DNA from: Bacteroidota bacterium
GTDB lineage: Bacteria > Bacteroidota > Bacteroidia > AKYH767-A > OLB10
Length of the DNA stretch: 64,000 nucleotides
Direction: 5' to 3'
Assembly (NCBI GenBank): GCA_016709725.1
Contig: JADJMG010000005.1
Span: 387,544 to 451,543, forward strand
Shown: positions 1 to 64,000 of the stretch, in pieces
Layout of the letters: each line of letters begins with the position of its first letter
Position numbering within the stretch: position 1 is the stretch's first letter
Translations under genes and position numbers: made by a program
Notes under the pieces: model-generated
The model's input: only the letters and a program-made list of their open reading frames with translations
What the model was told of the DNA's origin: nothing
Database searches by the model: none

Positions 1-274
1 AATTTTAAGTAATCCTTCAAGCAATTTAGCGAGAATACCATGATGAGAATTACAGAAACAAAAACAATAAAAATGTTAAATAATGTAAAGTAGTTCCTGA
101 TGCGTCCACCATTTTTGATACAAGCCCTTCGAACAAACTACTCATTTTAAAAGCTAAATATAGTCCTAACACCAAGCCAATGATCATTGCGATTTCGAAA
201 ATGAATCCACGTTGAAATCCTTTGTAAGCACCCCAGACTAGGGGAATGGCGATGATGAAATCGAGGTAATTCAT
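1..274 (-). CDS. cvpA: CvpA family membrane protein, N-terminal part (runs off window start; reading frame breaks near 50)
   Basis: The 74-aa ORF MNYLDFIIAIPLVWGAYKGFQRGF... matches the CvpA N-terminus. The ORF stops after 74 aa whereas CvpA is about 170 aa. Confidence 0.5.
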
Positions 275-448
275 TCGTTCGATTTAGTTTTTCGTTTAAA
301 TTAAATTATGCTTCGTATAAGATTTAGCTGCTGGCTGCTAGCTGCTGGTCGTGAGGCTTCGCTACTTGCTGCTAGATTTTATACTTTGCTCGTCTTACTT
401 TTCTTGATTTAATGTTGGTGCGAAAATAATTGGAAGAGCTTTTAGATC

Positions 449-1651
449 TTAGCGATTTTCGTTTACCATGGCAACGCCGGGTAGTACTTTTCCTTCGATG
501 TGTTCGAGAAGGGCACCGCCACCCGTAGATACATAAGAAACTTTGTCGGCCATGTTGAACTGATTAATCGCAGCTGCTGAATCGCCCCCCCCAATGAGTG
601 AAAACGCTCCCTTTGCTGTGGCCGCTACAATCGCTTCCGCAACCGTTTTTGTTCCGTTCTCAAATTTTTTCATTTCGAATACGCCCATCGGACCATTCCA
701 CAAAATTGTTTTGCTTTGCTGAATCACATCTGCAAAAAGTGCTGCCGACTTTGGACCAATATCCAATCCCATCCATCCTTCTTCAATATTTCGGATATCC
801 GTAACGTTAGTATTTGCATCCTTATCGAACTTATCGCCGTTAACTGTGTCGATCGGCAAATGTATTTTCACTCCTTTCGATGCAGCCGAAGAAAGAATTT
901 GAAGAGCTAAATCCAACTTATCTTCTTCGCAAAGTGAATTTCCGATGTTACCCCCTTGCGCTTTTATAAATGTATAGGCCATCCCACCGCCAATGAGAAG
1001 ATGATCTACTTTTTCCATCAGTTGTTCGATGATCAAAATTTTATCGCTCACTTTAGCGCCACCCATGATGGCCGTAAAAGGTTTTTGTGGATGCGATAAA
1101 ACTTTTTCTGCATTCAATAATTCTCCCGCCATCACATAGCCAAACATACAATTGCCTTTAAAAAATTGTGCAATTACCGCTGTGCTTGCATGTGCTCTGT
1201 GCGCTGTGCCGAATGCATCGTTCACATAAACGTCGCCGTAAGTGGATAGCTTCTTTGCAAATTCAACATCTCCTTTTTCTTCCTGCTTATAAAAGCGAAG
1301 ATTCTCGAGCAATAATACTTCGCCCGACTTAAGGTTCGCTGCTAACTCATCTGCAGCAGCACCGATACAATCATCCGCAAACTTCACTTCCGTATGAAGT
1401 AACTCACTTAAAGTTGAAACGATATGACGCAAAGAATACTTATCGACCGGACCTTCCTTAGGTCTACCTAGATGCGACATTAAAATAACGCTACCACCGT
1501 CTTTCAGTATTTTTTGAATTGTTGGAATTGCCGCCTTGATGCGTGTTGGATCCGTAACTTGTAATGCGGCATTTAGCGGCACATTAAAATCGACGCGAAT
1601 AAGTGCTTTTTTTCCGGAGAAGTTATAATTATCGACAGTTTTGATTGACAT
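449..1651 (-). CDS. pgk: phosphoglycerate kinase
   Basis: A 400-aa ORF with PGK hallmarks along its length ([23 protein letters not shown]). Confidence 0.95.
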
Positions 1652-1756
1652 ACATGAAGAATTTCATGCAAAAATAGTCAATGAGGGTTAACCAAGCCAT
1701 TGGTGTGGCTTATGAATCCATCTAAAGAAGAAAGGTGAAGTAAGAGAAAATGTATA

Positions 1757-2107
1757 CTATTTAACAGTCACCGTTTTACGAACGGTTTTGCTTTGCTCTA
1801 AACGGATATAATCTTTCGCAGAAGTAGTTAAAGAGGTAACTTCCACATTCAACACAGCTTCCCATTTAAAGGAAAAAATCGCCTCGCCACTACTCGTAGT
1901 AAATTGCTCATCAAAGATATCCGCTCGAACACCAGTCTGAGGATTCACAACGCTATCCTGGCGTAAAACTACTTTTGCACCGGCAACAGCCCGTCCCGTG
2001 GTATCAACCACCGTAATAACGGCTTCACAATCTTTGGTCTTCTTACAAGAAGAAGAAGTTACCAATCCAACGAGGGCAAGGCAGAATAAGAGTAGATATC
2101 GATTCAT
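1757..2107 (-). CDS. hypothetical lipoprotein
   Basis: 116 aa with a signal peptide and lipobox-like LVTSSSC. No recognisable family. Confidence 0.5.
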   Translation of the reverse strand: MNRYLLLFCLALVGLVTSSSCKKTKDCEAVITVVDTTGRAVAGAKVVLRQDSVVNPQTGVRADIFDEQFTTSSGEAIFSFKWEAVLNVEVTSLTTSAKDYIRLEQSKTVRKTVTVK

Positions 2108-2233
2108 TTTTCTAAATTACTTTTTGTTATACGGAGATAACCAATGATTGTTCAAATTTAGTTAAACTTGCAACAAGAACAATTATAATATTTAATGGAT
2201 TCTTACAAACAAAAGTAATTAATTATCAATACT

Positions 2234-2914
2234 ATGAAAAAAATATTCCTAATTTGCTTAGGCCTCATGCTTGCAATTGGAACGAATACATTCGCTCAAA
2301 AGAAGAAAAAATCAATGGAAAAAGCAGCAACAGACACATTAATTGAGATTATCACCGATTACGGTACCATGAAATTGAAACTTTATAAAGAGACTCCTTT
2401 GCATCGGGCGAACTTTATAAAACTGGTAAGTGAAGGCTTTTATGATAGTCTGCTCTTCCACCGTGTGATAAAAGGATTTATGATACAAGGCGGTGATCCT
2501 GATTCTAAGAATGCAGCGCCTGGAAAAATGCTAGGTTCTGGAGATGTTGGGTATAAGATACCTGCTGAATTAATTGATACACTTTATCACAAAAAAGGCG
2601 TTTTGGCGGCTGCTAGAGATGGAAATCCAGAAAAAGCAAGTTCTGGTTGTCAATTCTATATTGTACAAGGTAAACCCATGACAGAAGCTGAAATTAAACA
2701 AGCAGAACAGCGCGTAGGTTTCACGATGAGCGAAAAACAAAAGTCCGATTATATGACCCTTGGTGGTTCGCCATGGCTAGATCGCAACTACACGGTGTTT
2801 GGCGAGATTGTAGAAGGATTGGATGTGATTGATAAAATTGCAGCTGTAAAAACTCTACCGGGTGATCGTCCAGAGACGGATGTGAGGATGACGATTAAAA
2901 TAATTAAGAATTAG
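2234..2914 (+). CDS. peptidyl-prolyl cis-trans isomerase, cyclophilin type (secreted)
   Basis: Signal peptide plus cyclophilin motifs FHRVIKGFMIQGGDP and GVLAAAR. Confidence 0.9.
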   Translation: MKKIFLICLGLMLAIGTNTFAQKKKKSMEKAATDTLIEIITDYGTMKLKLYKETPLHRANFIKLVSEGFYDSLLFHRVIKGFMIQGGDPDSKNAAPGKMLGSGDVGYKIPAELIDTLYHKKGVLAAARDGNPEKASSGCQFYIVQGKPMTEAEIKQAEQRVGFTMSEKQKSDYMTLGGSPWLDRNYTVFGEIVEGLDVIDKIAAVKTLPGDRPETDVRMTIKIIKN

Positions 2915-3080
2915 GAATTATGAATTCAGAATTATTAAGTTTACCTAACTTAATAATTTCCGCTGTCAAATTTAAAAATTTGAATTTCTAATCAGATAAA
3001 AGAATTTGATTTTATATTCGAAAGTAAATTGCATTAACAAAAGAAACACTTAAAATTCTGAATTCTTAATTCTGAATTAT

Positions 3081-4120
<1,040 letters not shown>

Positions 4121-4130
4121 AGATGCTAAT

Positions 4131-4170
4131 ATTTCTCGCAAAGGCGCAGAGACGCTAAGGCTGCGCTTCA
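4131..4170. repeat. copy of the dispersed GC-rich intergenic repeat family (ttctcgcaaaggcgca(g/a)ag.cgctaaggctgcgc)
   Basis: Related copies at 4441-4495, 8215-8300, 13168-13206, 13299-13327 (inverted), 46381-46430 and 46891-46920. Confidence 0.55.
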
Positions 4171-4595
4171 CCAAATTTTCTCGAAAAAGTTACGATGGTA
4201 AAGGCTAATTTAAAAACAAACAACTAAGTTTTAAAATTCTCACCCCTTTGCGTCCCGATATCTATCGGGATCGCGCCTTTGTGAGCAACTTTATGAACTT
4301 TAATTTAGCAATACAAATTAATAAATCTAAAATGCTGAATGATTTTTTCCATTAAAAAGAAGCGCGAAAATGAGCTCAGGAAATTTTCTCACCAAGTACG
4401 GTGGTGCTTAGAAATTCGGTCTATTTTTTTACGCTAAATTTTCTCGCAACCCTCGGCAGCTCAGGTTAAAAAGGCGCAAAGGCGCAAAGTTTTCTATAGA
4501 AGACACTGAGGAATTTAACACAAATCCAAGTAAAGTTGAACACCCAAATACATTTCTGATAATTTCACGAATACGCACGATTGACAATCCAAAAA

Positions 4596-6287
4596 TTACT
4601 TCTTCGGCTTACCAATAACTTTATACTCCCCTTCTCCTTTTAAGATGGAATTGTAAAGTGTATTATTTCCCAAAACCGCTAATGCTTCTTTGATGGTTTC
4701 ATCGTGCTTGAACATGTACTTGTACTTACCCGTTTGAAAATAATAGCGAGTAATCAATTCTTTCTCAATAAAACTTTTTATCTCCGTTTTAAATAATCTT
4801 AAATCGGCAGCTTTATCGTGATTCAATTCTTTTCCTAATTTATCAATTTCATTGCTATTGCTGGCATAATACTTTTCACGAATAGCAGCTTCCTTCAACA
4901 GCTTAAATGTATTTTCAGTTTGGGTAGAATAAGAATAGGTTTCAGCATTCACATAATTCTCGAAATCTTTAAAATCGGCATCACTTAAATTAAAACTTTC
5001 TATAGGTGCAATGCTGTCATGATCATGACGGAATTTGCTTGCATAATCGAAGATGATAAAATTTCCAATTAAGCTTTTTGTGATGTTGCTAGTATCTGAT
5101 AATGCTAAGAAGCGATCAGGGTAAACCGCAGAACCATCAAACACCGTTCTTCCGTTTTTTGTTTTGAAAGCTTTCATCAATGAATCGGGTACTTCCGTTA
5201 CGGCATTGTCTTCATCGTGATTATAAATGCGTGTTTGAACACATCTACCACTAGCCGTGTAATACTTCGCTACCGTCAATTTCATTTGTGCATTGTAGGT
5301 AAGAGGTCGCGTTTGTTGCACCAACCCTTTTCCAAAACTTCGTTGTCCAATGATCACACCTCGATCTAAATCTTGAAAATTCCCTGCCGTAATTTCACTT
5401 GCTGATGCAGAATTTTTATCGATCAACACGGCAACTTTTAAATCAGGGGCAATCGGATCTACTTTAGCCATGTATGTATTGTTTGATCCTTCTGTCTTTC
5501 CTTTTTGCGTAACGAGTAACTCTCCTTTCTTTACAAATAAATTCAACATTTGCACCGACTCTTCCAGCAGTCCACCGCCATTACCTCGCAAATCGAAAAC
5601 GAGCGAGGTAAGACCTTTATTCTTTTGCAAATCGACTAAGGCATCGTGTACTTCGCTGAAACAGTTTTGCAAAAACTTATCGAGTTTAATATAGCCAACA
5701 CTGTCGTTGATCATTCCGTAGTAAGGAACATTCTTCACTTTAATTTCTCCTCGAGTAATTGATTTTTCGATGAGTGCTGATTCGCCATAACGCGACAATC
5801 CTACTTTCACAACCGTACCCGCCTGCCCTTTGATCATATCATCGATTTCAGAAGGAGACAGCCCTTTAATGGCTCTTCCATTCACTGATATCAACAGATC
5901 ACCAGCTCGCACATCGGCCAGTTGAGCAGGGTAGCCTTCGTACACATCATAAATCACTATACTATCTCCATAACGAAAAGAAGAAGCGCCAATACCACCG
6001 TACTCGGTGCTGACATGCTTCATTCTGTAATCTTCAATTTCCGATTCTGGATAAAAATTGGTGTAGGGGTCGATGGTCTTTAACATACCATCAATTCCTA
6101 CTTTCAATAATTCACCGGGCTTCACATCATCCACATAAAACTGGTCGACTTCACGATAAACCGCTGAGAAAATATCGAGTTGCTTGCTAATCATAAAATA
6201 ATCATCAACAAAGCTGATACTTAAAAACGTTGAAGGAATCAACATCAAAAGAATCAGTTTACGACGATGGTTGGAGAATATGGACAT
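4596..6287 (-). CDS. S41 family C-terminal processing peptidase
   Basis: 563 aa containing a PDZ-like region and the S41 catalytic block GLTSLVFDLRGNGGG. Confidence 0.85.
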   Translation of the reverse strand: MSIFSNHRRKLILLMLIPSTFLSISFVDDYFMISKQLDIFSAVYREVDQFYVDDVKPGELLKVGIDGMLKTIDPYTNFYPESEIEDYRMKHVSTEYGGIGASSFRYGDSIVIYDVYEGYPAQLADVRAGDLLISVNGRAIKGLSPSEIDDMIKGQAGTVVKVGLSRYGESALIEKSITRGEIKVKNVPYYGMINDSVGYIKLDKFLQNCFSEVHDALVDLQKNKGLTSLVFDLRGNGGGLLEESVQMLNLFVKKGELLVTQKGKTEGSNNTYMAKVDPIAPDLKVAVLIDKNSASASEITAGNFQDLDRGVIIGQRSFGKGLVQQTRPLTYNAQMKLTVAKYYTASGRCVQTRIYNHDEDNAVTEVPDSLMKAFKTKNGRTVFDGSAVYPDRFLALSDTSNITKSLIGNFIIFDYASKFRHDHDSIAPIESFNLSDADFKDFENYVNAETYSYSTQTENTFKLLKEAAIREKYYASNSNEIDKLGKELNHDKAADLRLFKTEIKSFIEKELITRYYFQTGKYKYMFKHDETIKEALAVLGNNTLYNSILKGEGEYKVIGKPKK

Positions 6288-6323
6288 AATTGTTTTTTAA
6301 CGTTTCAAAGATAATAGATCGTA

Positions 6324-7343
6324 ATGAACCAAAATCATTATTTTTATACCATGAATAACAACCGAAATCAAGTGGTAAGCTTGCTGGTCATCACCTTATT
6401 GTGTGTCTTTTTATTTTGGTCTTTACTTGGATTTTTAACTTCCTTCCTCTCTGCCACAATACTTTATGTCTTGGCTCGCCCATTCTTAAAATACTTAACC
6501 ATCAAGAAGAATTGGAATAAAACGCTTTCTATTGTGTTGATATTGTTCATTTCCTTCATCACGATACTCCTACCCTTTTGGTCGTTATATGGCTTGTTAG
6601 CCTCTAAAATAAATTATGCAATCATCCATAGTAATGACTTAATGATCGGATTAAAGCAGATGGATGAATTCATCTATTCCAAAACTGGATTCAGTGTATT
6701 GAGTCATGATATGATTGTTAAATTTCAGGGTTTAGCAAGTAATATTATTCCACAAATTTTAGGGGCTACTGCGGATGCATTGGCGACCATAGGAATGATG
6801 TATTTCATACTTTATTACCTATTACAAAATCAAGGTGACCTAGAAAAAACGTTAATTGATTATTTACCTTTTGAAACAAGTCACTCGCAACAATTCTCAT
6901 CTGAATTAGAGATGGCTGTTTTTAGCAATGTGCTAGGTGCACCTGTACTTGCCATCTTACAAGGACTCACGGCAGGCGTTATTTTTTGGTTTTGCGATTT
7001 AGATCAGCCTTGGTTTTGGGGAACGATCGCTGGGTTCATGTCTTTTATTCCGCTTGTAGGAACCGCATTGGTTTGGATTCCGGCAGGGATTTACCAATAT
7101 GCAAACAATCAACATTGGCAAGGCATTGCCATCTTGATTTGTGGTACGTTAATCATCACCAATATTGATAATGTTTTTCGTTTCACACTTCAGAAAAAAT
7201 TCGCGAATGTTCATCCTATCATTACAGTCCTTGGTGTAATTTTAGGAATGCAATGGTTCGGACTTCCTGGAATTGTATTTGGTCCGTTGCTGATTTCTTA
7301 TTTTGTGCTGATGCTAAAAATGTATAGGGAAGAATATAGATAA
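6324..7343 (+). CDS. AI-2E family transporter (PerM/UPF0118)
   Basis: A polytopic membrane protein with the typical AI-2E architecture and conserved central region. Confidence 0.8.
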   Translation: MNQNHYFYTMNNNRNQVVSLLVITLLCVFLFWSLLGFLTSFLSATILYVLARPFLKYLTIKKNWNKTLSIVLILFISFITILLPFWSLYGLLASKINYAIIHSNDLMIGLKQMDEFIYSKTGFSVLSHDMIVKFQGLASNIIPQILGATADALATIGMMYFILYYLLQNQGDLEKTLIDYLPFETSHSQQFSSELEMAVFSNVLGAPVLAILQGLTAGVIFWFCDLDQPWFWGTIAGFMSFIPLVGTALVWIPAGIYQYANNQHWQGIAILICGTLIITNIDNVFRFTLQKKFANVHPIITVLGVILGMQWFGLPGIVFGPLLISYFVLMLKMYREEYR

Positions 7344-7468
7344 TTGGCAAGTTGGTAAGTTGGCAAATTGGTAAATTGTTTTATATTTCGACTATATCGA
7401 ACAAAGTGAAGTACTGCTTAGAAGCACTACACTGAAATAATGTTCCGAATTGGAATTGCAAACAATTT

Positions 7469-7992
7469 TTAATTCAAACTAAAACCGTAATCTTCGCCGT
7501 AGGCTTCTAATGATTTTTTTAGTTTTTGGCGGGCTACATGAATTCTAATTTTTACTGTACCCAATGGCACCTGCAATTCATCAGCAATTTCAGAATATTT
7601 ATAACCTTCAAAAGATTTCATAAAAGGAATGCGCAAATTATCGGGCAACTCACTGATGGCTGCATCAATTTCCTTCATGGCAATGCGCTCAACTCCATTA
7701 TTCATTTCTGAATAATTCACATTTTCCAACAGGTAATTATTTTCAGTATCATCGTGCACTACTTTTCGCTTCACCTTTTTCTATATTCATTGATAAAAGG
7801 TTTTTTAAGATGGTATACAACCATCCCTTTAAATTGGTCCCAGGCGCAAACTTCTCTTTATTATAAAAAGCTTTTAGCATCGTTTCTTGAACAAGATCCT
7901 CGGCATCTTCTACGGCGCGTCAATTTTAAAGCATATCCGCGAAGAGGCTCATAGTGATCCTTAACATGATAATTAAATTCTAATTGAGTCAT
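7469..7992 (-). CDS. RNA polymerase ECF-type sigma-70 factor, interrupted by about 3 frameshifts
   Basis: Sigma region 4 ([21 protein letters not shown]) lies in the 101-aa ORF. Region 2 ([32 protein letters not shown]) is encoded upstream in other frames, and the junctions fall in T4/A5 runs. Confidence 0.7.
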
Positions 7993-8400
7993 TTTGTCTA
8001 ATTTTTTTATAAATACTTAAACAAAGGTAAGGATGTCGGGGTCTGTTTTGCAAGTTTTTTGTTTAACTTTTTCAACAATTTTGTTAAACAGGTTTTAACT
8101 CACTGACAGCTAGTACTAGAAAGAAATAAATTGATTTCCAGCAACTTGTACTTTGCTAAGAAAGTTTGGGCTTTTGAAGGTCGTCCTTATACACCTTAAA
8201 GTTTTCAAAGTAGCTTTTTACGCTAAATCTTCTCGCGCAGAGCCGCAAAGGCTGCGCTACGAGAAATTTTCTCACTAAGGCGCAAAGCCGCAAAGTTTTT
8301 TTCGTTTAGACGCAAGCCAGCAAATAAATGGGTTAGAAGCCGCTTGCTTCATGCAAGTTCACAATTCTGCATTCTTAATTCTTAATTCTGAATTAACCTT

Positions 8401-9285
8401 CTACCCTTGAGCCTTTAATAATTTATTGAAATCATCAAAATCATAAAGCAGTGTTACCTGCGGCGGATATTGAATATGGGATTGAAAAATTTGCGAACCC
8501 GCAATTAAAATGTTGGTGGATGGAAAATCGGCATGCAACTTATTCGCAATTTGCAAAGGTGTTTGATTGGAGATTGAGGATGTTAACACGGTCAGTATGT
8601 AATCGGCCTTATACAATTTCATTACTGAATGCAAATCATTTAGTGGCAAGTTAGGTCCTAAATAATTGGTATGGTGACCTGCTAAACGAATTAAATAATT
8701 TGCAAAAAGCAAGGTCACATCATGGGGTTCATGTGCAGGTAAAAACAAAACAAACTTCTTTGCTTTTTGGTGTTCAATTTTAGGCAATGCATTGAGAGCA
8801 GAAAATAATTTTAATCGAATCAAATGAGTAACAAAATGCTCATAGGCGGGATTAATAGAACCTGTTTGCCACATGATTCCAATTCGCGCCATAAGCGGGA
8901 ATATCAACTTCTTAAAGCTTTCCTCAAATCCAATTTGATCGATGCTGGCTTGAAAAATCTGAATGAAGCTTTCCTCGTCCAGTCCAAACATCGCTTTAAT
9001 CAAAGATTCCAAATGCATCGTTTCATCATTGGATTGAAGAGTCAGATCAAGCACCAAAGTATCCACTTCTTCCTTCGACATTTTTGTAATCTTGGATATT
9101 TTATATCCTTTACGATTTAACATCGCTACATTGAGAAGTAATTTTAAATCTTCGTCTGTATAGTATCGAATGTTAGTTGCCGTTCTATTGGGTAGTGGAA
9201 TTCCATAACGATGCTCCCAAATACGCAGCGTATGCGATTTGATTCCGGTTAATGCTTCCACATCTTTAATCGAGAAGTTTGTCAT
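8401..9285 (-). CDS. MerR-family transcriptional regulator with C-terminal B12-binding domain (LitR/CarH-like light-responsive regulator)
   Basis: An N-terminal MerR HTH (IKDVEALTGIKSHTLRIWEHRYGIP) and a C-terminal cobalamin-binding signature (HEPHDVT...GHHTNYLG). It lies next to photolyase. Confidence 0.75.
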   Translation of the reverse strand: MTNFSIKDVEALTGIKSHTLRIWEHRYGIPLPNRTATNIRYYTDEDLKLLLNVAMLNRKGYKISKITKMSKEEVDTLVLDLTLQSNDETMHLESLIKAMFGLDEESFIQIFQASIDQIGFEESFKKLIFPLMARIGIMWQTGSINPAYEHFVTHLIRLKLFSALNALPKIEHQKAKKFVLFLPAHEPHDVTLLFANYLIRLAGHHTNYLGPNLPLNDLHSVMKLYKADYILTVLTSSISNQTPLQIANKLHADFPSTNILIAGSQIFQSHIQYPPQVTLLYDFDDFNKLLKAQG

Positions 9286-9379
9286 TTACTGTGTTCTGCG
9301 TAGGTGGTACTATATTTATTTAACTGCTTAAGATGTGAACGATGCATTAATCTCAACTTGAGCTTATGCATTGACCGAA

Positions 9380-9460
9380 GCAGAACTGTGTACTTCGAAG
9401 GCTGCGACCGAAGAAGTAGCGTGTACTTCGAAGGCAGCGACCGAAGAAGTAGCGTCCTCA
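9380..9460. repeat. tandem direct repeat, about 35 bp x 2.3 (gtacttcgaagg(c/a)(t/a)gcgaccgaagaagtagcg), 95-175 bp upstream of the litR start
   Basis: Directly visible in the sequence. Each unit contains the inverted pair cgaag/cttcg. Confidence 0.7.
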
Positions 9461-9508
9461 TCTTTGATTAATCCATTCATTTTGAATGTGCATGATAGGT
9501 AGAACAAC

Positions 9509-9847
9509 TTAAGAAGAATAATGTTTTCTTAAAATCACTTTTATTAATTCACGTTGTAAGATGACATCGGCCATGTGGGCGGTATCGCGGCAGCCATAAC
9601 GAGCTGGAATCATATGTTCAGGAATATCAATATGGTAAAGCAAACCTGGAATTCGATCGGCATCAAACTTACACCAAAATTGGAGTTGCTCAGCTAATTG
9701 AATACAATAATTATTAAATTGAACAGGCAAACCCTCATTAAAAACTAAAGTGTAATTAAATCGATCAAAATCCTTTATGGTTTGAGCAGCCATCGCTTTT
9801 AAATACGCAAGGTCGTGCCGATATTTCTCAAGTTGCAAATCGTTCAT
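9509..9847 (-). CDS. hypothetical protein (112 aa), co-directional with and immediately upstream of litR
   Basis: An ORF with no recognised motifs. Its position suggests it belongs to the light-responsive operon. Confidence 0.4.
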   Translation of the reverse strand: MNDLQLEKYRHDLAYLKAMAAQTIKDFDRFNYTLVFNEGLPVQFNNYCIQLAEQLQFWCKFDADRIPGLLYHIDIPEHMIPARYGCRDTAHMADVILQRELIKVILRKHYSS

Positions 9848-9864
9848 ATACTATCTTTGTTAAA

Positions 9865-10878
9865 ATGAAAATGGAAAAGAACCATCTGCAAATATTAAAA
9901 TTATTTTTTAATAAGTACTCCTTTCTACTGCTATTAATGATACTTGTCAGTATGTTTTCCTTTGGCCAAGGTGGTTACAAACCACATGCATTACTTTCAC
10001 CCATGTGGCAAGTAGATGAAGAATATTTAGAACCCAGTGAAGTAAAAGATACAACCATGGAGAATGGTCATGCTGCTACAGGATTCAGCTTTCGTTTTCC
10101 GCTTTATCTTGGAAAAGATTGGCTCTCTGCTGATGGTGGAAAACCTTTCATTGCTGTATTACTACATGGTGGAGCTACAGGAAAAATTTCACAACTCGAT
10201 TTTCTCGAACCCGATCGAATACTCACTATGGGTCGTTTGGGTATAACAGCGCTCATGGCAAAAGGTTTAAGAAATTTATATTTAATTCAATTTTCTACTT
10301 CCTTACCTTCTGAATCTTTTAATTTCAAAGTAAACTATTTGCGTTTTCATGGAGCCTTCGTATGGAGAAAGCTTTATCATAATAATACTTGGTGGCATAC
10401 CCTTGGCGTAATGTATACTCCTGTCATGGGAAGAGATCTTCCCCTACCCTTACTCGGATTTGGTATTAAATTAGGGAACGATGATCAAATACAAATGACA
10501 TTTCCATTTAACGCGATGTACACTCATGTTTTCTCTAAAAAAATTAGCTTGAGTGCTAAAATTCAAAATACGGGCGGATATCATTATCTAAAACCAGATA
10601 GTATCTATCAGGACGAACCACTCCTTTATCGCTTCCAATATTATCGCGTAGGTGTGCTCGCTCGTTATTATACAACTCGACATGTTGTCCTAACGCCTGA
10701 AGTTGGAATGACTACATCCGGTAGCTTGCAGATTGATGATTACAAAGCAAAGCAAGTGGCCACACCATATCTACGGATAAGTTTACAAGTTCGATTTGGA
10801 AAACGACCACCCGTTGCTCCCATCTTAAATTTTGATCCAGGAGACAGCGGATTTGATCCTGCCTACTTGGTAGAATGA
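9865..10878 (+). CDS. hypothetical secreted/outer-membrane protein (337 aa)
   Basis: Has an N-terminal signal/TM segment. Aromatic-rich and beta-like, with no family recognised. Confidence 0.4.
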   Translation: MKMEKNHLQILKLFFNKYSFLLLLMILVSMFSFGQGGYKPHALLSPMWQVDEEYLEPSEVKDTTMENGHAATGFSFRFPLYLGKDWLSADGGKPFIAVLLHGGATGKISQLDFLEPDRILTMGRLGITALMAKGLRNLYLIQFSTSLPSESFNFKVNYLRFHGAFVWRKLYHNNTWWHTLGVMYTPVMGRDLPLPLLGFGIKLGNDDQIQMTFPFNAMYTHVFSKKISLSAKIQNTGGYHYLKPDSIYQDEPLLYRFQYYRVGVLARYYTTRHVVLTPEVGMTTSGSLQIDDYKAKQVATPYLRISLQVRFGKRPPVAPILNFDPGDSGFDPAYLVE

Positions 10879-10958
10879 TGTAAGTTAAGCTAGAAGCAAT
10901 TAGATGAATTTATTTAATCGATATCTAAACAAATCTTTTCATTCCTTGTTTTAACTTC

Positions 10959-11855
10959 ATGATAAGAGTGCTCATTGGTGGTGGATCAGGTTTAATTGGT
11001 AAGCGATTAACTTCACTTTTACGAGAGAGAGGTTATGATGTAGCTTGGCTCAGTCGCACGGCTACACGTGTAAATGGAATCACCTCCTATTTATGGGATC
11101 CGGAGCAAGGGAAGATGGATGTAAAAGCGCTAGAAAATTGTGTGGCGATAATTAATCTTGCCGGAGCACCTATAGCCAATAAAGCATGGACATCCTCGTA
11201 TCGAAAAAAAATAATAGAGAGCAGGACTCAATCTGCTCGTTGCATTTTAAAAACATTAAAAGAAAATCCCAATCAAGTTAGTGTACTTATTTCATCTTCG
11301 GCCATTGGATTTTATGGAGACCGAAAAGAAGAAATCATGACGGAAGAATCGGCAATGGGTAATGGCTTTCTCGCACAATCTACAGATGAATGGGAAAAAG
11401 CTTATCAAGACACTTCCATAAGAACCATACTTTTTAGAATCGGAGTTGTATTATCAAAAAATGGCGGAGCCCTAAAGGAGATGAGTTCTTCAATTCCGTT
11501 TGGAATTTGTCCAATATTAGGAAATGGAAAACAAATTTTGAGTTGGATACATCTAGATGATATCTGTTTACAGATGATACACGGTATCGAAAATGAAAAT
11601 ATGCACGGCATATACAACGGTGTTAGTCCTTCTCCAAGTCCGCAGCGAGCATTCATATTAGCAATTAGAAAACACTTAAATAAATGGAGTATCCCTATTC
11701 CTGTTCCATCATCTATTTTGCAACTTCTCATGGGTGAACGCAGTTCGATTGTTTTAAATAGTTCAATTGTAAGTTCTGAAAAAATAAAGAAAAGTGGATA
11801 TGAATTTAAATTCCCTACACTTGAAAGTGCGTTAAACAATATTTATGGAAAGTAA
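10959..11855 (+). CDS. TIGR01777-family NAD-dependent epimerase/dehydratase (DUF1731)
   Basis: A GGSGLIGKRL Rossmann N-terminus and an overall fit to the SulA-like/YfcH family. Confidence 0.8.
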   Translation: MIRVLIGGGSGLIGKRLTSLLRERGYDVAWLSRTATRVNGITSYLWDPEQGKMDVKALENCVAIINLAGAPIANKAWTSSYRKKIIESRTQSARCILKTLKENPNQVSVLISSSAIGFYGDRKEEIMTEESAMGNGFLAQSTDEWEKAYQDTSIRTILFRIGVVLSKNGGALKEMSSSIPFGICPILGNGKQILSWIHLDDICLQMIHGIENENMHGIYNGVSPSPSPQRAFILAIRKHLNKWSIPIPVPSSILQLLMGERSSIVLNSSIVSSEKIKKSGYEFKFPTLESALNNIYGK

Positions 11856-13152
11856 AATTGCCATTCATTGGTTTCGCCGCGATCTTCGGTTAGAAGATAA
11901 TGCTGCGTTTTATCACAGTTTGAAAAGCGGATACAATGTGCAATCTGTTTTTATTTTTGACAATGATATTTTGTACGCACTGGAGGATAAAAAAGACCGT
12001 CGACTCCAATTTATTCACGATCAAATTACCTATTTAAACCAGCAGCTTCAATTGCATGGCGGTAGTTTGGATGTGCGATATGGTACTCCGATAAAAATCT
12101 GGAAAGAATTACTAAAGGAATATAATACGGCCGCGGTATATACGAATCACGATTACGAACCGTACGCGAAAATTCGAGATAAAGAAATAGAAAATCTTTT
12201 AGTAAAAAATAATATTTCATTTCATACATTTAAAGACCAAGTGCTCTTTGAAAAAGATGAAATAATAAAGAAAGATGGGCAACCTTATACCATCTACACT
12301 CCATATAGTAAAAAATGGATGGAGAAGTTGAATGAAGAAGGTGTTCCCAATTACGACACTAAAAATCTTTTAAGTAAGCTGCATCAAAAAAAGTCTTCAG
12401 ATTTTCCCTCGTTGAAAAAGATGGGATTTGAAAAAAGCGAACCTGTTTTTCCTAGCAAGGAAATAAACAAATCGATTATTCAGCATTATCATGACACTCG
12501 TGATCTTCCAAGTGTATCAGGGACTTCCCGACTAAGCATTCACCTTCGATTTGGAACGGTAAGTATTCGAAAATTAATTAAAGAAGCACAAAAACTGAGT
12601 CCTACTTGGTTGAATGAACTCTGTTGGCGAGAATTTTATATGATGATCCTTTGGCATTTTCCACATGTTGTTCAAAGCGCCTTTAAACCTGCATACGATT
12701 TTATTGAATGGAGAAACAACGAAGATGAATTTGAGGCATGGTGTGAAGGCCGTACTGGCTATCCCATTGTTGATGCCGGTATGCGTGAACTCAATGAAAC
12801 TGGATTTATGCATAATCGAGTGCGGATGATTACGGCGAGTTTTCTAACTAAACATTTATTAATCGATTGGCGGTGGGGAGAAGCCTACTTCGCTTCCAAG
12901 TTGCTCGACTTCGACTTGAGTGCAAACAACGGCGGTTGGCAATGGGCCGCAGGTAGCGGATGTGATGCTGCTCCCTATTTTAGAATCTTTAATCCATACC
13001 TTCAAACACAACGATTTGATCCCGATTTTAAATACATTCGAAAATGGGTACCAGAGTTTGAAGACTTCGGCTATCCATCACCGATAGTTGAACATACCTT
13101 TGCAAGAGATCGTTGTTTACAAGTTTACAAGAAAGGACTCGCGAAAAAATAA
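11845..13152 (+). CDS. phr: deoxyribodipyrimidine photolyase / cryptochrome family protein
   Basis: An N-terminal photolyase domain (IHWFRRDLRLEDN) and a C-terminal FAD-binding block (GWQWAAGSG...DAAPYFRIFNP). Confidence 0.9.
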   Translation: MESKIAIHWFRRDLRLEDNAAFYHSLKSGYNVQSVFIFDNDILYALEDKKDRRLQFIHDQITYLNQQLQLHGGSLDVRYGTPIKIWKELLKEYNTAAVYTNHDYEPYAKIRDKEIENLLVKNNISFHTFKDQVLFEKDEIIKKDGQPYTIYTPYSKKWMEKLNEEGVPNYDTKNLLSKLHQKKSSDFPSLKKMGFEKSEPVFPSKEINKSIIQHYHDTRDLPSVSGTSRLSIHLRFGTVSIRKLIKEAQKLSPTWLNELCWREFYMMILWHFPHVVQSAFKPAYDFIEWRNNEDEFEAWCEGRTGYPIVDAGMRELNETGFMHNRVRMITASFLTKHLLIDWRWGEAYFASKLLDFDLSANNGGWQWAAGSGCDAAPYFRIFNPYLQTQRFDPDFKYIRKWVPEFEDFGYPSPIVEHTFARDRCLQVYKKGLAKK

Positions 13153-13159
13153 GTTTCTC

Positions 13160-13335
13160 GAAGAAAGGTTTCTCGCAAAGGCGCAAAGCCGCTAAGGCTG
13201 CGCTCGATAAATTTACATTCTAAGATGCTAAGGCTACGCTATGCTAAGCTTTCTTCCGAGAAACTTTGCAACCTTTGCGAGAAACTTTTCTGAGAGAATC
13301 CTTAGCGGCTTTGCGCCTTTGCGAGAAACTTTTGC
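13160..13335. repeat. structured intergenic element: a perfect 29-bp inverted repeat (13168-13196 / 13299-13327) of the ttctcgcaaaggcgcaaagccgctaagg family with partial internal copies
   Basis: tttctcgcaaaggcgcaaagccgctaagg ... ccttagcggctttgcgcctttgcgagaaa. It lies between the photolyase stop and the ribE start. Confidence 0.65.
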
Positions 13336-13464
13336 GAGTAAAAAAGCGACCTAATGGCAGCTAATGTTAGACTGTGCCTTTGCGAGAAAATTTCTGGGAA
13401 TTACTTTTGTTCGACCAAAGCAATAATTCTTTACTTTTATCTTCAAATTCAAAGTACACACATC

Positions 13465-14046
13465 ATGTTCACAGGAATAATTGAAGCACTTGGCAAAGTG
13501 TTAGTTGTAGTTGAAGAAGGGGGAAACAAAACATTTACTGTTGAATGCTCCTTTATTGAAGAATTAAAAGTTGACCAAAGCTTGGCGCATAATGGCGTTT
13601 GCTTAACTGTTACTGGATTTCGACCAGAAGGATATATTGTGACAGCTATTGCCGAAACGTTGCGCAAAAGCAATTTAGGAAGTATTCGCTCAGGTGATTT
13701 AATCAATCTAGAGCGATGCATGCTGATGAATGGAAGAATTGATGGACATATTGTACAAGGACATGTTGATTTAATTGGACATTGTACTGCTATCAATGAT
13801 GAGAATGGAAGTTGGCTTAAGGAATTTACGTATGATAAATCCGCAGGTCATGTTACTGTTCCGCAAGGTTCAATCACGATTAATGGAGTGAGTTTAACCG
13901 TTGCATCGTCACATCCAGGAAAATTCAGCGTCGCCATCATTCCATACACTTTTGAAAATACAAATTTTAAAACGATGAAAGTGGGTGATGTGGTTAATTT
14001 AGAATTTGATATTATTGGAAAATATGTGAAAGCTTATATGCAGTAA
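13465..14046 (+). CDS. ribE: riboflavin synthase alpha subunit
   Basis: MFTGIIEALGKV... with a duplicated lumazine-binding half (ITINGVSLTV). The ATG at 13465 is internal to the longer listed ORF. Confidence 0.9.
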   Translation: MFTGIIEALGKVLVVVEEGGNKTFTVECSFIEELKVDQSLAHNGVCLTVTGFRPEGYIVTAIAETLRKSNLGSIRSGDLINLERCMLMNGRIDGHIVQGHVDLIGHCTAINDENGSWLKEFTYDKSAGHVTVPQGSITINGVSLTVASSHPGKFSVAIIPYTFENTNFKTMKVGDVVNLEFDIIGKYVKAYMQ

Positions 14047-14052
14047 TTGTTT

Positions 14053-15243
14053 TTACACTGAATGAATATTAATTTTTGATGCATTCCATCGCAGTATAAA
14101 AAATGAGATCAAAGCAACTCCTGCAGTGATCGAAAAAACGAGCTGGGGACCTCCTATTGACCATAGCCATCCTGTCCACACTCCTGCAAAAAGCACACCT
14201 AAACTATTTACACTCGTATAAAAACCGATGGCTTGTCCACGCTCTTGCGTTGGAACGATGTTAGAAATAACAGCTTTGGCTACTGACTCCAAACACGAAA
14301 TAGAAAAAGCATACACGGCGAACAAAATAGTAAATGCTAGCAAGGAATTCATCCAGGCCATTCCAAAGTAACACAAAGCAAAAAGAAAGACACCAATTAA
14401 CATCACATTTATTTTTCCCCATTTATCGGCCCAAACACCAATGGGCATTGCTAATAAAGCATACAATAAATTATACAAGATGTAAACAGCAATCATGGCG
14501 GTATCTGAAAATCCAGCTTCTTTCAATGCCATCAACAAAAACACATCCGGACTATTTACCAGTGCAAATAACATCAATGGAAATAAAAATTTCCGGAAGC
14601 TTGCATGACTTGTTTTCCAATAATTGAAATAAGAAAAGAATCCAACATGCGTTTTTGAATTCACTTCTGCATTTACTTTTTTCTCTTTCAAACGAAAAGC
14701 CAAGATCAAACTAATTACGGCGGGAATAAATGCAATGGTGAATAAAGTGGAATAATCGCCAGGCATCCACCAAAGCCATAGTAAAGCTAAGGAAGGACCA
14801 ATGGCTGCACCGAGCGTATCGAGTCCGCGATGAAAACCAAACACCGCAGCACGAGTCTCAGGACTAGACTCCAGTGCCAATAAAGAATCTCGCGGAGCAG
14901 TTCGAATTCCTTTACCCAATCGGTCGGTTATTCTTCCTGAAAAAATTCGCATTAAATCGGGAGAGCCCATCATCATCATTTTTCCTAATGCAGAAAGTCC
15001 ATATCCCCACTTCACAAAAACAGCGCGTTGTTGAAGCTGATCCGACCTGTGACCGAAATACCCTTTAGATACGCCAGCAACTACATTCGCAATTCCTTCT
15101 AGCATGCCCAACACAAGCATTGAATATCCGGCTTCTTTTAAAAAAAGCGGGAGAACTGGATACAACAACTCACTAGAAATATCAGCAAAGAGACTGATGC
15201 ATCCCAATAGCCAAACATTTTTAGAGAATTTCGATTTAAACAT
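14053..15243 (-). CDS. MFS transporter
   Basis: 396 aa and about 12 TM helices. The MFS-like loop motif GRITDRLGKG is present. Confidence 0.8.
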   Translation of the reverse strand: MFKSKFSKNVWLLGCISLFADISSELLYPVLPLFLKEAGYSMLVLGMLEGIANVVAGVSKGYFGHRSDQLQQRAVFVKWGYGLSALGKMMMMGSPDLMRIFSGRITDRLGKGIRTAPRDSLLALESSPETRAAVFGFHRGLDTLGAAIGPSLALLWLWWMPGDYSTLFTIAFIPAVISLILAFRLKEKKVNAEVNSKTHVGFFSYFNYWKTSHASFRKFLFPLMLFALVNSPDVFLLMALKEAGFSDTAMIAVYILYNLLYALLAMPIGVWADKWGKINVMLIGVFLFALCYFGMAWMNSLLAFTILFAVYAFSISCLESVAKAVISNIVPTQERGQAIGFYTSVNSLGVLFAGVWTGWLWSIGGPQLVFSITAGVALISFFILRWNASKINIHSV

Positions 15244-15586
15244 GATTCAAGGAATCAAACTTTTCTCGCGTGAGTAACCATCGCTTTACTGGTTGTTCAA
15301 AACAAATCCATCCAGGAATTGTGGTGTATTCCTTCACAAAATCGAAACCTAATTTTTCAACGGTTCTATTGGGAGCAAAATTTTGAGCGTTTGGTTCACA
15401 GAAAATTTGCTTTAAATTGAAATACTTAAAATAAAATGGAATCGACATCCTTAACCACTCCCATCCAAATCCTTTCCCGCGAAACTCCTCATCCCAAATA
15501 TGAAGATGCACAAAAGCTTCTTCTCCAAAAATGATTGGACTAATATTAGAATGTCCGACCGCTTTTCCATCGTAAAACCAAATCAT
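15236..15586 (-). CDS. GNAT family N-acetyltransferase (possibly N-terminally truncated or frameshifted)
   Basis: A GNAT core (RGKGFGWEWL...). At 116 aa it is short for the family. Confidence 0.6.
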   Translation of the reverse strand: MIWFYDGKAVGHSNISPIIFGEEAFVHLHIWDEEFRGKGFGWEWLRMSIPFYFKYFNLKQIFCEPNAQNFAPNRTVEKLGFDFVKEYTTIPGWICFEQPVKRWLLTREKFDSLNHV

Positions 15587-15849
15587 AGCAAATGATTTTT
15601 CTCTGGAAAAGGAGTTTTTAACTGGGATTCAATCATAGCTGTGAAATCTTCGGGAGATGGTAATTTAGAAAGATCAACACCCATATGAATCAAAAATCAT
15701 CGGGAGAGTTCATCCAATAATTTACGAGTGATGGAATATCCTCCATACTAATTTCACGAACCGACAAGTTGCTTTTTGACATCATCACAAATTTAATAGA
15801 TATTTTATTTAACTATGAAGCTCCCCATTTAAACTATTGCTTATTTGCT

Positions 15850-17028
15850 TTACAAGTAGCTCAGCCACCAATAATTTTTTCGCTGCTTCAAATCACTAAA
15901 CCATTTACACAATGGATACAACGCCAAGACCATCAGGATCCAAATTAAATATACATACCTCAATGTTAACCCCTCACCTGCAATGACGAATTTAAATGGA
16001 ATTCCAAATATCAAAGAAGTCTCTTCATTTAAGTTATGTCCGTTAAGCATAAAAATGAAAATTGCGATTAAATGCAAAATGTAAAAATGCAATACATAAT
16101 AAAAGAAAGGAACTCGACCGTAGACGCTCACTATCTTACTCCACTTATTATTCAAATTCTCGAAATAGGCAAGAAACAATAATGCAGGACCGATAGTCAT
16201 ACACAAATAAAGGAGAGAAGGTGGATACTTATGTAGATTCAGAAAAGACATTACGGTAAATATTGGATCCATTTGAACAGACCATAAAAATGGATTACCA
16301 TAAAGGTTAGTCCCTCTTAACAGCACAAAAAACACAAGGGTGCTCCAACCCAGTCTACTTAACAACTTCTTTCTTTTAATAGGATCATATCCTTGTTTAT
16401 AAATTGCACCCAAACAATAACCCAACGACATGACGCCAAGCCAAGGAAGGATGGGATAAATAAACGCCATTTGATGCCCCGGGGTAAGTGTATGAAATGC
16501 AAAATTTCCATTTCGGAAAAAGTCCCAAAACAAACCCTTGTGTGTACTTGGAAAATAATCCAAAACATTATGACCGAATACCAATAAAATTCCAATCAAA
16601 AAAACCAACTTCCATGGCAATCGAATCAGCATTGACATCCCTATCATACTGATTCCGATGGCCCAAATTACTCCTAAGACGAACACTGAGAAACCACTAT
16701 CGAAAGTCCAAGCATAGGTTATAATAACTACTTCAACGAACACTAACCACAAGCCGCGCTTCCATAAAAAACGGACAACTCGCCCTTGCTCTTTCGTGCT
16801 TCTTGTAAAAAACGGAGATGCCTGCTAGAAACACAAAGACTGGAGCACAAAAATGAGTAATCCATCGCGTAAAAACAAAATGGGACCTGTCGATTTTAAA
16901 TCCAAGGGATCATGAATAAAGGCATCAAAATGCACAAAATCGCGAGTGTGATCGAGAGCCATGATGATCATTACGAATCCACGAAGAAAATCGAGGGAAT
17001 AAATTCTTTTCTTAACGAGTGGGTCCAT
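15850..17028 (-). CDS. DUF1624 / heparan-alpha-glucosaminide N-acetyltransferase-like membrane protein, frameshifted (fragments 15850-16752 and 16825-17028)
   Basis: The N-terminal fragment [17 protein letters not shown] is the DUF1624 signature. A 300-aa polytopic membrane continuation lies downstream. Confidence 0.6.
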
Positions 17029-17030
17029 TA

Positions 17031-17125
17031 TAAGAATTAAGAATTAAGAATTAGGAATTAAGAATTAGGAATTAGGAATTAGGAATAAGGAATAAGGAAT
17101 AAGGAATAAGGAATTAATAACAACC
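17031..17125. repeat. microsatellite-like tandem repeat (gaattaa/ggaatta/ggaataa units)
   Basis: Visible run: agaattaagaattaagaattaggaatt...ggaataaggaataagg. Related gaattcagaatt(a/c)(a/t)gaatt blocks occur at 2915-2945, 3055-3080, 8365-8395, 51256-51290 and 51375-51415. Confidence 0.75.
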
Positions 17126-17172
17126 AAAGTTAATTAAATAAATGAAAAATCATGCCTAGGGAGGTTAACCTT

Positions 17173-17634
17173 CTAATTTCTCCAAACCAACTTAGCTGCG
17201 GAGATTGTATCCAATTCCAATCGAACTCCCTCTTGAATTACAAAACCATTTTTTAAATAAAACTGCAATGGAGAAACGTAGGGCGAACCATCCGACTTCA
17301 AATCCTGATCATGATCCACTACCCATGCGGAAATCATTTCTTTATTCTCTGTTAATTCTTCCAGCAGAATAGACCCATAACCTTTTCCTTGCATTGAAGT
17401 AGGCATGAGCATGGCTAGCCATAACTCTCCATCGCGAATAAATCGAAAAGAAAAAGCAATCGCTGGGATCGAAGAATCGATCAGCAGAAAATATTCTACG
17501 TGTTGCAATCCATCAAAATAGGAATTTAGTTTTGATAGATCTTCGAACTTTACATTTACTGGATAGACGTCATTCCAGCATTTCAACAATTCTAGTTGTT
17601 GTTGTTGATTTAAGACTTGAGTATGTATGATCAT
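17173..17634 (-). CDS. GNAT family N-acetyltransferase
   Basis: 153 aa with the GNAT fold motifs (QGKGYGSILL). Confidence 0.7.
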   Translation of the reverse strand: MIIHTQVLNQQQQLELLKCWNDVYPVNVKFEDLSKLNSYFDGLQHVEYFLLIDSSIPAIAFSFRFIRDGELWLAMLMPTSMQGKGYGSILLEELTENKEMISAWVVDHDQDLKSDGSPYVSPLQFYLKNGFVIQEGVRLELDTISAAKLVWRN

Positions 17635-17784
17635 CTTTACTTTCCAATAAAAACTAAATTAATGTGACACATCAAAGATACTCTATCGGGAACAACCTGT
17701 GCTGTACAATGTACGAAAATAAAAAAGCCTCGTCTGATTCATGAAAATCGGATGAGGCTACCTTACTACTTCGCGGCCCCCAAA

Positions 17785-18158
17785 GGCCGGCCGCGGGGCC
17801 CCCCGCGGCGGGGGGGGGGGCCCCCCGCGGCGGGGGGGCCCCCCCCCCCCCCCCCCCGGCCCCGCCCGGGGGGCCCCCCCGCGCCGGCGCCGCCCCCGGG
17901 GCCCCCGGCGCGCCCCGGGGCCCCCCCCCCCGGCCCCCGGCGGCCCGCCCCCCCCCCGGGGGCGCGGCGCGGGGCCGCCCCCCCCCGCCGCCGGCCCCCC
18001 CCCCCCGGGGGGGCGCCCGCCCCCCCCCCCGCCCCGCGGGGGGGGGCGGGGGCCCGGGCCCCGGCGGCGGGGGGGGGGGCGGCCCGGGGGTGGGGGGGGT
18101 CGGCGGGGGGGGGCGGGGGGGCGGCGGGGGGGGCGGGGGGCCCCGGGGGGGGGCCCCT
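17785..18158. other. about 375-bp tract of essentially pure G+C (alternating G- and C-homopolymers), probable sequence artefact
   Basis: Only a couple of T and no A over about 375 bp in an AT-rich genome. The listed ORF 17752-18162 merely translates it as Pro/Gly/Ala/Arg. Confidence 0.9.
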
Positions 18159-18165
18159 ATAAACC

Positions 18166-19425
18166 TTAGAAATTAATTTGTGCTTGCAAACGTAGAAGTG
18201 ATCCTTCTTGATAATTATCTCTCAGTGCGGCATCTTCAAACTTTCTTTTTGAGATCGTATACATAGCAACAAACTCAAATTGTGGAACGGGCTGCCACTC
18301 CAATCCTATTTCTGTTTCTTCCACTTCATACGAGCGAGCATCCAATTCGTGTTTTTTTCCACCGTTGTAATATTGATAGCGTACAAATGGAATTAAGATA
18401 TGATTTCCAACTTTTGTCAGGTAAGACAAAATCACATACCCTCCATACAAATCTTTACTCTCAATAGAATCAGTAGCCTTGTTAAACTCGGGACCTTCGC
18501 CGATATTATACTCGGCTTGTATACCAAATGGCTTTGGATAAAGAATAAATGATCCAGCTACGCGTTGATCGGTATAAATTTTATCCTTGGTTGTCTTGAC
18601 ACCAGCAGAAATTTGATCTTTAGCTAACACAAATTTTCCGGTATACCCTTGCACACTTGCTTCCATAATTTGATTTCCCAATTCAATAGGATAACTTAAA
18701 CGACCGACCATGTGCAATTCATTATTTAGATCAGGCTTATTTGCTGTTTGACCATTGAAAACACCAAAAGCAAATACACCATAATCACCAGATCCTTTCA
18801 ATCCTGCTTTTACAAGATTCGCTAATAATTTTCTTTTCTTCGTTGGAGCCCAATAAAAAAACGCACCCATATCACGTTCATTCGAAAATGCAGAATTGAG
18901 CGCATCATCACGATCTAAGGGTAAACGATTCTGACTCGATTGCAAATTCGCAAATCCAAATGGAACCTTACTTTGACCCACACGAATTCTAAATTCATTT
19001 TCTTTATCAATCCCTAAATCCATGTAGGCATCACGAAGTTGAGTAAAATTTAAACTTGTTGATGAAACCGAACTCGCGAAATCTGGCTGCACATAAAAAT
19101 AAACTTGCTTCGAAATTTGTCCTGAAAAAATAATTCGAGCGCGTCGAATAAAAATACCACCATTTTCGCCCCAACTTTTATCACATTGCTCACACTTCAA
19201 GTCTTCGTTGGTTTCTAACAATCGATTGTAACGAATTTGCAAGTACCCACGAATCTTAAAAGTATCGTACCATTTTTCTTCAACTGCTGGTTTTGGTGCT
19301 GCTGGCTCAGCGGTAGCTTGCGCTAACAAAGAGTGGTTGCTTAATACAAGTATGACCATTACTAAAAACACACTTTTCATTCCAATTATCCGATTTAGAT
19401 AATAACTTGATAACCTTTTTTTCAT
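18166..19425 (-). CDS. outer-membrane porin (phosphate-selective porin O/P-like)
   Basis: A signal peptide, a beta-rich sequence and a C-terminal ...LQAQINF aromatic terminus. The start may be the internal Met at about 19380. Confidence 0.55.
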   Translation of the reverse strand: MKKRLSSYYLNRIIGMKSVFLVMVILVLSNHSLLAQATAEPAAPKPAVEEKWYDTFKIRGYLQIRYNRLLETNEDLKCEQCDKSWGENGGIFIRRARIIFSGQISKQVYFYVQPDFASSVSSTSLNFTQLRDAYMDLGIDKENEFRIRVGQSKVPFGFANLQSSQNRLPLDRDDALNSAFSNERDMGAFFYWAPTKKRKLLANLVKAGLKGSGDYGVFAFGVFNGQTANKPDLNNELHMVGRLSYPIELGNQIMEASVQGYTGKFVLAKDQISAGVKTTKDKIYTDQRVAGSFILYPKPFGIQAEYNIGEGPEFNKATDSIESKDLYGGYVILSYLTKVGNHILIPFVRYQYYNGGKKHELDARSYEVEETEIGLEWQPVPQFEFVAMYTISKRKFEDAALRDNYQEGSLLRLQAQINF

Positions 19426-19610
19426 TTTAATTTTAGATTAGTTCCTTCGGGGGCAAAAATAATTTTAATTCTGCCCTAAATGACGCCTTCAGAAGCCTCC
19501 AACGTTAACAAATTATTAAGATCACATGCAATGTTAAGGCTATATTAACTCAATGTTAAGATAACCTTTTGTTCACATCAAAAAGGAGAATTAAATCAAT
19601 AAAAAGAGGG

Positions 19611-20663
19611 TTAAACGATGGACTTATTAGCCAGTTGTCCGCAAGCGGCGTCAATATCCTTCCCTCTGCTGCGACGCAGATTGACCACATGACCATGCTT
19701 CCAAAGCTCATTCATAAAAGCATTGATTTTCGGTTCGGTCGTTTTTTGAAACTCGCCACCGTCAATGGGATTGTATTCAATTAAATTAATTTTGCTCACG
19801 ACACGTCGTGCAAAAGCGGCCAATTCACGGGCATCATCGAGGCTATCATTAAAATTATTAAAAACGATATATTCTAAAGTAACTCTAGTCCCTGTCTTCT
19901 CATAAAAATAATTCAAAGACTCCTCCAACACATCTAACTTATTACTTTCATTAATAGGCATGATACGATCGCGCTTTTGATCATTTGCAGCATGAAGTGA
20001 TAAAGCAAGATTAAACTTTACTTCGTCATCACCTAATTTCTTAATCATTTTCGCAATGCCCGCTGTGCTCACCGTAATTCGACGTGGCGCCATATTCAGT
20101 CCTTGTTGCGAAGTAATATGCTCAATACTTTTTAAAACATTAGCATAATTTAAAAGCGGTTCACCCATGCCCATGTACACTACATTACTTAATGCAATAT
20201 CATAATTTGATTGTGCTTGCTCACGAATCATGGCTACTTGATCATAGATTTCATCAAAATGCAAATTGCGCACGCGATCCATCTTCCCTGTACCACAAAA
20301 TTTACATGTTAAACTACATCCTACTTGTGAACTAACGCATGCTGTCATGCGGGTATCGGTAGGAATCAAAACCCCTTCCACTATATTTCCATCGTGCAGC
20401 TTAAAGGCATTTTTAATGGTACGATCGCGGCTCACCTGTGAAGTCTCAATGGTGATGGGATTAATGGTAAAATTCTCTTCGAGTAAAGTCCGTGTCTCCT
20501 TCGACAAATTCGTCATTTCATCAAAAGATCGGGCCGATTTATTCCAAAGCCAATCACTTACCTGCTTGGCACGAAAGGCTTTATCCCCTTTGGACACAAA
20601 AACTTCCTTGAGTTCATCAAGACTTAAATGACGTATATTTTGCTTTAATGACATGTGGTGCAA
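19611..20663 (-). CDS. rlmN: 23S rRNA (adenine2503-C2)-methyltransferase, radical SAM
   Basis: CxxxCxxC cluster SQVGCSLTCKFCGTG plus the RlmN C-terminal motifs. Confidence 0.9.
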   Translation of the reverse strand: MHHMSLKQNIRHLSLDELKEVFVSKGDKAFRAKQVSDWLWNKSARSFDEMTNLSKETRTLLEENFTINPITIETSQVSRDRTIKNAFKLHDGNIVEGVLIPTDTRMTACVSSQVGCSLTCKFCGTGKMDRVRNLHFDEIYDQVAMIREQAQSNYDIALSNVVYMGMGEPLLNYANVLKSIEHITSQQGLNMAPRRITVSTAGIAKMIKKLGDDEVKFNLALSLHAANDQKRDRIMPINESNKLDVLEESLNYFYEKTGTRVTLEYIVFNNFNDSLDDARELAAFARRVVSKINLIEYNPIDGGEFQKTTEPKINAFMNELWKHGHVVNLRRSRGKDIDAACGQLANKSIV

Positions 20664-20679
20664 AGATACGTGTTAGATG

Positions 20680-20840
20680 GGAGATTGGGATCCTCGAGGG
20701 AGATTAGGGGGGGCTGCGACGGATTAGGATGCGAAGCTTCGGAGATGGGAGATTGGAGGATGTGCGATGGCAGACATTAGTCTCGAGGCTTCTCGATTAG
20801 AGGTTAATCGCGAGGCATTGCGATTAGTTGCTAGAACTTT
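20680..20840. repeat. degenerate short repeats (gggagattgg / gattag / cgcgaggc units)
   Basis: Visible reiteration in the intergenic region downstream of rlmN. Confidence 0.4.
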
Positions 20841-20998
20841 GGATGTAAGGTGTTTATCGTTCCGGGCTTAAAGAAGTGGTGGTTTAGAAGCAAGAAATGG
20901 CTACCTATCACTACTGGTTATTTGAACCACAAAAGTTTAATAAACCACATCCCCGCCATTTCTTTTAAGCCCTTGTTATGCCTTCGTGCTACAGATGA

Positions 20999-22274
20999 CT
21001 AGAATTTCACAAGTTTGATGTTCGCAGTTCTATTTTCTTTTAAGTAGTTAAGCAAATAAAAGCCGGGGTGTAAACCATTTGTTTTAAATATTGTTTTACC
21101 ATCAATAGTTTTTTGCCGCATAATTTCTTTTCCCTTTATATCATATAATGTAGCATCTCCTTTTTCTTCAGTTCCATTTATGATAAATTCATTTGTAAAA
21201 GGATTAGGATAAATATGTAATGAAATAGCAGTGGAGATTTCATTTACGCTGGTATTAAAACAAAGTGGAGTAAACGGAAAACCTCTGCTTGTAATGGTAG
21301 AAGGAGAGGTTACTAAGCAACCCGAAGAAAAAGAAAAGCCTGTACTTCCGGTAATGGTTGCTGCGGTATCTGAAATAGTTGTCGGATTTCCCAGGTTGCA
21401 TCCGCTGTTTCCATTGGCATCTGTTTTTATTAAATAAATATCAAAATCACCTGCATTGAAGCTTGCAGAAAAACCATTAATAATATAACCACCATCAGTG
21501 GTCTGTTGAATGGAACGTGCAGCATCCCAATCACTGCCACCATATGTTTTTGACCACATAAGCGTTCCATTTGAATCGGTTTTGAGCAAATAAACATCAA
21601 TGCTGCCTGCACCAAAACTCTCCGTTTCGCCAGCAATAATAAATCCTCCGTCATTGGTCTGCTCAACATCATAGGCGCGGTCATCATTTGTACCTCCAAA
21701 TGTTTTTGACCACAAAACATTTCCAATCGAGTCTGTCCTTATTAAGTACACGTCATCACTACCCACACCAAAACTGGCAAATGTTTTACCCGCAATTATA
21801 TATCCACCATCGTTTGTCTGTTTAACAGAGCGACCTTGTTCAGAACTTATTCCTCCATATGTCCTTGTCCATAAAGAATCTCCAAAAGCATTTATCTTTA
21901 ATAAATAATAATCAGTTCCTGTTGTTGAACCTTGTGCATACCCATTTATAATATAACCTCCATCATTCGTTTGCTGAACAGAATATGCTCTGCAAGAACC
22001 AGTACCTCCATACACTCTTGTCCACAAAGTATCTCCATTCGAATCCGTTTCCAATTGCATTTGTCTTAATTAGAAAAGCATCACTATTGCCAGCTCCAAA
22101 ATTTGCTATGGAACCAGTAATAATATATCCACCGTCATTTGTCTGTTGCACACCAGTTCCGGCATCCGAACCTGTTCCACCAAAAGTTTTTTGAAAAGTG
22201 ATTTGCGCAGAGGAAATTTCAGCAAAGAGAATCATCTCTATCAACAGAACGATAATTAAGTACTTTGTTTTCAT
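20999..22274 (-). CDS. T9SS C-terminal-sorting-domain protein with about 50-aa TNDGGYII repeats, frameshifted (fragments 20999-22060 and 21963-22274)
   Basis: An N-terminal signal peptide, repeated ..YGG...D.A.S..QT.DGGYII.G motifs and a C-terminal T9SS CTD (IYPNPFTNEFIING...IKLVKF). Confidence 0.65.
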
Positions 22275-22416
22275 AGCATTTTATGTTTGTTAATTGTTAC
22301 TTAAATTGTCATACCATTTCAAAGTTAATTTCTTGCAGGTCATTTTAAGTCGCTCTGTCGACCAAGCAAGACGAATATCGCCAGGCTTTGTGACTAGGTG
22401 TAGAATTTCAATGTTT

Positions 22417-23793
22417 CTACCCAAATAGCAATTCAAAAACTTCTTCTACTTTTCCAACAGGAATCACTTTGATGGTCGCATTATCCTTCAATTTATCCGT
22501 TCCAGCATTATAACTCGAGACAAATATTTTTTTGAAGCCTAATCGAGCGGCTTCGTTGATTCTTGCTTCAATGCGATTGACGGGTCTGATTTCACCGGTT
22601 AGACCTACTTCACCGGCAAAGCAATAAGAGGGATCGATGGATAAATCTTCGGAAGAAGAAAGAATTGCACAGATGATGGCCAGATCGATAGCAGGATCTT
22701 CAACACGAATTCCACCAGCGATATTTAAAAACACATCTTTAGCACCTAATTTAAATCCGCATCGTTTTTCGAGCACTGCTAAAATCATATGCAATCGGCG
22801 TAAATCATAGCCGGTCGTTGTGCGCTGCGGTGTACCATACACTGCAGAACTCACCAAGGCTTGCGTTTCAATTAAGAATGGACGGACACCTTCCATCGTA
22901 CAGGCAACGGCGGTTCCACTTAAACTTGCATCGCGTTGTGATAAAAGCAATGCAGATGGATTGGCCACTTCAATCAATCCTGCTCCTTGCATTTCATAAA
23001 TTCCGAGCTCGGCAGTGGACCCAAATCGATTTTTAATGGCGCGTAGAATTCGATACACATGATGACGATCGCCTTCAAACTGCAAAACGGTATCCACCAT
23101 ATGTTCTAAAACTTTTGGTCCCGCTATTGAACCTTCCTTTGTGATATGTCCGATGAGTAAAACAGGAGTTGCGGTTTCCTTTGCAAAACGCAACAACTCA
23201 CCAGCACAACCTCGTATTTGCGAAACAGTTCCGGGTGCAGATTCATAAACATTAGAATATAATGTTTGAATAGAATCAACAATGACTAGATCGGGTTGTA
23301 GAATTTCTACTTGATGAAAAATTTGTTGCGTAGTTGTTTCCGTCAAGATGTAACATTCACTTTGCAGTTTACCAATTCGCTCGGCACGCATCCGTACTTG
23401 ATGTTCACTTTCCTCACCTGAAATGTATAAAATTTTCTTGCCTTTTAAATTTATCGCGAGCTGCAAGAGCAATGTCGACTTTCCGATGCCAGGTTCACCA
23501 CCCAATAAAATTAAAGACCCCGGAACAATGCCTCCACCGAGTACACGCATCAATTCTGCATCTGGAATTGCAATTCGCGGACTTGATTCTAACGCAATTT
23601 CAGAAATTAAACGCGGCTTATTGGCTTTAGATTCTTTAAGAGGAGATGTCCTCCATTGGTTCTCCTTAGCCGTAGGTTGAATGACTTCTTCAGAATAAGT
23701 ATTCCATTCGTTGCACGACGGACATTTACCAATCCACTTCACGGAATTAGCTCCACAATTTTGACAATAAAATACTGTTTTCGTTTTCGCCAT
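22417..23793 (-). CDS. radA: DNA repair protein RadA/Sms
   Basis: Zn-finger CQNCGANSVKWIGKCPSC, Walker A GGEPGIGKST and a Lon-like C-terminus. Confidence 0.95.
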   Translation of the reverse strand: MAKTKTVFYCQNCGANSVKWIGKCPSCNEWNTYSEEVIQPTAKENQWRTSPLKESKANKPRLISEIALESSPRIAIPDAELMRVLGGGIVPGSLILLGGEPGIGKSTLLLQLAINLKGKKILYISGEESEHQVRMRAERIGKLQSECYILTETTTQQIFHQVEILQPDLVIVDSIQTLYSNVYESAPGTVSQIRGCAGELLRFAKETATPVLLIGHITKEGSIAGPKVLEHMVDTVLQFEGDRHHVYRILRAIKNRFGSTAELGIYEMQGAGLIEVANPSALLLSQRDASLSGTAVACTMEGVRPFLIETQALVSSAVYGTPQRTTTGYDLRRLHMILAVLEKRCGFKLGAKDVFLNIAGGIRVEDPAIDLAIICAILSSSEDLSIDPSYCFAGEVGLTGEIRPVNRIEARINEAARLGFKKIFVSSYNAGTDKLKDNATIKVIPVGKVEEVFELLFG

Positions 23794-23844
23794 TTTACTT
23801 TCCTTCTACTAAAAAAATTTCCTTTACTATATCCAACAAAAAAT

Positions 23845-24333
23845 CTAATACACTTTTTGCAACATATGTACATCATGATATGCACCAAACTTTACTCCTA
23901 CTTCACGCAATGTTCCAATTACCGTAAAGCCTAACCGTTCGTGCAGATAAACACTTTGTTCATTTCCATGCGTAATTCTGGCGATCAACGAATGCAATCC
24001 CAACTGCGCCCCTTCCAGAACCAATACCTCCAGCAATTGCTTACCCACTCCTTGCTTGCGAAAATCTCTATCGACATACAAACTTGTTTCGGCCGTAGAA
24101 TCATAGGCTGCGCGTTCACTCCATCTACTTAAAGAAGCATATCCAATTACATTTCCATTCAATTCTGCTACTAACACGGGATGAATGGATTTATGCGCTC
24201 TAAACCAATCCACACGATCTTCTAAACTTTTCTCTTCGGTATCGAATGTTGCAACGGTAGTAAGAATTGCTTCATTATAAATTTCGGTAATACGTGTTAC
24301 ATCTTTCTCTACTGCTGGTCGAATGGTTATCAT
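23845..24333 (-). CDS. GNAT family N-acetyltransferase
   Basis: 162 aa with a GNAT core (RKQGVGKQLL). Confidence 0.75.
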   Translation of the reverse strand: MITIRPAVEKDVTRITEIYNEAILTTVATFDTEEKSLEDRVDWFRAHKSIHPVLVAELNGNVIGYASLSRWSERAAYDSTAETSLYVDRDFRKQGVGKQLLEVLVLEGAQLGLHSLIARITHGNEQSVYLHERLGFTVIGTLREVGVKFGAYHDVHMLQKVY

Positions 24334-24397
24334 CCTTCAAAATTAGCGAAATTATAATTGCATCTTAAAAATCAAAACGAATGTTCAATACTCATCC

Positions 24398-25447
24398 TCA
24401 AGGATTAAAAAAATTCTTATCCTTCAGTTCAGCACCAATTCCCGGCAAAGGAGAAAGAAGCAAAGAACCTTTATCGTAAACTGCACCAGTAAAAGGGTCA
24501 TTACTAATCAATCGAGGCCCATCCAAATCAACCCAATCGGCCCAGGGACTCAGTTGTGCTGCCGCCATGGCTCCGCAGGTACTTTCCGACATACACCCAA
24601 CCAATACTTTCAATCCAAGCTTATTTGCTTGACGAACGAGGGATTGGGCGGGCTCTATTCCACCGCATTTTAACAATTTTACATTGATTCCATGACAAAC
24701 CGAACTCAGTCTTTCTAAATCAGAAATTCCCTGTATAGATTCATCTAAAATGATTGGTAATGGTGATGCTTGATACAAACGACTATATTCACTTTCCAAC
24801 TTCACGGGAAGAGGTTGCTCCACAAACAAACAATTTCTTTCCTTCAGCCAATGCATCCACTCCAAACTTTCAGTGACACTATTCCAGGCTTGATTTGCAT
24901 CAACACAAAATGGGGATGAAGAATTATTCAAAAATGCTTCTATTCTTTCCTTGTCATTTTCTCCGCCCAATTTAATTTTGAATAACGAAAAATCAGTTGT
25001 TTCATTCAACTTCTGAACAAGTTCATCTACCGAACTAATACCTAATGTAAATGAACATTTCACTTTCTCTGTATCCTGAATACCAAAAATATTTCGAACC
25101 GTTTGTTGAGTAAGACGTGCATAAAGATCATACATCGCGATATCAACTGCTGTTTTAAGAGGTTTTGGAATGGTAGAATTCCCTGCTGCCAATTTAGCAA
25201 TGGTTGATCGAATGGCATCACTTCCCTTCATCTCAGCTGGAAAATGAAGATAAAAATTTTCCACCAAAGCAGGTACATCGTACCCCAAGTAAGGCGGAAC
25301 GGCAGCTTCCCCGTAGCCTTCAATGCCCATAAACGAAGCTTTTACATAAATGGCTTCGGTACTATTTCTTGTACCATGTGCTATTCCAAAAGGATTCTTA
25401 AACAACAATTGAAAATACCGGACACTTAAATGTAAACTTTCTCCCAT
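24398..25447 (-). CDS. enolase-superfamily dipeptide epimerase (mandelate racemase/muconate lactonizing family)
   Basis: Metal-ligand region ...VDANQAW...LFVEQPLP...ILDES typical of L-Ala-D/L-Glu epimerases. Confidence 0.75.
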   Translation of the reverse strand: MGESLHLSVRYFQLLFKNPFGIAHGTRNSTEAIYVKASFMGIEGYGEAAVPPYLGYDVPALVENFYLHFPAEMKGSDAIRSTIAKLAAGNSTIPKPLKTAVDIAMYDLYARLTQQTVRNIFGIQDTEKVKCSFTLGISSVDELVQKLNETTDFSLFKIKLGGENDKERIEAFLNNSSSPFCVDANQAWNSVTESLEWMHWLKERNCLFVEQPLPVKLESEYSRLYQASPLPIILDESIQGISDLERLSSVCHGINVKLLKCGGIEPAQSLVRQANKLGLKVLVGCMSESTCGAMAAAQLSPWADWVDLDGPRLISNDPFTGAVYDKGSLLLSPLPGIGAELKDKNFFNP

Positions 25448-25515
25448 ATCGACAAAGTTATAAAAAGGAAGTGTCGAAATTTTATCTACCTTTAAAGATT
25501 CTAAAATATATAATT

Positions 25516-26700
25516 ATGAGAATCGCTTTGATCTTATGCTGCTTACTCTTTTCATCTGCAAATGCACAAACTCCGTTGCGTTTAAAATTAACAGAGATTG
25601 CTAGAGGATACACTTCTCCAATTGGGTTATTTTCCCCAACCGATGAAACAGATCGATTGTTTGTGATGGAGCAAGGTGGGAAAATTAAAATTATACAAAA
25701 CGGCAATAAAATTGAAAATCCATTTATCAATATTTCTTCACAACTGGATGGATTGAATATCGCCTATTCAGAAAAAGGATTGTTAGGAATGGCCTTTCAT
25801 CCCAACTACAAAACGAACGGGTTATTCTATCTATATTATTCTGCGAAAACACAAATCCAAGAAATGGATCATGAAAGTCGAGTATCAGAATTCAAAGTTT
25901 CATCCAATCCCAACCTTGCAGACGTAAAAAGTGAAAGAGTAATACTCACAATTCCGCAACCCGAAAGCAATCACAACGGCGGACAAATGGTATTTGGTGC
26001 AGATGGATTTTTGTATATTGGTTTGGGAGATGGCGGCGGCGGTGGAGACCAGCATGGCGTAAGTGGAAATGGACAAAACTTAAATACACTTTTAGGTAAA
26101 ATAATTCGAATCGATGTAAATACTACCAAAGGCTATAAAATACCATCAGACAACCCTTATGCAAAAAGTGAAACCATCCGACCAGAAATATGGGCGAGTG
26201 GATTACGAAATCCGTGGCGATTTTCTTTTGATCGTGCTACACAAAAACTTTTTTGTGCCGATGTAGGTCAAAACAAATATGAAGAAGTAAACATTATTGA
26301 AAAAGCAAAAAATTATGGCTGGCGTTTAATGGAAGGCAACCATTGCTTTGATCCTCCCGAAGGATGTGATCCAACGAAATATACTGCACCAATAGCAGAA
26401 TACGATCACTCTGAAGGGATCAGTGTAATTGGTGGCTATGTTTATCGAGGAAGAGAATTCCCATCACTACACGGATATTATATTTTTGGAGATTGGAATG
26501 GCGTATTGTGGTATTTACATCAAAATGAAAAAACACAATTGTGGGATCGCGGCCCGATCTTTACAGAAAAAGAAAACAACGAAATTAACGGCAAAATAAA
26601 TAGCTTTGGGGAAGATGAAAGGGGAAACATTTATATTGTCACACAAAAACTCTTTGGCCCGAAAAGTCCAACAGGAGTAATTTACAAAATAGGATACTAA
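25516..26700 (+). CDS. PQQ-dependent soluble sugar (glucose/sorbosone) dehydrogenase
   Basis: Signal peptide. HNGGQMVFGADGFLYIGLGDGG and a beta-propeller matching the SGDH/YliI family. Confidence 0.8.
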   Translation: MRIALILCCLLFSSANAQTPLRLKLTEIARGYTSPIGLFSPTDETDRLFVMEQGGKIKIIQNGNKIENPFINISSQLDGLNIAYSEKGLLGMAFHPNYKTNGLFYLYYSAKTQIQEMDHESRVSEFKVSSNPNLADVKSERVILTIPQPESNHNGGQMVFGADGFLYIGLGDGGGGGDQHGVSGNGQNLNTLLGKIIRIDVNTTKGYKIPSDNPYAKSETIRPEIWASGLRNPWRFSFDRATQKLFCADVGQNKYEEVNIIEKAKNYGWRLMEGNHCFDPPEGCDPTKYTAPIAEYDHSEGISVIGGYVYRGREFPSLHGYYIFGDWNGVLWYLHQNEKTQLWDRGPIFTEKENNEINGKINSFGEDERGNIYIVTQKLFGPKSPTGVIYKIGY

Positions 26701-28058
26701 TGCGATTTATCGATTTTTTTAAAAAAGAATATGTCTTATGGATATTGCTAATATCCACCCAACTTTTTTTCTTTACCTATGCTCAGCTCAATCAACATAC
26801 CAAGACGGCTGATTCAGATGAATACATTTATCAAGCTAAAAATTTAATTGATTACGGTACTACGTATAGCGGTGATTATACGGCATCGAATTTAGATGTT
26901 TCACTCTATGACAGAAGGACACCCGGATACCCCATTTATTTAATACTCACCAAAATTATATTTCATTCAGATTTCCTTCCTTTGTTTTTTCAATGTATAC
27001 TTTCTATATTAAATATATTTATTGGGTATAAAATTTTAAAACAAATTAGTCCGGACACAAAGAAAACATATTTATATCTTTTCTTCTTTTTATTCTTTCC
27101 AAGCCAATTTATTTACGCTACAGTATTCATGTCAGAAATACTTTTTCAAACTTCAATTTTACTTTGCTTATACTCCTTATTACAATTTGAAAAAAGTGAG
27201 AAATTCAAGTATTTCTATCTTCTTCAGCTCCTGCTTGCCATTGCTTACCTTATTAAACCTATAGCACTTTTTCTATGGTTAGGATATAGTCTTTATAGTA
27301 TCATCGTGCATAATAAGCGAGGAATTGCAGTTCGACAACTAGTGGCTGCATTATTCCATGTACTTTTATTGGGAAGCTTTTTCCTAAAAAACTATCATCA
27401 AACCGGAATTGCGGAATACTCAGGAATTGGCAGAAAACTGATGATCAACTATAACATGCCTGCTTTACTTACTTTTTATGAAAATGAAACATATGCTAAG
27501 AATAAAATTGATTCATTACAATATAATTTAAAAAACGAATCCTACGCATCTCAATGCGCGAACATTGACTTATTTCTTCGACAAGAGGTTTCCGAACATC
27601 CTATCCACTTTCTTTTACTACAAGGATATGGTTCTATTAAATTACTTACAGAAACTGGACGATGGGATCTTGAACTTTGGCGAGTTGGATATGAAAATGT
27701 TGAAAAAGCACCCTCTTTTAAAAATATATTTTCAACGAATGGGATACCCGGAGTTTTTCATGCGTTAAATTTATGGCCCGTTCCCTATTTAATATATTAC
27801 TGCTTAGTTATACTCGTAACCATTGCCCTGTTTCTTCTGTTCATTAAAAGTTTACTTAACAAATCACTAATTCGCCGACATAAACTTTTGCTTCTTGCAA
27901 CCATCCTTTACTTCGCTGTGCTCACGGGACCCTCTGCCTCTGCAAGATTTAGACTTCCCATTTTCCCTATTCTCGTAATTCTTGCTTTGAGCAGTTTTAA
28001 TAAAAACGAAAATCCATCCTACTCCACTTTCTCACAAGAAAATGAGGGGAATTTTTAG
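26700..28058 (+). CDS. GT-C type membrane glycosyltransferase-like protein (PMT/ArnT-like)
   Basis: A polytopic membrane protein with the loop-1 motif YDRRTPGYPIYL characteristic of family 39/83 GT-C enzymes. Confidence 0.6.
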   Translation: MRFIDFFKKEYVLWILLISTQLFFFTYAQLNQHTKTADSDEYIYQAKNLIDYGTTYSGDYTASNLDVSLYDRRTPGYPIYLILTKIIFHSDFLPLFFQCILSILNIFIGYKILKQISPDTKKTYLYLFFFLFFPSQFIYATVFMSEILFQTSILLCLYSLLQFEKSEKFKYFYLLQLLLAIAYLIKPIALFLWLGYSLYSIIVHNKRGIAVRQLVAALFHVLLLGSFFLKNYHQTGIAEYSGIGRKLMINYNMPALLTFYENETYAKNKIDSLQYNLKNESYASQCANIDLFLRQEVSEHPIHFLLLQGYGSIKLLTETGRWDLELWRVGYENVEKAPSFKNIFSTNGIPGVFHALNLWPVPYLIYYCLVILVTIALFLLFIKSLLNKSLIRRHKLLLLATILYFAVLTGPSASARFRLPIFPILVILALSSFNKNENPSYSTFSQENEGNF

Positions 28059-28102
28059 GTAAGAAACAAATTAATTCAAAAAATTAAAATATCCAATTAA
28101 AT

Positions 28103-29706
28103 TTGCAGTTCATGAATATTAGGGACACTCCAATCCATAAAATAATTTTAGCCTTCACTACTGCTATTTTATTTTTAGTAGCATGGCCTGCCGGTGGATT
28201 TGCGCCCTTACTCTTTTTTGCATTAATCCCGCTACTCTTGCTTGAGAATTTGGTGTATCAATCGAAAATCAACCAATCTAAATCTCGACTTTTCCCATAC
28301 TCCTATTTAACATTTTTCTTATTCAACATTTTCAATACTTGGTGGATTTGGTATGCGAGTCCATTTGGAATGTTTGGAGCAGTGGCAGCAAATGCACTAT
28401 TAATGACAATCACCTTCCAATTTTTTCACCTAACACGTTTGAAATTTGGAAATGGAATTGGTTATACTTCCTTACCGATTTACTGGGTAGCCTTCGAGTA
28501 TTTCCACCTCGATTGGGATCTAAGCTGGACATGGCTCAACTTCGGAAACGGATTTGCTTCATGGGTAAATATGGTGCAGTGGTATGAATACACAGGAGTA
28601 CTTGGTGGAACTTTCTGGATCATTCTAATCAATATTTTTATTTATCATTTCATATTGGCTGGGAAAAAATCCAGAACAAAAATTGCATTAACACTGTTTT
28701 TTCTCATCAGTATTCCCATTGGAATATCCTATTTTATTCTCAGCAATTATCAAGAAAAGTCAGCTCCCATTGAAGTCGTTTTAGTTCAACCAAACATTGA
28801 TCCTTATCACGAAAAGTTTAGTGGAAATAGCGATCAACAACTTACTAAAATTCTGCAACTAGCCATTGGTCAACTGAGTAATAAAACTCAACTATTAGTA
28901 TTACCAGAAACTGCTTTACCCGATGGAATTTGGAATTCAGATTTAGAAATACATCCACAAATTGAACGATTAAATGAGTTTGTTAAAAATTATCCGAATC
29001 TTAAAATACTTACTGGACTTTCCTACTATCGCTATTTTGCTCCCGATGAAAAATAAGTTCAACAGCTCGTAAATTTTTAGATGGCCCCGGTTATTATGAT
29101 GCATACAATGCAGCTATACAAATTAGCAACAGCCCTAAAATGCCATTACATTTCAAATCGAAATTGGTACCTGGAGTCGAGAAAATGCCATTCCCTAGTA
29201 TCTTTGGTTATTTAGATGATTTTGCCATTGATTTAGGTGGAACAACAGGAAGCTTAGGTTATCAGGAATCACCAAGCGTTTTTAAAAGCGAAAAAATTAC
29301 GGCAGCTCCTGTGATTTGTTACGAATCAGTGTATGGCGATTATGTTGGTGATTATATTCGTAAAGGCGCTAACGTTATTTGTATCATGACCAATGATGGA
29401 TGGTGGGATGACACTCCTGGATATAGACAACATTGTCAGTATGCACGGTTAAGAGCAATAGAACACCGAAGAAGCATAGCCAGATCTGCAAATACAGGCA
29501 TTTCTTGCTTTATTAACCAGAAAGGCGAGATTTCTCAACCAACCGAATGGTGGGTTTCCGCGTGTATCAAGCAAGAAATCAATCTCAACAATGAGCTCAC
29601 CTTTTATACTCAACAAGGTGATCTATTAGGCCGTTGCTCATTTATTGGTGCTGCATTCTTCTTGGTAATCACTTTTTTAGGTCAGCTATTCAAGCGTAAA
29701 AAATAA
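28103..29706 (+). CDS. lnt: apolipoprotein N-acyltransferase, frameshifted (fragments 28103-29056 and 29140-29706)
   Basis: An N-terminal multi-TM domain followed by the CN-hydrolase domain (LVLPETALP...; ICYESVYGDY...). Confidence 0.75.
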
Positions 29707-29759
29707 ATAGCCGACTTCCCCTTTTTAGGACTAATTTTGTAGTCTTAAAATATAATACA

Positions 29760-31166
29760 ATGTCAGTGTACGATGCTATTGTGATTGGATCTGGTCCTGG
29801 TGGATATGTTGCCGCCATCCGACTTGCTCAACTCGGAAAAAAAACAGCCTTAATTGAAAAATACAGTGCTTTAGGAGGAACTTGTTTAAATGTGGGTTGC
29901 ATTCCTTCCAAAGCTTTACTTGATTCTTCTGAACATTTTCATCAAGCCAAACATCAGTTCACGGCACACGGAATTGAGATCAAGGAATTGAAATTAGATT
30001 TTAAAAAGATGGTGCAACGAAAAGCAGATGTTGTTTCACAAACCGTAGATGGCATTCGTTTTTTAATGAAGAAAAATAAAATTACTGTCTACCAAGGTCA
30101 GGGTAGTTTTAAGGACGCAAAAAATATTATTATTACAAAAGATGATGGCAGCACTGAAATAATTTCAGGCGATAAAATAATTATTGCTACAGGATCAAAA
30201 CCATCTACCTTGAAAGGAGTTGTCATTGACAAAAAAAGGATTCTTACCTCTACAGAAGCTTTGAAACTAGAAGAAGTCCCGAAACATTTATTGATTATTG
30301 GCGGAGGAGTGATCGGTCTTGAATTGGGATCTGTTTACGCACGATTAGGATCGAAAGTAAGTGTAATCGAATATGCGGAGGGAATCATTCCTTCCATGGA
30401 TCGATCGTTGGGAAAAGAATTACAAAAAATTTTACAAAAACAAGGATTCGACTTTTATTTAAATCACGGTGTAACTTCTGTGACATCAAAAAACAATCAA
30501 GTTACATTAAAAGCAACATCCAATAAAGAAGGTAAAGAAATTGAACTTAGTGGTGACTATTGTTTAGTTTCTACAGGGAGATCTCCGTACACTGCAAATC
30601 TTGGTTTAGAAAATATTGGAATTACATTGGATGAGAGAGGAAGAATTCCAGTAAATGAATATTTAGAAACAAGTACCGCGGGCATTTATGCCATTGGTGA
30701 TGTGGTGAAAGGCGCTATGCTCGCTCATAAAGCTGAAGAAGAAGGAGTTTTTGTAGCTGAGAAAATTGCGGGACAAAAACCACATATCAACTATTTATTA
30801 ATTCCAGGTGTAGTTTATACGTGGCCTGAAGTAGCATCTGTTGGATATACCGAAGAAGAATTAAAAAATAAATCGGTAAAATATAAATCAGGTAGTTTTC
30901 CATTCAAAGCCAGCGGGCGCGCACGCGCAAGCATGGATTTAGATGGATTTATTAAAGTCTTGAGTGATTCTACTACAGATGAAATATTAGGTGTGCACAT
31001 GATTGGTCCGAGAGCAGCTGATATGATAGCCGAGGCAGTTGTTGCCATGGAATTTATAGCATCTGCTGAAGATATTGCTCGAATCAGTCATGCCCATCCC
31101 ACCTATTCAGAATCTTTCAAAGAAGCATGTTTAGCCGCTACCGACAATAGAGCATTGCATGTTTAA
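29760..31166 (+). CDS. lpdA: dihydrolipoyl dehydrogenase
   Basis: GSGPGGY FAD motif, redox-active GGTCLNVGCIPSK and a C-terminal HAHPT. Confidence 0.95.
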   Translation: MSVYDAIVIGSGPGGYVAAIRLAQLGKKTALIEKYSALGGTCLNVGCIPSKALLDSSEHFHQAKHQFTAHGIEIKELKLDFKKMVQRKADVVSQTVDGIRFLMKKNKITVYQGQGSFKDAKNIIITKDDGSTEIISGDKIIIATGSKPSTLKGVVIDKKRILTSTEALKLEEVPKHLLIIGGGVIGLELGSVYARLGSKVSVIEYAEGIIPSMDRSLGKELQKILQKQGFDFYLNHGVTSVTSKNNQVTLKATSNKEGKEIELSGDYCLVSTGRSPYTANLGLENIGITLDERGRIPVNEYLETSTAGIYAIGDVVKGAMLAHKAEEEGVFVAEKIAGQKPHINYLLIPGVVYTWPEVASVGYTEEELKNKSVKYKSGSFPFKASGRARASMDLDGFIKVLSDSTTDEILGVHMIGPRAADMIAEAVVAMEFIASAEDIARISHAHPTYSESFKEACLAATDNRALHV

Positions 31167-31341
31167 TCAAACCATCGAAACAATATAAGTTAGCTTTTAC
31201 TCAAAATGCTGTCTGAGAAAACTCATCCTTCGGAATTAAGAACTACTGATTAGCAACAATTTAGGTGTATTACTACGATCTTACTTTAGTATTACCTTTT
31301 CTAGCCCTATTTTAGTGGAGTTAAATAAAAACAACAGTTAA

Positions 31342-33021
31342 ATGAAAAAAATATTAATGGTAATTACTGGTCTAATTATCACGTTTAATGCAACTTCACA
31401 AACTTGGTCTTGGTCTGCTGCTTTAGGCGGAAGGTCGAATACTGATGGATCAATAGGTATGGACCGTGATGCTACGGGCAACATTTATGTATGTGGAGAT
31501 TTTGAAGGCACTCGAAATTTTGGAGGAACTTCATTAACTGCAGTAGCATTCTCTGATTTCTATTTTTCAAAATACAATTCAACAGGAACCCATCAATGGA
31601 CTATTCAACTGAGTGGAACAGGAACTACCACTATTATTGCAAACGGTGTTGCAGTTGACCCTTCTGGAAATATTCTAGTTACTGGATATTTCAGTTATAA
31701 TGTTACTATTGGCGGAACTACTTACATTAATCCAGGTGGTAATGGAGATAGTTTTATTGCGAAATACAGTCCAACAGGAACTTTGATTTGGTCAAAAGTA
31801 TTGTCTGGAAACGGAAACGAATTTATCACAAGCATCAAAACTTTAGGTACTGACATTTATATTAGTGGTGGCTATTCACAAGCGTTAACATTTGGTACTA
31901 TTAGTTTAGCTGCTCCAGCCGGTGGTTTTGATGACGCGTTTGTAATGAAGTTAGATGCACAAGGCGATGGAGTTTGGGGAGTAAAAGGGGGAGGAAATAA
32001 TGATGATCGCGCACTATGCTTAAGTGTAAGTAATAACTCAATTTATTGGGCAGGGTTTTGTAATTCGGTAGCATCCTTTGGTGGTGTAAACTTAAATCCA
32101 TTAGGAACTTTAGCAGATATTTTCATTTGTAAACTAGATGGTAACGGCACTCAATCATGGGTAAAACGTTATGGTGGAAACTTTGGTCAACAAATAAATG
32201 GAATGAGCCAAGATCCTTGGGGAAACCCCATCTGCACAGGTAATTTTTATGGAACATGTAGTTTTGGAGCAGGGTTCTCCATTACCGAAAACTACGCCAT
32301 GTTTCCTGCAGGAAATGGAGATGGGTTTGTCACTAAATTAAACGCTGTAGATGGAACGTGTTCATGGGTTCGTCAAATTAAATGCATCAATGGTGATAAT
32401 AATGAAGTAAGCAACGGGGCCGTAACAGATCCAGGCGGAAGCACTTATGTTACCGGACATTTTAATGCCACTACCGTATTTGCTTCCAGCTCAAATCAAA
32501 CAGGGCCTTCACTCGTTTCAACAAACGGAAAAGATGCATTCATTGCTAAATATTCTCAAACAGGTACATTGTTATGGGTTCAAAAAATTGGCGGAAGTAG
32601 TAATGACCAAGGGAAAGCCGTTGTATATGATGCAAATGGTATTTGTACCGTAGCAGGTAATTTCGGAGGTACGCTAACGTTAGGCACTACGGCTCCTATT
32701 ACTGCTAGTCCAGGAGCAGCAAGTGTATTCATTGCCAAGTATGATGGTTTAAGTGCTGGAGTTGATGAGCCAGTAAACACATTGAAATTTGAAGCGCATC
32801 CAAATCCTGCCGATCATTTTATCACAGTTACCTCTGAACTTACCGAACCTATTGAACTTATCGAAATTTACACGGTTACGGGTGTTCGCGTTCTTGAAAC
32901 CAAACTTGATGTTCATACGAACAACTATCAAATTGACCTTTCTGAATTAAGCTCTGGAATGTATTTTTTACAAATTACGGCTGGAGAAAACAAAGGAGTA
33001 AAGAAAATTCAAATTAAGTAA
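31342..33021 (+). CDS. T9SS C-terminal-sorting-domain protein with SBBP-type beta-propeller repeats
   Basis: Signal peptide. Repeats (GGxxxDxGxxIxxDxxGNIYxxG) and a C-terminal T9SS CTD (HPNPA...MYFLQI). Confidence 0.7.
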   Translation: MKKILMVITGLIITFNATSQTWSWSAALGGRSNTDGSIGMDRDATGNIYVCGDFEGTRNFGGTSLTAVAFSDFYFSKYNSTGTHQWTIQLSGTGTTTIIANGVAVDPSGNILVTGYFSYNVTIGGTTYINPGGNGDSFIAKYSPTGTLIWSKVLSGNGNEFITSIKTLGTDIYISGGYSQALTFGTISLAAPAGGFDDAFVMKLDAQGDGVWGVKGGGNNDDRALCLSVSNNSIYWAGFCNSVASFGGVNLNPLGTLADIFICKLDGNGTQSWVKRYGGNFGQQINGMSQDPWGNPICTGNFYGTCSFGAGFSITENYAMFPAGNGDGFVTKLNAVDGTCSWVRQIKCINGDNNEVSNGAVTDPGGSTYVTGHFNATTVFASSSNQTGPSLVSTNGKDAFIAKYSQTGTLLWVQKIGGSSNDQGKAVVYDANGICTVAGNFGGTLTLGTTAPITASPGAASVFIAKYDGLSAGVDEPVNTLKFEAHPNPADHFITVTSELTEPIELIEIYTVTGVRVLETKLDVHTNNYQIDLSELSSGMYFLQITAGENKGVKKIQIK

Positions 33022-33033
33022 TCATTCTTTCGA

Positions 33034-33070
33034 TAAAAAAAGAGTCGCATCTTATGCGACTCTTTTTTTA
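33034..33070 (+). terminator. rho-independent terminator downstream of 31342-33021
   Basis: aaaaagagtcgcat-ctt-atgcgactcttttttta hairpin followed by a T-run. Confidence 0.7.
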
Positions 33071-33149
33071 TCCAAGCTTTTGCATATTCGACTCATTCCA
33101 ACTTTTAATGGATGTTTTTTCATTAATTCAATCAATCGATCTCGGCATA

Positions 33150-33485
33150 TTAAATACTCATCATGCATAGGACATGGATTTTTGCATTACACTTGAGCCG
33201 ACCCATTAAGCAAGAATTTACAATATGGTCGCCATCCACTGCATTCAACAATTCATAAATTGTAATATCGCTTCTATTTTTATCCAACCAAAAGCCACCA
33301 CCTGGACCTTTTGCCGAATTCAAAAATCCTTTTCGAACTAGCTCTTGCATAATTTTTCCTAAATAATGAGGAGATAGCTGAATGGAGGTGGCCAACTCTT
33401 CTAAGCTCACCTTTTGATCTTCATTACTTTCTTGAGCAATGAAAGTCATAGCCCTCAGTGCATATGCAAAGGTTCTTGAAAACAT
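33150..33485 (-). CDS. Rrf2 family transcriptional regulator (NsrR/IscR-like)
   Basis: Rrf2 HTH (ALRAMTFIA...LEELATSIQLSPHYLGKIMQELVRKGFL). It flanks the nos cluster. Confidence 0.75.
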   Translation of the reverse strand: MFSRTFAYALRAMTFIAQESNEDQKVSLEELATSIQLSPHYLGKIMQELVRKGFLNSAKGPGGGFWLDKNRSDITIYELLNAVDGDHIVNSCLMGRLKCNAKIHVLCMMSI

Positions 33486-33992
33486 AAGTCACAAATTAAT
33501 AACATCCTAAATCAATAAGAGGTGATATTCATCATAATCAAAACTAAGTTTTGTACTGTTTACAACTTCAGAAGGGTTAAATAAGTTTTTGAAAATGAAA
33601 AAAATTTGCGTTTTACTTGGAGAACAAAAACTCATAAATGGTAAATAGTAAATAGCCATGAATTCCAACATGTTCATATCAAATAATTCCAATATGATAT
33701 AAGTTAAAGTATCAAAATAGCAGCCTTCAGCTATTTGGTTTTGCAGTCAGCATTGAAAAGCAATACTTCTATTCAGAAAGTTATCTCTTAGGTAATCAAG
33801 TGTATAAGATTGAAAATCAACATTTAGAACCTCAAGTGGTGAATAGTCGATGAAGAATCAGTAGCTTTCCAAGACTTAAGTCATAAAACCAACTAACTTT
33901 GATCCTTTTCAGCGCAACTAACGATCAGTACGTTTGCGTTGTAATAAAAGACATTGTACTCTTTATTTTAATAACCCAAAAAAACAACCACT

Positions 33993-34457
33993 ATGAAATT
34001 GAAAATTTTGATGGCAAGCATTCTGAGCATATCTCTTTTTGCTTGCACCTCTAAACAAGAAGCTGAAGATGCTGCTAAGAACTCACCTTCGCCCGTTGAA
34101 GCTGCAGCTGAACAGCCGGAAGTACATGGAGTAGAGATAAAAGATCTTGCACTTACCAATCCACTCAATCAGGAATGGGTGACAAATGGTGAAAAAATTT
34201 ACGACAGCAAATGTTTGTCATGTCACAAGCTAACGGATGAAAAAGTAGTTGGTCCAGGTTGGAAAGGAATTACTCAACGAAGAAAACCGATTTGGATCAT
34301 GAACATGATTCTAAATGTAGAAATCATGTTGGATGAAGATCCAGAGGCGCAGCTTTTGCTTGAGCAATGTTTGATTCGTATGCCCAATCAAAACTTAACT
34401 CACGATGAAGCTCGACAAGTAGTTGAATTCATGCGTCACAATGACGGAGAAAAATAA
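33993..34457 (+). CDS. class I c-type cytochrome lipoprotein (probable electron donor to NosZ)
   Basis: Lipobox LFAC and a single CLSCHKL heme-binding site. Immediately upstream of nosZ. Confidence 0.7.
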   Translation: MKLKILMASILSISLFACTSKQEAEDAAKNSPSPVEAAAEQPEVHGVEIKDLALTNPLNQEWVTNGEKIYDSKCLSCHKLTDEKVVGPGWKGITQRRKPIWIMNMILNVEIMLDEDPEAQLLLEQCLIRMPNQNLTHDEARQVVEFMRHNDGEK

Positions 34458-34471
34458 ATACAAATCATCTA

Positions 34472-36484
34472 ATGACAACTATACATATGAAAATCTATCA
34501 TTTAATTACAGCCACTGCAGTTCCGCTTTTGCTGCTCGCATTAACGGGATGTGCTCCAAAAAATCCGACCCAAGCCATCACTGGCGATGCAGCTGAAAAA
34601 GTTTATGTTGCACCCGGAAAACACGATGCTTATTACAACTTTGTTTCTGGTGGATTTAGCGGACAAGTATCGGTTTATGGAATTCCATCTGGAAGGCTAT
34701 TCCGTGTCATTCCGGTTTTCTCTCAGGACCCACAAACCGGTTGGGGTTATTCAGAAGAGTCAAAACCAATGTTGAACACATCACATGGTTTTACTCCGTG
34801 GGACGACAGCCATCATATTGCATTGTCAACCACCAATGGTGAGCACGATGGAAAATGGGTTTTTATTAATGGAAATAACACACCTCGTATAGCACGCATC
34901 AGTTTAAAAACATTTCGCACCGAAGAAATCATTGAAATTCCAAATGCATCGGGAAATCACTCATCCCCTTTCCTAACTGAAAATTCAGAGTATGCTGTTG
35001 CCGGCACCCGTTTTTCATTCCCACTTGATTATGCTGGAGAAACAGTTGATGTTCCGATTAATTCTTATAAAAAGAATTTTAAAGGCACCGTATCTTTTGT
35101 GAGCATTAATAAAGAAAGTGGGAACATGGCTGTAGCCTTCCAACTGTTGTTACCTGGAATCAATTTCGATTTGTCAAGAGGTGGACGCGGTCCATCGAAA
35201 GATTGGTTCTTCTTTAGTTGCTATAACACAGAATTAGCAAATACTTTATTAGAGGTAAATGCATCTCAAAAGGACAAAGATTTTATAATGGCTGTAAACT
35301 GGAAAAAAGCAGAACAATATATTGCGGCTGGAAAAGGAAAGAAGTTAAACGTAAACTATGCACATAATGTCTATAGCGATGAAACACACACTTCCACTTC
35401 TACCATGTTAAAAGAAGTACTTGCACTCGATCCTATAGAGTTAAAAGACATCGTTTATTTTATGCCTTGTCCTAAATCTCCACATGGTTGCGACGTAGAT
35501 CCTAGTGGTAAGTATATTGTGGGATCTGGCAAGTTAGCAGCATTGATTCCTGTTTTCTCCTTTGATAAAATGATCGCCGCCATAGCAGCGAAAAATTTCG
35601 AAGGGGAGTTCGAAGGCATTCCTGTATTAAAATATGAATCTGTGCTGCACGGTGAAGTGAAGAAGCCCGGCTTAGGTCCTCTACATACAGAATTTGATGG
35701 AAAAGGATTTGCGTATACTTCGATGTTTGTTTCCTCTGAAATTGTAAAATGGAATATTGAAAATTTAACGGTCGTGGATCGAGTTCCTACATACTATTCT
35801 ATTGGACATCTAAGTATACCAGGAGGTCCAACGGCTAAACCCCATGGACAATATGTTATAGCTTACAATAAAATAACAAAAGATCGCTACTTACCTACTG
35901 GTCCTGAATTGACGCAATCGGCACAGATCTATGATATCTCTGGTGAGAAAATGAAATTACTACTAGACTTCCCAACCATTGGAGAACCACACTATGCAGA
36001 AGCAATTCCTGCAAAATTAGTTGAGCCTAACAGTACCAAATTCTTTAAGATAGAAGACAATAAACATCCTTACGTTACCAAAAGTGAAAAAGATGCGAAA
36101 GTTGTTCGTCAAGGGAATCAAGTACATGTTTATATGACATGCATTCGATCACATTTTGTTCCCGATAATATTGAAGGAATTAAAATGGGAGATGTGCTTT
36201 ACTTCCACATAACCAATCTTGAGCAGGATTGGGATGTGCCACATGGGTTTGCCATTAAAGGTGCAAACAATGCAGAATTATTAATCATGCCAGGTGAAAC
36301 AGCTACTTTAAAATGGAGCCCAGATCGCGTTGGAGTGAGTGCAATGTACTGCACCGATTTTTGCTCGGCTTTGCATCAAGAAATGCAAGGTTATATAAGA
36401 GTGTCACCGGCTGGATCATCAACTCCGTTGAAATGGGGAACTGGAGAAACACCAGAAGCAGGTCTAGCGGCTGAAGTAAAATAA
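34472..36484 (+). CDS. nosZ: nitrous-oxide reductase, clade II (Sec-dependent)
   Basis: A beta-propeller CuZ domain and a C-terminal CuA cupredoxin (CTDFCSALHQEMQG). The Sec-type lipoprotein signal is typical of clade II. Confidence 0.95.
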   Translation: MTTIHMKIYHLITATAVPLLLLALTGCAPKNPTQAITGDAAEKVYVAPGKHDAYYNFVSGGFSGQVSVYGIPSGRLFRVIPVFSQDPQTGWGYSEESKPMLNTSHGFTPWDDSHHIALSTTNGEHDGKWVFINGNNTPRIARISLKTFRTEEIIEIPNASGNHSSPFLTENSEYAVAGTRFSFPLDYAGETVDVPINSYKKNFKGTVSFVSINKESGNMAVAFQLLLPGINFDLSRGGRGPSKDWFFFSCYNTELANTLLEVNASQKDKDFIMAVNWKKAEQYIAAGKGKKLNVNYAHNVYSDETHTSTSTMLKEVLALDPIELKDIVYFMPCPKSPHGCDVDPSGKYIVGSGKLAALIPVFSFDKMIAAIAAKNFEGEFEGIPVLKYESVLHGEVKKPGLGPLHTEFDGKGFAYTSMFVSSEIVKWNIENLTVVDRVPTYYSIGHLSIPGGPTAKPHGQYVIAYNKITKDRYLPTGPELTQSAQIYDISGEKMKLLLDFPTIGEPHYAEAIPAKLVEPNSTKFFKIEDNKHPYVTKSEKDAKVVRQGNQVHVYMTCIRSHFVPDNIEGIKMGDVLYFHITNLEQDWDVPHGFAIKGANNAELLIMPGETATLKWSPDRVGVSAMYCTDFCSALHQEMQGYIRVSPAGSSTPLKWGTGETPEAGLAAEVK

Positions 36485-36495
36485 ATAATTCTCAA

Positions 36496-36528
36496 TGGGA
36501 CTCTTTGTTTAACCAAAGAGTCCCGTTA
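36496..36528 (+). terminator. stem-loop downstream of nosZ (possible attenuator/terminator)
   Basis: gggactctttg-tttaacc-aaagagtccc, a perfect 11-bp stem. Confidence 0.45.
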
Positions 36529-36532
36529 AGAA

Positions 36533-37579
36533 ATGAAATTAAAAACCATGAAACCTATATCGAGAATATTAATTGCACTTTCTTCTTTGTCCATGTTAGC
36601 CACATTTTATCTTCCACTTTGGCAGATTCAACTATGGGCACCTCAATATCCAGAGGGATTAAACATGAAAATTTGGCACAATCACTTAAGTGGAGCCTTC
36701 GATATCATCAATGGATTGAATCATTACATTGGCATGCGTTTGATTAAGGAAGAAATGTTTCCGGAATTGAAGTACATTGGTATTCTAATAGGAATATATA
36801 TTGCAATTGGTTTATTCACCGCGATAACAAATAAATTATCAATACTTAAAATTTACACCCTTACTGGGATCACTTACGGTGTTGCAGCGTTATACGATTT
36901 TTATCGCTGGGGTTATGATTACGGCCATAACTTGGATCCTCATGCAGCCATTCAAGTGCCTGGAATGAGTTATCAACCCCCTGTTATTGGATATAAAAAT
37001 CTACTCAACTTCACTGCTTATTCTGGTCCAGATAAAGGTGGATGGATTATAGTAATCGCTAGCGTAGTCGCTTTTTGTGTTTTAGTTTATACAATCTGGT
37101 CCAATAAAAAAGCAATAAAAAATAATTCCATTTCATCTAAGGCTGGAATGAGTGTTGCATCACTGCTTTCTATATTTTTATTTAGTGCTTGCAACTCAGC
37201 AGAACCTGCACCCATTCGTTTAGGAAAAGATGAATGTACAAATTGCAAAATGATCATCACGGATCCAAGATTTGGAGCCGAAATCATTACAAAAACAAAC
37301 AAGCTATTTAAATTCGATGATGTTAACTGCTTAAATAACTACATCAAAAACAACGAAAAAATACAGTCGCAAATTAACCATATCTACTTTGTTGACTATG
37401 GAATTGAATCCGGATTTGTATTAGCCAATCAAGCATTTTATCTTCAATCAGAAGAAATAAAAAGTCCTATGGGAAGTGCTGTGGCTGCCTTTAGTAACCA
37501 ACAACAACTAACTGAAACCGCCTCCAAGCTCACACAGAGCCAAGCAATTACCTGGAAGGAAGCAAGTAAAGTTTATTAA
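36533..37579 (+). CDS. nosL: 4-TM membrane domain (NosB-like position) fused in-frame to a NosL copper-chaperone lipoprotein domain
   Basis: About 200 aa of N-terminal TM helices, then an internal lipoprotein signal (MSVASLLSIFLFSAC) and the NosL motif IRLGKDECTNCKMII...FDDVNC. Confidence 0.65.
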   Translation: MKLKTMKPISRILIALSSLSMLATFYLPLWQIQLWAPQYPEGLNMKIWHNHLSGAFDIINGLNHYIGMRLIKEEMFPELKYIGILIGIYIAIGLFTAITNKLSILKIYTLTGITYGVAALYDFYRWGYDYGHNLDPHAAIQVPGMSYQPPVIGYKNLLNFTAYSGPDKGGWIIVIASVVAFCVLVYTIWSNKKAIKNNSISSKAGMSVASLLSIFLFSACNSAEPAPIRLGKDECTNCKMIITDPRFGAEIITKTNKLFKFDDVNCLNNYIKNNEKIQSQINHIYFVDYGIESGFVLANQAFYLQSEEIKSPMGSAVAAFSNQQQLTETASKLTQSQAITWKEASKVY

Positions 37580-37583
37580 GTCG

Positions 37584-38861
37584 ATGAGGTACCCATACAG
37601 CATACTTGTTATTATTCTGTTTGTATCTTTCAAACTGAACGCTGCTGTACTTACTTGCGGAAATAAAACAAATTATCCATCCATTCAAAATGCCATAAAT
37701 GCCGCTGTCCCTTATGACACCATTGAAGTTCAACCTGGACATTACAAACAGGGAAATCTACTCATCACCAAACCGATTTCAATGTTTGCAAAAGGCTTAG
37801 TTATTCTTGACGGTGATTTTAAATGCGAAATTATTACTATTAAAAGTAATCATGTTTTAATTCGCGGATTCTCTATAAAAAATAGCTCTAATTTAAGTAG
37901 TATCGATATTGCCGGAATCAAAGTACTAGCTTGCAAAGATGTTACCATTGAAAACAACAATGTAGAAAAATGTTCTTTTGGAATTTACTTATCAAACACC
38001 AATCATTGCAAAGTGAAAAACAATTTAATTTCTGGAAATGTATTAGCAGAAACTAATATTGGAAATGGTATACACTGTTGGAAAGCCGATAGCAATTCCA
38101 TTGAAAACAATGAAGTGACGAATCATCGTGACGGAATCTACTTTGAATTTGTAACGAACAGTAAAATCAACAAAAATATTTCTCATCAAAACTTACGTTA
38201 TGGATTGCACTTTATGTTTTCACATACCAATATTTATACAAACAACAAATTTTCAAACAATGGAGCTGGTGTGGCTGTGATGTACTCTCACCATGTTACC
38301 ATGAAGAATAATCTATTCGATTATAATTGGGGTGCTAGTGCCTATGGTTTATTATTAAAGGAAATAAACGACAGTGAAATCTCTGGGAACATCTTTACTT
38401 ACAACTCCGCAGCAATATACATGGAAGGAAGTAATCGTGTAAATATGACCAGCAATGTATTCAGCAATAATGGCTGGGCATTACGAATTCAATCCAGTTG
38501 TGTTGATAATGTAATCGAACGGAATAATTTTATAGGAAACACTTTTGATGTCTCGACCAATGGGGAAACACAACTCAGCAATTTCAATTCAAACTATTGG
38601 GATAAATACGAAGGCTACGATTTGAATCGAGATGGGCAAGGAGACGTTCCCTATCGTCCAGTGAGCCTCTTCTCGGTAATTGTCGAACAACTTCCCCCTT
38701 CTCTTTTATTATTAAGAAGCTTTATGGTTTACTTACTGGATAAATCTGAGAAAATAATTCCTTCTCTGACCCCTGAATATCTAATTGATCATAAACCAGT
38801 CATTAAAATGATTGCATTAGAAAACTTACCACTTGCCAATAGCAATACAAACAAAAAGTAA
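37584..38861 (+). CDS. nosD: nitrous oxide reductase maturation protein NosD (periplasmic right-handed beta-helix)
   Basis: Signal peptide and multiple parallel beta-helix repeats (NN.I..N...GI.L). Confidence 0.9.
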   Translation: MRYPYSILVIILFVSFKLNAAVLTCGNKTNYPSIQNAINAAVPYDTIEVQPGHYKQGNLLITKPISMFAKGLVILDGDFKCEIITIKSNHVLIRGFSIKNSSNLSSIDIAGIKVLACKDVTIENNNVEKCSFGIYLSNTNHCKVKNNLISGNVLAETNIGNGIHCWKADSNSIENNEVTNHRDGIYFEFVTNSKINKNISHQNLRYGLHFMFSHTNIYTNNKFSNNGAGVAVMYSHHVTMKNNLFDYNWGASAYGLLLKEINDSEISGNIFTYNSAAIYMEGSNRVNMTSNVFSNNGWALRIQSSCVDNVIERNNFIGNTFDVSTNGETQLSNFNSNYWDKYEGYDLNRDGQGDVPYRPVSLFSVIVEQLPPSLLLLRSFMVYLLDKSEKIIPSLTPEYLIDHKPVIKMIALENLPLANSNTNKK

Positions 38862-38887
38862 ACTAACCACTATTAACTAATATCAAA

Positions 38888-39463
38888 ATGAAAAAAAACA
38901 TTGCTTCAATTTTCGTCATGGGACTCGCTATGGGATCCTTGATGATCATCAACAGTTGCGGTTCAAAGACTGAAGAAAACACTTCGGCACCCAGCACAGA
39001 AGAATCCACAGAGTTAGGTGGCCAATCCGCTGTAAAGGATGATGACTCACAACAAGACATTGTTAAAGTTGCTTCTGGAAGTAAAGATCATACTACCTTA
39101 GTTGCAGCGATAAAAGCAGCAGAATATGTAGATGTCCTAAGTAATGCAGGTCCTTTCACCGTATTTGCACCTACGAATGATGCCTTTAACAAACTGCCAG
39201 AAGGAACCGTTGAAACATTAGTAAAACCTGAAAACAAAGATAAACTTCGTGATATTTTAGAATATCATGTAGCGGTAGCCGTTTATAAAACAGACATGTT
39301 TAAAGACGGACAAATCATAAACATGGCCAATCTAGGAAACGTAAAAATCTCCATTAAGAATGGAGAAATATTTATCAATGAAACAGCAAAAATCATTGGC
39401 ACGGTTCCTTCTTCAAATGGAATTATACATGTTATTGACAATGTACTTCTTGAAAAAAAATAG
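38888..39463 (+). CDS. fasciclin (FAS1) domain lipoprotein
   Basis: Lipobox IINSCG. FAS1 motifs TVFAPTNDAF and ILEYHV. Confidence 0.7.
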   Translation: MKKNIASIFVMGLAMGSLMIINSCGSKTEENTSAPSTEESTELGGQSAVKDDDSQQDIVKVASGSKDHTTLVAAIKAAEYVDVLSNAGPFTVFAPTNDAFNKLPEGTVETLVKPENKDKLRDILEYHVAVAVYKTDMFKDGQIINMANLGNVKISIKNGEIFINETAKIIGTVPSSNGIIHVIDNVLLEKK

Positions 39464-39465
39464 TT

Positions 39466-40185
39466 GTGATCGAATTTAACAACATTAGTAAATCGTTTGG
39501 CAAACTAAAAATTCTAGACCAACTAAATCTAGCGTTTTTTAAAGGGCAATCGATTGCGCTTATAGGTCCCAATGGCTCTGGAAAAACAACTTTAATTAAA
39601 TGCTTGTTAGGTTTGGTTGTTCCTACATCTGGCGAAATTAAAATTGATGGAGTAAATGCAATAGGATCTTGGATGCATCGCAGTAATATAGGATACATGC
39701 CTCAAATTGGAAGGTATCCTGATAACATTACTGTGATGCAGCTTTTTGAAATGATTAAAGAAATTCGAAAAGGCACATTCGTTAAGCTGGATGAAGAATT
39801 ACTTCATTCATTTGAAATTTTCAAATTTGAAAACAAAACCATGAGCTCCTTGAGCGGTGGAATGCGACAAAAAGTGAGTGCGTGTTTAGCATTTATGTTT
39901 GATCCAGAAATATTAATTCTGGACGAACCCACAGCAGGACTGGATCCCATCTCCTCAGAAATACTGAAAGAGAAACTAAAAAAGGAATTAACGAAAGGGA
40001 AACTTATTCTCATTACTTCACATATTTTAAATGATCTTGAAGACCTAACTAATGAAATTATTTACCTCAATGAAGGTAAAATAGTTTTTTTCAAGAAAGT
40101 AGAAGAACTAAAATCTGAAACTGGGTCCATAAATTTATCAAAAGCAATTGCTCGAATAATGGAGTTGCAAAACAACCTTTCTTAA
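39466..40185 (+). CDS. nosF: ABC transporter ATP-binding protein NosF
   Basis: Walker A GPNGSGKTT, signature LSGGMRQK and Walker B ILILDEPT. Lies in the nos cluster. Confidence 0.85.
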   Translation: MIEFNNISKSFGKLKILDQLNLAFFKGQSIALIGPNGSGKTTLIKCLLGLVVPTSGEIKIDGVNAIGSWMHRSNIGYMPQIGRYPDNITVMQLFEMIKEIRKGTFVKLDEELLHSFEIFKFENKTMSSLSGGMRQKVSACLAFMFDPEILILDEPTAGLDPISSEILKEKLKKELTKGKLILITSHILNDLEDLTNEIIYLNEGKIVFFKKVEELKSETGSINLSKAIARIMELQNNLS

Positions 40186-40192
40186 AAGATCA

Positions 40193-41107
40193 ATGATGAA
40201 AATGCGTAAATTTGATAATAAGTTGGGGAATCGACATAGGAATCAGATAGAAGGTTCAGGAACTTTCGCATCCGCAATTTTATTAAAACATGATGATCCG
40301 TCTACCATTAAAATGAGAACTTCAACCAAGAAATATTTACTTCTTCGTTTACTAAAATATGTTTTGCTCGATATTTTAAAGAATAGAATGGTTCTTTTTT
40401 ATACCCTCTTTCTATTAGCTACTTCCTTTGGATTATTTAGCATGAGCGGAGATCCCACTAAAGGAATTGCAAGCCTACTCAATATAGTTCTCCTCGTTAG
40501 TCCGTTATTAAGTTTAATTTTTTCTACGATCTACTTTTACAATTCTTATGAGTTCATCGAGCTATTATCAGCTCAACCCATCCAAAGAAAAACTATTCTA
40601 TACAGTCAATACTGGGGGCTTTGCATTTCACTAATTGTAGCGCTGGTTATTGGACTTGGAATTCCACTCTTACTTTTTGCTCCAGGGAAGGCTGCCCTTT
40701 CACTCCTTATCGTATCTTGCGGACTCACGATGGCATTTGTTTCCTTGGCCTTACTCGCGGCGCTACTCACAAGAGATAAAGCAAGAGGTATTGGATTATC
40801 GCTACTACTTTGGTTTTATTTTACGTTCATCTACGATGCTTTGATGTTGATGATCATGTTTGCCTACATTGATTATCCGATGGAAACACTAACCCTTACA
40901 ATGATCTCTTTAAACCCAATTGATCTTGCAAGAGTAATAGTATTATTGCAACTGGATGTATCCGCATTGATGGGATACACTGGAGCAATGCTTCAAGATC
41001 TTTTTAGCAGTGGTAAAGGAGTACTTTTAGCAAGCGGAGTGATGTTAATTTGGATATTAGCTCCTCTTAGATTAGCCATTAAACTTTTTAATAAAAGAGA
41101 TTTATAA
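40193..41107 (+). CDS. nosY: ABC-2 type permease NosY
   Basis: A 6-TM ABC-2 permease after nosF. The true start is probably the Met at about 40313. Confidence 0.8.
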   Translation: MMKMRKFDNKLGNRHRNQIEGSGTFASAILLKHDDPSTIKMRTSTKKYLLLRLLKYVLLDILKNRMVLFYTLFLLATSFGLFSMSGDPTKGIASLLNIVLLVSPLLSLIFSTIYFYNSYEFIELLSAQPIQRKTILYSQYWGLCISLIVALVIGLGIPLLLFAPGKAALSLLIVSCGLTMAFVSLALLAALLTRDKARGIGLSLLLWFYFTFIYDALMLMIMFAYIDYPMETLTLTMISLNPIDLARVIVLLQLDVSALMGYTGAMLQDLFSSGKGVLLASGVMLIWILAPLRLAIKLFNKRDL

Positions 41108-41109
41108 AA

Positions 41110-41150
41110 AATCCCTGAAGATGATAAGCATCTTCAGGGATTCTATTTTA
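41110..41150. terminator. bidirectional rho-independent terminator between nosY (+) and dsbD (-)
   Basis: aatccctgaagatg-ataagc-atcttcagggatt, a 13-bp stem flanked by A/T runs. Confidence 0.65.
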
Positions 41151-41193
41151 TCTATCAAAAACAATTTTTATTGAATTGATATTTCAAGATTTA

Positions 41194-43254
41194 CTATCGC
41201 CCTTTAAATCTACACTTCCCTTCCTCTAAATACTTTTTGTAAGTATCTGCATCGGGTGTATAGCCAACGGGCTTAGCCAATAATTTTCCTTGATGGTCGA
41301 GGAGTACATAATAAGGTTGAGAATTCGTTTGATAAATTCTACTCTGCATTTCACTCCATTTATTTCCGGTAGACTTCACTTTTTTACCGGTTGAAGTACT
41401 CACAAACTGTTTCGATTCCGGAAGTGGTGTTTTGTCATCTACGTAAAGTGAAATTAATACATAGTCTTCTGAAATTATTTTTAATACTGCGGGTTGTGAC
41501 CACACATTATCTTCCATCTTACGGCAATTCACACAACTCCAACCTGTGAAATCAATCATCACGGGCTTCCCTACTTGTTGTGCATAAGCCATTCCTTCCT
41601 CGTAATCGTGAAAGCAATTTAAATTATGCGGACATGTTTCAGAATGACTTGCACCAGCACTTCCACCAGAGTTGGTGTTGGTCCACTCCTTGTAAAAATC
41701 GGGAGGCGGAAATCCACTGATCGCTCTTAAGGGTGCACCCCATAATCCTGGAATAAGATAGACAGTGAATGACAATGTAATGATGGCAACAATTAATCGA
41801 CCTGTACCTAAATGATGCATGTCGCTATCGTGCGAAAATTTTAGTTTTCCTAAAAGATACAATCCCATCAACCCAAAAATGACAATCCATATCGCAATGA
41901 ACACTTCTCGTTTTAATAATCCCCAATGGTAGGCTAAATCAACATTCGATAAAAATTTCATTGCTAATGCTAACTCTAAAAAGCCCAATACTACTTTCAC
42001 CGAATTCAACCATCCTCCTGATTTAGGAAGTGTATTTAGCCAACCTGGAAAGGCAGCAAACAATCCGAAGGGTAATGCTAGTGCCAATGCAAAACCTGTC
42101 ATTCCCATGATGGGTCCGAGGTAAGATGATCCGCGAGCAGCTTCCACTAACAAAGTGCCGATGATAGGTCCGGTACAGGAGAAGGAGACCAGACTTAATG
42201 TAAATGCCATAAAGAAAATTCCAACCAATCCGCCTTTGTCCGACGCTTGATCCGCTTTATTTACCCATGACGATGGTAATGTGATTTCGAAAGCTCCAAA
42301 AAACGACAATGCAAAAATGAAAAAGATGACAAAGAATAACATATTAAAAAATACATTACTTGCCATTGCATTCAGCGCATCAGATCCTAATGTTACCGTG
42401 ACTAAAAATCCAAGGATCACATAAATTAAAATAATTGAAGTTGAATAAATAATTGCGTTCGCAATTCCTTTCTGACGTGTTGGACTTCGTTTTGTAAAAA
42501 AACTTACCGTTAGTGGAATCATTGGAAACACACAAGGCGTTAACAAGGCTAATAATCCACCCAGCATTCCAGCGAGGAAAATTCCCCAGTAGGACTTGTC
42601 TTCTTCTACTATAATTCCATCTCCACAACCTGCTTCCAAGTGTGAAGCATCGCCACTTGGTTCAGGGATTCGACCATTCGTACCATTTTGTTCGACAGGA
42701 ATGGTTGTTGTTACTTCTTGAGCTGTAGTATCAACAGAAGAATTCTCAACCACAGCTACATCAGGAACAACTTCTTCTACTTTATTTCCTTTAATGGCTA
42801 TTGAAAAAGAAGTATCCGAATAAACACATCCTTTATCGTCACAAATTTGATATTCAATAGAGCCTTCAACTTTGAAACTATTTTTAGTGCTTAGTTTTAT
42901 TTTCTGTGTGAAAATTGGACTCCCATCAAAAGACCATACATCAACTTCAAAAATATCATCAAACGCAACATGGGGTTTACCTTCGGTGGTTTTACCCACC
43001 AAAGTATAATTCTTACTTTTTTCGAAATTAATTAACGTGGGTGTGGGTCCACCAGGAGGCGTATTTTGCGAATAGATGTGATACCCTTTAGCAATAGTTG
43101 CTTTAAAAGTGATTACCGCTTCTTCACCTTTTTGATCGATCGAAAAATTCCACTTAACATTATTCTGAAGTTGTGCATCAACCGTTAAAAAAGAAACAAG
43201 AAATAAGAGGAAGGTAAGGGGTGAATATAATTTAATTCTTTTCATACTGTTCAA
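41194..43254 (-). CDS. dsbD: thiol:disulfide interchange protein DsbD (CcdA-like membrane core plus C-terminal thioredoxin)
   Basis: 686 aa with a central TM core containing LTPCVFPMIPL and FSCTGP, and a C-terminal thioredoxin-like WCVNC. Confidence 0.85.
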   Translation of the reverse strand: MNSMKRIKLYSPLTFLLFLVSFLTVDAQLQNNVKWNFSIDQKGEEAVITFKATIAKGYHIYSQNTPPGGPTPTLINFEKSKNYTLVGKTTEGKPHVAFDDIFEVDVWSFDGSPIFTQKIKLSTKNSFKVEGSIEYQICDDKGCVYSDTSFSIAIKGNKVEEVVPDVAVVENSSVDTTAQEVTTTIPVEQNGTNGRIPEPSGDASHLEAGCGDGIIVEEDKSYWGIFLAGMLGGLLALLTPCVFPMIPLTVSFFTKRSPTRQKGIANAIIYSTSIILIYVILGFLVTVTLGSDALNAMASNVFFNMLFFVIFFIFALSFFGAFEITLPSSWVNKADQASDKGGLVGIFFMAFTLSLVSFSCTGPIIGTLLVEAARGSSYLGPIMGMTGFALALALPFGLFAAFPGWLNTLPKSGGWLNSVKVVLGFLELALAMKFLSNVDLAYHWGLLKREVFIAIWIVIFGLMGLYLLGKLKFSHDSDMHHLGTGRLIVAIITLSFTVYLIPGLWGAPLRAISGFPPPDFYKEWTNTNSGGSAGASHSETCPHNLNCFHDYEEGMAYAQQVGKPVMIDFTGWSCVNCRKMEDNVWSQPAVLKIISEDYVLISLYVDDKTPLPESKQFVSTSTGKKVKSTGNKWSEMQSRIYQTNSQPYYVLLDHQGKLLAKPVGYTPDADTYKKYLEEGKCRFKGR

Positions 43255-43326
43255 TAAATCGATAGGACTCTCAAAGATAAGGAAAGGAGTTAAACGGAAA
43301 AGATCGTTTTTATTGCCCTAAAAGGT

Positions 43327-43944
43327 TCATTTTGAAGTATCTTTAATATAGAAATAAGATACTTTCCCCTCCACATCATCAAATGTAACGGGGTCTTTCT
43401 CCCAAAAGGTGTAGAAATAACTAATGAGTGCAAAGTCGCCAGAACAGCCACCGGTATGCATAAAAAGTGCACCCATCCAAATAAAATATTGAGAAGCGGG
43501 GGCTAAAAAAATGACAAGAATTAACAAGGAATTGATAACCACAAATGGTGCTAATGCTATATAAACGAAAGGAACCTTATACGTAACAAATTTATCGGCC
43601 ATCGCATAAAAAACTAACTTTTTCCATTCCGCTTTATAGCTCACCTTTTGTGCCCCGGCTCTTCGATACATAAATCCATGGATTAACTCATGAATGGGAA
43701 CTAATAAAAAAAAGAAAGCAATACCCAACGAGAACTCTGAAAGATGATCAAGAAAAGCGCCCGATTTAATTAAACTATACACTGAAATGACAAGTAATAA
43801 AATTGAAAAAATTCCATAGAAGATCATCACTGGATTTCGCTTAAAAAAATAAGGCATAATGAAGTTACCTATTTCGCTATGAGTGAGGGTAGATTGAAGG
43901 GTATAGCCTTCGGACTCCAAATTTTTAACTAATAAATCCGTCAT
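43327..43944 (-). CDS. DUF3267-like membrane protein with HExxH (putative zincin peptidase)
   Basis: Polytopic, with IHELIHGF. Confidence 0.5.
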   Translation of the reverse strand: MTDLLVKNLESEGYTLQSTLTHSEIGNFIMPYFFKRNPVMIFYGIFSILLLVISVYSLIKSGAFLDHLSEFSLGIAFFFLLVPIHELIHGFMYRRAGAQKVSYKAEWKKLVFYAMADKFVTYKVPFVYIALAPFVVINSLLILVIFLAPASQYFIWMGALFMHTGGCSGDFALISYFYTFWEKDPVTFDDVEGKVSYFYIKDTSK

Positions 43945-43969
43945 ATTTTAAAACATAGAAGGATCAAAA

Positions 43970-45583
43970 TTACATTTTTATAATTTTTCTTTTGCTGATT
44001 CCAAAGTGAGTTTGAACTTCTAAAATGTAAGTTGCTACTGGCAAATTTTCTATTGAAATTTCAAATGATTTATCATTAATATCGCCTACTCTAATGGTGT
44101 TTCCATTCAAATCATATAATTGAAAGTTAATCATTGTTTCACTTGATACAATGTTTAAAATTGAACTTAAAGGATTTGGATAACAAAACAAATTTATTGG
44201 AGCATCTAATTCAGTGTTTCCAGTGACACCAGAAACGACAGTAATATTTATAATTACAGAATTTGAATTAAGTCTGTATAGATAAGAAGAATCACAAAAA
44301 GTATCTACACATCCGCTAGCATCAGTTACAGTTTGACAAATGGTATATAATCCAGTAGTGGCATAAGTATGTGTAGGCGTTGGACCTACTGAAGTATTTC
44401 CATCACCCCAATCCCATGAATAACTTAATGGCGCAATTCCTGTAGCCAAATTTCCTACAAAATAATTGTGAGGGATAGTGTCAGCGAAAATAATGTAATT
44501 TGCTGCACAACTAATGTTAATTGTATCGGGGATATATTCTCGCAATGTTGTTGTGGAAAAAGGGGCAATATATCCGGCAACAGCAAAGCAACGATTATTA
44601 ATCGACCAATTTACTCCCGCATAATAATTAGGACCTATAGGTAAAATGGGCGCTCTAAAACGCCAAGAGTTAGTTGACGGATTATATTCATACATATTAT
44701 TAAGGTTTCCGATTGGCCAATTAAGATAAAAAAGATATCCACCACCAATAAAACCTTTCCCAAAAGCAGTAAATGCAACCGCATATGCGCTACCTGAATC
44801 CGGGTAGTTTGCTAGTTGGGTCCACGAATCTAATAAGGAATTATACTTCCAAAAATCTTTATAATTTTCATTATCAAGATGATTAACACCTAACCCGACA
44901 AATGCGTCATTTCCGATCACAAAAGCAGCGAGACCACTTCGAACACTAGAGGGAAAAGCGCTTTTCAAGGACCACGAATCATTTAAAGGATCATATTGCC
45001 AAAGAGAATTTGTATGATCAAAGTTTGAGTCCACTCCACAAACTACATATCCAAAATTACCTACTGAAAAACCTGTAGCTTCATAAAACTTCCCGCCACC
45101 AAAATCCACCTTCTGTACCCATGTATTTAGAGAAGGGTCGTATTCAAAAAAATCATTTTTTGCGTCATAAATACTATCTCTACCACAACCATAATAACCC
45201 TTATTGTTTATTGAAAAACAAAATGCTGAAAATATAGGATAAGGAAGATTCGCCTTTTGCGTCCAAACATTCGCAACGGTATTGTACTCCCAAAAAGCTT
45301 GGTGAGTACCTAATGAATCAGGATCATATCCACCACCGACGTACCCGTTTGTGCCAATAGAAAATCCTATTGCATTTGATCGTGGTGAAGATGGAAGTGA
45401 GTCAAGTATAATCCAATTATTCTGCGCTTTAATTGGAGAAATCTGAAAACAAAATAAAAGAAACAAAATAGCCCGCCATTTTTTTGAATAAAACATATTT
45501 TCAAAGAGAACAACTAGATTTTTCATAAATTGAATTTTTAAATTTAAACTATCAATACAGTATTGAAGTATATTCGATGACAT
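43970..45583 (-). CDS. Kelch/galactose-oxidase-type beta-propeller protein with PKD domain and T9SS C-terminal sorting domain
   Basis: Kelch-like repeats, a PKD block (WDWGDGNTS...HTY) and a T9SS CTD terminus. The start may be the internal Met at about 45526. Confidence 0.7.
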   Translation of the reverse strand: MSSNILQYCIDSLNLKIQFMKNLVVLFENMFYSKKWRAILFLLFCFQISPIKAQNNWIILDSLPSSPRSNAIGFSIGTNGYVGGGYDPDSLGTHQAFWEYNTVANVWTQKANLPYPIFSAFCFSINNKGYYGCGRDSIYDAKNDFFEYDPSLNTWVQKVDFGGGKFYEATGFSVGNFGYVVCGVDSNFDHTNSLWQYDPLNDSWSLKSAFPSSVRSGLAAFVIGNDAFVGLGVNHLDNENYKDFWKYNSLLDSWTQLANYPDSGSAYAVAFTAFGKGFIGGGYLFYLNWPIGNLNNMYEYNPSTNSWRFRAPILPIGPNYYAGVNWSINNRCFAVAGYIAPFSTTTLREYIPDTINISCAANYIIFADTIPHNYFVGNLATGIAPLSYSWDWGDGNTSVGPTPTHTYATTGLYTICQTVTDASGCVDTFCDSSYLYRLNSNSVIINITVVSGVTGNTELDAPINLFCYPNPLSSILNIVSSETMINFQLYDLNGNTIRVGDINDKSFEISIENLPVATYILEVQTHFGISKRKIIKM

Positions 45584-45725
45584 TAAATATCACAATAATA
45601 GTTGCACTAAAGGTATATAAAAAGTAGACAATTTCACTAATTCAATCAGTTTTTAAATAGAAAATTTTTGCAATGCAAAATTAGGTAGTTTTATACTTAA
45701 TTTAGTATTAAACTTCCTGTAATCA

Positions 45726-46259
45726 ATGTCAAACGAAGACCTCCGCTACCCTATCGGCAAATACCTACCTCCAGCAGACTTTACAAAAGAAGTTATGGAA
45801 AACTGGCTTGCCATCATTGCTGCATTGCCCACCCAATTGGAATTGGCTGTAAAAAATCTCAATGATGATCAATTGGACACTCCCTATCGTGATGGTGGTT
45901 GGACTGTTCGACAAGTGGTTCATCACGTTGCCGATAGTCATATGAACGCTTATATTCGTTTTAAACTCGCCTTAACAGAAGAGAATCCAACTATTAAACC
46001 TTATCTTGAAGAACGTTGGGCAGAACTCGCCGATTCAAAATACGGAACCCTTGAAGATACGTTGGTGTTGTTAAAAGTACTACATAGTAAATGGAGTCAT
46101 GTACTGCAAAATATGTCGGATGATGAATGGGATCGTACTTTTTCGCATCCTCAATATAATCGCACAACGAGCTTGAAATTCAATCTCGGACTCTACGCTT
46201 GGCATAGTCAACATCATACGGCGCATATTACGCATTTGCGGAGTCGGAAGGGATGGTAG
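45726..46259 (+). CDS. DinB/YfiT-family metal-dependent hydrolase
   Basis: His triad (VHHVADSHMNAY...WHSQHH). Confidence 0.8.
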   Translation: MSNEDLRYPIGKYLPPADFTKEVMENWLAIIAALPTQLELAVKNLNDDQLDTPYRDGGWTVRQVVHHVADSHMNAYIRFKLALTEENPTIKPYLEERWAELADSKYGTLEDTLVLLKVLHSKWSHVLQNMSDDEWDRTFSHPQYNRTTSLKFNLGLYAWHSQHHTAHITHLRSRKGW

Positions 46260-46470
46260 TTGCGTTGATAGTGTTTGTTGAAGGATATTGTTTTTTGCTT
46301 CGGATGGTTTAAGCTTCTGGCTGCTAGCTTCTGGCTGCTAGCTGCTTGTACAATCTGTTTAGTGCTCTGGTTATTTGTGAAAAACTTGGTATTCTCTTTG
46401 CGCCTTTGCGCCTTCGCGAGAAAATTTTCCTCCGTCTAAAATTAATGCACGAATGAAAACAGATGATAGT

Positions 46471-46822
46471 CAAATTAATGTTCAAGCCTCTCCTCTCGAG
46501 GCGCGACATCTCCATCCTCTCCAGAGGCGAGGATAAAAGAGAAGAGGGAGTAAAAAAAATGAAATAATATTTGGATTAAATCCCATAAATCTAGGAGAGA
46601 ATTTAGCAACGGGAAAACTTTATGACCTTTAAAAGGATGAATTAGTATTCAAAAATTATTCTTTCGATTTGATATTTAGTAATGCCAAATAAAGTTCATA
46701 AAATTCTTCGCAAAGATTTCTTTGATTAATTTCAAATTATATTTACTAATTAATATATCCATTCCCCCCCCTCGCCTCTGGAGAGGGGTCGCGAAGCCTC
46801 GCGAAGGGGGAGAGGCTTGAAC
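46471..46822. mobile_element. MITE-like non-coding element, about 350 bp, with about 50-bp imperfect terminal inverted repeats
   Basis: Left end ttcaagcctctcctctcgaggcgcgacatctccatcctctccagaggcgagg. Right end cctcgcctctggagaggggtcgcgaagcctcgcgaagggggagaggcttgaa. AT-rich interior with no ORF. Confidence 0.45.
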
Positions 46823-46973
46823 TATAGGCTTTCTAAAATCAAATTAAATTCGAATATATCTTTTCTCTTTGCCAATTTCTCTCAGCTAAAGTTGCTCGCA
46901 AAGGCGCAGAGTCGCAAAGGAACACGAGTGTTGTACTAAAATTTAGCGAAGTAAAAACTATTTTAGTCACGTC

Positions 46974-48029
46974 CTACACATAACGTAATCGATGAATCAA
47001 ATAAATTAAAGTAGCGAATAAGAAAAAAGCAAACACTTGATGCAATACACCCAATACAATAGGAACATTGAATAGCAATGTAAAAATTCCAAGTATCACT
47101 TGACTAAAAACCCCAATCAACAAAATAGTAGTAGCCGATTTTTGTGATGAATGCAAGTTGGGTAGTTTGAAAATTTTGAACGCGAACACAAGAGTAAACA
47201 AAGTAACTAGGTAAGCTAATCCACGATGAATAAACTGCATACTTGCCAAATTGTTTATTAGAGAAGAAATTCCATCCTTTTGAAATGAATATCCAATTGC
47301 TTCGGGCAACCAATCATCGTACATTTTAGGCCATGTATTGTAAATGAGTCCGGCCTTTGAACCCGCAACAAAGGCGCCGTAGATAATTTGTAAAGTGAGT
47401 AATCCCAATAAAATTTTAGCTGCCTTTCTGAACTTCGTTACTTCGCTACCGTTACTGGTTTCTCGATCGAAGAGTTGACTGAGCGCCACCCAAAAAATAT
47501 AACCGAACGTAATGAATGCGAAGGTTAGATGTATCGCCAATCGAATATGACTCACCCGAACATTTTGTGTAAGTCCGCTCGACACCATATACCATCCTAA
47601 AAAACCTTGAATGCCCCCAAGAACGAACATGAATAATAATTTAAGCAACAACTCCACTGAAATCGCCTTCTTTATTAAAAAGTAAATCAATCCAAGCAAG
47701 AACACGACTCCAATGAGTCGACCAAATAAGCGATGAATAAACTCCCAGAAATAAATAAACTTAAAATCCGCTAATTCGAAATGGGAATTTTGCTGTTGAT
47801 ATTGTGGAATCTGTTTATACTTTTCAAAAGCTTCCAACCATTGTGCTTCGTTTAACGGTGGAATACTTCCGCTTATCACCTTCCATTCAGTAATCGACAA
47901 TCCCGAACCGGTGAGGCGGGTGATCCCGCCTACTACCACCATGCCGAATACTAAAAAACATCCGGTGAAAAGCCACAGCAACACTTGACTTTTATACTTT
48001 TCTGAATGAATGCTATTTAATACTTCCAC
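46974..48029 (-). CDS. ctaA: heme A synthase (COX15/CtaA family)
   Basis: 8-TM protein with conserved His-containing helices. Confidence 0.85.
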   Translation of the reverse strand: MEVLNSIHSEKYKSQVLLWLFTGCFLVFGMVVVGGITRLTGSGLSITEWKVISGSIPPLNEAQWLEAFEKYKQIPQYQQQNSHFELADFKFIYFWEFIHRLFGRLIGVVFLLGLIYFLIKKAISVELLLKLLFMFVLGGIQGFLGWYMVSSGLTQNVRVSHIRLAIHLTFAFITFGYIFWVALSQLFDRETSNGSEVTKFRKAAKILLGLLTLQIIYGAFVAGSKAGLIYNTWPKMYDDWLPEAIGYSFQKDGISSLINNLASMQFIHRGLAYLVTLFTLVFAFKIFKLPNLHSSQKSATTILLIGVFSQVILGIFTLLFNVPIVLGVLHQVFAFFLFATLIYLIHRLRYV

Positions 48030-48040
48030 AACGTATCAAT

Positions 48041-49318
48041 TTAGGATGCAACAATTTCTTTCATGACCAATTGCGCGGTGGTTCGACTTCGTTGTTCCAA
48101 TAAGATTTCACGCCCTTGCGATAAATTTTCGATGGTAGATGGATAATAATAACGAATGGTGTATAACTGCAACCCTTCATTATATCGAACCCAATAATCC
48201 TTCTTTAACAATTCAATCAACTTAAAAGTTTTGTATTTATCATCATCAAAACAAACTGAGAAGGAGATAGCAGAATTTTGCATCAAATTCATCTTCACTC
48301 CACAGGCTGCAAACGTTGCAAAAATGGAACTTAAGTTATCCTCGGCTATGAATGCGAAATCCTTTGCGGCTAACGAAACTAACACTTGATCACTCTTAAA
48401 AATAAATGAAGGTACTTGCGGCTTTGTTGTTAAATCTTTTCCTACCACGGTTCCTTTCCCTTGTGGTTGCAAAAACGACTTTACGTAGAGCGGAATATTT
48501 TTATTCTCGAGCGGCTTAATGGTTTTCGGATGAATTACCGAAGCGCCATAGTATGCCAATTCAATGGCATCATGATAACTCAATTGCTCCAACTTTTGCG
48601 CATCGTTAAAATATTTTGGATCGGCGTTAAGCACTCCAGGCACATCTTTCCAAATGGTTACCGATTCTCCATCCAACAAATGCGCGAGAATTGCTGCGGT
48701 ATAGTCAGATCCTTCACGACCTAATGTGGTGGTGAAATTTTCGCTGGTCGCACCAATAAATCCTTGTGTTACTACAATGGGATTACGATCATTGATTAAC
48801 GATGGAATAATTTGTTTCACTCGCTTTTCACTTTCCACCCAATCTACTTTTCCTTCACGGTAGGTATTATCGGTATGAATACAATCACGAACATCTAACC
48901 ACTTACTGGCTATTCCTTGTTCATCCAAATAAGATTGTACAATCGTTGTTGAAATTAACTCCCCGACAGAAACAATCTGATCATACACAAAATCAAAAGA
49001 GCGTGGTTCCTCTTCTAATACCCAATCAATCTCTACAAAAAAATTATTTACTTTACCATAAACTGGTGCATTAGAATCAGGAAATAAATTTTCAAGAATC
49101 GTATCGTGATAGGCTCTTACTTCTTGCAAGAACGAAGTGGCTTCGCCCGTCTTATTGCAATAAGCCTTTACTACTTTCTCCAATCCATTTGTAGTTTTTC
49201 CCATGGCAGATATAACGACCACCAAGGGTTCGCCAGGAAAAAGTCGAATAATGGCAGCTACATTTTTTACTGACTCAGCATCCTTTACCGATGCTCCTCC
49301 AAATTTAAATATTTTCAT
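48041..49318 (-). CDS. lysC: aspartate kinase
   Basis: MKIFKFGGASV... amino-acid kinase N-terminus with C-terminal ACT domains. Confidence 0.9.
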   Translation of the reverse strand: MKIFKFGGASVKDAESVKNVAAIIRLFPGEPLVVVISAMGKTTNGLEKVVKAYCNKTGEATSFLQEVRAYHDTILENLFPDSNAPVYGKVNNFFVEIDWVLEEEPRSFDFVYDQIVSVGELISTTIVQSYLDEQGIASKWLDVRDCIHTDNTYREGKVDWVESEKRVKQIIPSLINDRNPIVVTQGFIGATSENFTTTLGREGSDYTAAILAHLLDGESVTIWKDVPGVLNADPKYFNDAQKLEQLSYHDAIELAYYGASVIHPKTIKPLENKNIPLYVKSFLQPQGKGTVVGKDLTTKPQVPSFIFKSDQVLVSLAAKDFAFIAEDNLSSIFATFAACGVKMNLMQNSAISFSVCFDDDKYKTFKLIELLKKDYWVRYNEGLQLYTIRYYYPSTIENLSQGREILLEQRSRTTAQLVMKEIVAS

Positions 49319-49340
49319 TTCTTAATAGCTGATTCAATCA

Positions 49341-49808
49341 TTAAAAATTATTAATCTGTTGTTGGGTCAATTTGCAATTAATCCATTCTCCATCCATATT
49401 CGCATTGTACTTTTTATAAAACTGGATAGCGGGTTCATTCCAATCCAACACTTGCCAATGCAATTGCTTTGCATTTAACCTTTGTGCATCTTTCATTACC
49501 GCATCAAAAAGTTTACTGCCAATTTTCTTTCCACGCATACTTTCCGTCACTACAATATCATCTAAATAAACACCTCGACCTTTCCAGGTAGAATATTTCA
49601 AGTGATAAATAGCGGTTCCAACAATTTTATCATCCACTTCGGCGACAAGGCAAAAAAAGATAGGTTGATCTCCAAATCCATCCACCAACATATCCTCCAC
49701 GGTATTCGTTACTTCGTTAGGAGCTTTCTCATACACCGCCAATTCATAAATAAATCCATGCACGGATGGCATGTCGTCTTTCGTACCTTTGCGAATCGAA
49801 ATATTCAT
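49341..49808 (-). CDS. GNAT family N-acetyltransferase
   Basis: 155 aa. GNAT core RGKKIGSKLF. Confidence 0.75.
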   Translation of the reverse strand: MNISIRKGTKDDMPSVHGFIYELAVYEKAPNEVTNTVEDMLVDGFGDQPIFFCLVAEVDDKIVGTAIYHLKYSTWKGRGVYLDDIVVTESMRGKKIGSKLFDAVMKDAQRLNAKQLHWQVLDWNEPAIQFYKKYNANMDGEWINCKLTQQQINNF

Positions 49809-49854
49809 GGCTGCAAAAGTATATCATTCTAGCCCTTAATCGAACATAAAATGA

Positions 49855-50641
49855 AACTACATTATAGAATTATTGGTGAAGGAAATCCAGTTCTCCTTCT
49901 ACATGGATTATTTGGCATGAGTGATAATTTACAAAGCTTTGGTCGTCAACTTGCTGAAAAAATCACAAGGTGATTATTGTAGACCTTAGAAACCATGGAC
50001 AATCGCCGCACGATTCAGCACATTCTTACCAACTCATGGCAGATGACATCGTGGAATTGCTTCAAGAATTAAACTTGAGTAAAGTAGACATTATTGGGCA
50101 TAGCATGGGCGGAAAAGTAGTATTGAAACTTTTAAACGCGCACGCTGATAAAATAAATAAAGCGGTAGTCATCGATATTGCGCCTTGGTTTTATCCTATA
50201 CATCATCGTGAAATTCTAGATGCATTACTGGCGATCGACTTAACTGTAATCCGAACGCGTAAAGATGCAGAAAGAGCATTAGCGGAAAACATCAAAGACC
50301 AAGGAACCCTCTTCTTCTTACTTAAAAATTTATATTGGGCAGAACCGGATCAATTAGCATGGCGATTTAATTTACAAGTGCTCAATCAACACATTGAATT
50401 GATAGGTGAAGAAACATGGCCTTCAAAAATTATTTCTACTCCCATCCTTTTTGTCAGAGGAGAAAAATCAAATTACATTGATCCGTATCGCATGAATGAA
50501 ATTTTAAAATGGTTTCCGAATGCTGAATTGGCCGAAATTAAAAATTCGGGACATTGGGTACATGCGGAGCAGCCTGCGGCATTGCTGGAGGTGGTGGATG
50601 GGTATATTTCCCAACGTGGGGTTCCACAACGTGGGGTTTAA
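49855..50641 (+). CDS. alpha/beta hydrolase, frameshifted at an A6 run near 49960
   Basis: N-terminal MKLHYRIIGEGNPVLLLHGLFG continues in another frame into VIIVDLRNHGQSPH...GHSMGG. Confidence 0.7.
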
Positions 50642-50658
50642 ACCCCACGTTGTGGGGG
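50611..50658. terminator. perfect 16-bp-arm palindrome between convergent genes (bidirectional terminator)
   Basis: ccacaacgtggggttt|aaaccccacgttgtgg. Confidence 0.6.
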
Positions 50659-50661
50659 AGA

Positions 50662-51243
50662 TTATTTCCATTCCAACGATTTCAATAAATGAATAACATC
50701 TTCTCGCAAATAATTTTGAACGGGCGCCAATGAATCGGCGTTGGGGAGGACGTTGAAATAGATCGCTCCTCTTAAAAAATGATTGACGCTATCAGTCACA
50801 AAAAATTGCGTTGCGGATGCGGCATCTCCACCGAGAGTATAGATCACGCCACTCACTCCTGGTTTAAACTGAATTACTTGTTCATCAATAGAACTTGCTC
50901 GTGCTGTGTGTTTATAAACCAAGGTGTGAGTATCGTCTAAATATTTATCTACATCACCATGCAAGGGTTTGTAGGTTAAATACAGTTGCGCATTTAAGGT
51001 AGGCATGATCAAATAATACCAGCAAGGTTCTGAAAGGGAATTCGTATCCTTAATGGGAATAGCATAATCCGGAATTTCAAATTTATACGGACATCCTTCT
51101 GGATTAAACATTTCATAGGTTCGCTCAGGCAAATCAATTCTAAAAAATCCGCGAGGCTTTGGATGCGTTTCTTCTTCGCCGCAGGAAGAAATTAACACAT
51201 TACTATGAATACGATTAGGATTTTTATTTTCATGGAGATGCAA
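50662..51243 (-). CDS. gldD: putative gliding motility lipoprotein GldD-like protein
   Basis: A 193-aa putative lipoprotein (SSCG lipobox). The mutY-ssb-gldD arrangement is conserved in Flavobacteriia. Assignment is by context and weak sequence memory. Confidence 0.45.
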   Translation of the reverse strand: MHLHENKNPNRIHSNVLISSCGEEETHPKPRGFFRIDLPERTYEMFNPEGCPYKFEIPDYAIPIKDTNSLSEPCWYYLIMPTLNAQLYLTYKPLHGDVDKYLDDTHTLVYKHTARASSIDEQVIQFKPGVSGVIYTLGGDAASATQFFVTDSVNHFLRGAIYFNVLPNADSLAPVQNYLREDVIHLLKSLEWK

Positions 51244-51254
51244 AGATGGGTGAT

Positions 51255-51415
51255 TTTAATTCAGAATTCAGAATTAAGAATTAAGAATTGTGTTCCGATA
51301 GCTATCGGGATGTGAATTGTGAATCGAGTCGCGAGGCTTCGCGATAAGTATTCTGATCGCGAAGCCTCGCGACTGAATTCTGAATTCTGCATTCTGAATT
51401 CTGAATTCTTAAAAC
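51255..51415. repeat. large composite palindromic intergenic element
   Basis: Outer gaattcagaatt/aattctgaattc arms around the inner cgcgaggcttcgcga...tcgcgaagcctcgcg arms, with ccgatagctatcgg in the centre-left. A similar cccgatatctatcggg occurs at 4247-4265. Confidence 0.55.
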
Positions 51416-51821
51416 GGAAGATCTCCGCCTAAATCCGTGTGTGGGGGGGTTGGATCGGTGGTTCCTAGGTCATTCGGACCGTTTTGTGCGTCGCGTTTAC
51501 TTAACATGGTCATATTTTCTGCTATGATTTCAGTCGCATAACGCTTGATACCATCTTTCTCCCAACTACGCGTTCGCAATTTACCTTCAATAAAACCATA
51601 TGCCCTTTTCGCAGGTGTAACTTCTCGGCTGCCTCTGCTAATCCGCGCCATAAAACGATATTATGCCATTCCGTTTGATCCTGACGATTCCCGTCTTTAT
51701 TCTTAAAGTACTCCGTGGTGGCTAATGGAAACTTTGCTACCATAATTCCGCCTTCCATGTGACGAAACTCGGGATCCTTACCTAAATTACCAATCAGAAA
51801 TACTTTGTTTACGCCAGACAT
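51409..51821 (-). CDS. ssb: single-stranded DNA-binding protein, frameshifted (fragments 51522-51821 and 51409-51651)
   Basis: An OB-fold N-terminus ([14 protein letters not shown]...WHNIVLWRG) and a C-terminal acidic tail ending DLPF in the second frame. Confidence 0.85.
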
Positions 51822-51916
51822 AAGAGATAGATTTTAGTTTAACGGGATAAGACTATTCGAGTAATGCTTAGGTCAAAGTTAGCCGTTATTCGATAATAGA
51901 AAAATTCTATTATCGA

Positions 51917-52100
51917 ATTGATGCACCCATGATGCAAAATCGCCCAAAAGGGGATTACGCATGGCAGACACCATTCGATGCAGAAATCGCCCAAAAAGGC
52001 GATTACGCATCAGGGAAGCACGCGATTCGATGCAGAAATCGCCCAAAGGTGATTACGCATCAGGGCAGACCGTTATTCGATGCAGAAATCGTAATAATCG
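51917..52100. repeat. tandem repeat, about 50-52 bp x about 3.5 (attcgatgcagaaatcgcccaaaaaggcgattacgcatcaggg...)
   Basis: Contiguous units without spacers, each holding an imperfect hairpin (aatcgcc/ggcgatt, gatgc/gcatc). Located upstream of ssb and downstream of mutY. Confidence 0.7.
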
Positions 52101-52117
52101 TTTAGCTAATCCTTCTT

Positions 52118-53158
52118 TCAAAGACCTTCTTGCTCAAAATAATTCACAATCAGTTGCGGAAAACCAAAGGTAGAAAGGTCGCTTAATTTCACTCTTAAAA
52201 ACCCATCTTTAGGAGGCAAACATTTTACAATATTTACTTTCCAAAAGCAGGCGTGTAACTCCTGATGCGATAAAATATGCTTTCTTTTGATGGGCTGTTT
52301 GCTCAATATAGGTTGATGGATTTTCGCCATTTCGGGAAGGGCCGGTGGAAAATCTGAGAGTTCAAAAAGCTCAACCATCGGAAGCTCAAACAAGCCTTGC
52401 CAGATATCTTTTTCATTTCTTCGCTTGATGTAGGTGGAGATTCCATCCGTAACCAGAAAATAATGAAAATACCTTTTTTTAGAGGGCAGCTTTTTCCCTT
52501 TCACTGGGTAATCCGACACCTTATTATATAGATAGGCATGGCAAGCCATAGCGAAAGGGCATTCATCACAATTGGGGGAGATGGGCTTACAAACCAAGGA
52601 TCCAATTTCCATCATGGCTTGATTATGTTCAGCGGCATGTTGCGCATCCATCAACTCCAGAGCAAGATCACTAAAGGCTTTTTTTCCTTGAGATGAATCG
52701 ATGGGGATATCCATTCCAAAGAAGCGAGATAAAAAACGGTAGACATTTCCATCCACCACAGGGTGTGGTAAATCGAAGGCAAAACTGGCTATGGCCGAAG
52801 CGGTATAATCACCAATTCCTTTAATCGATCGAAGCTTTTCGAAGTCGGGCGGAAACTCCCCATTAAAATCCCTTAGCACTTGTTTAGCAGCAGCATGAAG
52901 ATTTCGGGCTCTTGAATAATACCCCAATCCTTGCCAAAGCCTCAAAATTTGGTCTTCGGAGGCGGCTGCTAACTGCTTGATGGATGGGAAATTTTCAAGA
53001 AATTTATTGTAGTACGGAAGTCCTTGATTTACACGCGTTTGCTGAAGAATGATTTCCGAAAGCCATATTTTATAGGCTTCTTTTGTAGCTCTCCACGGCA
53101 ATTTTCGACCGTTTTTTCGGTACCATTGCCTCAAATTCTTAGAAAATTCCTGATCCAT
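52118..53158 (-). CDS. mutY: A/G-specific adenine DNA glycosylase
   Basis: HhH-GPD (LSEIILQQTRV), an FeS cluster loop CxxxxxxCxxC and a C-terminal NUDIX-like domain. Confidence 0.9.
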   Translation of the reverse strand: MDQEFSKNLRQWYRKNGRKLPWRATKEAYKIWLSEIILQQTRVNQGLPYYNKFLENFPSIKQLAAASEDQILRLWQGLGYYSRARNLHAAAKQVLRDFNGEFPPDFEKLRSIKGIGDYTASAIASFAFDLPHPVVDGNVYRFLSRFFGMDIPIDSSQGKKAFSDLALELMDAQHAAEHNQAMMEIGSLVCKPISPNCDECPFAMACHAYLYNKVSDYPVKGKKLPSKKRYFHYFLVTDGISTYIKRRNEKDIWQGLFELPMVELFELSDFPPALPEMAKIHQPILSKQPIKRKHILSHQELHACFWKVNIVKCLPPKDGFLRVKLSDLSTFGFPQLIVNYFEQEGL

Positions 53159-53258
53159 ATTAAATAATTAGGGCAAAAATAGGAAGTAATATTTTGTATT
53201 TCAGCAAGAAAGCATATCTTTGCAGCCCCTTAAAAGGAATTTATAATCAATAGTAAAG

Positions 53259-53564
53259 ATGACAAAAGCAGAATTAGTAAACGAGATCTCCACAAAGACT
53301 GGGATCGAAAAGGTAGCAGTTCAGCAAACCGTTGAATCCATGATGAAAGTGGTTCGCAACTCGCTGATCAATAACGAAAACGTTTATTTACGTGGATTCG
53401 GTAGTTTTATCGTGAAGAAGCGTGCAAAGAAAACGGGACGTATTATCACCAAAAACGCTACGATCATTATTCCGGAACATTATATCCCAGCTTTCAAGCC
53501 AGCGAAAACTTTCACTGAGCGTGTGAAATCTGCACATAAGAGTAAAGCCACAACCGCTGAATAA
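53259..53564 (+). CDS. hup: HU family DNA-binding protein
   Basis: MTKAELVNEIS...RGFGSF...PAF, the typical HU/IHF fold sequence. Confidence 0.9.
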   Translation: MTKAELVNEISTKTGIEKVAVQQTVESMMKVVRNSLINNENVYLRGFGSFIVKKRAKKTGRIITKNATIIIPEHYIPAFKPAKTFTERVKSAHKSKATTAE

Positions 53565-53570
53565 TCCTGA

Positions 53571-54406
53571 ATGAAAAGTGCACAACTGAGGATCATCCTC
53601 ATTGCCGGCACAATTCTACTTTCGGCAGCTCTTTATTTTGCGCCCTCTCAGTTAAACAAGAAAGGAGCAGAACCCAAGGCCGCAGCTGAAAATACAGAGG
53701 ACGAATTCAACCCGGAAGCCTTATTGCGATCGGCAAAAGCTTCTCTCGACACCAACGCTCTTCAACAGCTTGAGATCATTGAGAAAGCCTCCGCCCAAGC
53801 AAACAATCAAGATACTGCCTTACTAGACAGCATCGGCAAAATCTGGGATAAAAACGGAATACCGGCTGCTTCCGCCATTTGGTTTGAGCGAAAAGCACAA
53901 ATAGTAAAGAGTGAAACATCATACCTTGATGCAGCTTATCGCTATTTTGATTCTTTTCGAAATGGCCAATGACAGTATGATTCAGTCGTTATTAGTTGGT
54001 AAAGCCATCACCAACTATCAAAAGGTTTTAGAATTAAATCCGAACAACCTGAATGCAAAAACAGACCTTGGTGCCTGTTATGCCGATGGAACTTCGGAGC
54101 CTATGAAAGGGATTATGTTATTGCGTGATGTAGTAGCAGCCGATCCCAATCATGAAATGGCCCAATACAATTTGGGAATGCTATCGGTGAAATCAGGGCA
54201 ACTTGATAAAGCGATCGAACGATTCCAAAAAGTACCAGAAATAAATCCTCAAGAAGCGAAATGAACTTTACCTCGGTCAAGTTCATCTTCAAAAAGGAGA
54301 TACGGCAGCGGCCATACAGTCGTACGAAACGTTCATCAAGAATGCGAAGTATGATGTATCCGATGTCATTAAAATGGTTCAAGCACTCAAGAAGAAAACT
54401 TCTTGA
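53571..54406 (+). CDS. tetratricopeptide-repeat protein, interrupted by about 2 frameshifts (pieces 53571-53972, 53911-54264, 54262-54406)
   Basis: N-terminal TM anchor, then TPR-like segments continuing across three frames (..YNLGMLSVKSGQLDKAIERFQK.. / ELYLGQVHLQKGDTAAAIQSYE..). Confidence 0.6.
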
Positions 54407-54443
54407 AAAAGAAAATAGTTAAAAACATTTAAAAATTTAAGTT

Positions 54444-54536
54444 ATGCCATCAGGTAAAAAGCGCAAACGTCATAAAATGGCGACCCACAAACGTAAGAAG
54501 CGTCTAAGAAAAAATCGTCATAAGAAGAAGAAATAA
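54444..54536 (+). CDS. small highly basic 30-aa protein (MPSGKKRKRHKMATHKRKKRLRKNRHKKKK), possible ribosome-associated or nucleic-acid-binding micro-protein
   Basis: A clean ATG..TAA ORF in the rng upstream region. The composition (over 60% K/R/H) resembles small ribosomal proteins. It falls below the ORF-track length cut-off. Confidence 0.4.
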   Translation: MPSGKKRKRHKMATHKRKKRLRKNRHKKKK

Positions 54537-54620
54537 GCCATTTTAGGTTAAGAGTAGCCATTCTGCATAAAATTATACGGAATGGCTGCTCATATTTGCT
54601 ATTTTTTATACAGGTAGTCC

Positions 54621-56186
54621 GTGGACTATATTGATTTAAGGAATTTTGTAATCCTCCCATGCAAAATTATTAGGCTTCAAGATTTGAACAGCGAACTCAT
54701 TATTGATTCGTCGACTTCCGAGGTGCAAATTGCCCTTGTTGAAGACAAGCAGCTCGTAGAGTTAAATACAGAAAAAAAAGAAAAAGGATTTTCTGTTGGT
54801 GACGTCTACTTGGGCCGCGTGAAGAAACTTATGCCTTCACTCAACGCCGCTTTTGTAGATATCGGTTATGAAAAAGATGCTTTTCTCCATTACCTCGATT
54901 TAGGTACCCAGGTACAATCCCTCATCAAGTACATGAAGAATACACAAGCCGGCACACAAACCGATGGCTTGTTGAATAACTTCGAACTGGAAGCAGACAT
55001 CCACAAAGCCGGCAAAATCGGACAAGTGGTAAACACCAACCTAAACATCATGGTGCAGGTGGCCAAGGAACCCATCAGCAGCAAAGGTCCGCGCATCACC
55101 GCCGAACTTTCCTTTGCTGGGCGATTTGTAGTTTTGGTTCCCTTTTCAGATGTTGTTTCCGTATCTCAAAAAATTAAGAGCAGTGCCGAGCGACTTCGCC
55201 TAAAACGTTTAGCGACGAGTATCAAGCCCCGAAACTTCGGAATCATTGTTCGCACTGTTGCTGAAGGAAAAAAAGTTGCCGACCTCGACAGAGATGTGCA
55301 AGATTTAACTTCGAAGTGGACGGCTTTGCACGAACAATTAAAATCGGCCACACCACCTGCAAAACTCTTGGGTGAAATTGATCGCGCTTCCACCATCTTA
55401 AGAGATTTATTGAATGCAAACTTCAATGCCATTCATGTCAATGATGTTCGGGTTGCAGAAGAAATAAAAACGTATTTGAGAGGGATTTCTCCCGATCAAG
55501 TCGACATTGTAAAGTTGTACAAAGGCAAGTTACCCATTTTCGAAAACTTTGGTATCGACAAACAAATAAAATCTCTTTTTGGAAAAACAGTGAACATGGC
55601 TGGGGGTTCCTACCTCATCATTGAGCATACCGAAGCCATGCATGTGATTGATGTGAATAGTGGCGGCCGAAACAAAGGGGCATCCGACTCACAAGAAAAC
55701 AATGCGCTGCAAACAAACTTAATGGCGGCAAAAGAGATTGCCCGTCAATTTAGCATGCGCGATATGGGTGGAATCATCGTCATTGATTTCATCGACATGA
55801 AAAACACGGTGAATCGCAAAGCCTCCAACAAAATTTGGTCTTGTTCAAATCACACGGGAGCGTGTACGACCGGTTACCGATATCATTACCGTAGAGAAAT
55901 GTCCGGCCTGTGATGGAACGGGAGAAATTAAAGCCTCCTCCTTTTAATCGACGACATTGAAAATAATTTACGTTACCTCTGCGAAGAGCAAAACGAAAAA
56001 GGGTTAACCTTACAAACGCATCCTTTCGTAGCTGCCTTTTTAAATAAAGATTTTTGGAAATTCAAATCTTTCCAATGGAAATGGCGCAAGAAATATAAAA
56101 GCTGGGTAAAGATTGAACCCATCTCCTCCTTCCATTTAATGGAATTCCATTTTATGAATAAGCAAGGGGAAGTGATAAAGCTTTAA
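54621..56186 (+). CDS. rng: ribonuclease G (RNase E/G family), with 2 apparent frameshifts in the 3' quarter
   Basis: An S1 domain and the catalytic core (HVIDVNSG, DMGGIIVIDFIDM). The C-terminus ...VQITRERVRPVTDIITVEKCPACDGTGEIKASS / LIDDIENNLRYLCEE...FWKFKSFQWKWRKKYKSWVKIEPISSFHLMEFHFMNKQGEVIKL continues in other frames to the TAA at 56184-56186. Confidence 0.8.
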
Positions 56187-56380
56187 GTGCTTTTTTTCTT
56201 GGAAGCTTCCGCTTTCTACAATACCTATTTCTTGATCTTTAACTGCTATTCTTCGATGGATGGGGAGTTAGTACGTACTTGTACTTAGTGGGAACTTTTT
56301 GGTGGGGGTAGATGGGTGTTTGGTTGGTTTAAAAAGTATATTTGAGGAAAGCTAAGCATGAGTAAAGCCTCTGTCTAGGG
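56020..56380 (+). repeat. left copy of an about 330-360 bp direct repeat (covers the last about 45 codons of rng plus about 190 bp downstream); candidate att site
   Basis: About 85-90% identical to 59735-60100 (for example gattgaacccatctcctcc, ggtttaaaaagtatatttg). Confidence 0.7.
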
Positions 56381-56462
56381 ATGAGGCTTTACTTAATAAT
56401 CGCGAGGTAATAATATGTTACCTGCAATTTTTAGCGACAGTCCTAACTTGATACTTTAAGCA

Positions 56463-59400
56463 ATGAATAAAAACCGAATAGCAAATTTCTTAGGATTTCT
56501 GACAACTGCGACTATCACAGGAGTTGGACTTTCCATGACATCCAATCAGTTTGTTGGTGGAGCAATCATTGGGCTTGGTATTGAATTGGGTTCAGGTTTC
56601 ATTGAGTCAGTTTGCTCAAAACTCAAAAAGAATTGGACTAAAGAAAATTATGGACTTTTAAATCATGACATTCAAAAGTCATTACAACGAAGTATTGTGG
56701 CGGCTCTGAATGATATGCAGACAGAATGCCTTACAATGCCATTTGCACCTGACGAAAGAGAACCCATCAAAAACTTTTATGACAGTTTGATTAAGGAATC
56801 AAAAGAAGATTTCTTCCACAAGTATTTAGAAGATAAGAATGACAACATACTAAAAGATCTTATAAACAAAAACTCTTCAACCTTTGAGAAAGACATTACT
56901 GATGGAATCTACAACGAAGAATTACTTTCAACTTTCAGTTTGTCTTTTAAGCATTACTTCAAAGAAACTTTAGTAAAGAAATTACGGTTTTGGTTTACAG
57001 AAGATTTGAAGGGTGAAGGCGATGAAAATAAAAGAGCAAGAGTAGCGTATGAAAAAATTCTGTTGGAGAGCATTGAAAACACATTACAAGAGCAGTGCAA
57101 TAAAATAACATCTCTTCAAACCCAAGTGGGTTTGATTTTTGAAAATTCAATTAGAGCAATCAATGAAGGAAAACAATTCAAGAAACACTTCAAAAACTCT
57201 TTCCACAATTTCCTTCTTTTTCTTTAGTAACAATTCCGCAAGAGGAAAGTAACAACGCAGATAAATTCTATGACGGTTTCCCCCCGCAACTTGAAGATTT
57301 AAAAGCAAATTTTGATTTTCCAAGAAATCTTTATTTAAAAGATAGTGGAGTTAAGTCAAGAATAAACGAACTAACATCATCTGATGCACACTTTGTAAAA
57401 TTCATTCTGATAAAAGGAGTTGGGGGTAGTGGAAAATCTACATTGCTCAAAAGAATTTCGTTTGACCAAACAATAATTGGCAAGAATGTTTTTACCTAAA
57501 CAAAGATTGGTTTGAGGACAAACAAATCAACAAACTTCAAACTCAAATAAAACGACTTGCCGAATCTTATCCCGATTGTGTAATAGTACTTGATGACATT
57601 GCTGATTGTATTTTAAGAGAAGAAATAAATTTTCCCGAACTCATTAATTCACTAAGTTCAAAAAGGATTTTGTTTGTTCTTGCTGACCAACCTGACAGAT
57701 GGAACAGAGTAACTCCCAAGGTGAGGGAGCTAAATACAGCAGGACAACTTCTCTCATTCGACTTACACCAACTTGACGAAATTGAATGCGAAGATTTAGC
57801 GGATAAAATGATTGAACTTGAATCTGAGGAAAAACTTTCAATCAGACACCTTGAATTGACAAAGGAAGAACGAGTAAAACTTTGTAAGGAAAATTCTAAA
57901 AGACACTTTGTAGTCGCAATGCTGCAAATCCGATATGGTAAAAGGTTCAGCGATATTATAATTGAAGAATTTGAAAAAATACCATCAGAGAAAGGTAAAG
58001 AAGCATATCTGATGGTTTGCTTTTGCAATCATTTAGGACTTTCAATTCCTGAATCCATTGTTATCAGTGCTTTGCACTTAACATCTTCTCTTAGCATAAA
58101 TGAATTTCATTCCTACACGGAAGGAATCGTTATTTTCAGTAAGTATGGTTTATCTTCAAGACACCCAATAATAGCCCGTGAAATTATCCGCAACTTTGTC
58201 AAAACAAAATTGAATTTCATTTCAACCTAAAACAAATATTCTCCTCATTAGGTGAAAACAAAATAGAAGTTTCAGATTTCTTAGACAGCTTCTTATCAAA
58301 GGAAAATATTCACAAAACCTTAGCAAAGATATTAGAAAAGGACATTGTTTTAATTGAGGATATTATTCAGATAATAGAAAGCAAGAAACATCTTTTAGAA
58401 AAAGATTTGCTTATCAAGTTGATGAGTTTTTATGGAATGACTGAACGATTGATTGGAAATGACGAGAAGGCGTTAGAAATTTTCAAACAGATTATTAGTG
58501 AGATCGACAAGGGGTATTCTTTTTGCGTATCGGCAAATCGGCTGGATAGAACACGACAATCAGAACTATGATGAAGCTGCAAATTATGCGATTCAATCCT
58601 ATCAGTATTCAAATGAAAATCCCGAACACATTATTCAGATTGCAAAGCTTTTGGCTCTTAATACAGTTAAGAATTTTAGAGAAGCAAAAAAATATTATGT
58701 AGCAGCACTTGAAAAAAGTAACAAGGACAAGTATTACCAAGAAGAACTTGAAAAATATACTGATGCAGAAAATGCACTGAACTACTTTTCGCAGTTATAC
58801 GATGATGACTTCATTCCAGACGATATTATCAAAGCGCTAAGACCAGGACTTAACTTTTTCAGAATCTATTTTCACACTAATTCAAAAGAGTTTAAAAATA
58901 AACTCATCAATGTTCTTCATGGAATGGAAGGCGATACCAAGGGAAGCATTGAAGACCTTGACGCAGTTGTTGAAGGTTTCAACATCAAGAAAGACAAGTT
59001 AGTAAGTAGTAAATACTACGGCAATCTTGCACGAATTATGTATTTGGAGTGGTATAAAAATGAAAAAAATAATTGACCCTACTAAGATACTTGAGGTTTT
59101 CCAAACCAGTTTAACTTTAAATTCAAATGACCCATTTACTCATTGTTGGTTAGGAACATTCTATAAAGAAGTTTTGAAAGATTTTGTAACAGCAGAAGCC
59201 GAATACAAAAAAGCAATTGCCCTTTCAAAGAATTCTAAATACGAACATGACAAAGACCACCCACTCTTTTCAAATAATCTTGCTCTCTTGATTATGGATG
59301 AAGTGGTTGCTGACAAACTTCCAAAAGAAAAATTATTTGAGGCAAAATCTCTTTTAGATTTTTCTGTAAAAGTTAATACCGAAAAACAATCAAGTTTTTA

Positions 59401-59464
59401 TTGGGCAGAACATAATCTCTCAAAGTGTTTGGACTTAATTGACAGATATAAATTGACTTCGTAA
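56463..59464 (+). CDS. NLR-like STAND/NACHT-type NTPase (N-terminal glycine-zipper/helical domain, P-loop NTPase, helical region, C-terminal TPR repeats), split over 6 frame segments
   Basis: Segments 56463-57227, 57167-57499 (Walker A FILIKGVGGSGKSTLLKRI), 57457-58230 (Walker B CVIVLDDIADC), 58182-58568, 58498-59076 and 59027-59464 (TPR-like). The junctions overlap at A/T homopolymers. Confidence 0.6.
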
Positions 59465-59734
59465 CCTTGAATAAAATGACGAACACAACTCCGAACTTTC
59501 ATCTTTGTGGCGAGAGTAAAACTGCAGGTAACATGGGGTTTTCGATAGTGGGTGTTTCGTGCTCCGCAGACACATTTGTACAAGGTGGAATCCTGCCTGC
59601 CGGCATGCAGGTTCAGTTCCCCGCATGAGGATTAGAGTTAAGACTCATCATCATCGAACCTATTACAGAACCAATTGTTTTACTGTTACAGACTTACAAA
59701 ATGGACAGAGCAAATCGAAAAAAGCCCAACTCTC

Positions 59735-60100
59735 CAAACCAAGCCCTTCGTTGCTTCCATTTTGAAAACTGATTTTGGAAATTCAAATCTTTTCAATTGA
59801 AATGGTTCAAGAAATATAAAAGCTGCGTGAAGATTGAACCCATCTCCTCCTACCATTTAATGGAATTTCATTTTTTGAATAAGCAGGGGGAAGAGATAAA
59901 GCTTTAAGCGCTTTTTTTTCTTGGAAGTTTACGACTTCTACAATACCTATTTCTTATTTCTTAATTGCTATTTGTCGCCTGTGGCTATTTAGTACGTATT
60001 TGTACTTAGTGAAAACTTTTTGGTGGGGCTAAATGGGTGTTGGGTTGGTTTAAAAAGTATATTTGGGAAAGGGAAATGTGAGTTAAGCCTACAGACTAGG
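59735..60100 (+). repeat. right (diverged) copy of the direct repeat; still encodes an RNase G C-terminus-like peptide FWKFKSFQLKWFKKYKSCVKIEPISSYHLMEFHFLNKQGEEIKL
   Basis: Alignable to 56020-56380 at both nucleotide and protein level. Confidence 0.7.
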
Positions 60101-60181
60101 TAAGGGCAGGATAAACGAAATAGAAGTTCGGCATTAATACTTTAGATAATATTATAAAAAACCACAACCTGAAAGAAACGA

Positions 60182-62288
60182 ATGCATATTTCAAAGTTTA
60201 CAGCATTTAATTTTAGAAGTCTTAGACAAGTTGTTTCTTTACGATTTGAAGGTGGGAGAAATGTCATTGTTGGTAAAAACAATTCGGGTAAGTCGAATAT
60301 TATTAAAGGGATTGAAATTCTAATTGGCGAAAAATTTCCAACCTATATCAATTTCACAGACAACGATTTTTATACTTACGAGGCAGTTGATGAAGACACA
60401 GGAGAATTTCGAGAAGTTGTTTCAGACAATCTTTATTTAGAGGTTGAATTAGCAGGAAGAGATTTTGATGAAACTTTACTAAATACAATTAAAAAACAAA
60501 CCGCATTTTCAAGAGTAGAAAATTCCGCTTCTCTTTATCATAAACTAGAAAATGGAGAATTCAAAGCAAATTATGACTTCTTTCAAAGTCTTGACGACAT
60601 TGAGAGTAGGCCTGAAGTAATCGTTTGCGGCGAAAATCTAGGTGGAAGACAAAAGAAAACGGAATGGAAAAAACCTGAAAACCTCATTGCTTTTTTTAAA
60701 ATCAGCAAGGACAATCAAACTCTTTTTTTTGTAAATCCCGAACGGATGATGAAAAGTCAGGTTTCGGTTTGATTTGCGTTGATTCAAATGGATTAATTTG
60801 GGTATCACATTTCTTATCAAAAAAATTAAGAGATTCTTTAATTACAACAACTGTAATAAGTGCACTTCGTAGTCAAAAAGAAGATTTGAGATTGGTTCAT
60901 TATACATGGTTTGGAAAACTAATAAAAGGCTTATGGGAGGACAATAAAGCAAGCACTCATCCAACCGAACAAAAATCTTATGAGGAACTTATCAAATCAA
61001 AATCAATAGATATAAAGCGTTTCGTTGATGAGGTTTTTCGTAAGGATACTACTGAAATAAGAAAACTTTTAGAAGGTGCAATAGCTCATAAAGAAATTTC
61101 ATTCCGTTTTATGAATGATACAACAAATGAGTTATACAAAAATATTCAACTTTTTGTTAATGATGGAATAGATAGGCCCCTTTACGAAAAAGGAACAGGG
61201 ATTCAAAGTGCAATAATAATTTCTTTGTTTTCTCTGTATTGTAACGAGTATCATAATAATAGTTCTCTTTTAATTGCAGAAGAACCAGAGTTGTTCTTAC
61301 ATCCACAAGCAAGAAGAGTTATATCGGCCGAATTGGATAAGTTTTTAAATGGTTCTCAAGAACAACAACGCCAACTTATTATTAGTACACACTCTGTGGA
61401 GTATCTGAAAAATGTTGACCCCTTTAATATAATTCGTGTATATAAGGATAGTATCAATAATTGTTCGATAGTTAAACAACTTGACCAAGCAACATCTCAA
61501 CAAATCACAACAGAACTTAAGAGATTTCTTTGGTCGAACAATACGGAACTCTTTTTGCTGACAAGGTTGTCTTAGTTGAAGGAGGTGAAGTTTATTTAAT
61601 TCCATCAATAGTTGACAAATTAAAAGGTTTTAAACAATTATTAGACTATCAAAACATTACGGTTTCAAGAGTAAATGGTAAAGGAAGCTTTTTGACATAT
61701 GTTAAAATGTTACAATGCTTTGATATTGAATTTATTATACTAGGAGATTTAGATTGTTTTAAGGACGAAGTACCTAAACTAATTAAGCATTTAAAAATTA
61801 ATGCAATAATAGAAAATGCAGGGAAAATTAAAACTGCGATTTCTTCATTGCCAATTAGTTATGAAGCTATTGATGAACGAGTAAAGGGAGTTGATAGAAA
61901 CTATGATTCACAAACTCTACAAAGCCTTTTTGAAAAATTTGCAAGTGGAGAAATCGAAAAAGACAATGAAGATCTTCTTGCAATTATTCAATTTATGCAA
62001 TTACGTTACACTAAAGGAGATAAAGAAGAAGTGATTATTGAATCGGTTGGAGAAGAAGAATTTAACACTGTACTTTCAACTCTCAGAGACAATAACATTT
62101 TCATTTGGTCAAAGGGTGATCTTGAATGTTACTATTCAGACAAATCAAAAGCATTAAACGGAAGTAAAGACATCAAAGCACTTGAATTATCATATCTATT
62201 ACAGGTTGAAACAGAAAATATAGAAGATTTAATTCTACATCTTGACGAAGTAAAACAACTTATCGAAACGATATTGAAAAAAGAATAA
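60182..62288 (+). CDS. OLD-family ATP-dependent endonuclease (ABC-type ATPase + TOPRIM), split into 3 frames (60182-60772, 60769-61575, 61530-62288)
   Basis: N-terminal FNFRSL...VIVGKNNSGKSNIIKGIE (Walker A). Middle LLIAEEPELFLHPQARR (Walker B/D-loop) and ISTHS (H-loop). C-terminal KVVLVEGGEVYL and ILGDLD (TOPRIM E and DxD). Confidence 0.65.
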
Positions 62289-62455
62289 CATCAGCTAACA
62301 GCCGTTTAGCAAAAAAGGGGGGTTAGTGCTTGAATGTGTGCTACTAGACATTTAGTGCTTCGAAATCCGCTTCTTCGCCAAGCACCAAACCGTTATTTGT
62401 TATTATAGCAACCGCTGAACATATCTAACTTAGAAACAAAATTAAATTAAAATGT

Positions 62456-64000
62456 ATGTCTGTAGATACAAAAGAAATTGAGAAATTATTAGTAAAATCA
62501 TACAATGAAGGTTTCTCAAATTTAAATTTTAGCTATTTTGATTTAAGAGAAATTCCATTCTTTATTTTAGAACGCCCTTTATTATTAAATCAAAAGCGTA
62601 AAGATGGTTCAGATTCTGAAGAATATGAAAATTTGAATTTGGAGAAAGTACGAGAATTAAATTTATCTAATAACTATCTTACTCAAATAGACACAAAAAT
62701 ATCATGTTTTAAAGGACTTCAAACCTTAGATATTTCAAATAATAAACTAGAACAGCTTCCACGACAAATATGTGAACTTGGAAACTTAAAAGAAGTAATT
62801 GTCAATAACAATCCTCTAATTAATTTACCTCAAAAGTTTGCATCATTTCAAAAGCTTGAAATTCTTGATCTATCCAATACAGCGATTTATGAAATACCAA
62901 ACTATATTCAATATCTGTATAATTTAAAAGAACTAAATTTAGCTAATTGTAAATTAAGTGTACTACCTAAAAGAATTATACTACCTTCCAAATCTTAAGA
63001 TTCTTAACATTACAGGTAATCCACTCATTGACCCTCCTATTGAAATAGCCTCAAAGGGTATAGATTACGTAAAATATTATTATGACGAAATTGACTCTTC
63101 AATAGAAAAAGATTTCTTGTATGAAGTAAAACTTCTACTAATCGGTGAAGAAAGAGCAGGAAAATCAACCATTGCCGAATCACTATCAAATCCAAATTAT
63201 GAGTTTGATTTATACAAAAACAGCACACAAGGTATAGACATCAAAAAATGGACAATAAATCAAGATAAATTAAATATTGAAAAGGATTTTCAAGTCAATA
63301 TTTGGGACTTTGGTGGTCAGGAAATTTATCATGCAACCCATCAGTTTTTTTTTCACAAAACGTTCGTTGTATTTTCTAGTAACAGAGGCTCGAAAAGATT
63401 TAAGGCACGATGACTTATTTTATTGGTTGAATCTAATTGAGATTTTAGGAAACAATAGTCCCGTAACGATTTTAATAAATAAAAGCGACCAACCATATAC
63501 GTTCTTTGCAACAGATGCCTACCGAGAAAAATTTCCTAATATTTTAGGAACAAAAAACATTAGTTGCTTGCCCGAATACAAAAATACAATTGAAGAATTA
63601 AGAGAAGTAGTCTATTCAATATTGTCTAATAAAGATTTAATGCCTGATATTGGAGTTGAACTACCTAAGGTTTGGATAGATATTCGGAACGAATTAAATA
63701 GTATTAAAGATGCTGGAGTTTTTTATATTAAAACTAGTAGATACTTTTCAATTTGTAAAAAATTTGGAATGAATGAAGAAAGATCTCTTTTTTTAAGTGA
63801 CTACTTTCATGACCTTGGAGTATTTCTCCATTTCCAAAATGATTTAGTTTTAAAAGATACTGTTTTTTAAATTTTGAGTGGGTTACGAATGCGGTTTACT
63901 GCATACTCGATAATCCTAGAATAGTTTCTAATCATGGCTTCTTTAATGATACTGATTTAGAGATTATTTGGAAGAAAAACTATTATTTTGATAAAAGGTT
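62456..64000 (+). CDS. ROCO-type protein (LRR - Roc small GTPase - COR), fragmented by several frameshifts and running off the window
   Basis: LRRs (LxxLxLSNNxLxxLP, 62456-62998). Roc G1 KLLLIGEERAGKST, G3 IWDFGGQE (62958-63413) and G4 NKSD (63277-63870). COR-like sequence continues in another frame to 64000. Confidence 0.6.

What the first reader, a model, noticed from the sequence alone, without database searches (positions are those of the whole stretch)
62456..64000. ROCO (LRR-Roc-COR) GTPase immediately downstream of the OLD nuclease inside the island
Leucine-rich repeats are followed by a Ras-of-complex-proteins GTPase (G1 KLLLIGEERAGKST, G3 DFGGQE, G4 NKSD) and a COR-like continuation. 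Bacterial ROCO proteins are known mainly as structural models of LRRK2, and their physiological role is unclear. This one is embedded between an OLD nuclease and an NLR-like STAND protein in an insertion island. An LRR sensor plus a GTPase switch would suit a defense or signalling role, or a partner role for the adjacent nuclease, but that link is speculative. The frame breaks include a T9 run (about 63346-63354) and a T6 run (about 63865). The gene runs off the window.
Basis: partly seen in the sequence, partly recalled or inferred. Interest (0 to 1): 0.6.

Follow-up and report, generated by a model that had tools for sequence, protein, structure and literature searches.

The report
ROCO GTPase fused to MCU-type channel
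The window ends in a real bacterial LRRK2-like (LRR-Roc-COR) GTPase gene whose apparent frame breaks are almost certainly sequencing errors, and whose full-length form carries a pore domain of the mitochondrial-calcium-uniporter family, making it a probable one-protein sensor, switch and membrane channel of a defence island and not a partner of the neighbouring nuclease.

Summary
Window 62456-64000 (+) encodes LRRs, a Roc GTPase with intact G1/G3/G4 motifs, and the start of COR-A (Pfam E 1e-24 to 5e-27). The frame is broken at three homopolymers: A4, T9 and T6.

The breaks are almost certainly errors of the window assembly. Seven contigs from six independent short-read assemblies cover 56292-64000. 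They agree with each other and differ from the window by 14 one-base indels and only 6 substitutions. In them the STAND (1000 aa), OLD (701 aa) and ROCO (890 aa) genes are all intact.

The full-length protein is LRR-Roc-COR-A-COR-B-coiled coil-TM-WDxME-TM-coiled coil. Its C-terminus is a mitochondrial-calcium-uniporter (MCU) family pore domain, supported by Pfam above the gathering score, by PDB profile hits that are all MCU, and by Foldseek.

The OLD link is not conserved from either side. ROCO-MCU orthologues are solo genes in two genomes, and OLD orthologues have other neighbours.

Best reading: an autonomous sensor-switch-pore protein of the predicted "AP-GTPase" conflict systems (Kaur et al. 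2021, which list the tail only as "COR+TM+TM"). Function is untested. Interest is moderate.

The parts
62456..64000 (+). 5' part (514 of 890 codons) of the ROCO-MCU gene. It runs off the window. In the window it reads as three ORF pieces plus a tail.
   Evidence: A near-identical intact gene is at L022:6166-8838 and L001:103-2454.
62648..63026 (+). Leucine-rich repeats (about aa 61-205 of the protein), the presumed sensor module
   Evidence: Pfam LRR_4, LRR_8 and LRR_14. Coordinates. This domain is less conserved among orthologues (47-65% identity) than Roc (76-90%).
63129..63489 (+). Roc (Ras of complex proteins) GTPase domain, with G1 at 63144-63170, G3 at 63306-63323 and G4 at 63478-63489
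   Evidence: Pfam Roc 1.3e-24, matching profile positions 1-119 of 119. Motif coordinates. The closest solved relatives are MbRoco2 4WNR, CtRoco 6HLU/8R4B and LRRK2.
63661..64000 (+). Start of the COR-A domain. The rest of COR-A, COR-B, the coiled coil and the MCU-like 2-TM domain lie beyond the window.
   Evidence: Pfam COR-A 4.7e-27. In the full-length protein: COR-A 1e-35, COR-B 7e-34, MCU 1.4e-13.
62969..62972 (+). A4 run that is A3 in all four other contigs covering it. This is frame break 1.
63345..63353 (+). T9 run that is T8 in all three other contigs covering it. This is frame break 2, inside switch II/HQFFFTKRS.
63863..63868 (+). T6 run that is T7 in all three other contigs covering it. 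This is frame break 3.
62289..62455 (+). 167-bp OLD-ROCO intergenic region. It has no exact Bacteroidota -7 motif on the + strand and no convincing terminator. It holds the direct repeat TTAGTGCTT twice (62323-31 and 62352-60). Several short-read contigs break here.
60182..62288 (+). Context: OLD-family ATPase+TOPRIM nuclease. It is 3 ORF pieces in the window and an intact 701 aa elsewhere. It is an independent single-gene system, not a conserved partner.
   Evidence: PADLOC Old 4.4e-46; Pfam AAA_15 and OLD-like_TOPRIM. Indels at 60691, 60723 and 61552. Orthologue contexts.
56463..59464 (+). Context: nSTAND_NTPase5 + TPR protein. It is fragmented in the window and an intact 1000 aa in L022.

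Best explanation
The feature is the first 58% of an intact gene. The three frame breaks are homopolymer-length consensus errors of the window's assembly.

The gene encodes an 890-aa single-chain protein. Its parts, in order, are: N-terminal LRRs (sensor); a Roc GTPase with complete G motifs (switch); COR-A/COR-B (dimerisation and transmission); a coiled coil; and a C-terminal MCU-family domain. That last domain consists of TM1, a short external loop with W-D-x-M-E, TM2 and a second coiled coil.

Proposed mechanism, all inferred:
1. The cytoplasmic LRR-Roc-COR part detects an invader-derived cue.
2. It changes nucleotide and oligomeric state, as shown for CtRoco.
3. This drives assembly or opening of a tetrameric MCU-like cation pore in the inner membrane.
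4. Cation influx and depolarisation stop the infected cell, as in abortive infection.

The protein acts on its own. The OLD nuclease and the STAND NTPase beside it are independent systems gathered in the same mobile, low-GC defence island.
For: Identity and architecture (shown):
- Pfam hits for the full-length protein: LRR, Roc 2.4e-24, COR-A 1e-35, COR-B 7e-34, and MCU 1.4e-13 at 51.8 bits against a gathering score of 30.8.
- A profile of the C-terminus hit 13 PDB sequences, all of them MCU, best E 1.8e-9. WDxME aligned on the WDIMEP filter.
- The AF2 model (pLDDT 80) gave 15 top Foldseek hits that are all MCU (E 5e-5 to 7e-4). The next hit had E>2.
- W[DNE]xxE is kept in 131 of 149 top relatives.
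- Two hydrophobic helices flank the motif.

Artefactual frame breaks (strong inference):
- Seven contigs from six independent short-read assemblies are mutually identical at every site where the window differs. The window differs by 14 single-base indels in or beside nucleotide runs, plus 6 substitutions.
- In core DNA the same kind of comparison gives 13-65 substitutions and 0-1 homopolymer indel per contig (Fisher p=2e-10).

Autonomy (shown by comparison):
- ROCO-MCU orthologues are solo genes in Imperialibacter and Kordia.
- No OLD or STAND gene lies near any other ROCO locus.
- OLD orthologues have other neighbours.

Conflict role (circumstantial):
- The island holds OLD (PADLOC Old 4.4e-46) and nSTAND5 genes.
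- One orthologue has a TIR-domain protein upstream.
- Paralogues carry TIR or EAD domains at the same C-terminal position.
- One ROCO homologue sits between hsdS and hsdM of a type I R-M operon.
- The island is about 99.9% identical across samples, while the flanking core differs by 0.5-2.3%.
- The MCU module also occurs fused to CYTH, or directly to LRRs.
- Kaur et al. 2021 predicted LRR+AP-GTPase+COR+effector proteins to be conflict systems and list about 299 'COR+TM+TM' rows.
Against: - No experiment links any bacterial ROCO to phage defence in the searchable literature.
- There is no PADLOC model hit.
- Two of the three long-context orthologues sit among housekeeping genes with no defence neighbour.
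- Across 105 neighbours of 14 ROCO loci, only a few hit defence models.
- No relative was found on viral contigs.
- Ion conduction, selectivity, tetramerisation and coupling to the GTPase are all untested. Roc-COR proteins are dimers whereas MCU pores are tetramers.
- The AF2 monomer did not fold the TM hairpin.
- The raw reads of the window assembly were not available, so real pseudogenisation of this particular copy is not formally excluded.
- The island has a far higher indel density than the core despite a similar homopolymer content. I explain this by poorer short-read polishing there, but cannot show it.
Confidence: 0.55

Rival explanations
1. The protein is a physiological signalling channel, not immunity. 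It would be a GTPase-regulated cation (Ca2+) channel used for sensing or homeostasis. The LRRs would bind a cellular or environmental partner, and its place in the island would be incidental.
For: The Imperialibacter and Kordia orthologues are single genes between metabolic or housekeeping genes. There is no PADLOC hit. Few defence hits were found among neighbours of ROCO loci. MCU in eukaryotes is a physiological channel (established knowledge).
Against: The gene is patchily distributed, and the island is mobile and near-identical across samples. It is co-located with OLD, nSTAND and TIR genes. The C-terminal position is swapped for TIR or EAD domains in paralogues. One sample carries a copy whose pore domain is cut off by IS66, which fits a dispensable or costly gene.
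Confidence: 0.25
2. The window's copy is a genuine decaying pseudogene, as are the neighbouring OLD and STAND genes. The island would be inactivated in this strain by slippage mutations.
For: The window sequence as given has 14 frame-disrupting indels in 7.7 kb of the island. The core has far fewer, although homopolymer density is similar. Natural inactivation of this gene does occur elsewhere: an IS66 insertion in L001, and an LRR region split off as a separate overlapping ORF in L005.
Against: All 14 indels are single bases in or next to nucleotide runs. Indels outnumber substitutions 14 to 6, the reverse of the core pattern (p=2e-10). All other contigs are identical to each other at every one of these sites. 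The core also carries at least one such homopolymer error, A6 versus A7 at 49957, which truncates a hydrolase gene. The source is a MAG with a 466-kb contig and IPJ26 locus tags. From memory, that tag style belongs to the Nanopore/CANU activated-sludge MAGs, which received a single Illumina Racon round (PMC8012365).
Confidence: 0.1
3. OLD and ROCO form a two-gene system. The ROCO would sense infection and license the OLD nuclease, or the reverse, from a shared operon.
For: The genes share a strand and are separated by a 167-bp gap. There is no exact TAnnTTTG -7 motif on the + strand in the gap, while one precedes OLD (60058) and one precedes STAND (56337). There is no convincing terminator on the + strand. 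The adjacency is present in every assembly of this element.
Against: All of those assemblies are the same, roughly 99.9%-identical element. There is no OLD near any other ROCO locus (L002-L021). There is no ROCO near eight OLD orthologues of 61-76% identity, whose neighbours are an integrase, PLD nucleases, DUF4365 and a NACHT protein. OLD scores best as the single-gene 'Old' model. The ROCO protein carries its own effector domain. The motif count is not above chance in the window.
Confidence: 0.07

Closest known systems
Bacterial and archaeal Roco proteins used as LRRK2 models (Chlorobaculum tepidum CtRoco, PDB 6HLU/8R4B/3DPU; Methanosarcina barkeri Roco2, 4WNR) and human LRRK2
   Same: The LRR-Roc-COR-A/B core is shared. 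The matches are E 7e-52 (4WNR), 5e-41 (CtRoco, covering aa 62-498) and 1e-29 (LRRK2). The G motifs are intact. A nucleotide-dependent dimer/monomer cycle is presumably shared, but that is inferred.
   Different: CtRoco has no C-terminal MCU or TM domain, and LRRK2 carries kinase and WD40 domains instead. Neither is a membrane protein.
Prokaryotic 'AP-GTPase' conflict systems of Kaur, Burroughs, Iyer & Aravind 2021 (eLife, PMC8195603): LRR + AP-GTPase + COR + variable C-terminal effector
   Same: The overall logic and domain order are exactly the same. [quoted passage not shown] Paralogues with TIR or EAD domains at the same position were seen here too.
   Different: The paper names TIR, DRHyd, caspase, trypsin, FGS, GT4 and EADs as effectors. 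The word MCU does not occur in its text or its held supplements. Here the TM+TM tail is shown to be an MCU-family pore domain. The system remains a prediction and is not tested.
Mitochondrial calcium uniporter MCU (PF04678; e.g. PDB 6XQN, 6DT0, 5ID3, 6O58)
   Same: The arrangement of coiled coil, TM1, W-D-x-M-E loop, TM2 and coiled coil is shared. The Pfam score is above the gathering threshold, all PDB profile hits are MCU, and the Foldseek top 15 are MCU.
   Different: There is no MCU N-terminal domain, and no EMRE or MICU partners. The domain is fused to a large cytoplasmic GTPase. The residue after the E is K or Q, not P, in most close relatives. One orthologue has N in place of D. Ca2+ selectivity and tetramer formation are unknown.
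Single-chain STAND/NLR-like defence proteins (Avs, bNACHT) and membrane-depolarising abortive-infection effectors
   Same: It works like them in outline: repeat sensor, NTPase switch and effector on one chain, with a membrane-targeting effector.
   Different: The switch is a Ras-like GTPase, not a STAND ATPase. There is no sequence relationship to these proteins, and no PADLOC model matches.

Membership tests
ROCO proteins | Roc (Ras-like) GTPase domain with G1-G5 motifs | tested here: met
   Pfam Roc 1.3e-24, matching profile positions 1-119 of 119. The motifs GEERAGKST, DFGGQE, NKSD and ISCL were located.
ROCO proteins | COR domain (COR-A + COR-B) immediately C-terminal to Roc | tested here: met
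   COR-A 4.7e-27 within the window. COR-A 1e-35 and COR-B 7e-34 in the intact 890-aa copy.
ROCO proteins | GTP binding/hydrolysis and nucleotide-dependent dimerisation | not testable with these tools
   This is inferred only from the conserved motifs and from homology to CtRoco.
AP-GTPase conflict systems (Kaur et al. 2021) | N-terminal LRRs + GTPase + COR + variable C-terminal effector domain on one polypeptide | tested here: met
   Architecture. Relatives show variable C-termini: TIR, EAD11, unknown domains and MCU.
AP-GTPase conflict systems (Kaur et al. 2021) | Association with conflict/defence contexts and an anti-invader function | tested here: inconclusive
   For: the OLD and nSTAND island, a TIR neighbour, and a homologue inside a type I R-M operon. 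Against: solo genes in housekeeping contexts and few defence hits among 105 neighbours. Function cannot be tested here.
MCU family (PF04678) | Sequence membership above the curated threshold | tested here: met
   51.8 bits against a gathering score of 30.8, E 1.4e-13, aa 718-874 matching profile positions 26-177 of 177. All 13 PDB profile hits are MCU, with E down to 1.8e-9.
MCU family (PF04678) | Two TM helices joined by a short loop carrying the acidic DIME-type filter motif, flanked by coiled coils | tested here: met
   The sequence reads WYFYFIITFVTIVWTTLIYLF-TWDRMEQ-FTYIFGLLFLAFNGYYFY. W, M and E are invariant and D is present in 4 of 5 orthologues. The motif is aligned to WDIMEP. Foldseek matches MCU chains at TM 0.5-0.66.
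MCU family (PF04678) | Tetrameric, Ca2+-selective pore | not testable with these tools
   The AF2 monomer gave one long helix and not a hairpin. No multimer prediction or electrophysiology was possible.
Gabija (GajA/GajB) or another OLD-based two-gene system that includes the ROCO gene | A conserved partner gene next to the OLD ATPase-TOPRIM gene (UvrD-like GajB for Gabija; here the ROCO gene would be the partner) | tested here: not met
   No helicase lies next to OLD. The best PADLOC model is the single-gene 'Old'. ROCO is absent from 8 OLD-orthologue loci. OLD is absent from all other ROCO loci.

The most novel reading that the evidence does not exclude
The LRR-Roc-COR module gates an MCU-type cation pore, so a Ras-like GTPase directly controls a uniporter-family channel as a cell-suicide or immunity effector. 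The MCU pore fold would then be a modular bacterial effector, also found here fused to CYTH and directly to LRRs. If so, the eukaryotic mitochondrial calcium uniporter pore might descend from, or share ancestry with, a bacterial conflict-system effector, as is argued for TIR, gasdermin and caspase-like domains.
Probability: 0.3. Interest if true: 0.75.

Novelty: new member of a known kind. Interest (0 to 1): 0.5.

Why it matters
There are three reasons.

1. It is a practical warning. All three island genes look like pseudogenes only because of homopolymer errors in a long-read MAG. Annotation pipelines would discard three intact defence-type genes.

2. It supplies the missing half of the gene. 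The effector of this ROCO protein is an MCU-family pore. This links two protein families that are studied almost only in eukaryotes, the LRRK2-type GTPases and the mitochondrial calcium uniporter, in one bacterial polypeptide. That gives a tractable system in which to ask how a Roc-COR switch transmits to an output domain. It also bears on what MCU-like pores do in bacteria and where the uniporter fold came from.

3. It removes a tempting but unsupported OLD-ROCO 'system'.

Tried and rejected
- Exact look-ups of the window's ORF fragments (62456-62998 and 60182-60772) found no positioned record, so the window's own downstream DNA could not be fetched. The genome-contig scan did not contain the source MAG either.
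- The word-indexed protein search with the C-terminal profile returned only one weak hit and was uninformative. The exhaustive representative search replaced it.
- Phase variation was rejected as the cause of the frame breaks. Fourteen simultaneous single-base indels across three genes, several in runs of only 2-4 bases, do not fit it.
- I guessed that the C-termini of the ROCO homologues in L009 and L010 are OLD-like TOPRIM/DUF4435 domains, which would have tied ROCO to OLD chemistry. This found no support: no Pfam hit, hhalign probability 0.4%, and no PDB hit.
- The sigma-70 promoter and terminator scan of 59400-62600 was not above shuffles. The Bacteroidota -7 motif count in the window was not above chance.
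- There were no Rfam matches in 55800-64000.
- There were no tRNA genes in the window to mark an integration site.
- No relatives were found in viral contigs.
- The AF2 model of the C-terminal monomer predicted a continuous helix across the TM1-loop-TM2 region. It cannot be used to argue pore geometry, although Foldseek still ranked only MCU chains at the top.

Full report
**1. What is in the window**

On the + strand, ORFs 62456-62998, 62958-63413 and 63277-63870, plus a tail that runs to 64000, lie in three different frames. Reading across them shows three one-base shifts, each inside a homopolymer:
- an A4 run at 62969-72;
- a T9 run at 63345-53;
- a T6 run at 63863-68.

After these are repaired, the 514-aa product hits Pfam COR-A (4.7e-27), Roc (1.3e-24, full profile) and several LRR families.
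- G1 GEERAGKST at 63144-70;
- G3 DFGGQE at 63306-23;
- G4 NKSD at 63478-89.

The closest solved relatives are MbRoco2 (4WNR, 7e-52), CtRoco (6HLU/8R4B, 5e-41 over LRR-Roc-COR) and LRRK2 (1e-29).

**2. The frame breaks are almost certainly not biological**

The repaired protein is 100% identical by BLASTP (two residue differences) over its whole length to P0001, an intact protein from a Logan assembly.

An exact look-up identified the window as a MAG labelled "Bacteroidetes bacterium". It has IPJ26_* locus tags, proteins MBK76822xx, and a 466,581-bp contig.

The same cluster as the window's OLD fragment holds an intact 701-aa OLD protein. That protein is encoded on six contigs. Together with L001, these are seven contigs from six independent short-read assemblies (GCA_020051655.1, GCA_020050275.1, three ENA YUYA23 samples and SRR11088434). 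They cover window 56292-64000 at about 99.7% identity.

Site by site, every difference from the window is shared by every other contig covering that site. The differences are 14 single-base indels, all in or beside nucleotide runs, and only 6 substitutions.

In those assemblies all three island genes are intact:
- nSTAND_NTPase5+TPR, 1000 aa;
- OLD, 701 aa;
- ROCO, 890 aa.

In core DNA (46.5-50.2 kb) the same kind of comparison is dominated by substitutions. It gives 13-65 substitutions per contig and 0-1 homopolymer indel. The contrast with the island has Fisher p=2e-10.

The one shared core indel is A6 versus A7 at 49957. It truncates the hydrolase gene at 49970-50641, so the window assembly carries such errors outside the island as well.

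Homopolymer density is similar in core and island. The island is therefore specifically under-corrected. I cannot show why.

From memory, the locus-tag style belongs to the Nanopore/CANU activated-sludge MAGs. Those were polished with medaka and a single Illumina Racon round (PMC8012365). That link is a lead, not a test.

I put about 85-90% on artefact and about 10% on a genuinely decayed copy.

**3. The full-length protein**

L022:6166-8838 encodes 890 aa. The Pfam hits are:

| Domain | E-value | Residues / notes |
|---|---|---|
| LRRs | 4e-16 to 6e-14 | |
| Roc | 2.4e-24 | |
| COR-A | 1e-35 | |
| COR-B | 7e-34 | |
| MCU (PF04678) | 1.4e-13 | aa 718-874; 51.8 bits against a gathering score of 30.8 |

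The tail reads: coiled coil, WYFYFIITFVTIVWTTLIYLF, TWDRMEQ, FTYIFGLLFLAFNGYYFY, coiled coil.

Further evidence that the tail is an MCU-family domain:
- A profile of five orthologous tails hit 13 PDB sequences, all MCU, with E down to 1.8e-9. WDxME aligned on the WDIMEP selectivity filter.
- An AF2 model of the tail (pLDDT 80) returned only MCU chains as its top 15 Foldseek hits (E 5e-5 to 7e-4). The next hit had E>2. The monomer model did not form the TM hairpin.
- By analogy with MCU topology, the LRR-Roc-COR part and the last coiled coil would be cytoplasmic, and the WDxME loop periplasmic. This is inference.

Among orthologues, Roc is the most conserved domain (76-90% identity). The LRRs are less conserved (47-65%), and the MCU tail is least (33-43%).

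**4. How common the fusion is**

An exhaustive profile search of 1.84 billion representative proteins gave 641 hits at E<=1e-3. The close family collapses to one representative, P0005.

Ten long hits were scanned against Pfam. Seven are (LRR-)Roc-COR-A-COR-B proteins with the MCU-like tail. Six of these also reach the Pfam MCU model; P0295 matched only my profile.

The MCU module also occurs in other forms:
- alone, in proteins of about 250 aa;
- fused to a CYTH domain (P0181, 364 aa, a 20-member cluster);
- fused directly to LRRs without a GTPase (P0201).

W[DNE]xxE is kept in 131 of 149 top hits.

Kaur et al. 2021 (PMC8195603) described "AP-GTPase" conflict systems. These have rapidly evolving LRRs, a GTPase, COR, and at least 24 alternative C-terminal effectors (TIR, DRHyd, caspase, trypsin, FGS, GT4, EADs). 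Their source table holds about 299 "COR+TM+TM" rows, but the word MCU is absent from the text and from the held supplements.

I found no paper that calls a bacterial MCU-like domain an effector. I also found none that links Roc-COR proteins experimentally to phage defence.

**5. The OLD neighbour**

The intact OLD scores best as the single-gene "Old" model of PADLOC (4.4e-46). It has no adjacent helicase.

From the ROCO side:
- tblastn found no OLD, STAND or other island gene near any ROCO locus from L002 to L021.
- The Imperialibacter orthologue lies between lactate-utilisation and aldo-keto-reductase genes.
- The Kordia orthologue lies between a tRNA methyltransferase gene and an ECF sigma factor gene.
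- A third orthologue has a TIR-domain protein upstream.

From the OLD side:
- Eight metagenomic orthologues of 61-76% identity have no ROCO nearby.
- Their neighbours are instead an integrase plus PLD nucleases, a DUF4365 protein, or a 1778-aa NACHT protein.

The adjacency is therefore a property of this one element, which is about 99.9% identical wherever it was found. The 167-bp gap lacks an exact Bacteroidota -7 motif on the + strand, while OLD and STAND each have one about 120 bp upstream. However, that motif is not enriched in the window, so this says little.

**6. Evidence for a conflict role**

This evidence is circumstantial.
- The island's G+C is low (29-34% against 35-43% in the rest of the window).
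- It starts after RNase G.
- It carries OLD and nSTAND5 genes and, further on in L022, an HTH-SocA/Panacea gene.
- It is far more conserved between samples than the flanking core.
- One ROCO homologue with a different tail sits between hsdS and hsdM of a type I R-M operon, near a DpdF-like helicase.
- Paralogues carry TIR or EAD domains in the tail position.
- In one sample an IS66 element cuts the gene 12 codons before TM1, removing exactly the pore domain.

Against this reading:
- ROCO and STAND have no PADLOC hits.
- Two orthologues sit in housekeeping contexts.
- Few defence hits were found among 105 neighbours of 14 ROCO loci.
- No relatives were found on viral contigs.

**7. Verdict**

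The finding is a correctly identified ROCO GTPase.
- Its broken frame is an assembly artefact.
- Its proposed partnership with OLD is not supported.
- Its unseen C-terminus is an MCU-family pore domain.

It is a new member of a catalogued but untested class, LRR-GTPase-COR+TM+TM. The mechanistic model of sensor, GTPase switch and cation pore is plausible (about 0.55). It rests on homology and context only.

Noticed in passing
window 49957 (A6 run), gene 49970-50641: Three short-read contigs from different strains all have A7 where the window has A6. The downstream alpha/beta-hydrolase ORF starts at a GTG and matches its Pfam profile only from position 31. The gene therefore looks truncated by a homopolymer error in core DNA.
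   Followed up: partly
window 53571-53972 and 53911-54264: Two overlapping same-strand ORFs were seen: one of 133 aa with no Pfam hit, and one of 117 aa with TPR repeats. They may be a single TPR gene split by another frameshift.
   Followed up: no
window 56463-59464; L022:173-3175: The 'NLR-like' gene is in at least four ORF pieces in the window but is an intact 1000-aa nSTAND_NTPase5+TPR protein in L022. It has no PADLOC match. In another locus (L037) an OLD orthologue sits directly after a 1778-aa NACHT protein, so an OLD-next-to-STAND pairing appears twice.
   Followed up: partly
L001:2451-4757 (Logan SRR11088434): An IS66-family element (TnpB_IS66 plus a DDE transposase) is inserted in the ROCO gene 12 codons before TM1. 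The result is a 783-aa protein that lacks exactly the MCU pore domain.
   Followed up: yes
L010:4620-12984: A ROCO homologue of 848 aa, with an unknown C-terminal domain, is inserted between hsdS and hsdM of a type I restriction-modification operon (hsdR-hsdS-ROCO-hsdM). A DpdF-like helicase lies a few kb away.
   Followed up: partly
window 62323-62360 (OLD-ROCO gap): The direct repeat TTAGTGCTT occurs twice (62323-31 and 62352-60). Several short-read contigs end or start at 62350-62503: L025 and L027 end there, and L001 starts at 62354. This hints at a repeat or at strain variation at the junction.
   Followed up: no
P0181 (364 aa), P0201 (374 aa), P0175-P0180: MCU-family pore domains occur in other, probably prokaryotic, architectures. 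These are CYTH-MCU (named 'YjbK' by JGI; a 20-member cluster in which one member is seen on 47 contigs), LRR-MCU without a GTPase, and stand-alone proteins of about 250 aa (one from an Aminicenantes MAG).
   Followed up: partly
L005:966-3633 (Logan SRR29063594): An 80%-identical orthologue has its LRR part as a separate 153-aa ORF that overlaps the 744-aa main ORF. This is either a frameshift in a short-read assembly or a naturally split gene.
   Followed up: no
window 56292-64000 compared with 46483-50215: Apart from the indels, the island is about 99.9% identical across samples from at least three studies. The adjacent core genes differ by 0.5-2.3% between the same kinds of samples. This suggests a recently spread mobile element.
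   Followed up: partly
L022:9021-15936: Downstream of the ROCO gene, the intact island continues with unannotated genes of 323, 364, 205 and 254 aa, a DUF4325 (STAS-like) gene, DUF2188, and an HTH plus SocA/Panacea gene. None hits PADLOC.
   Followed up: partly
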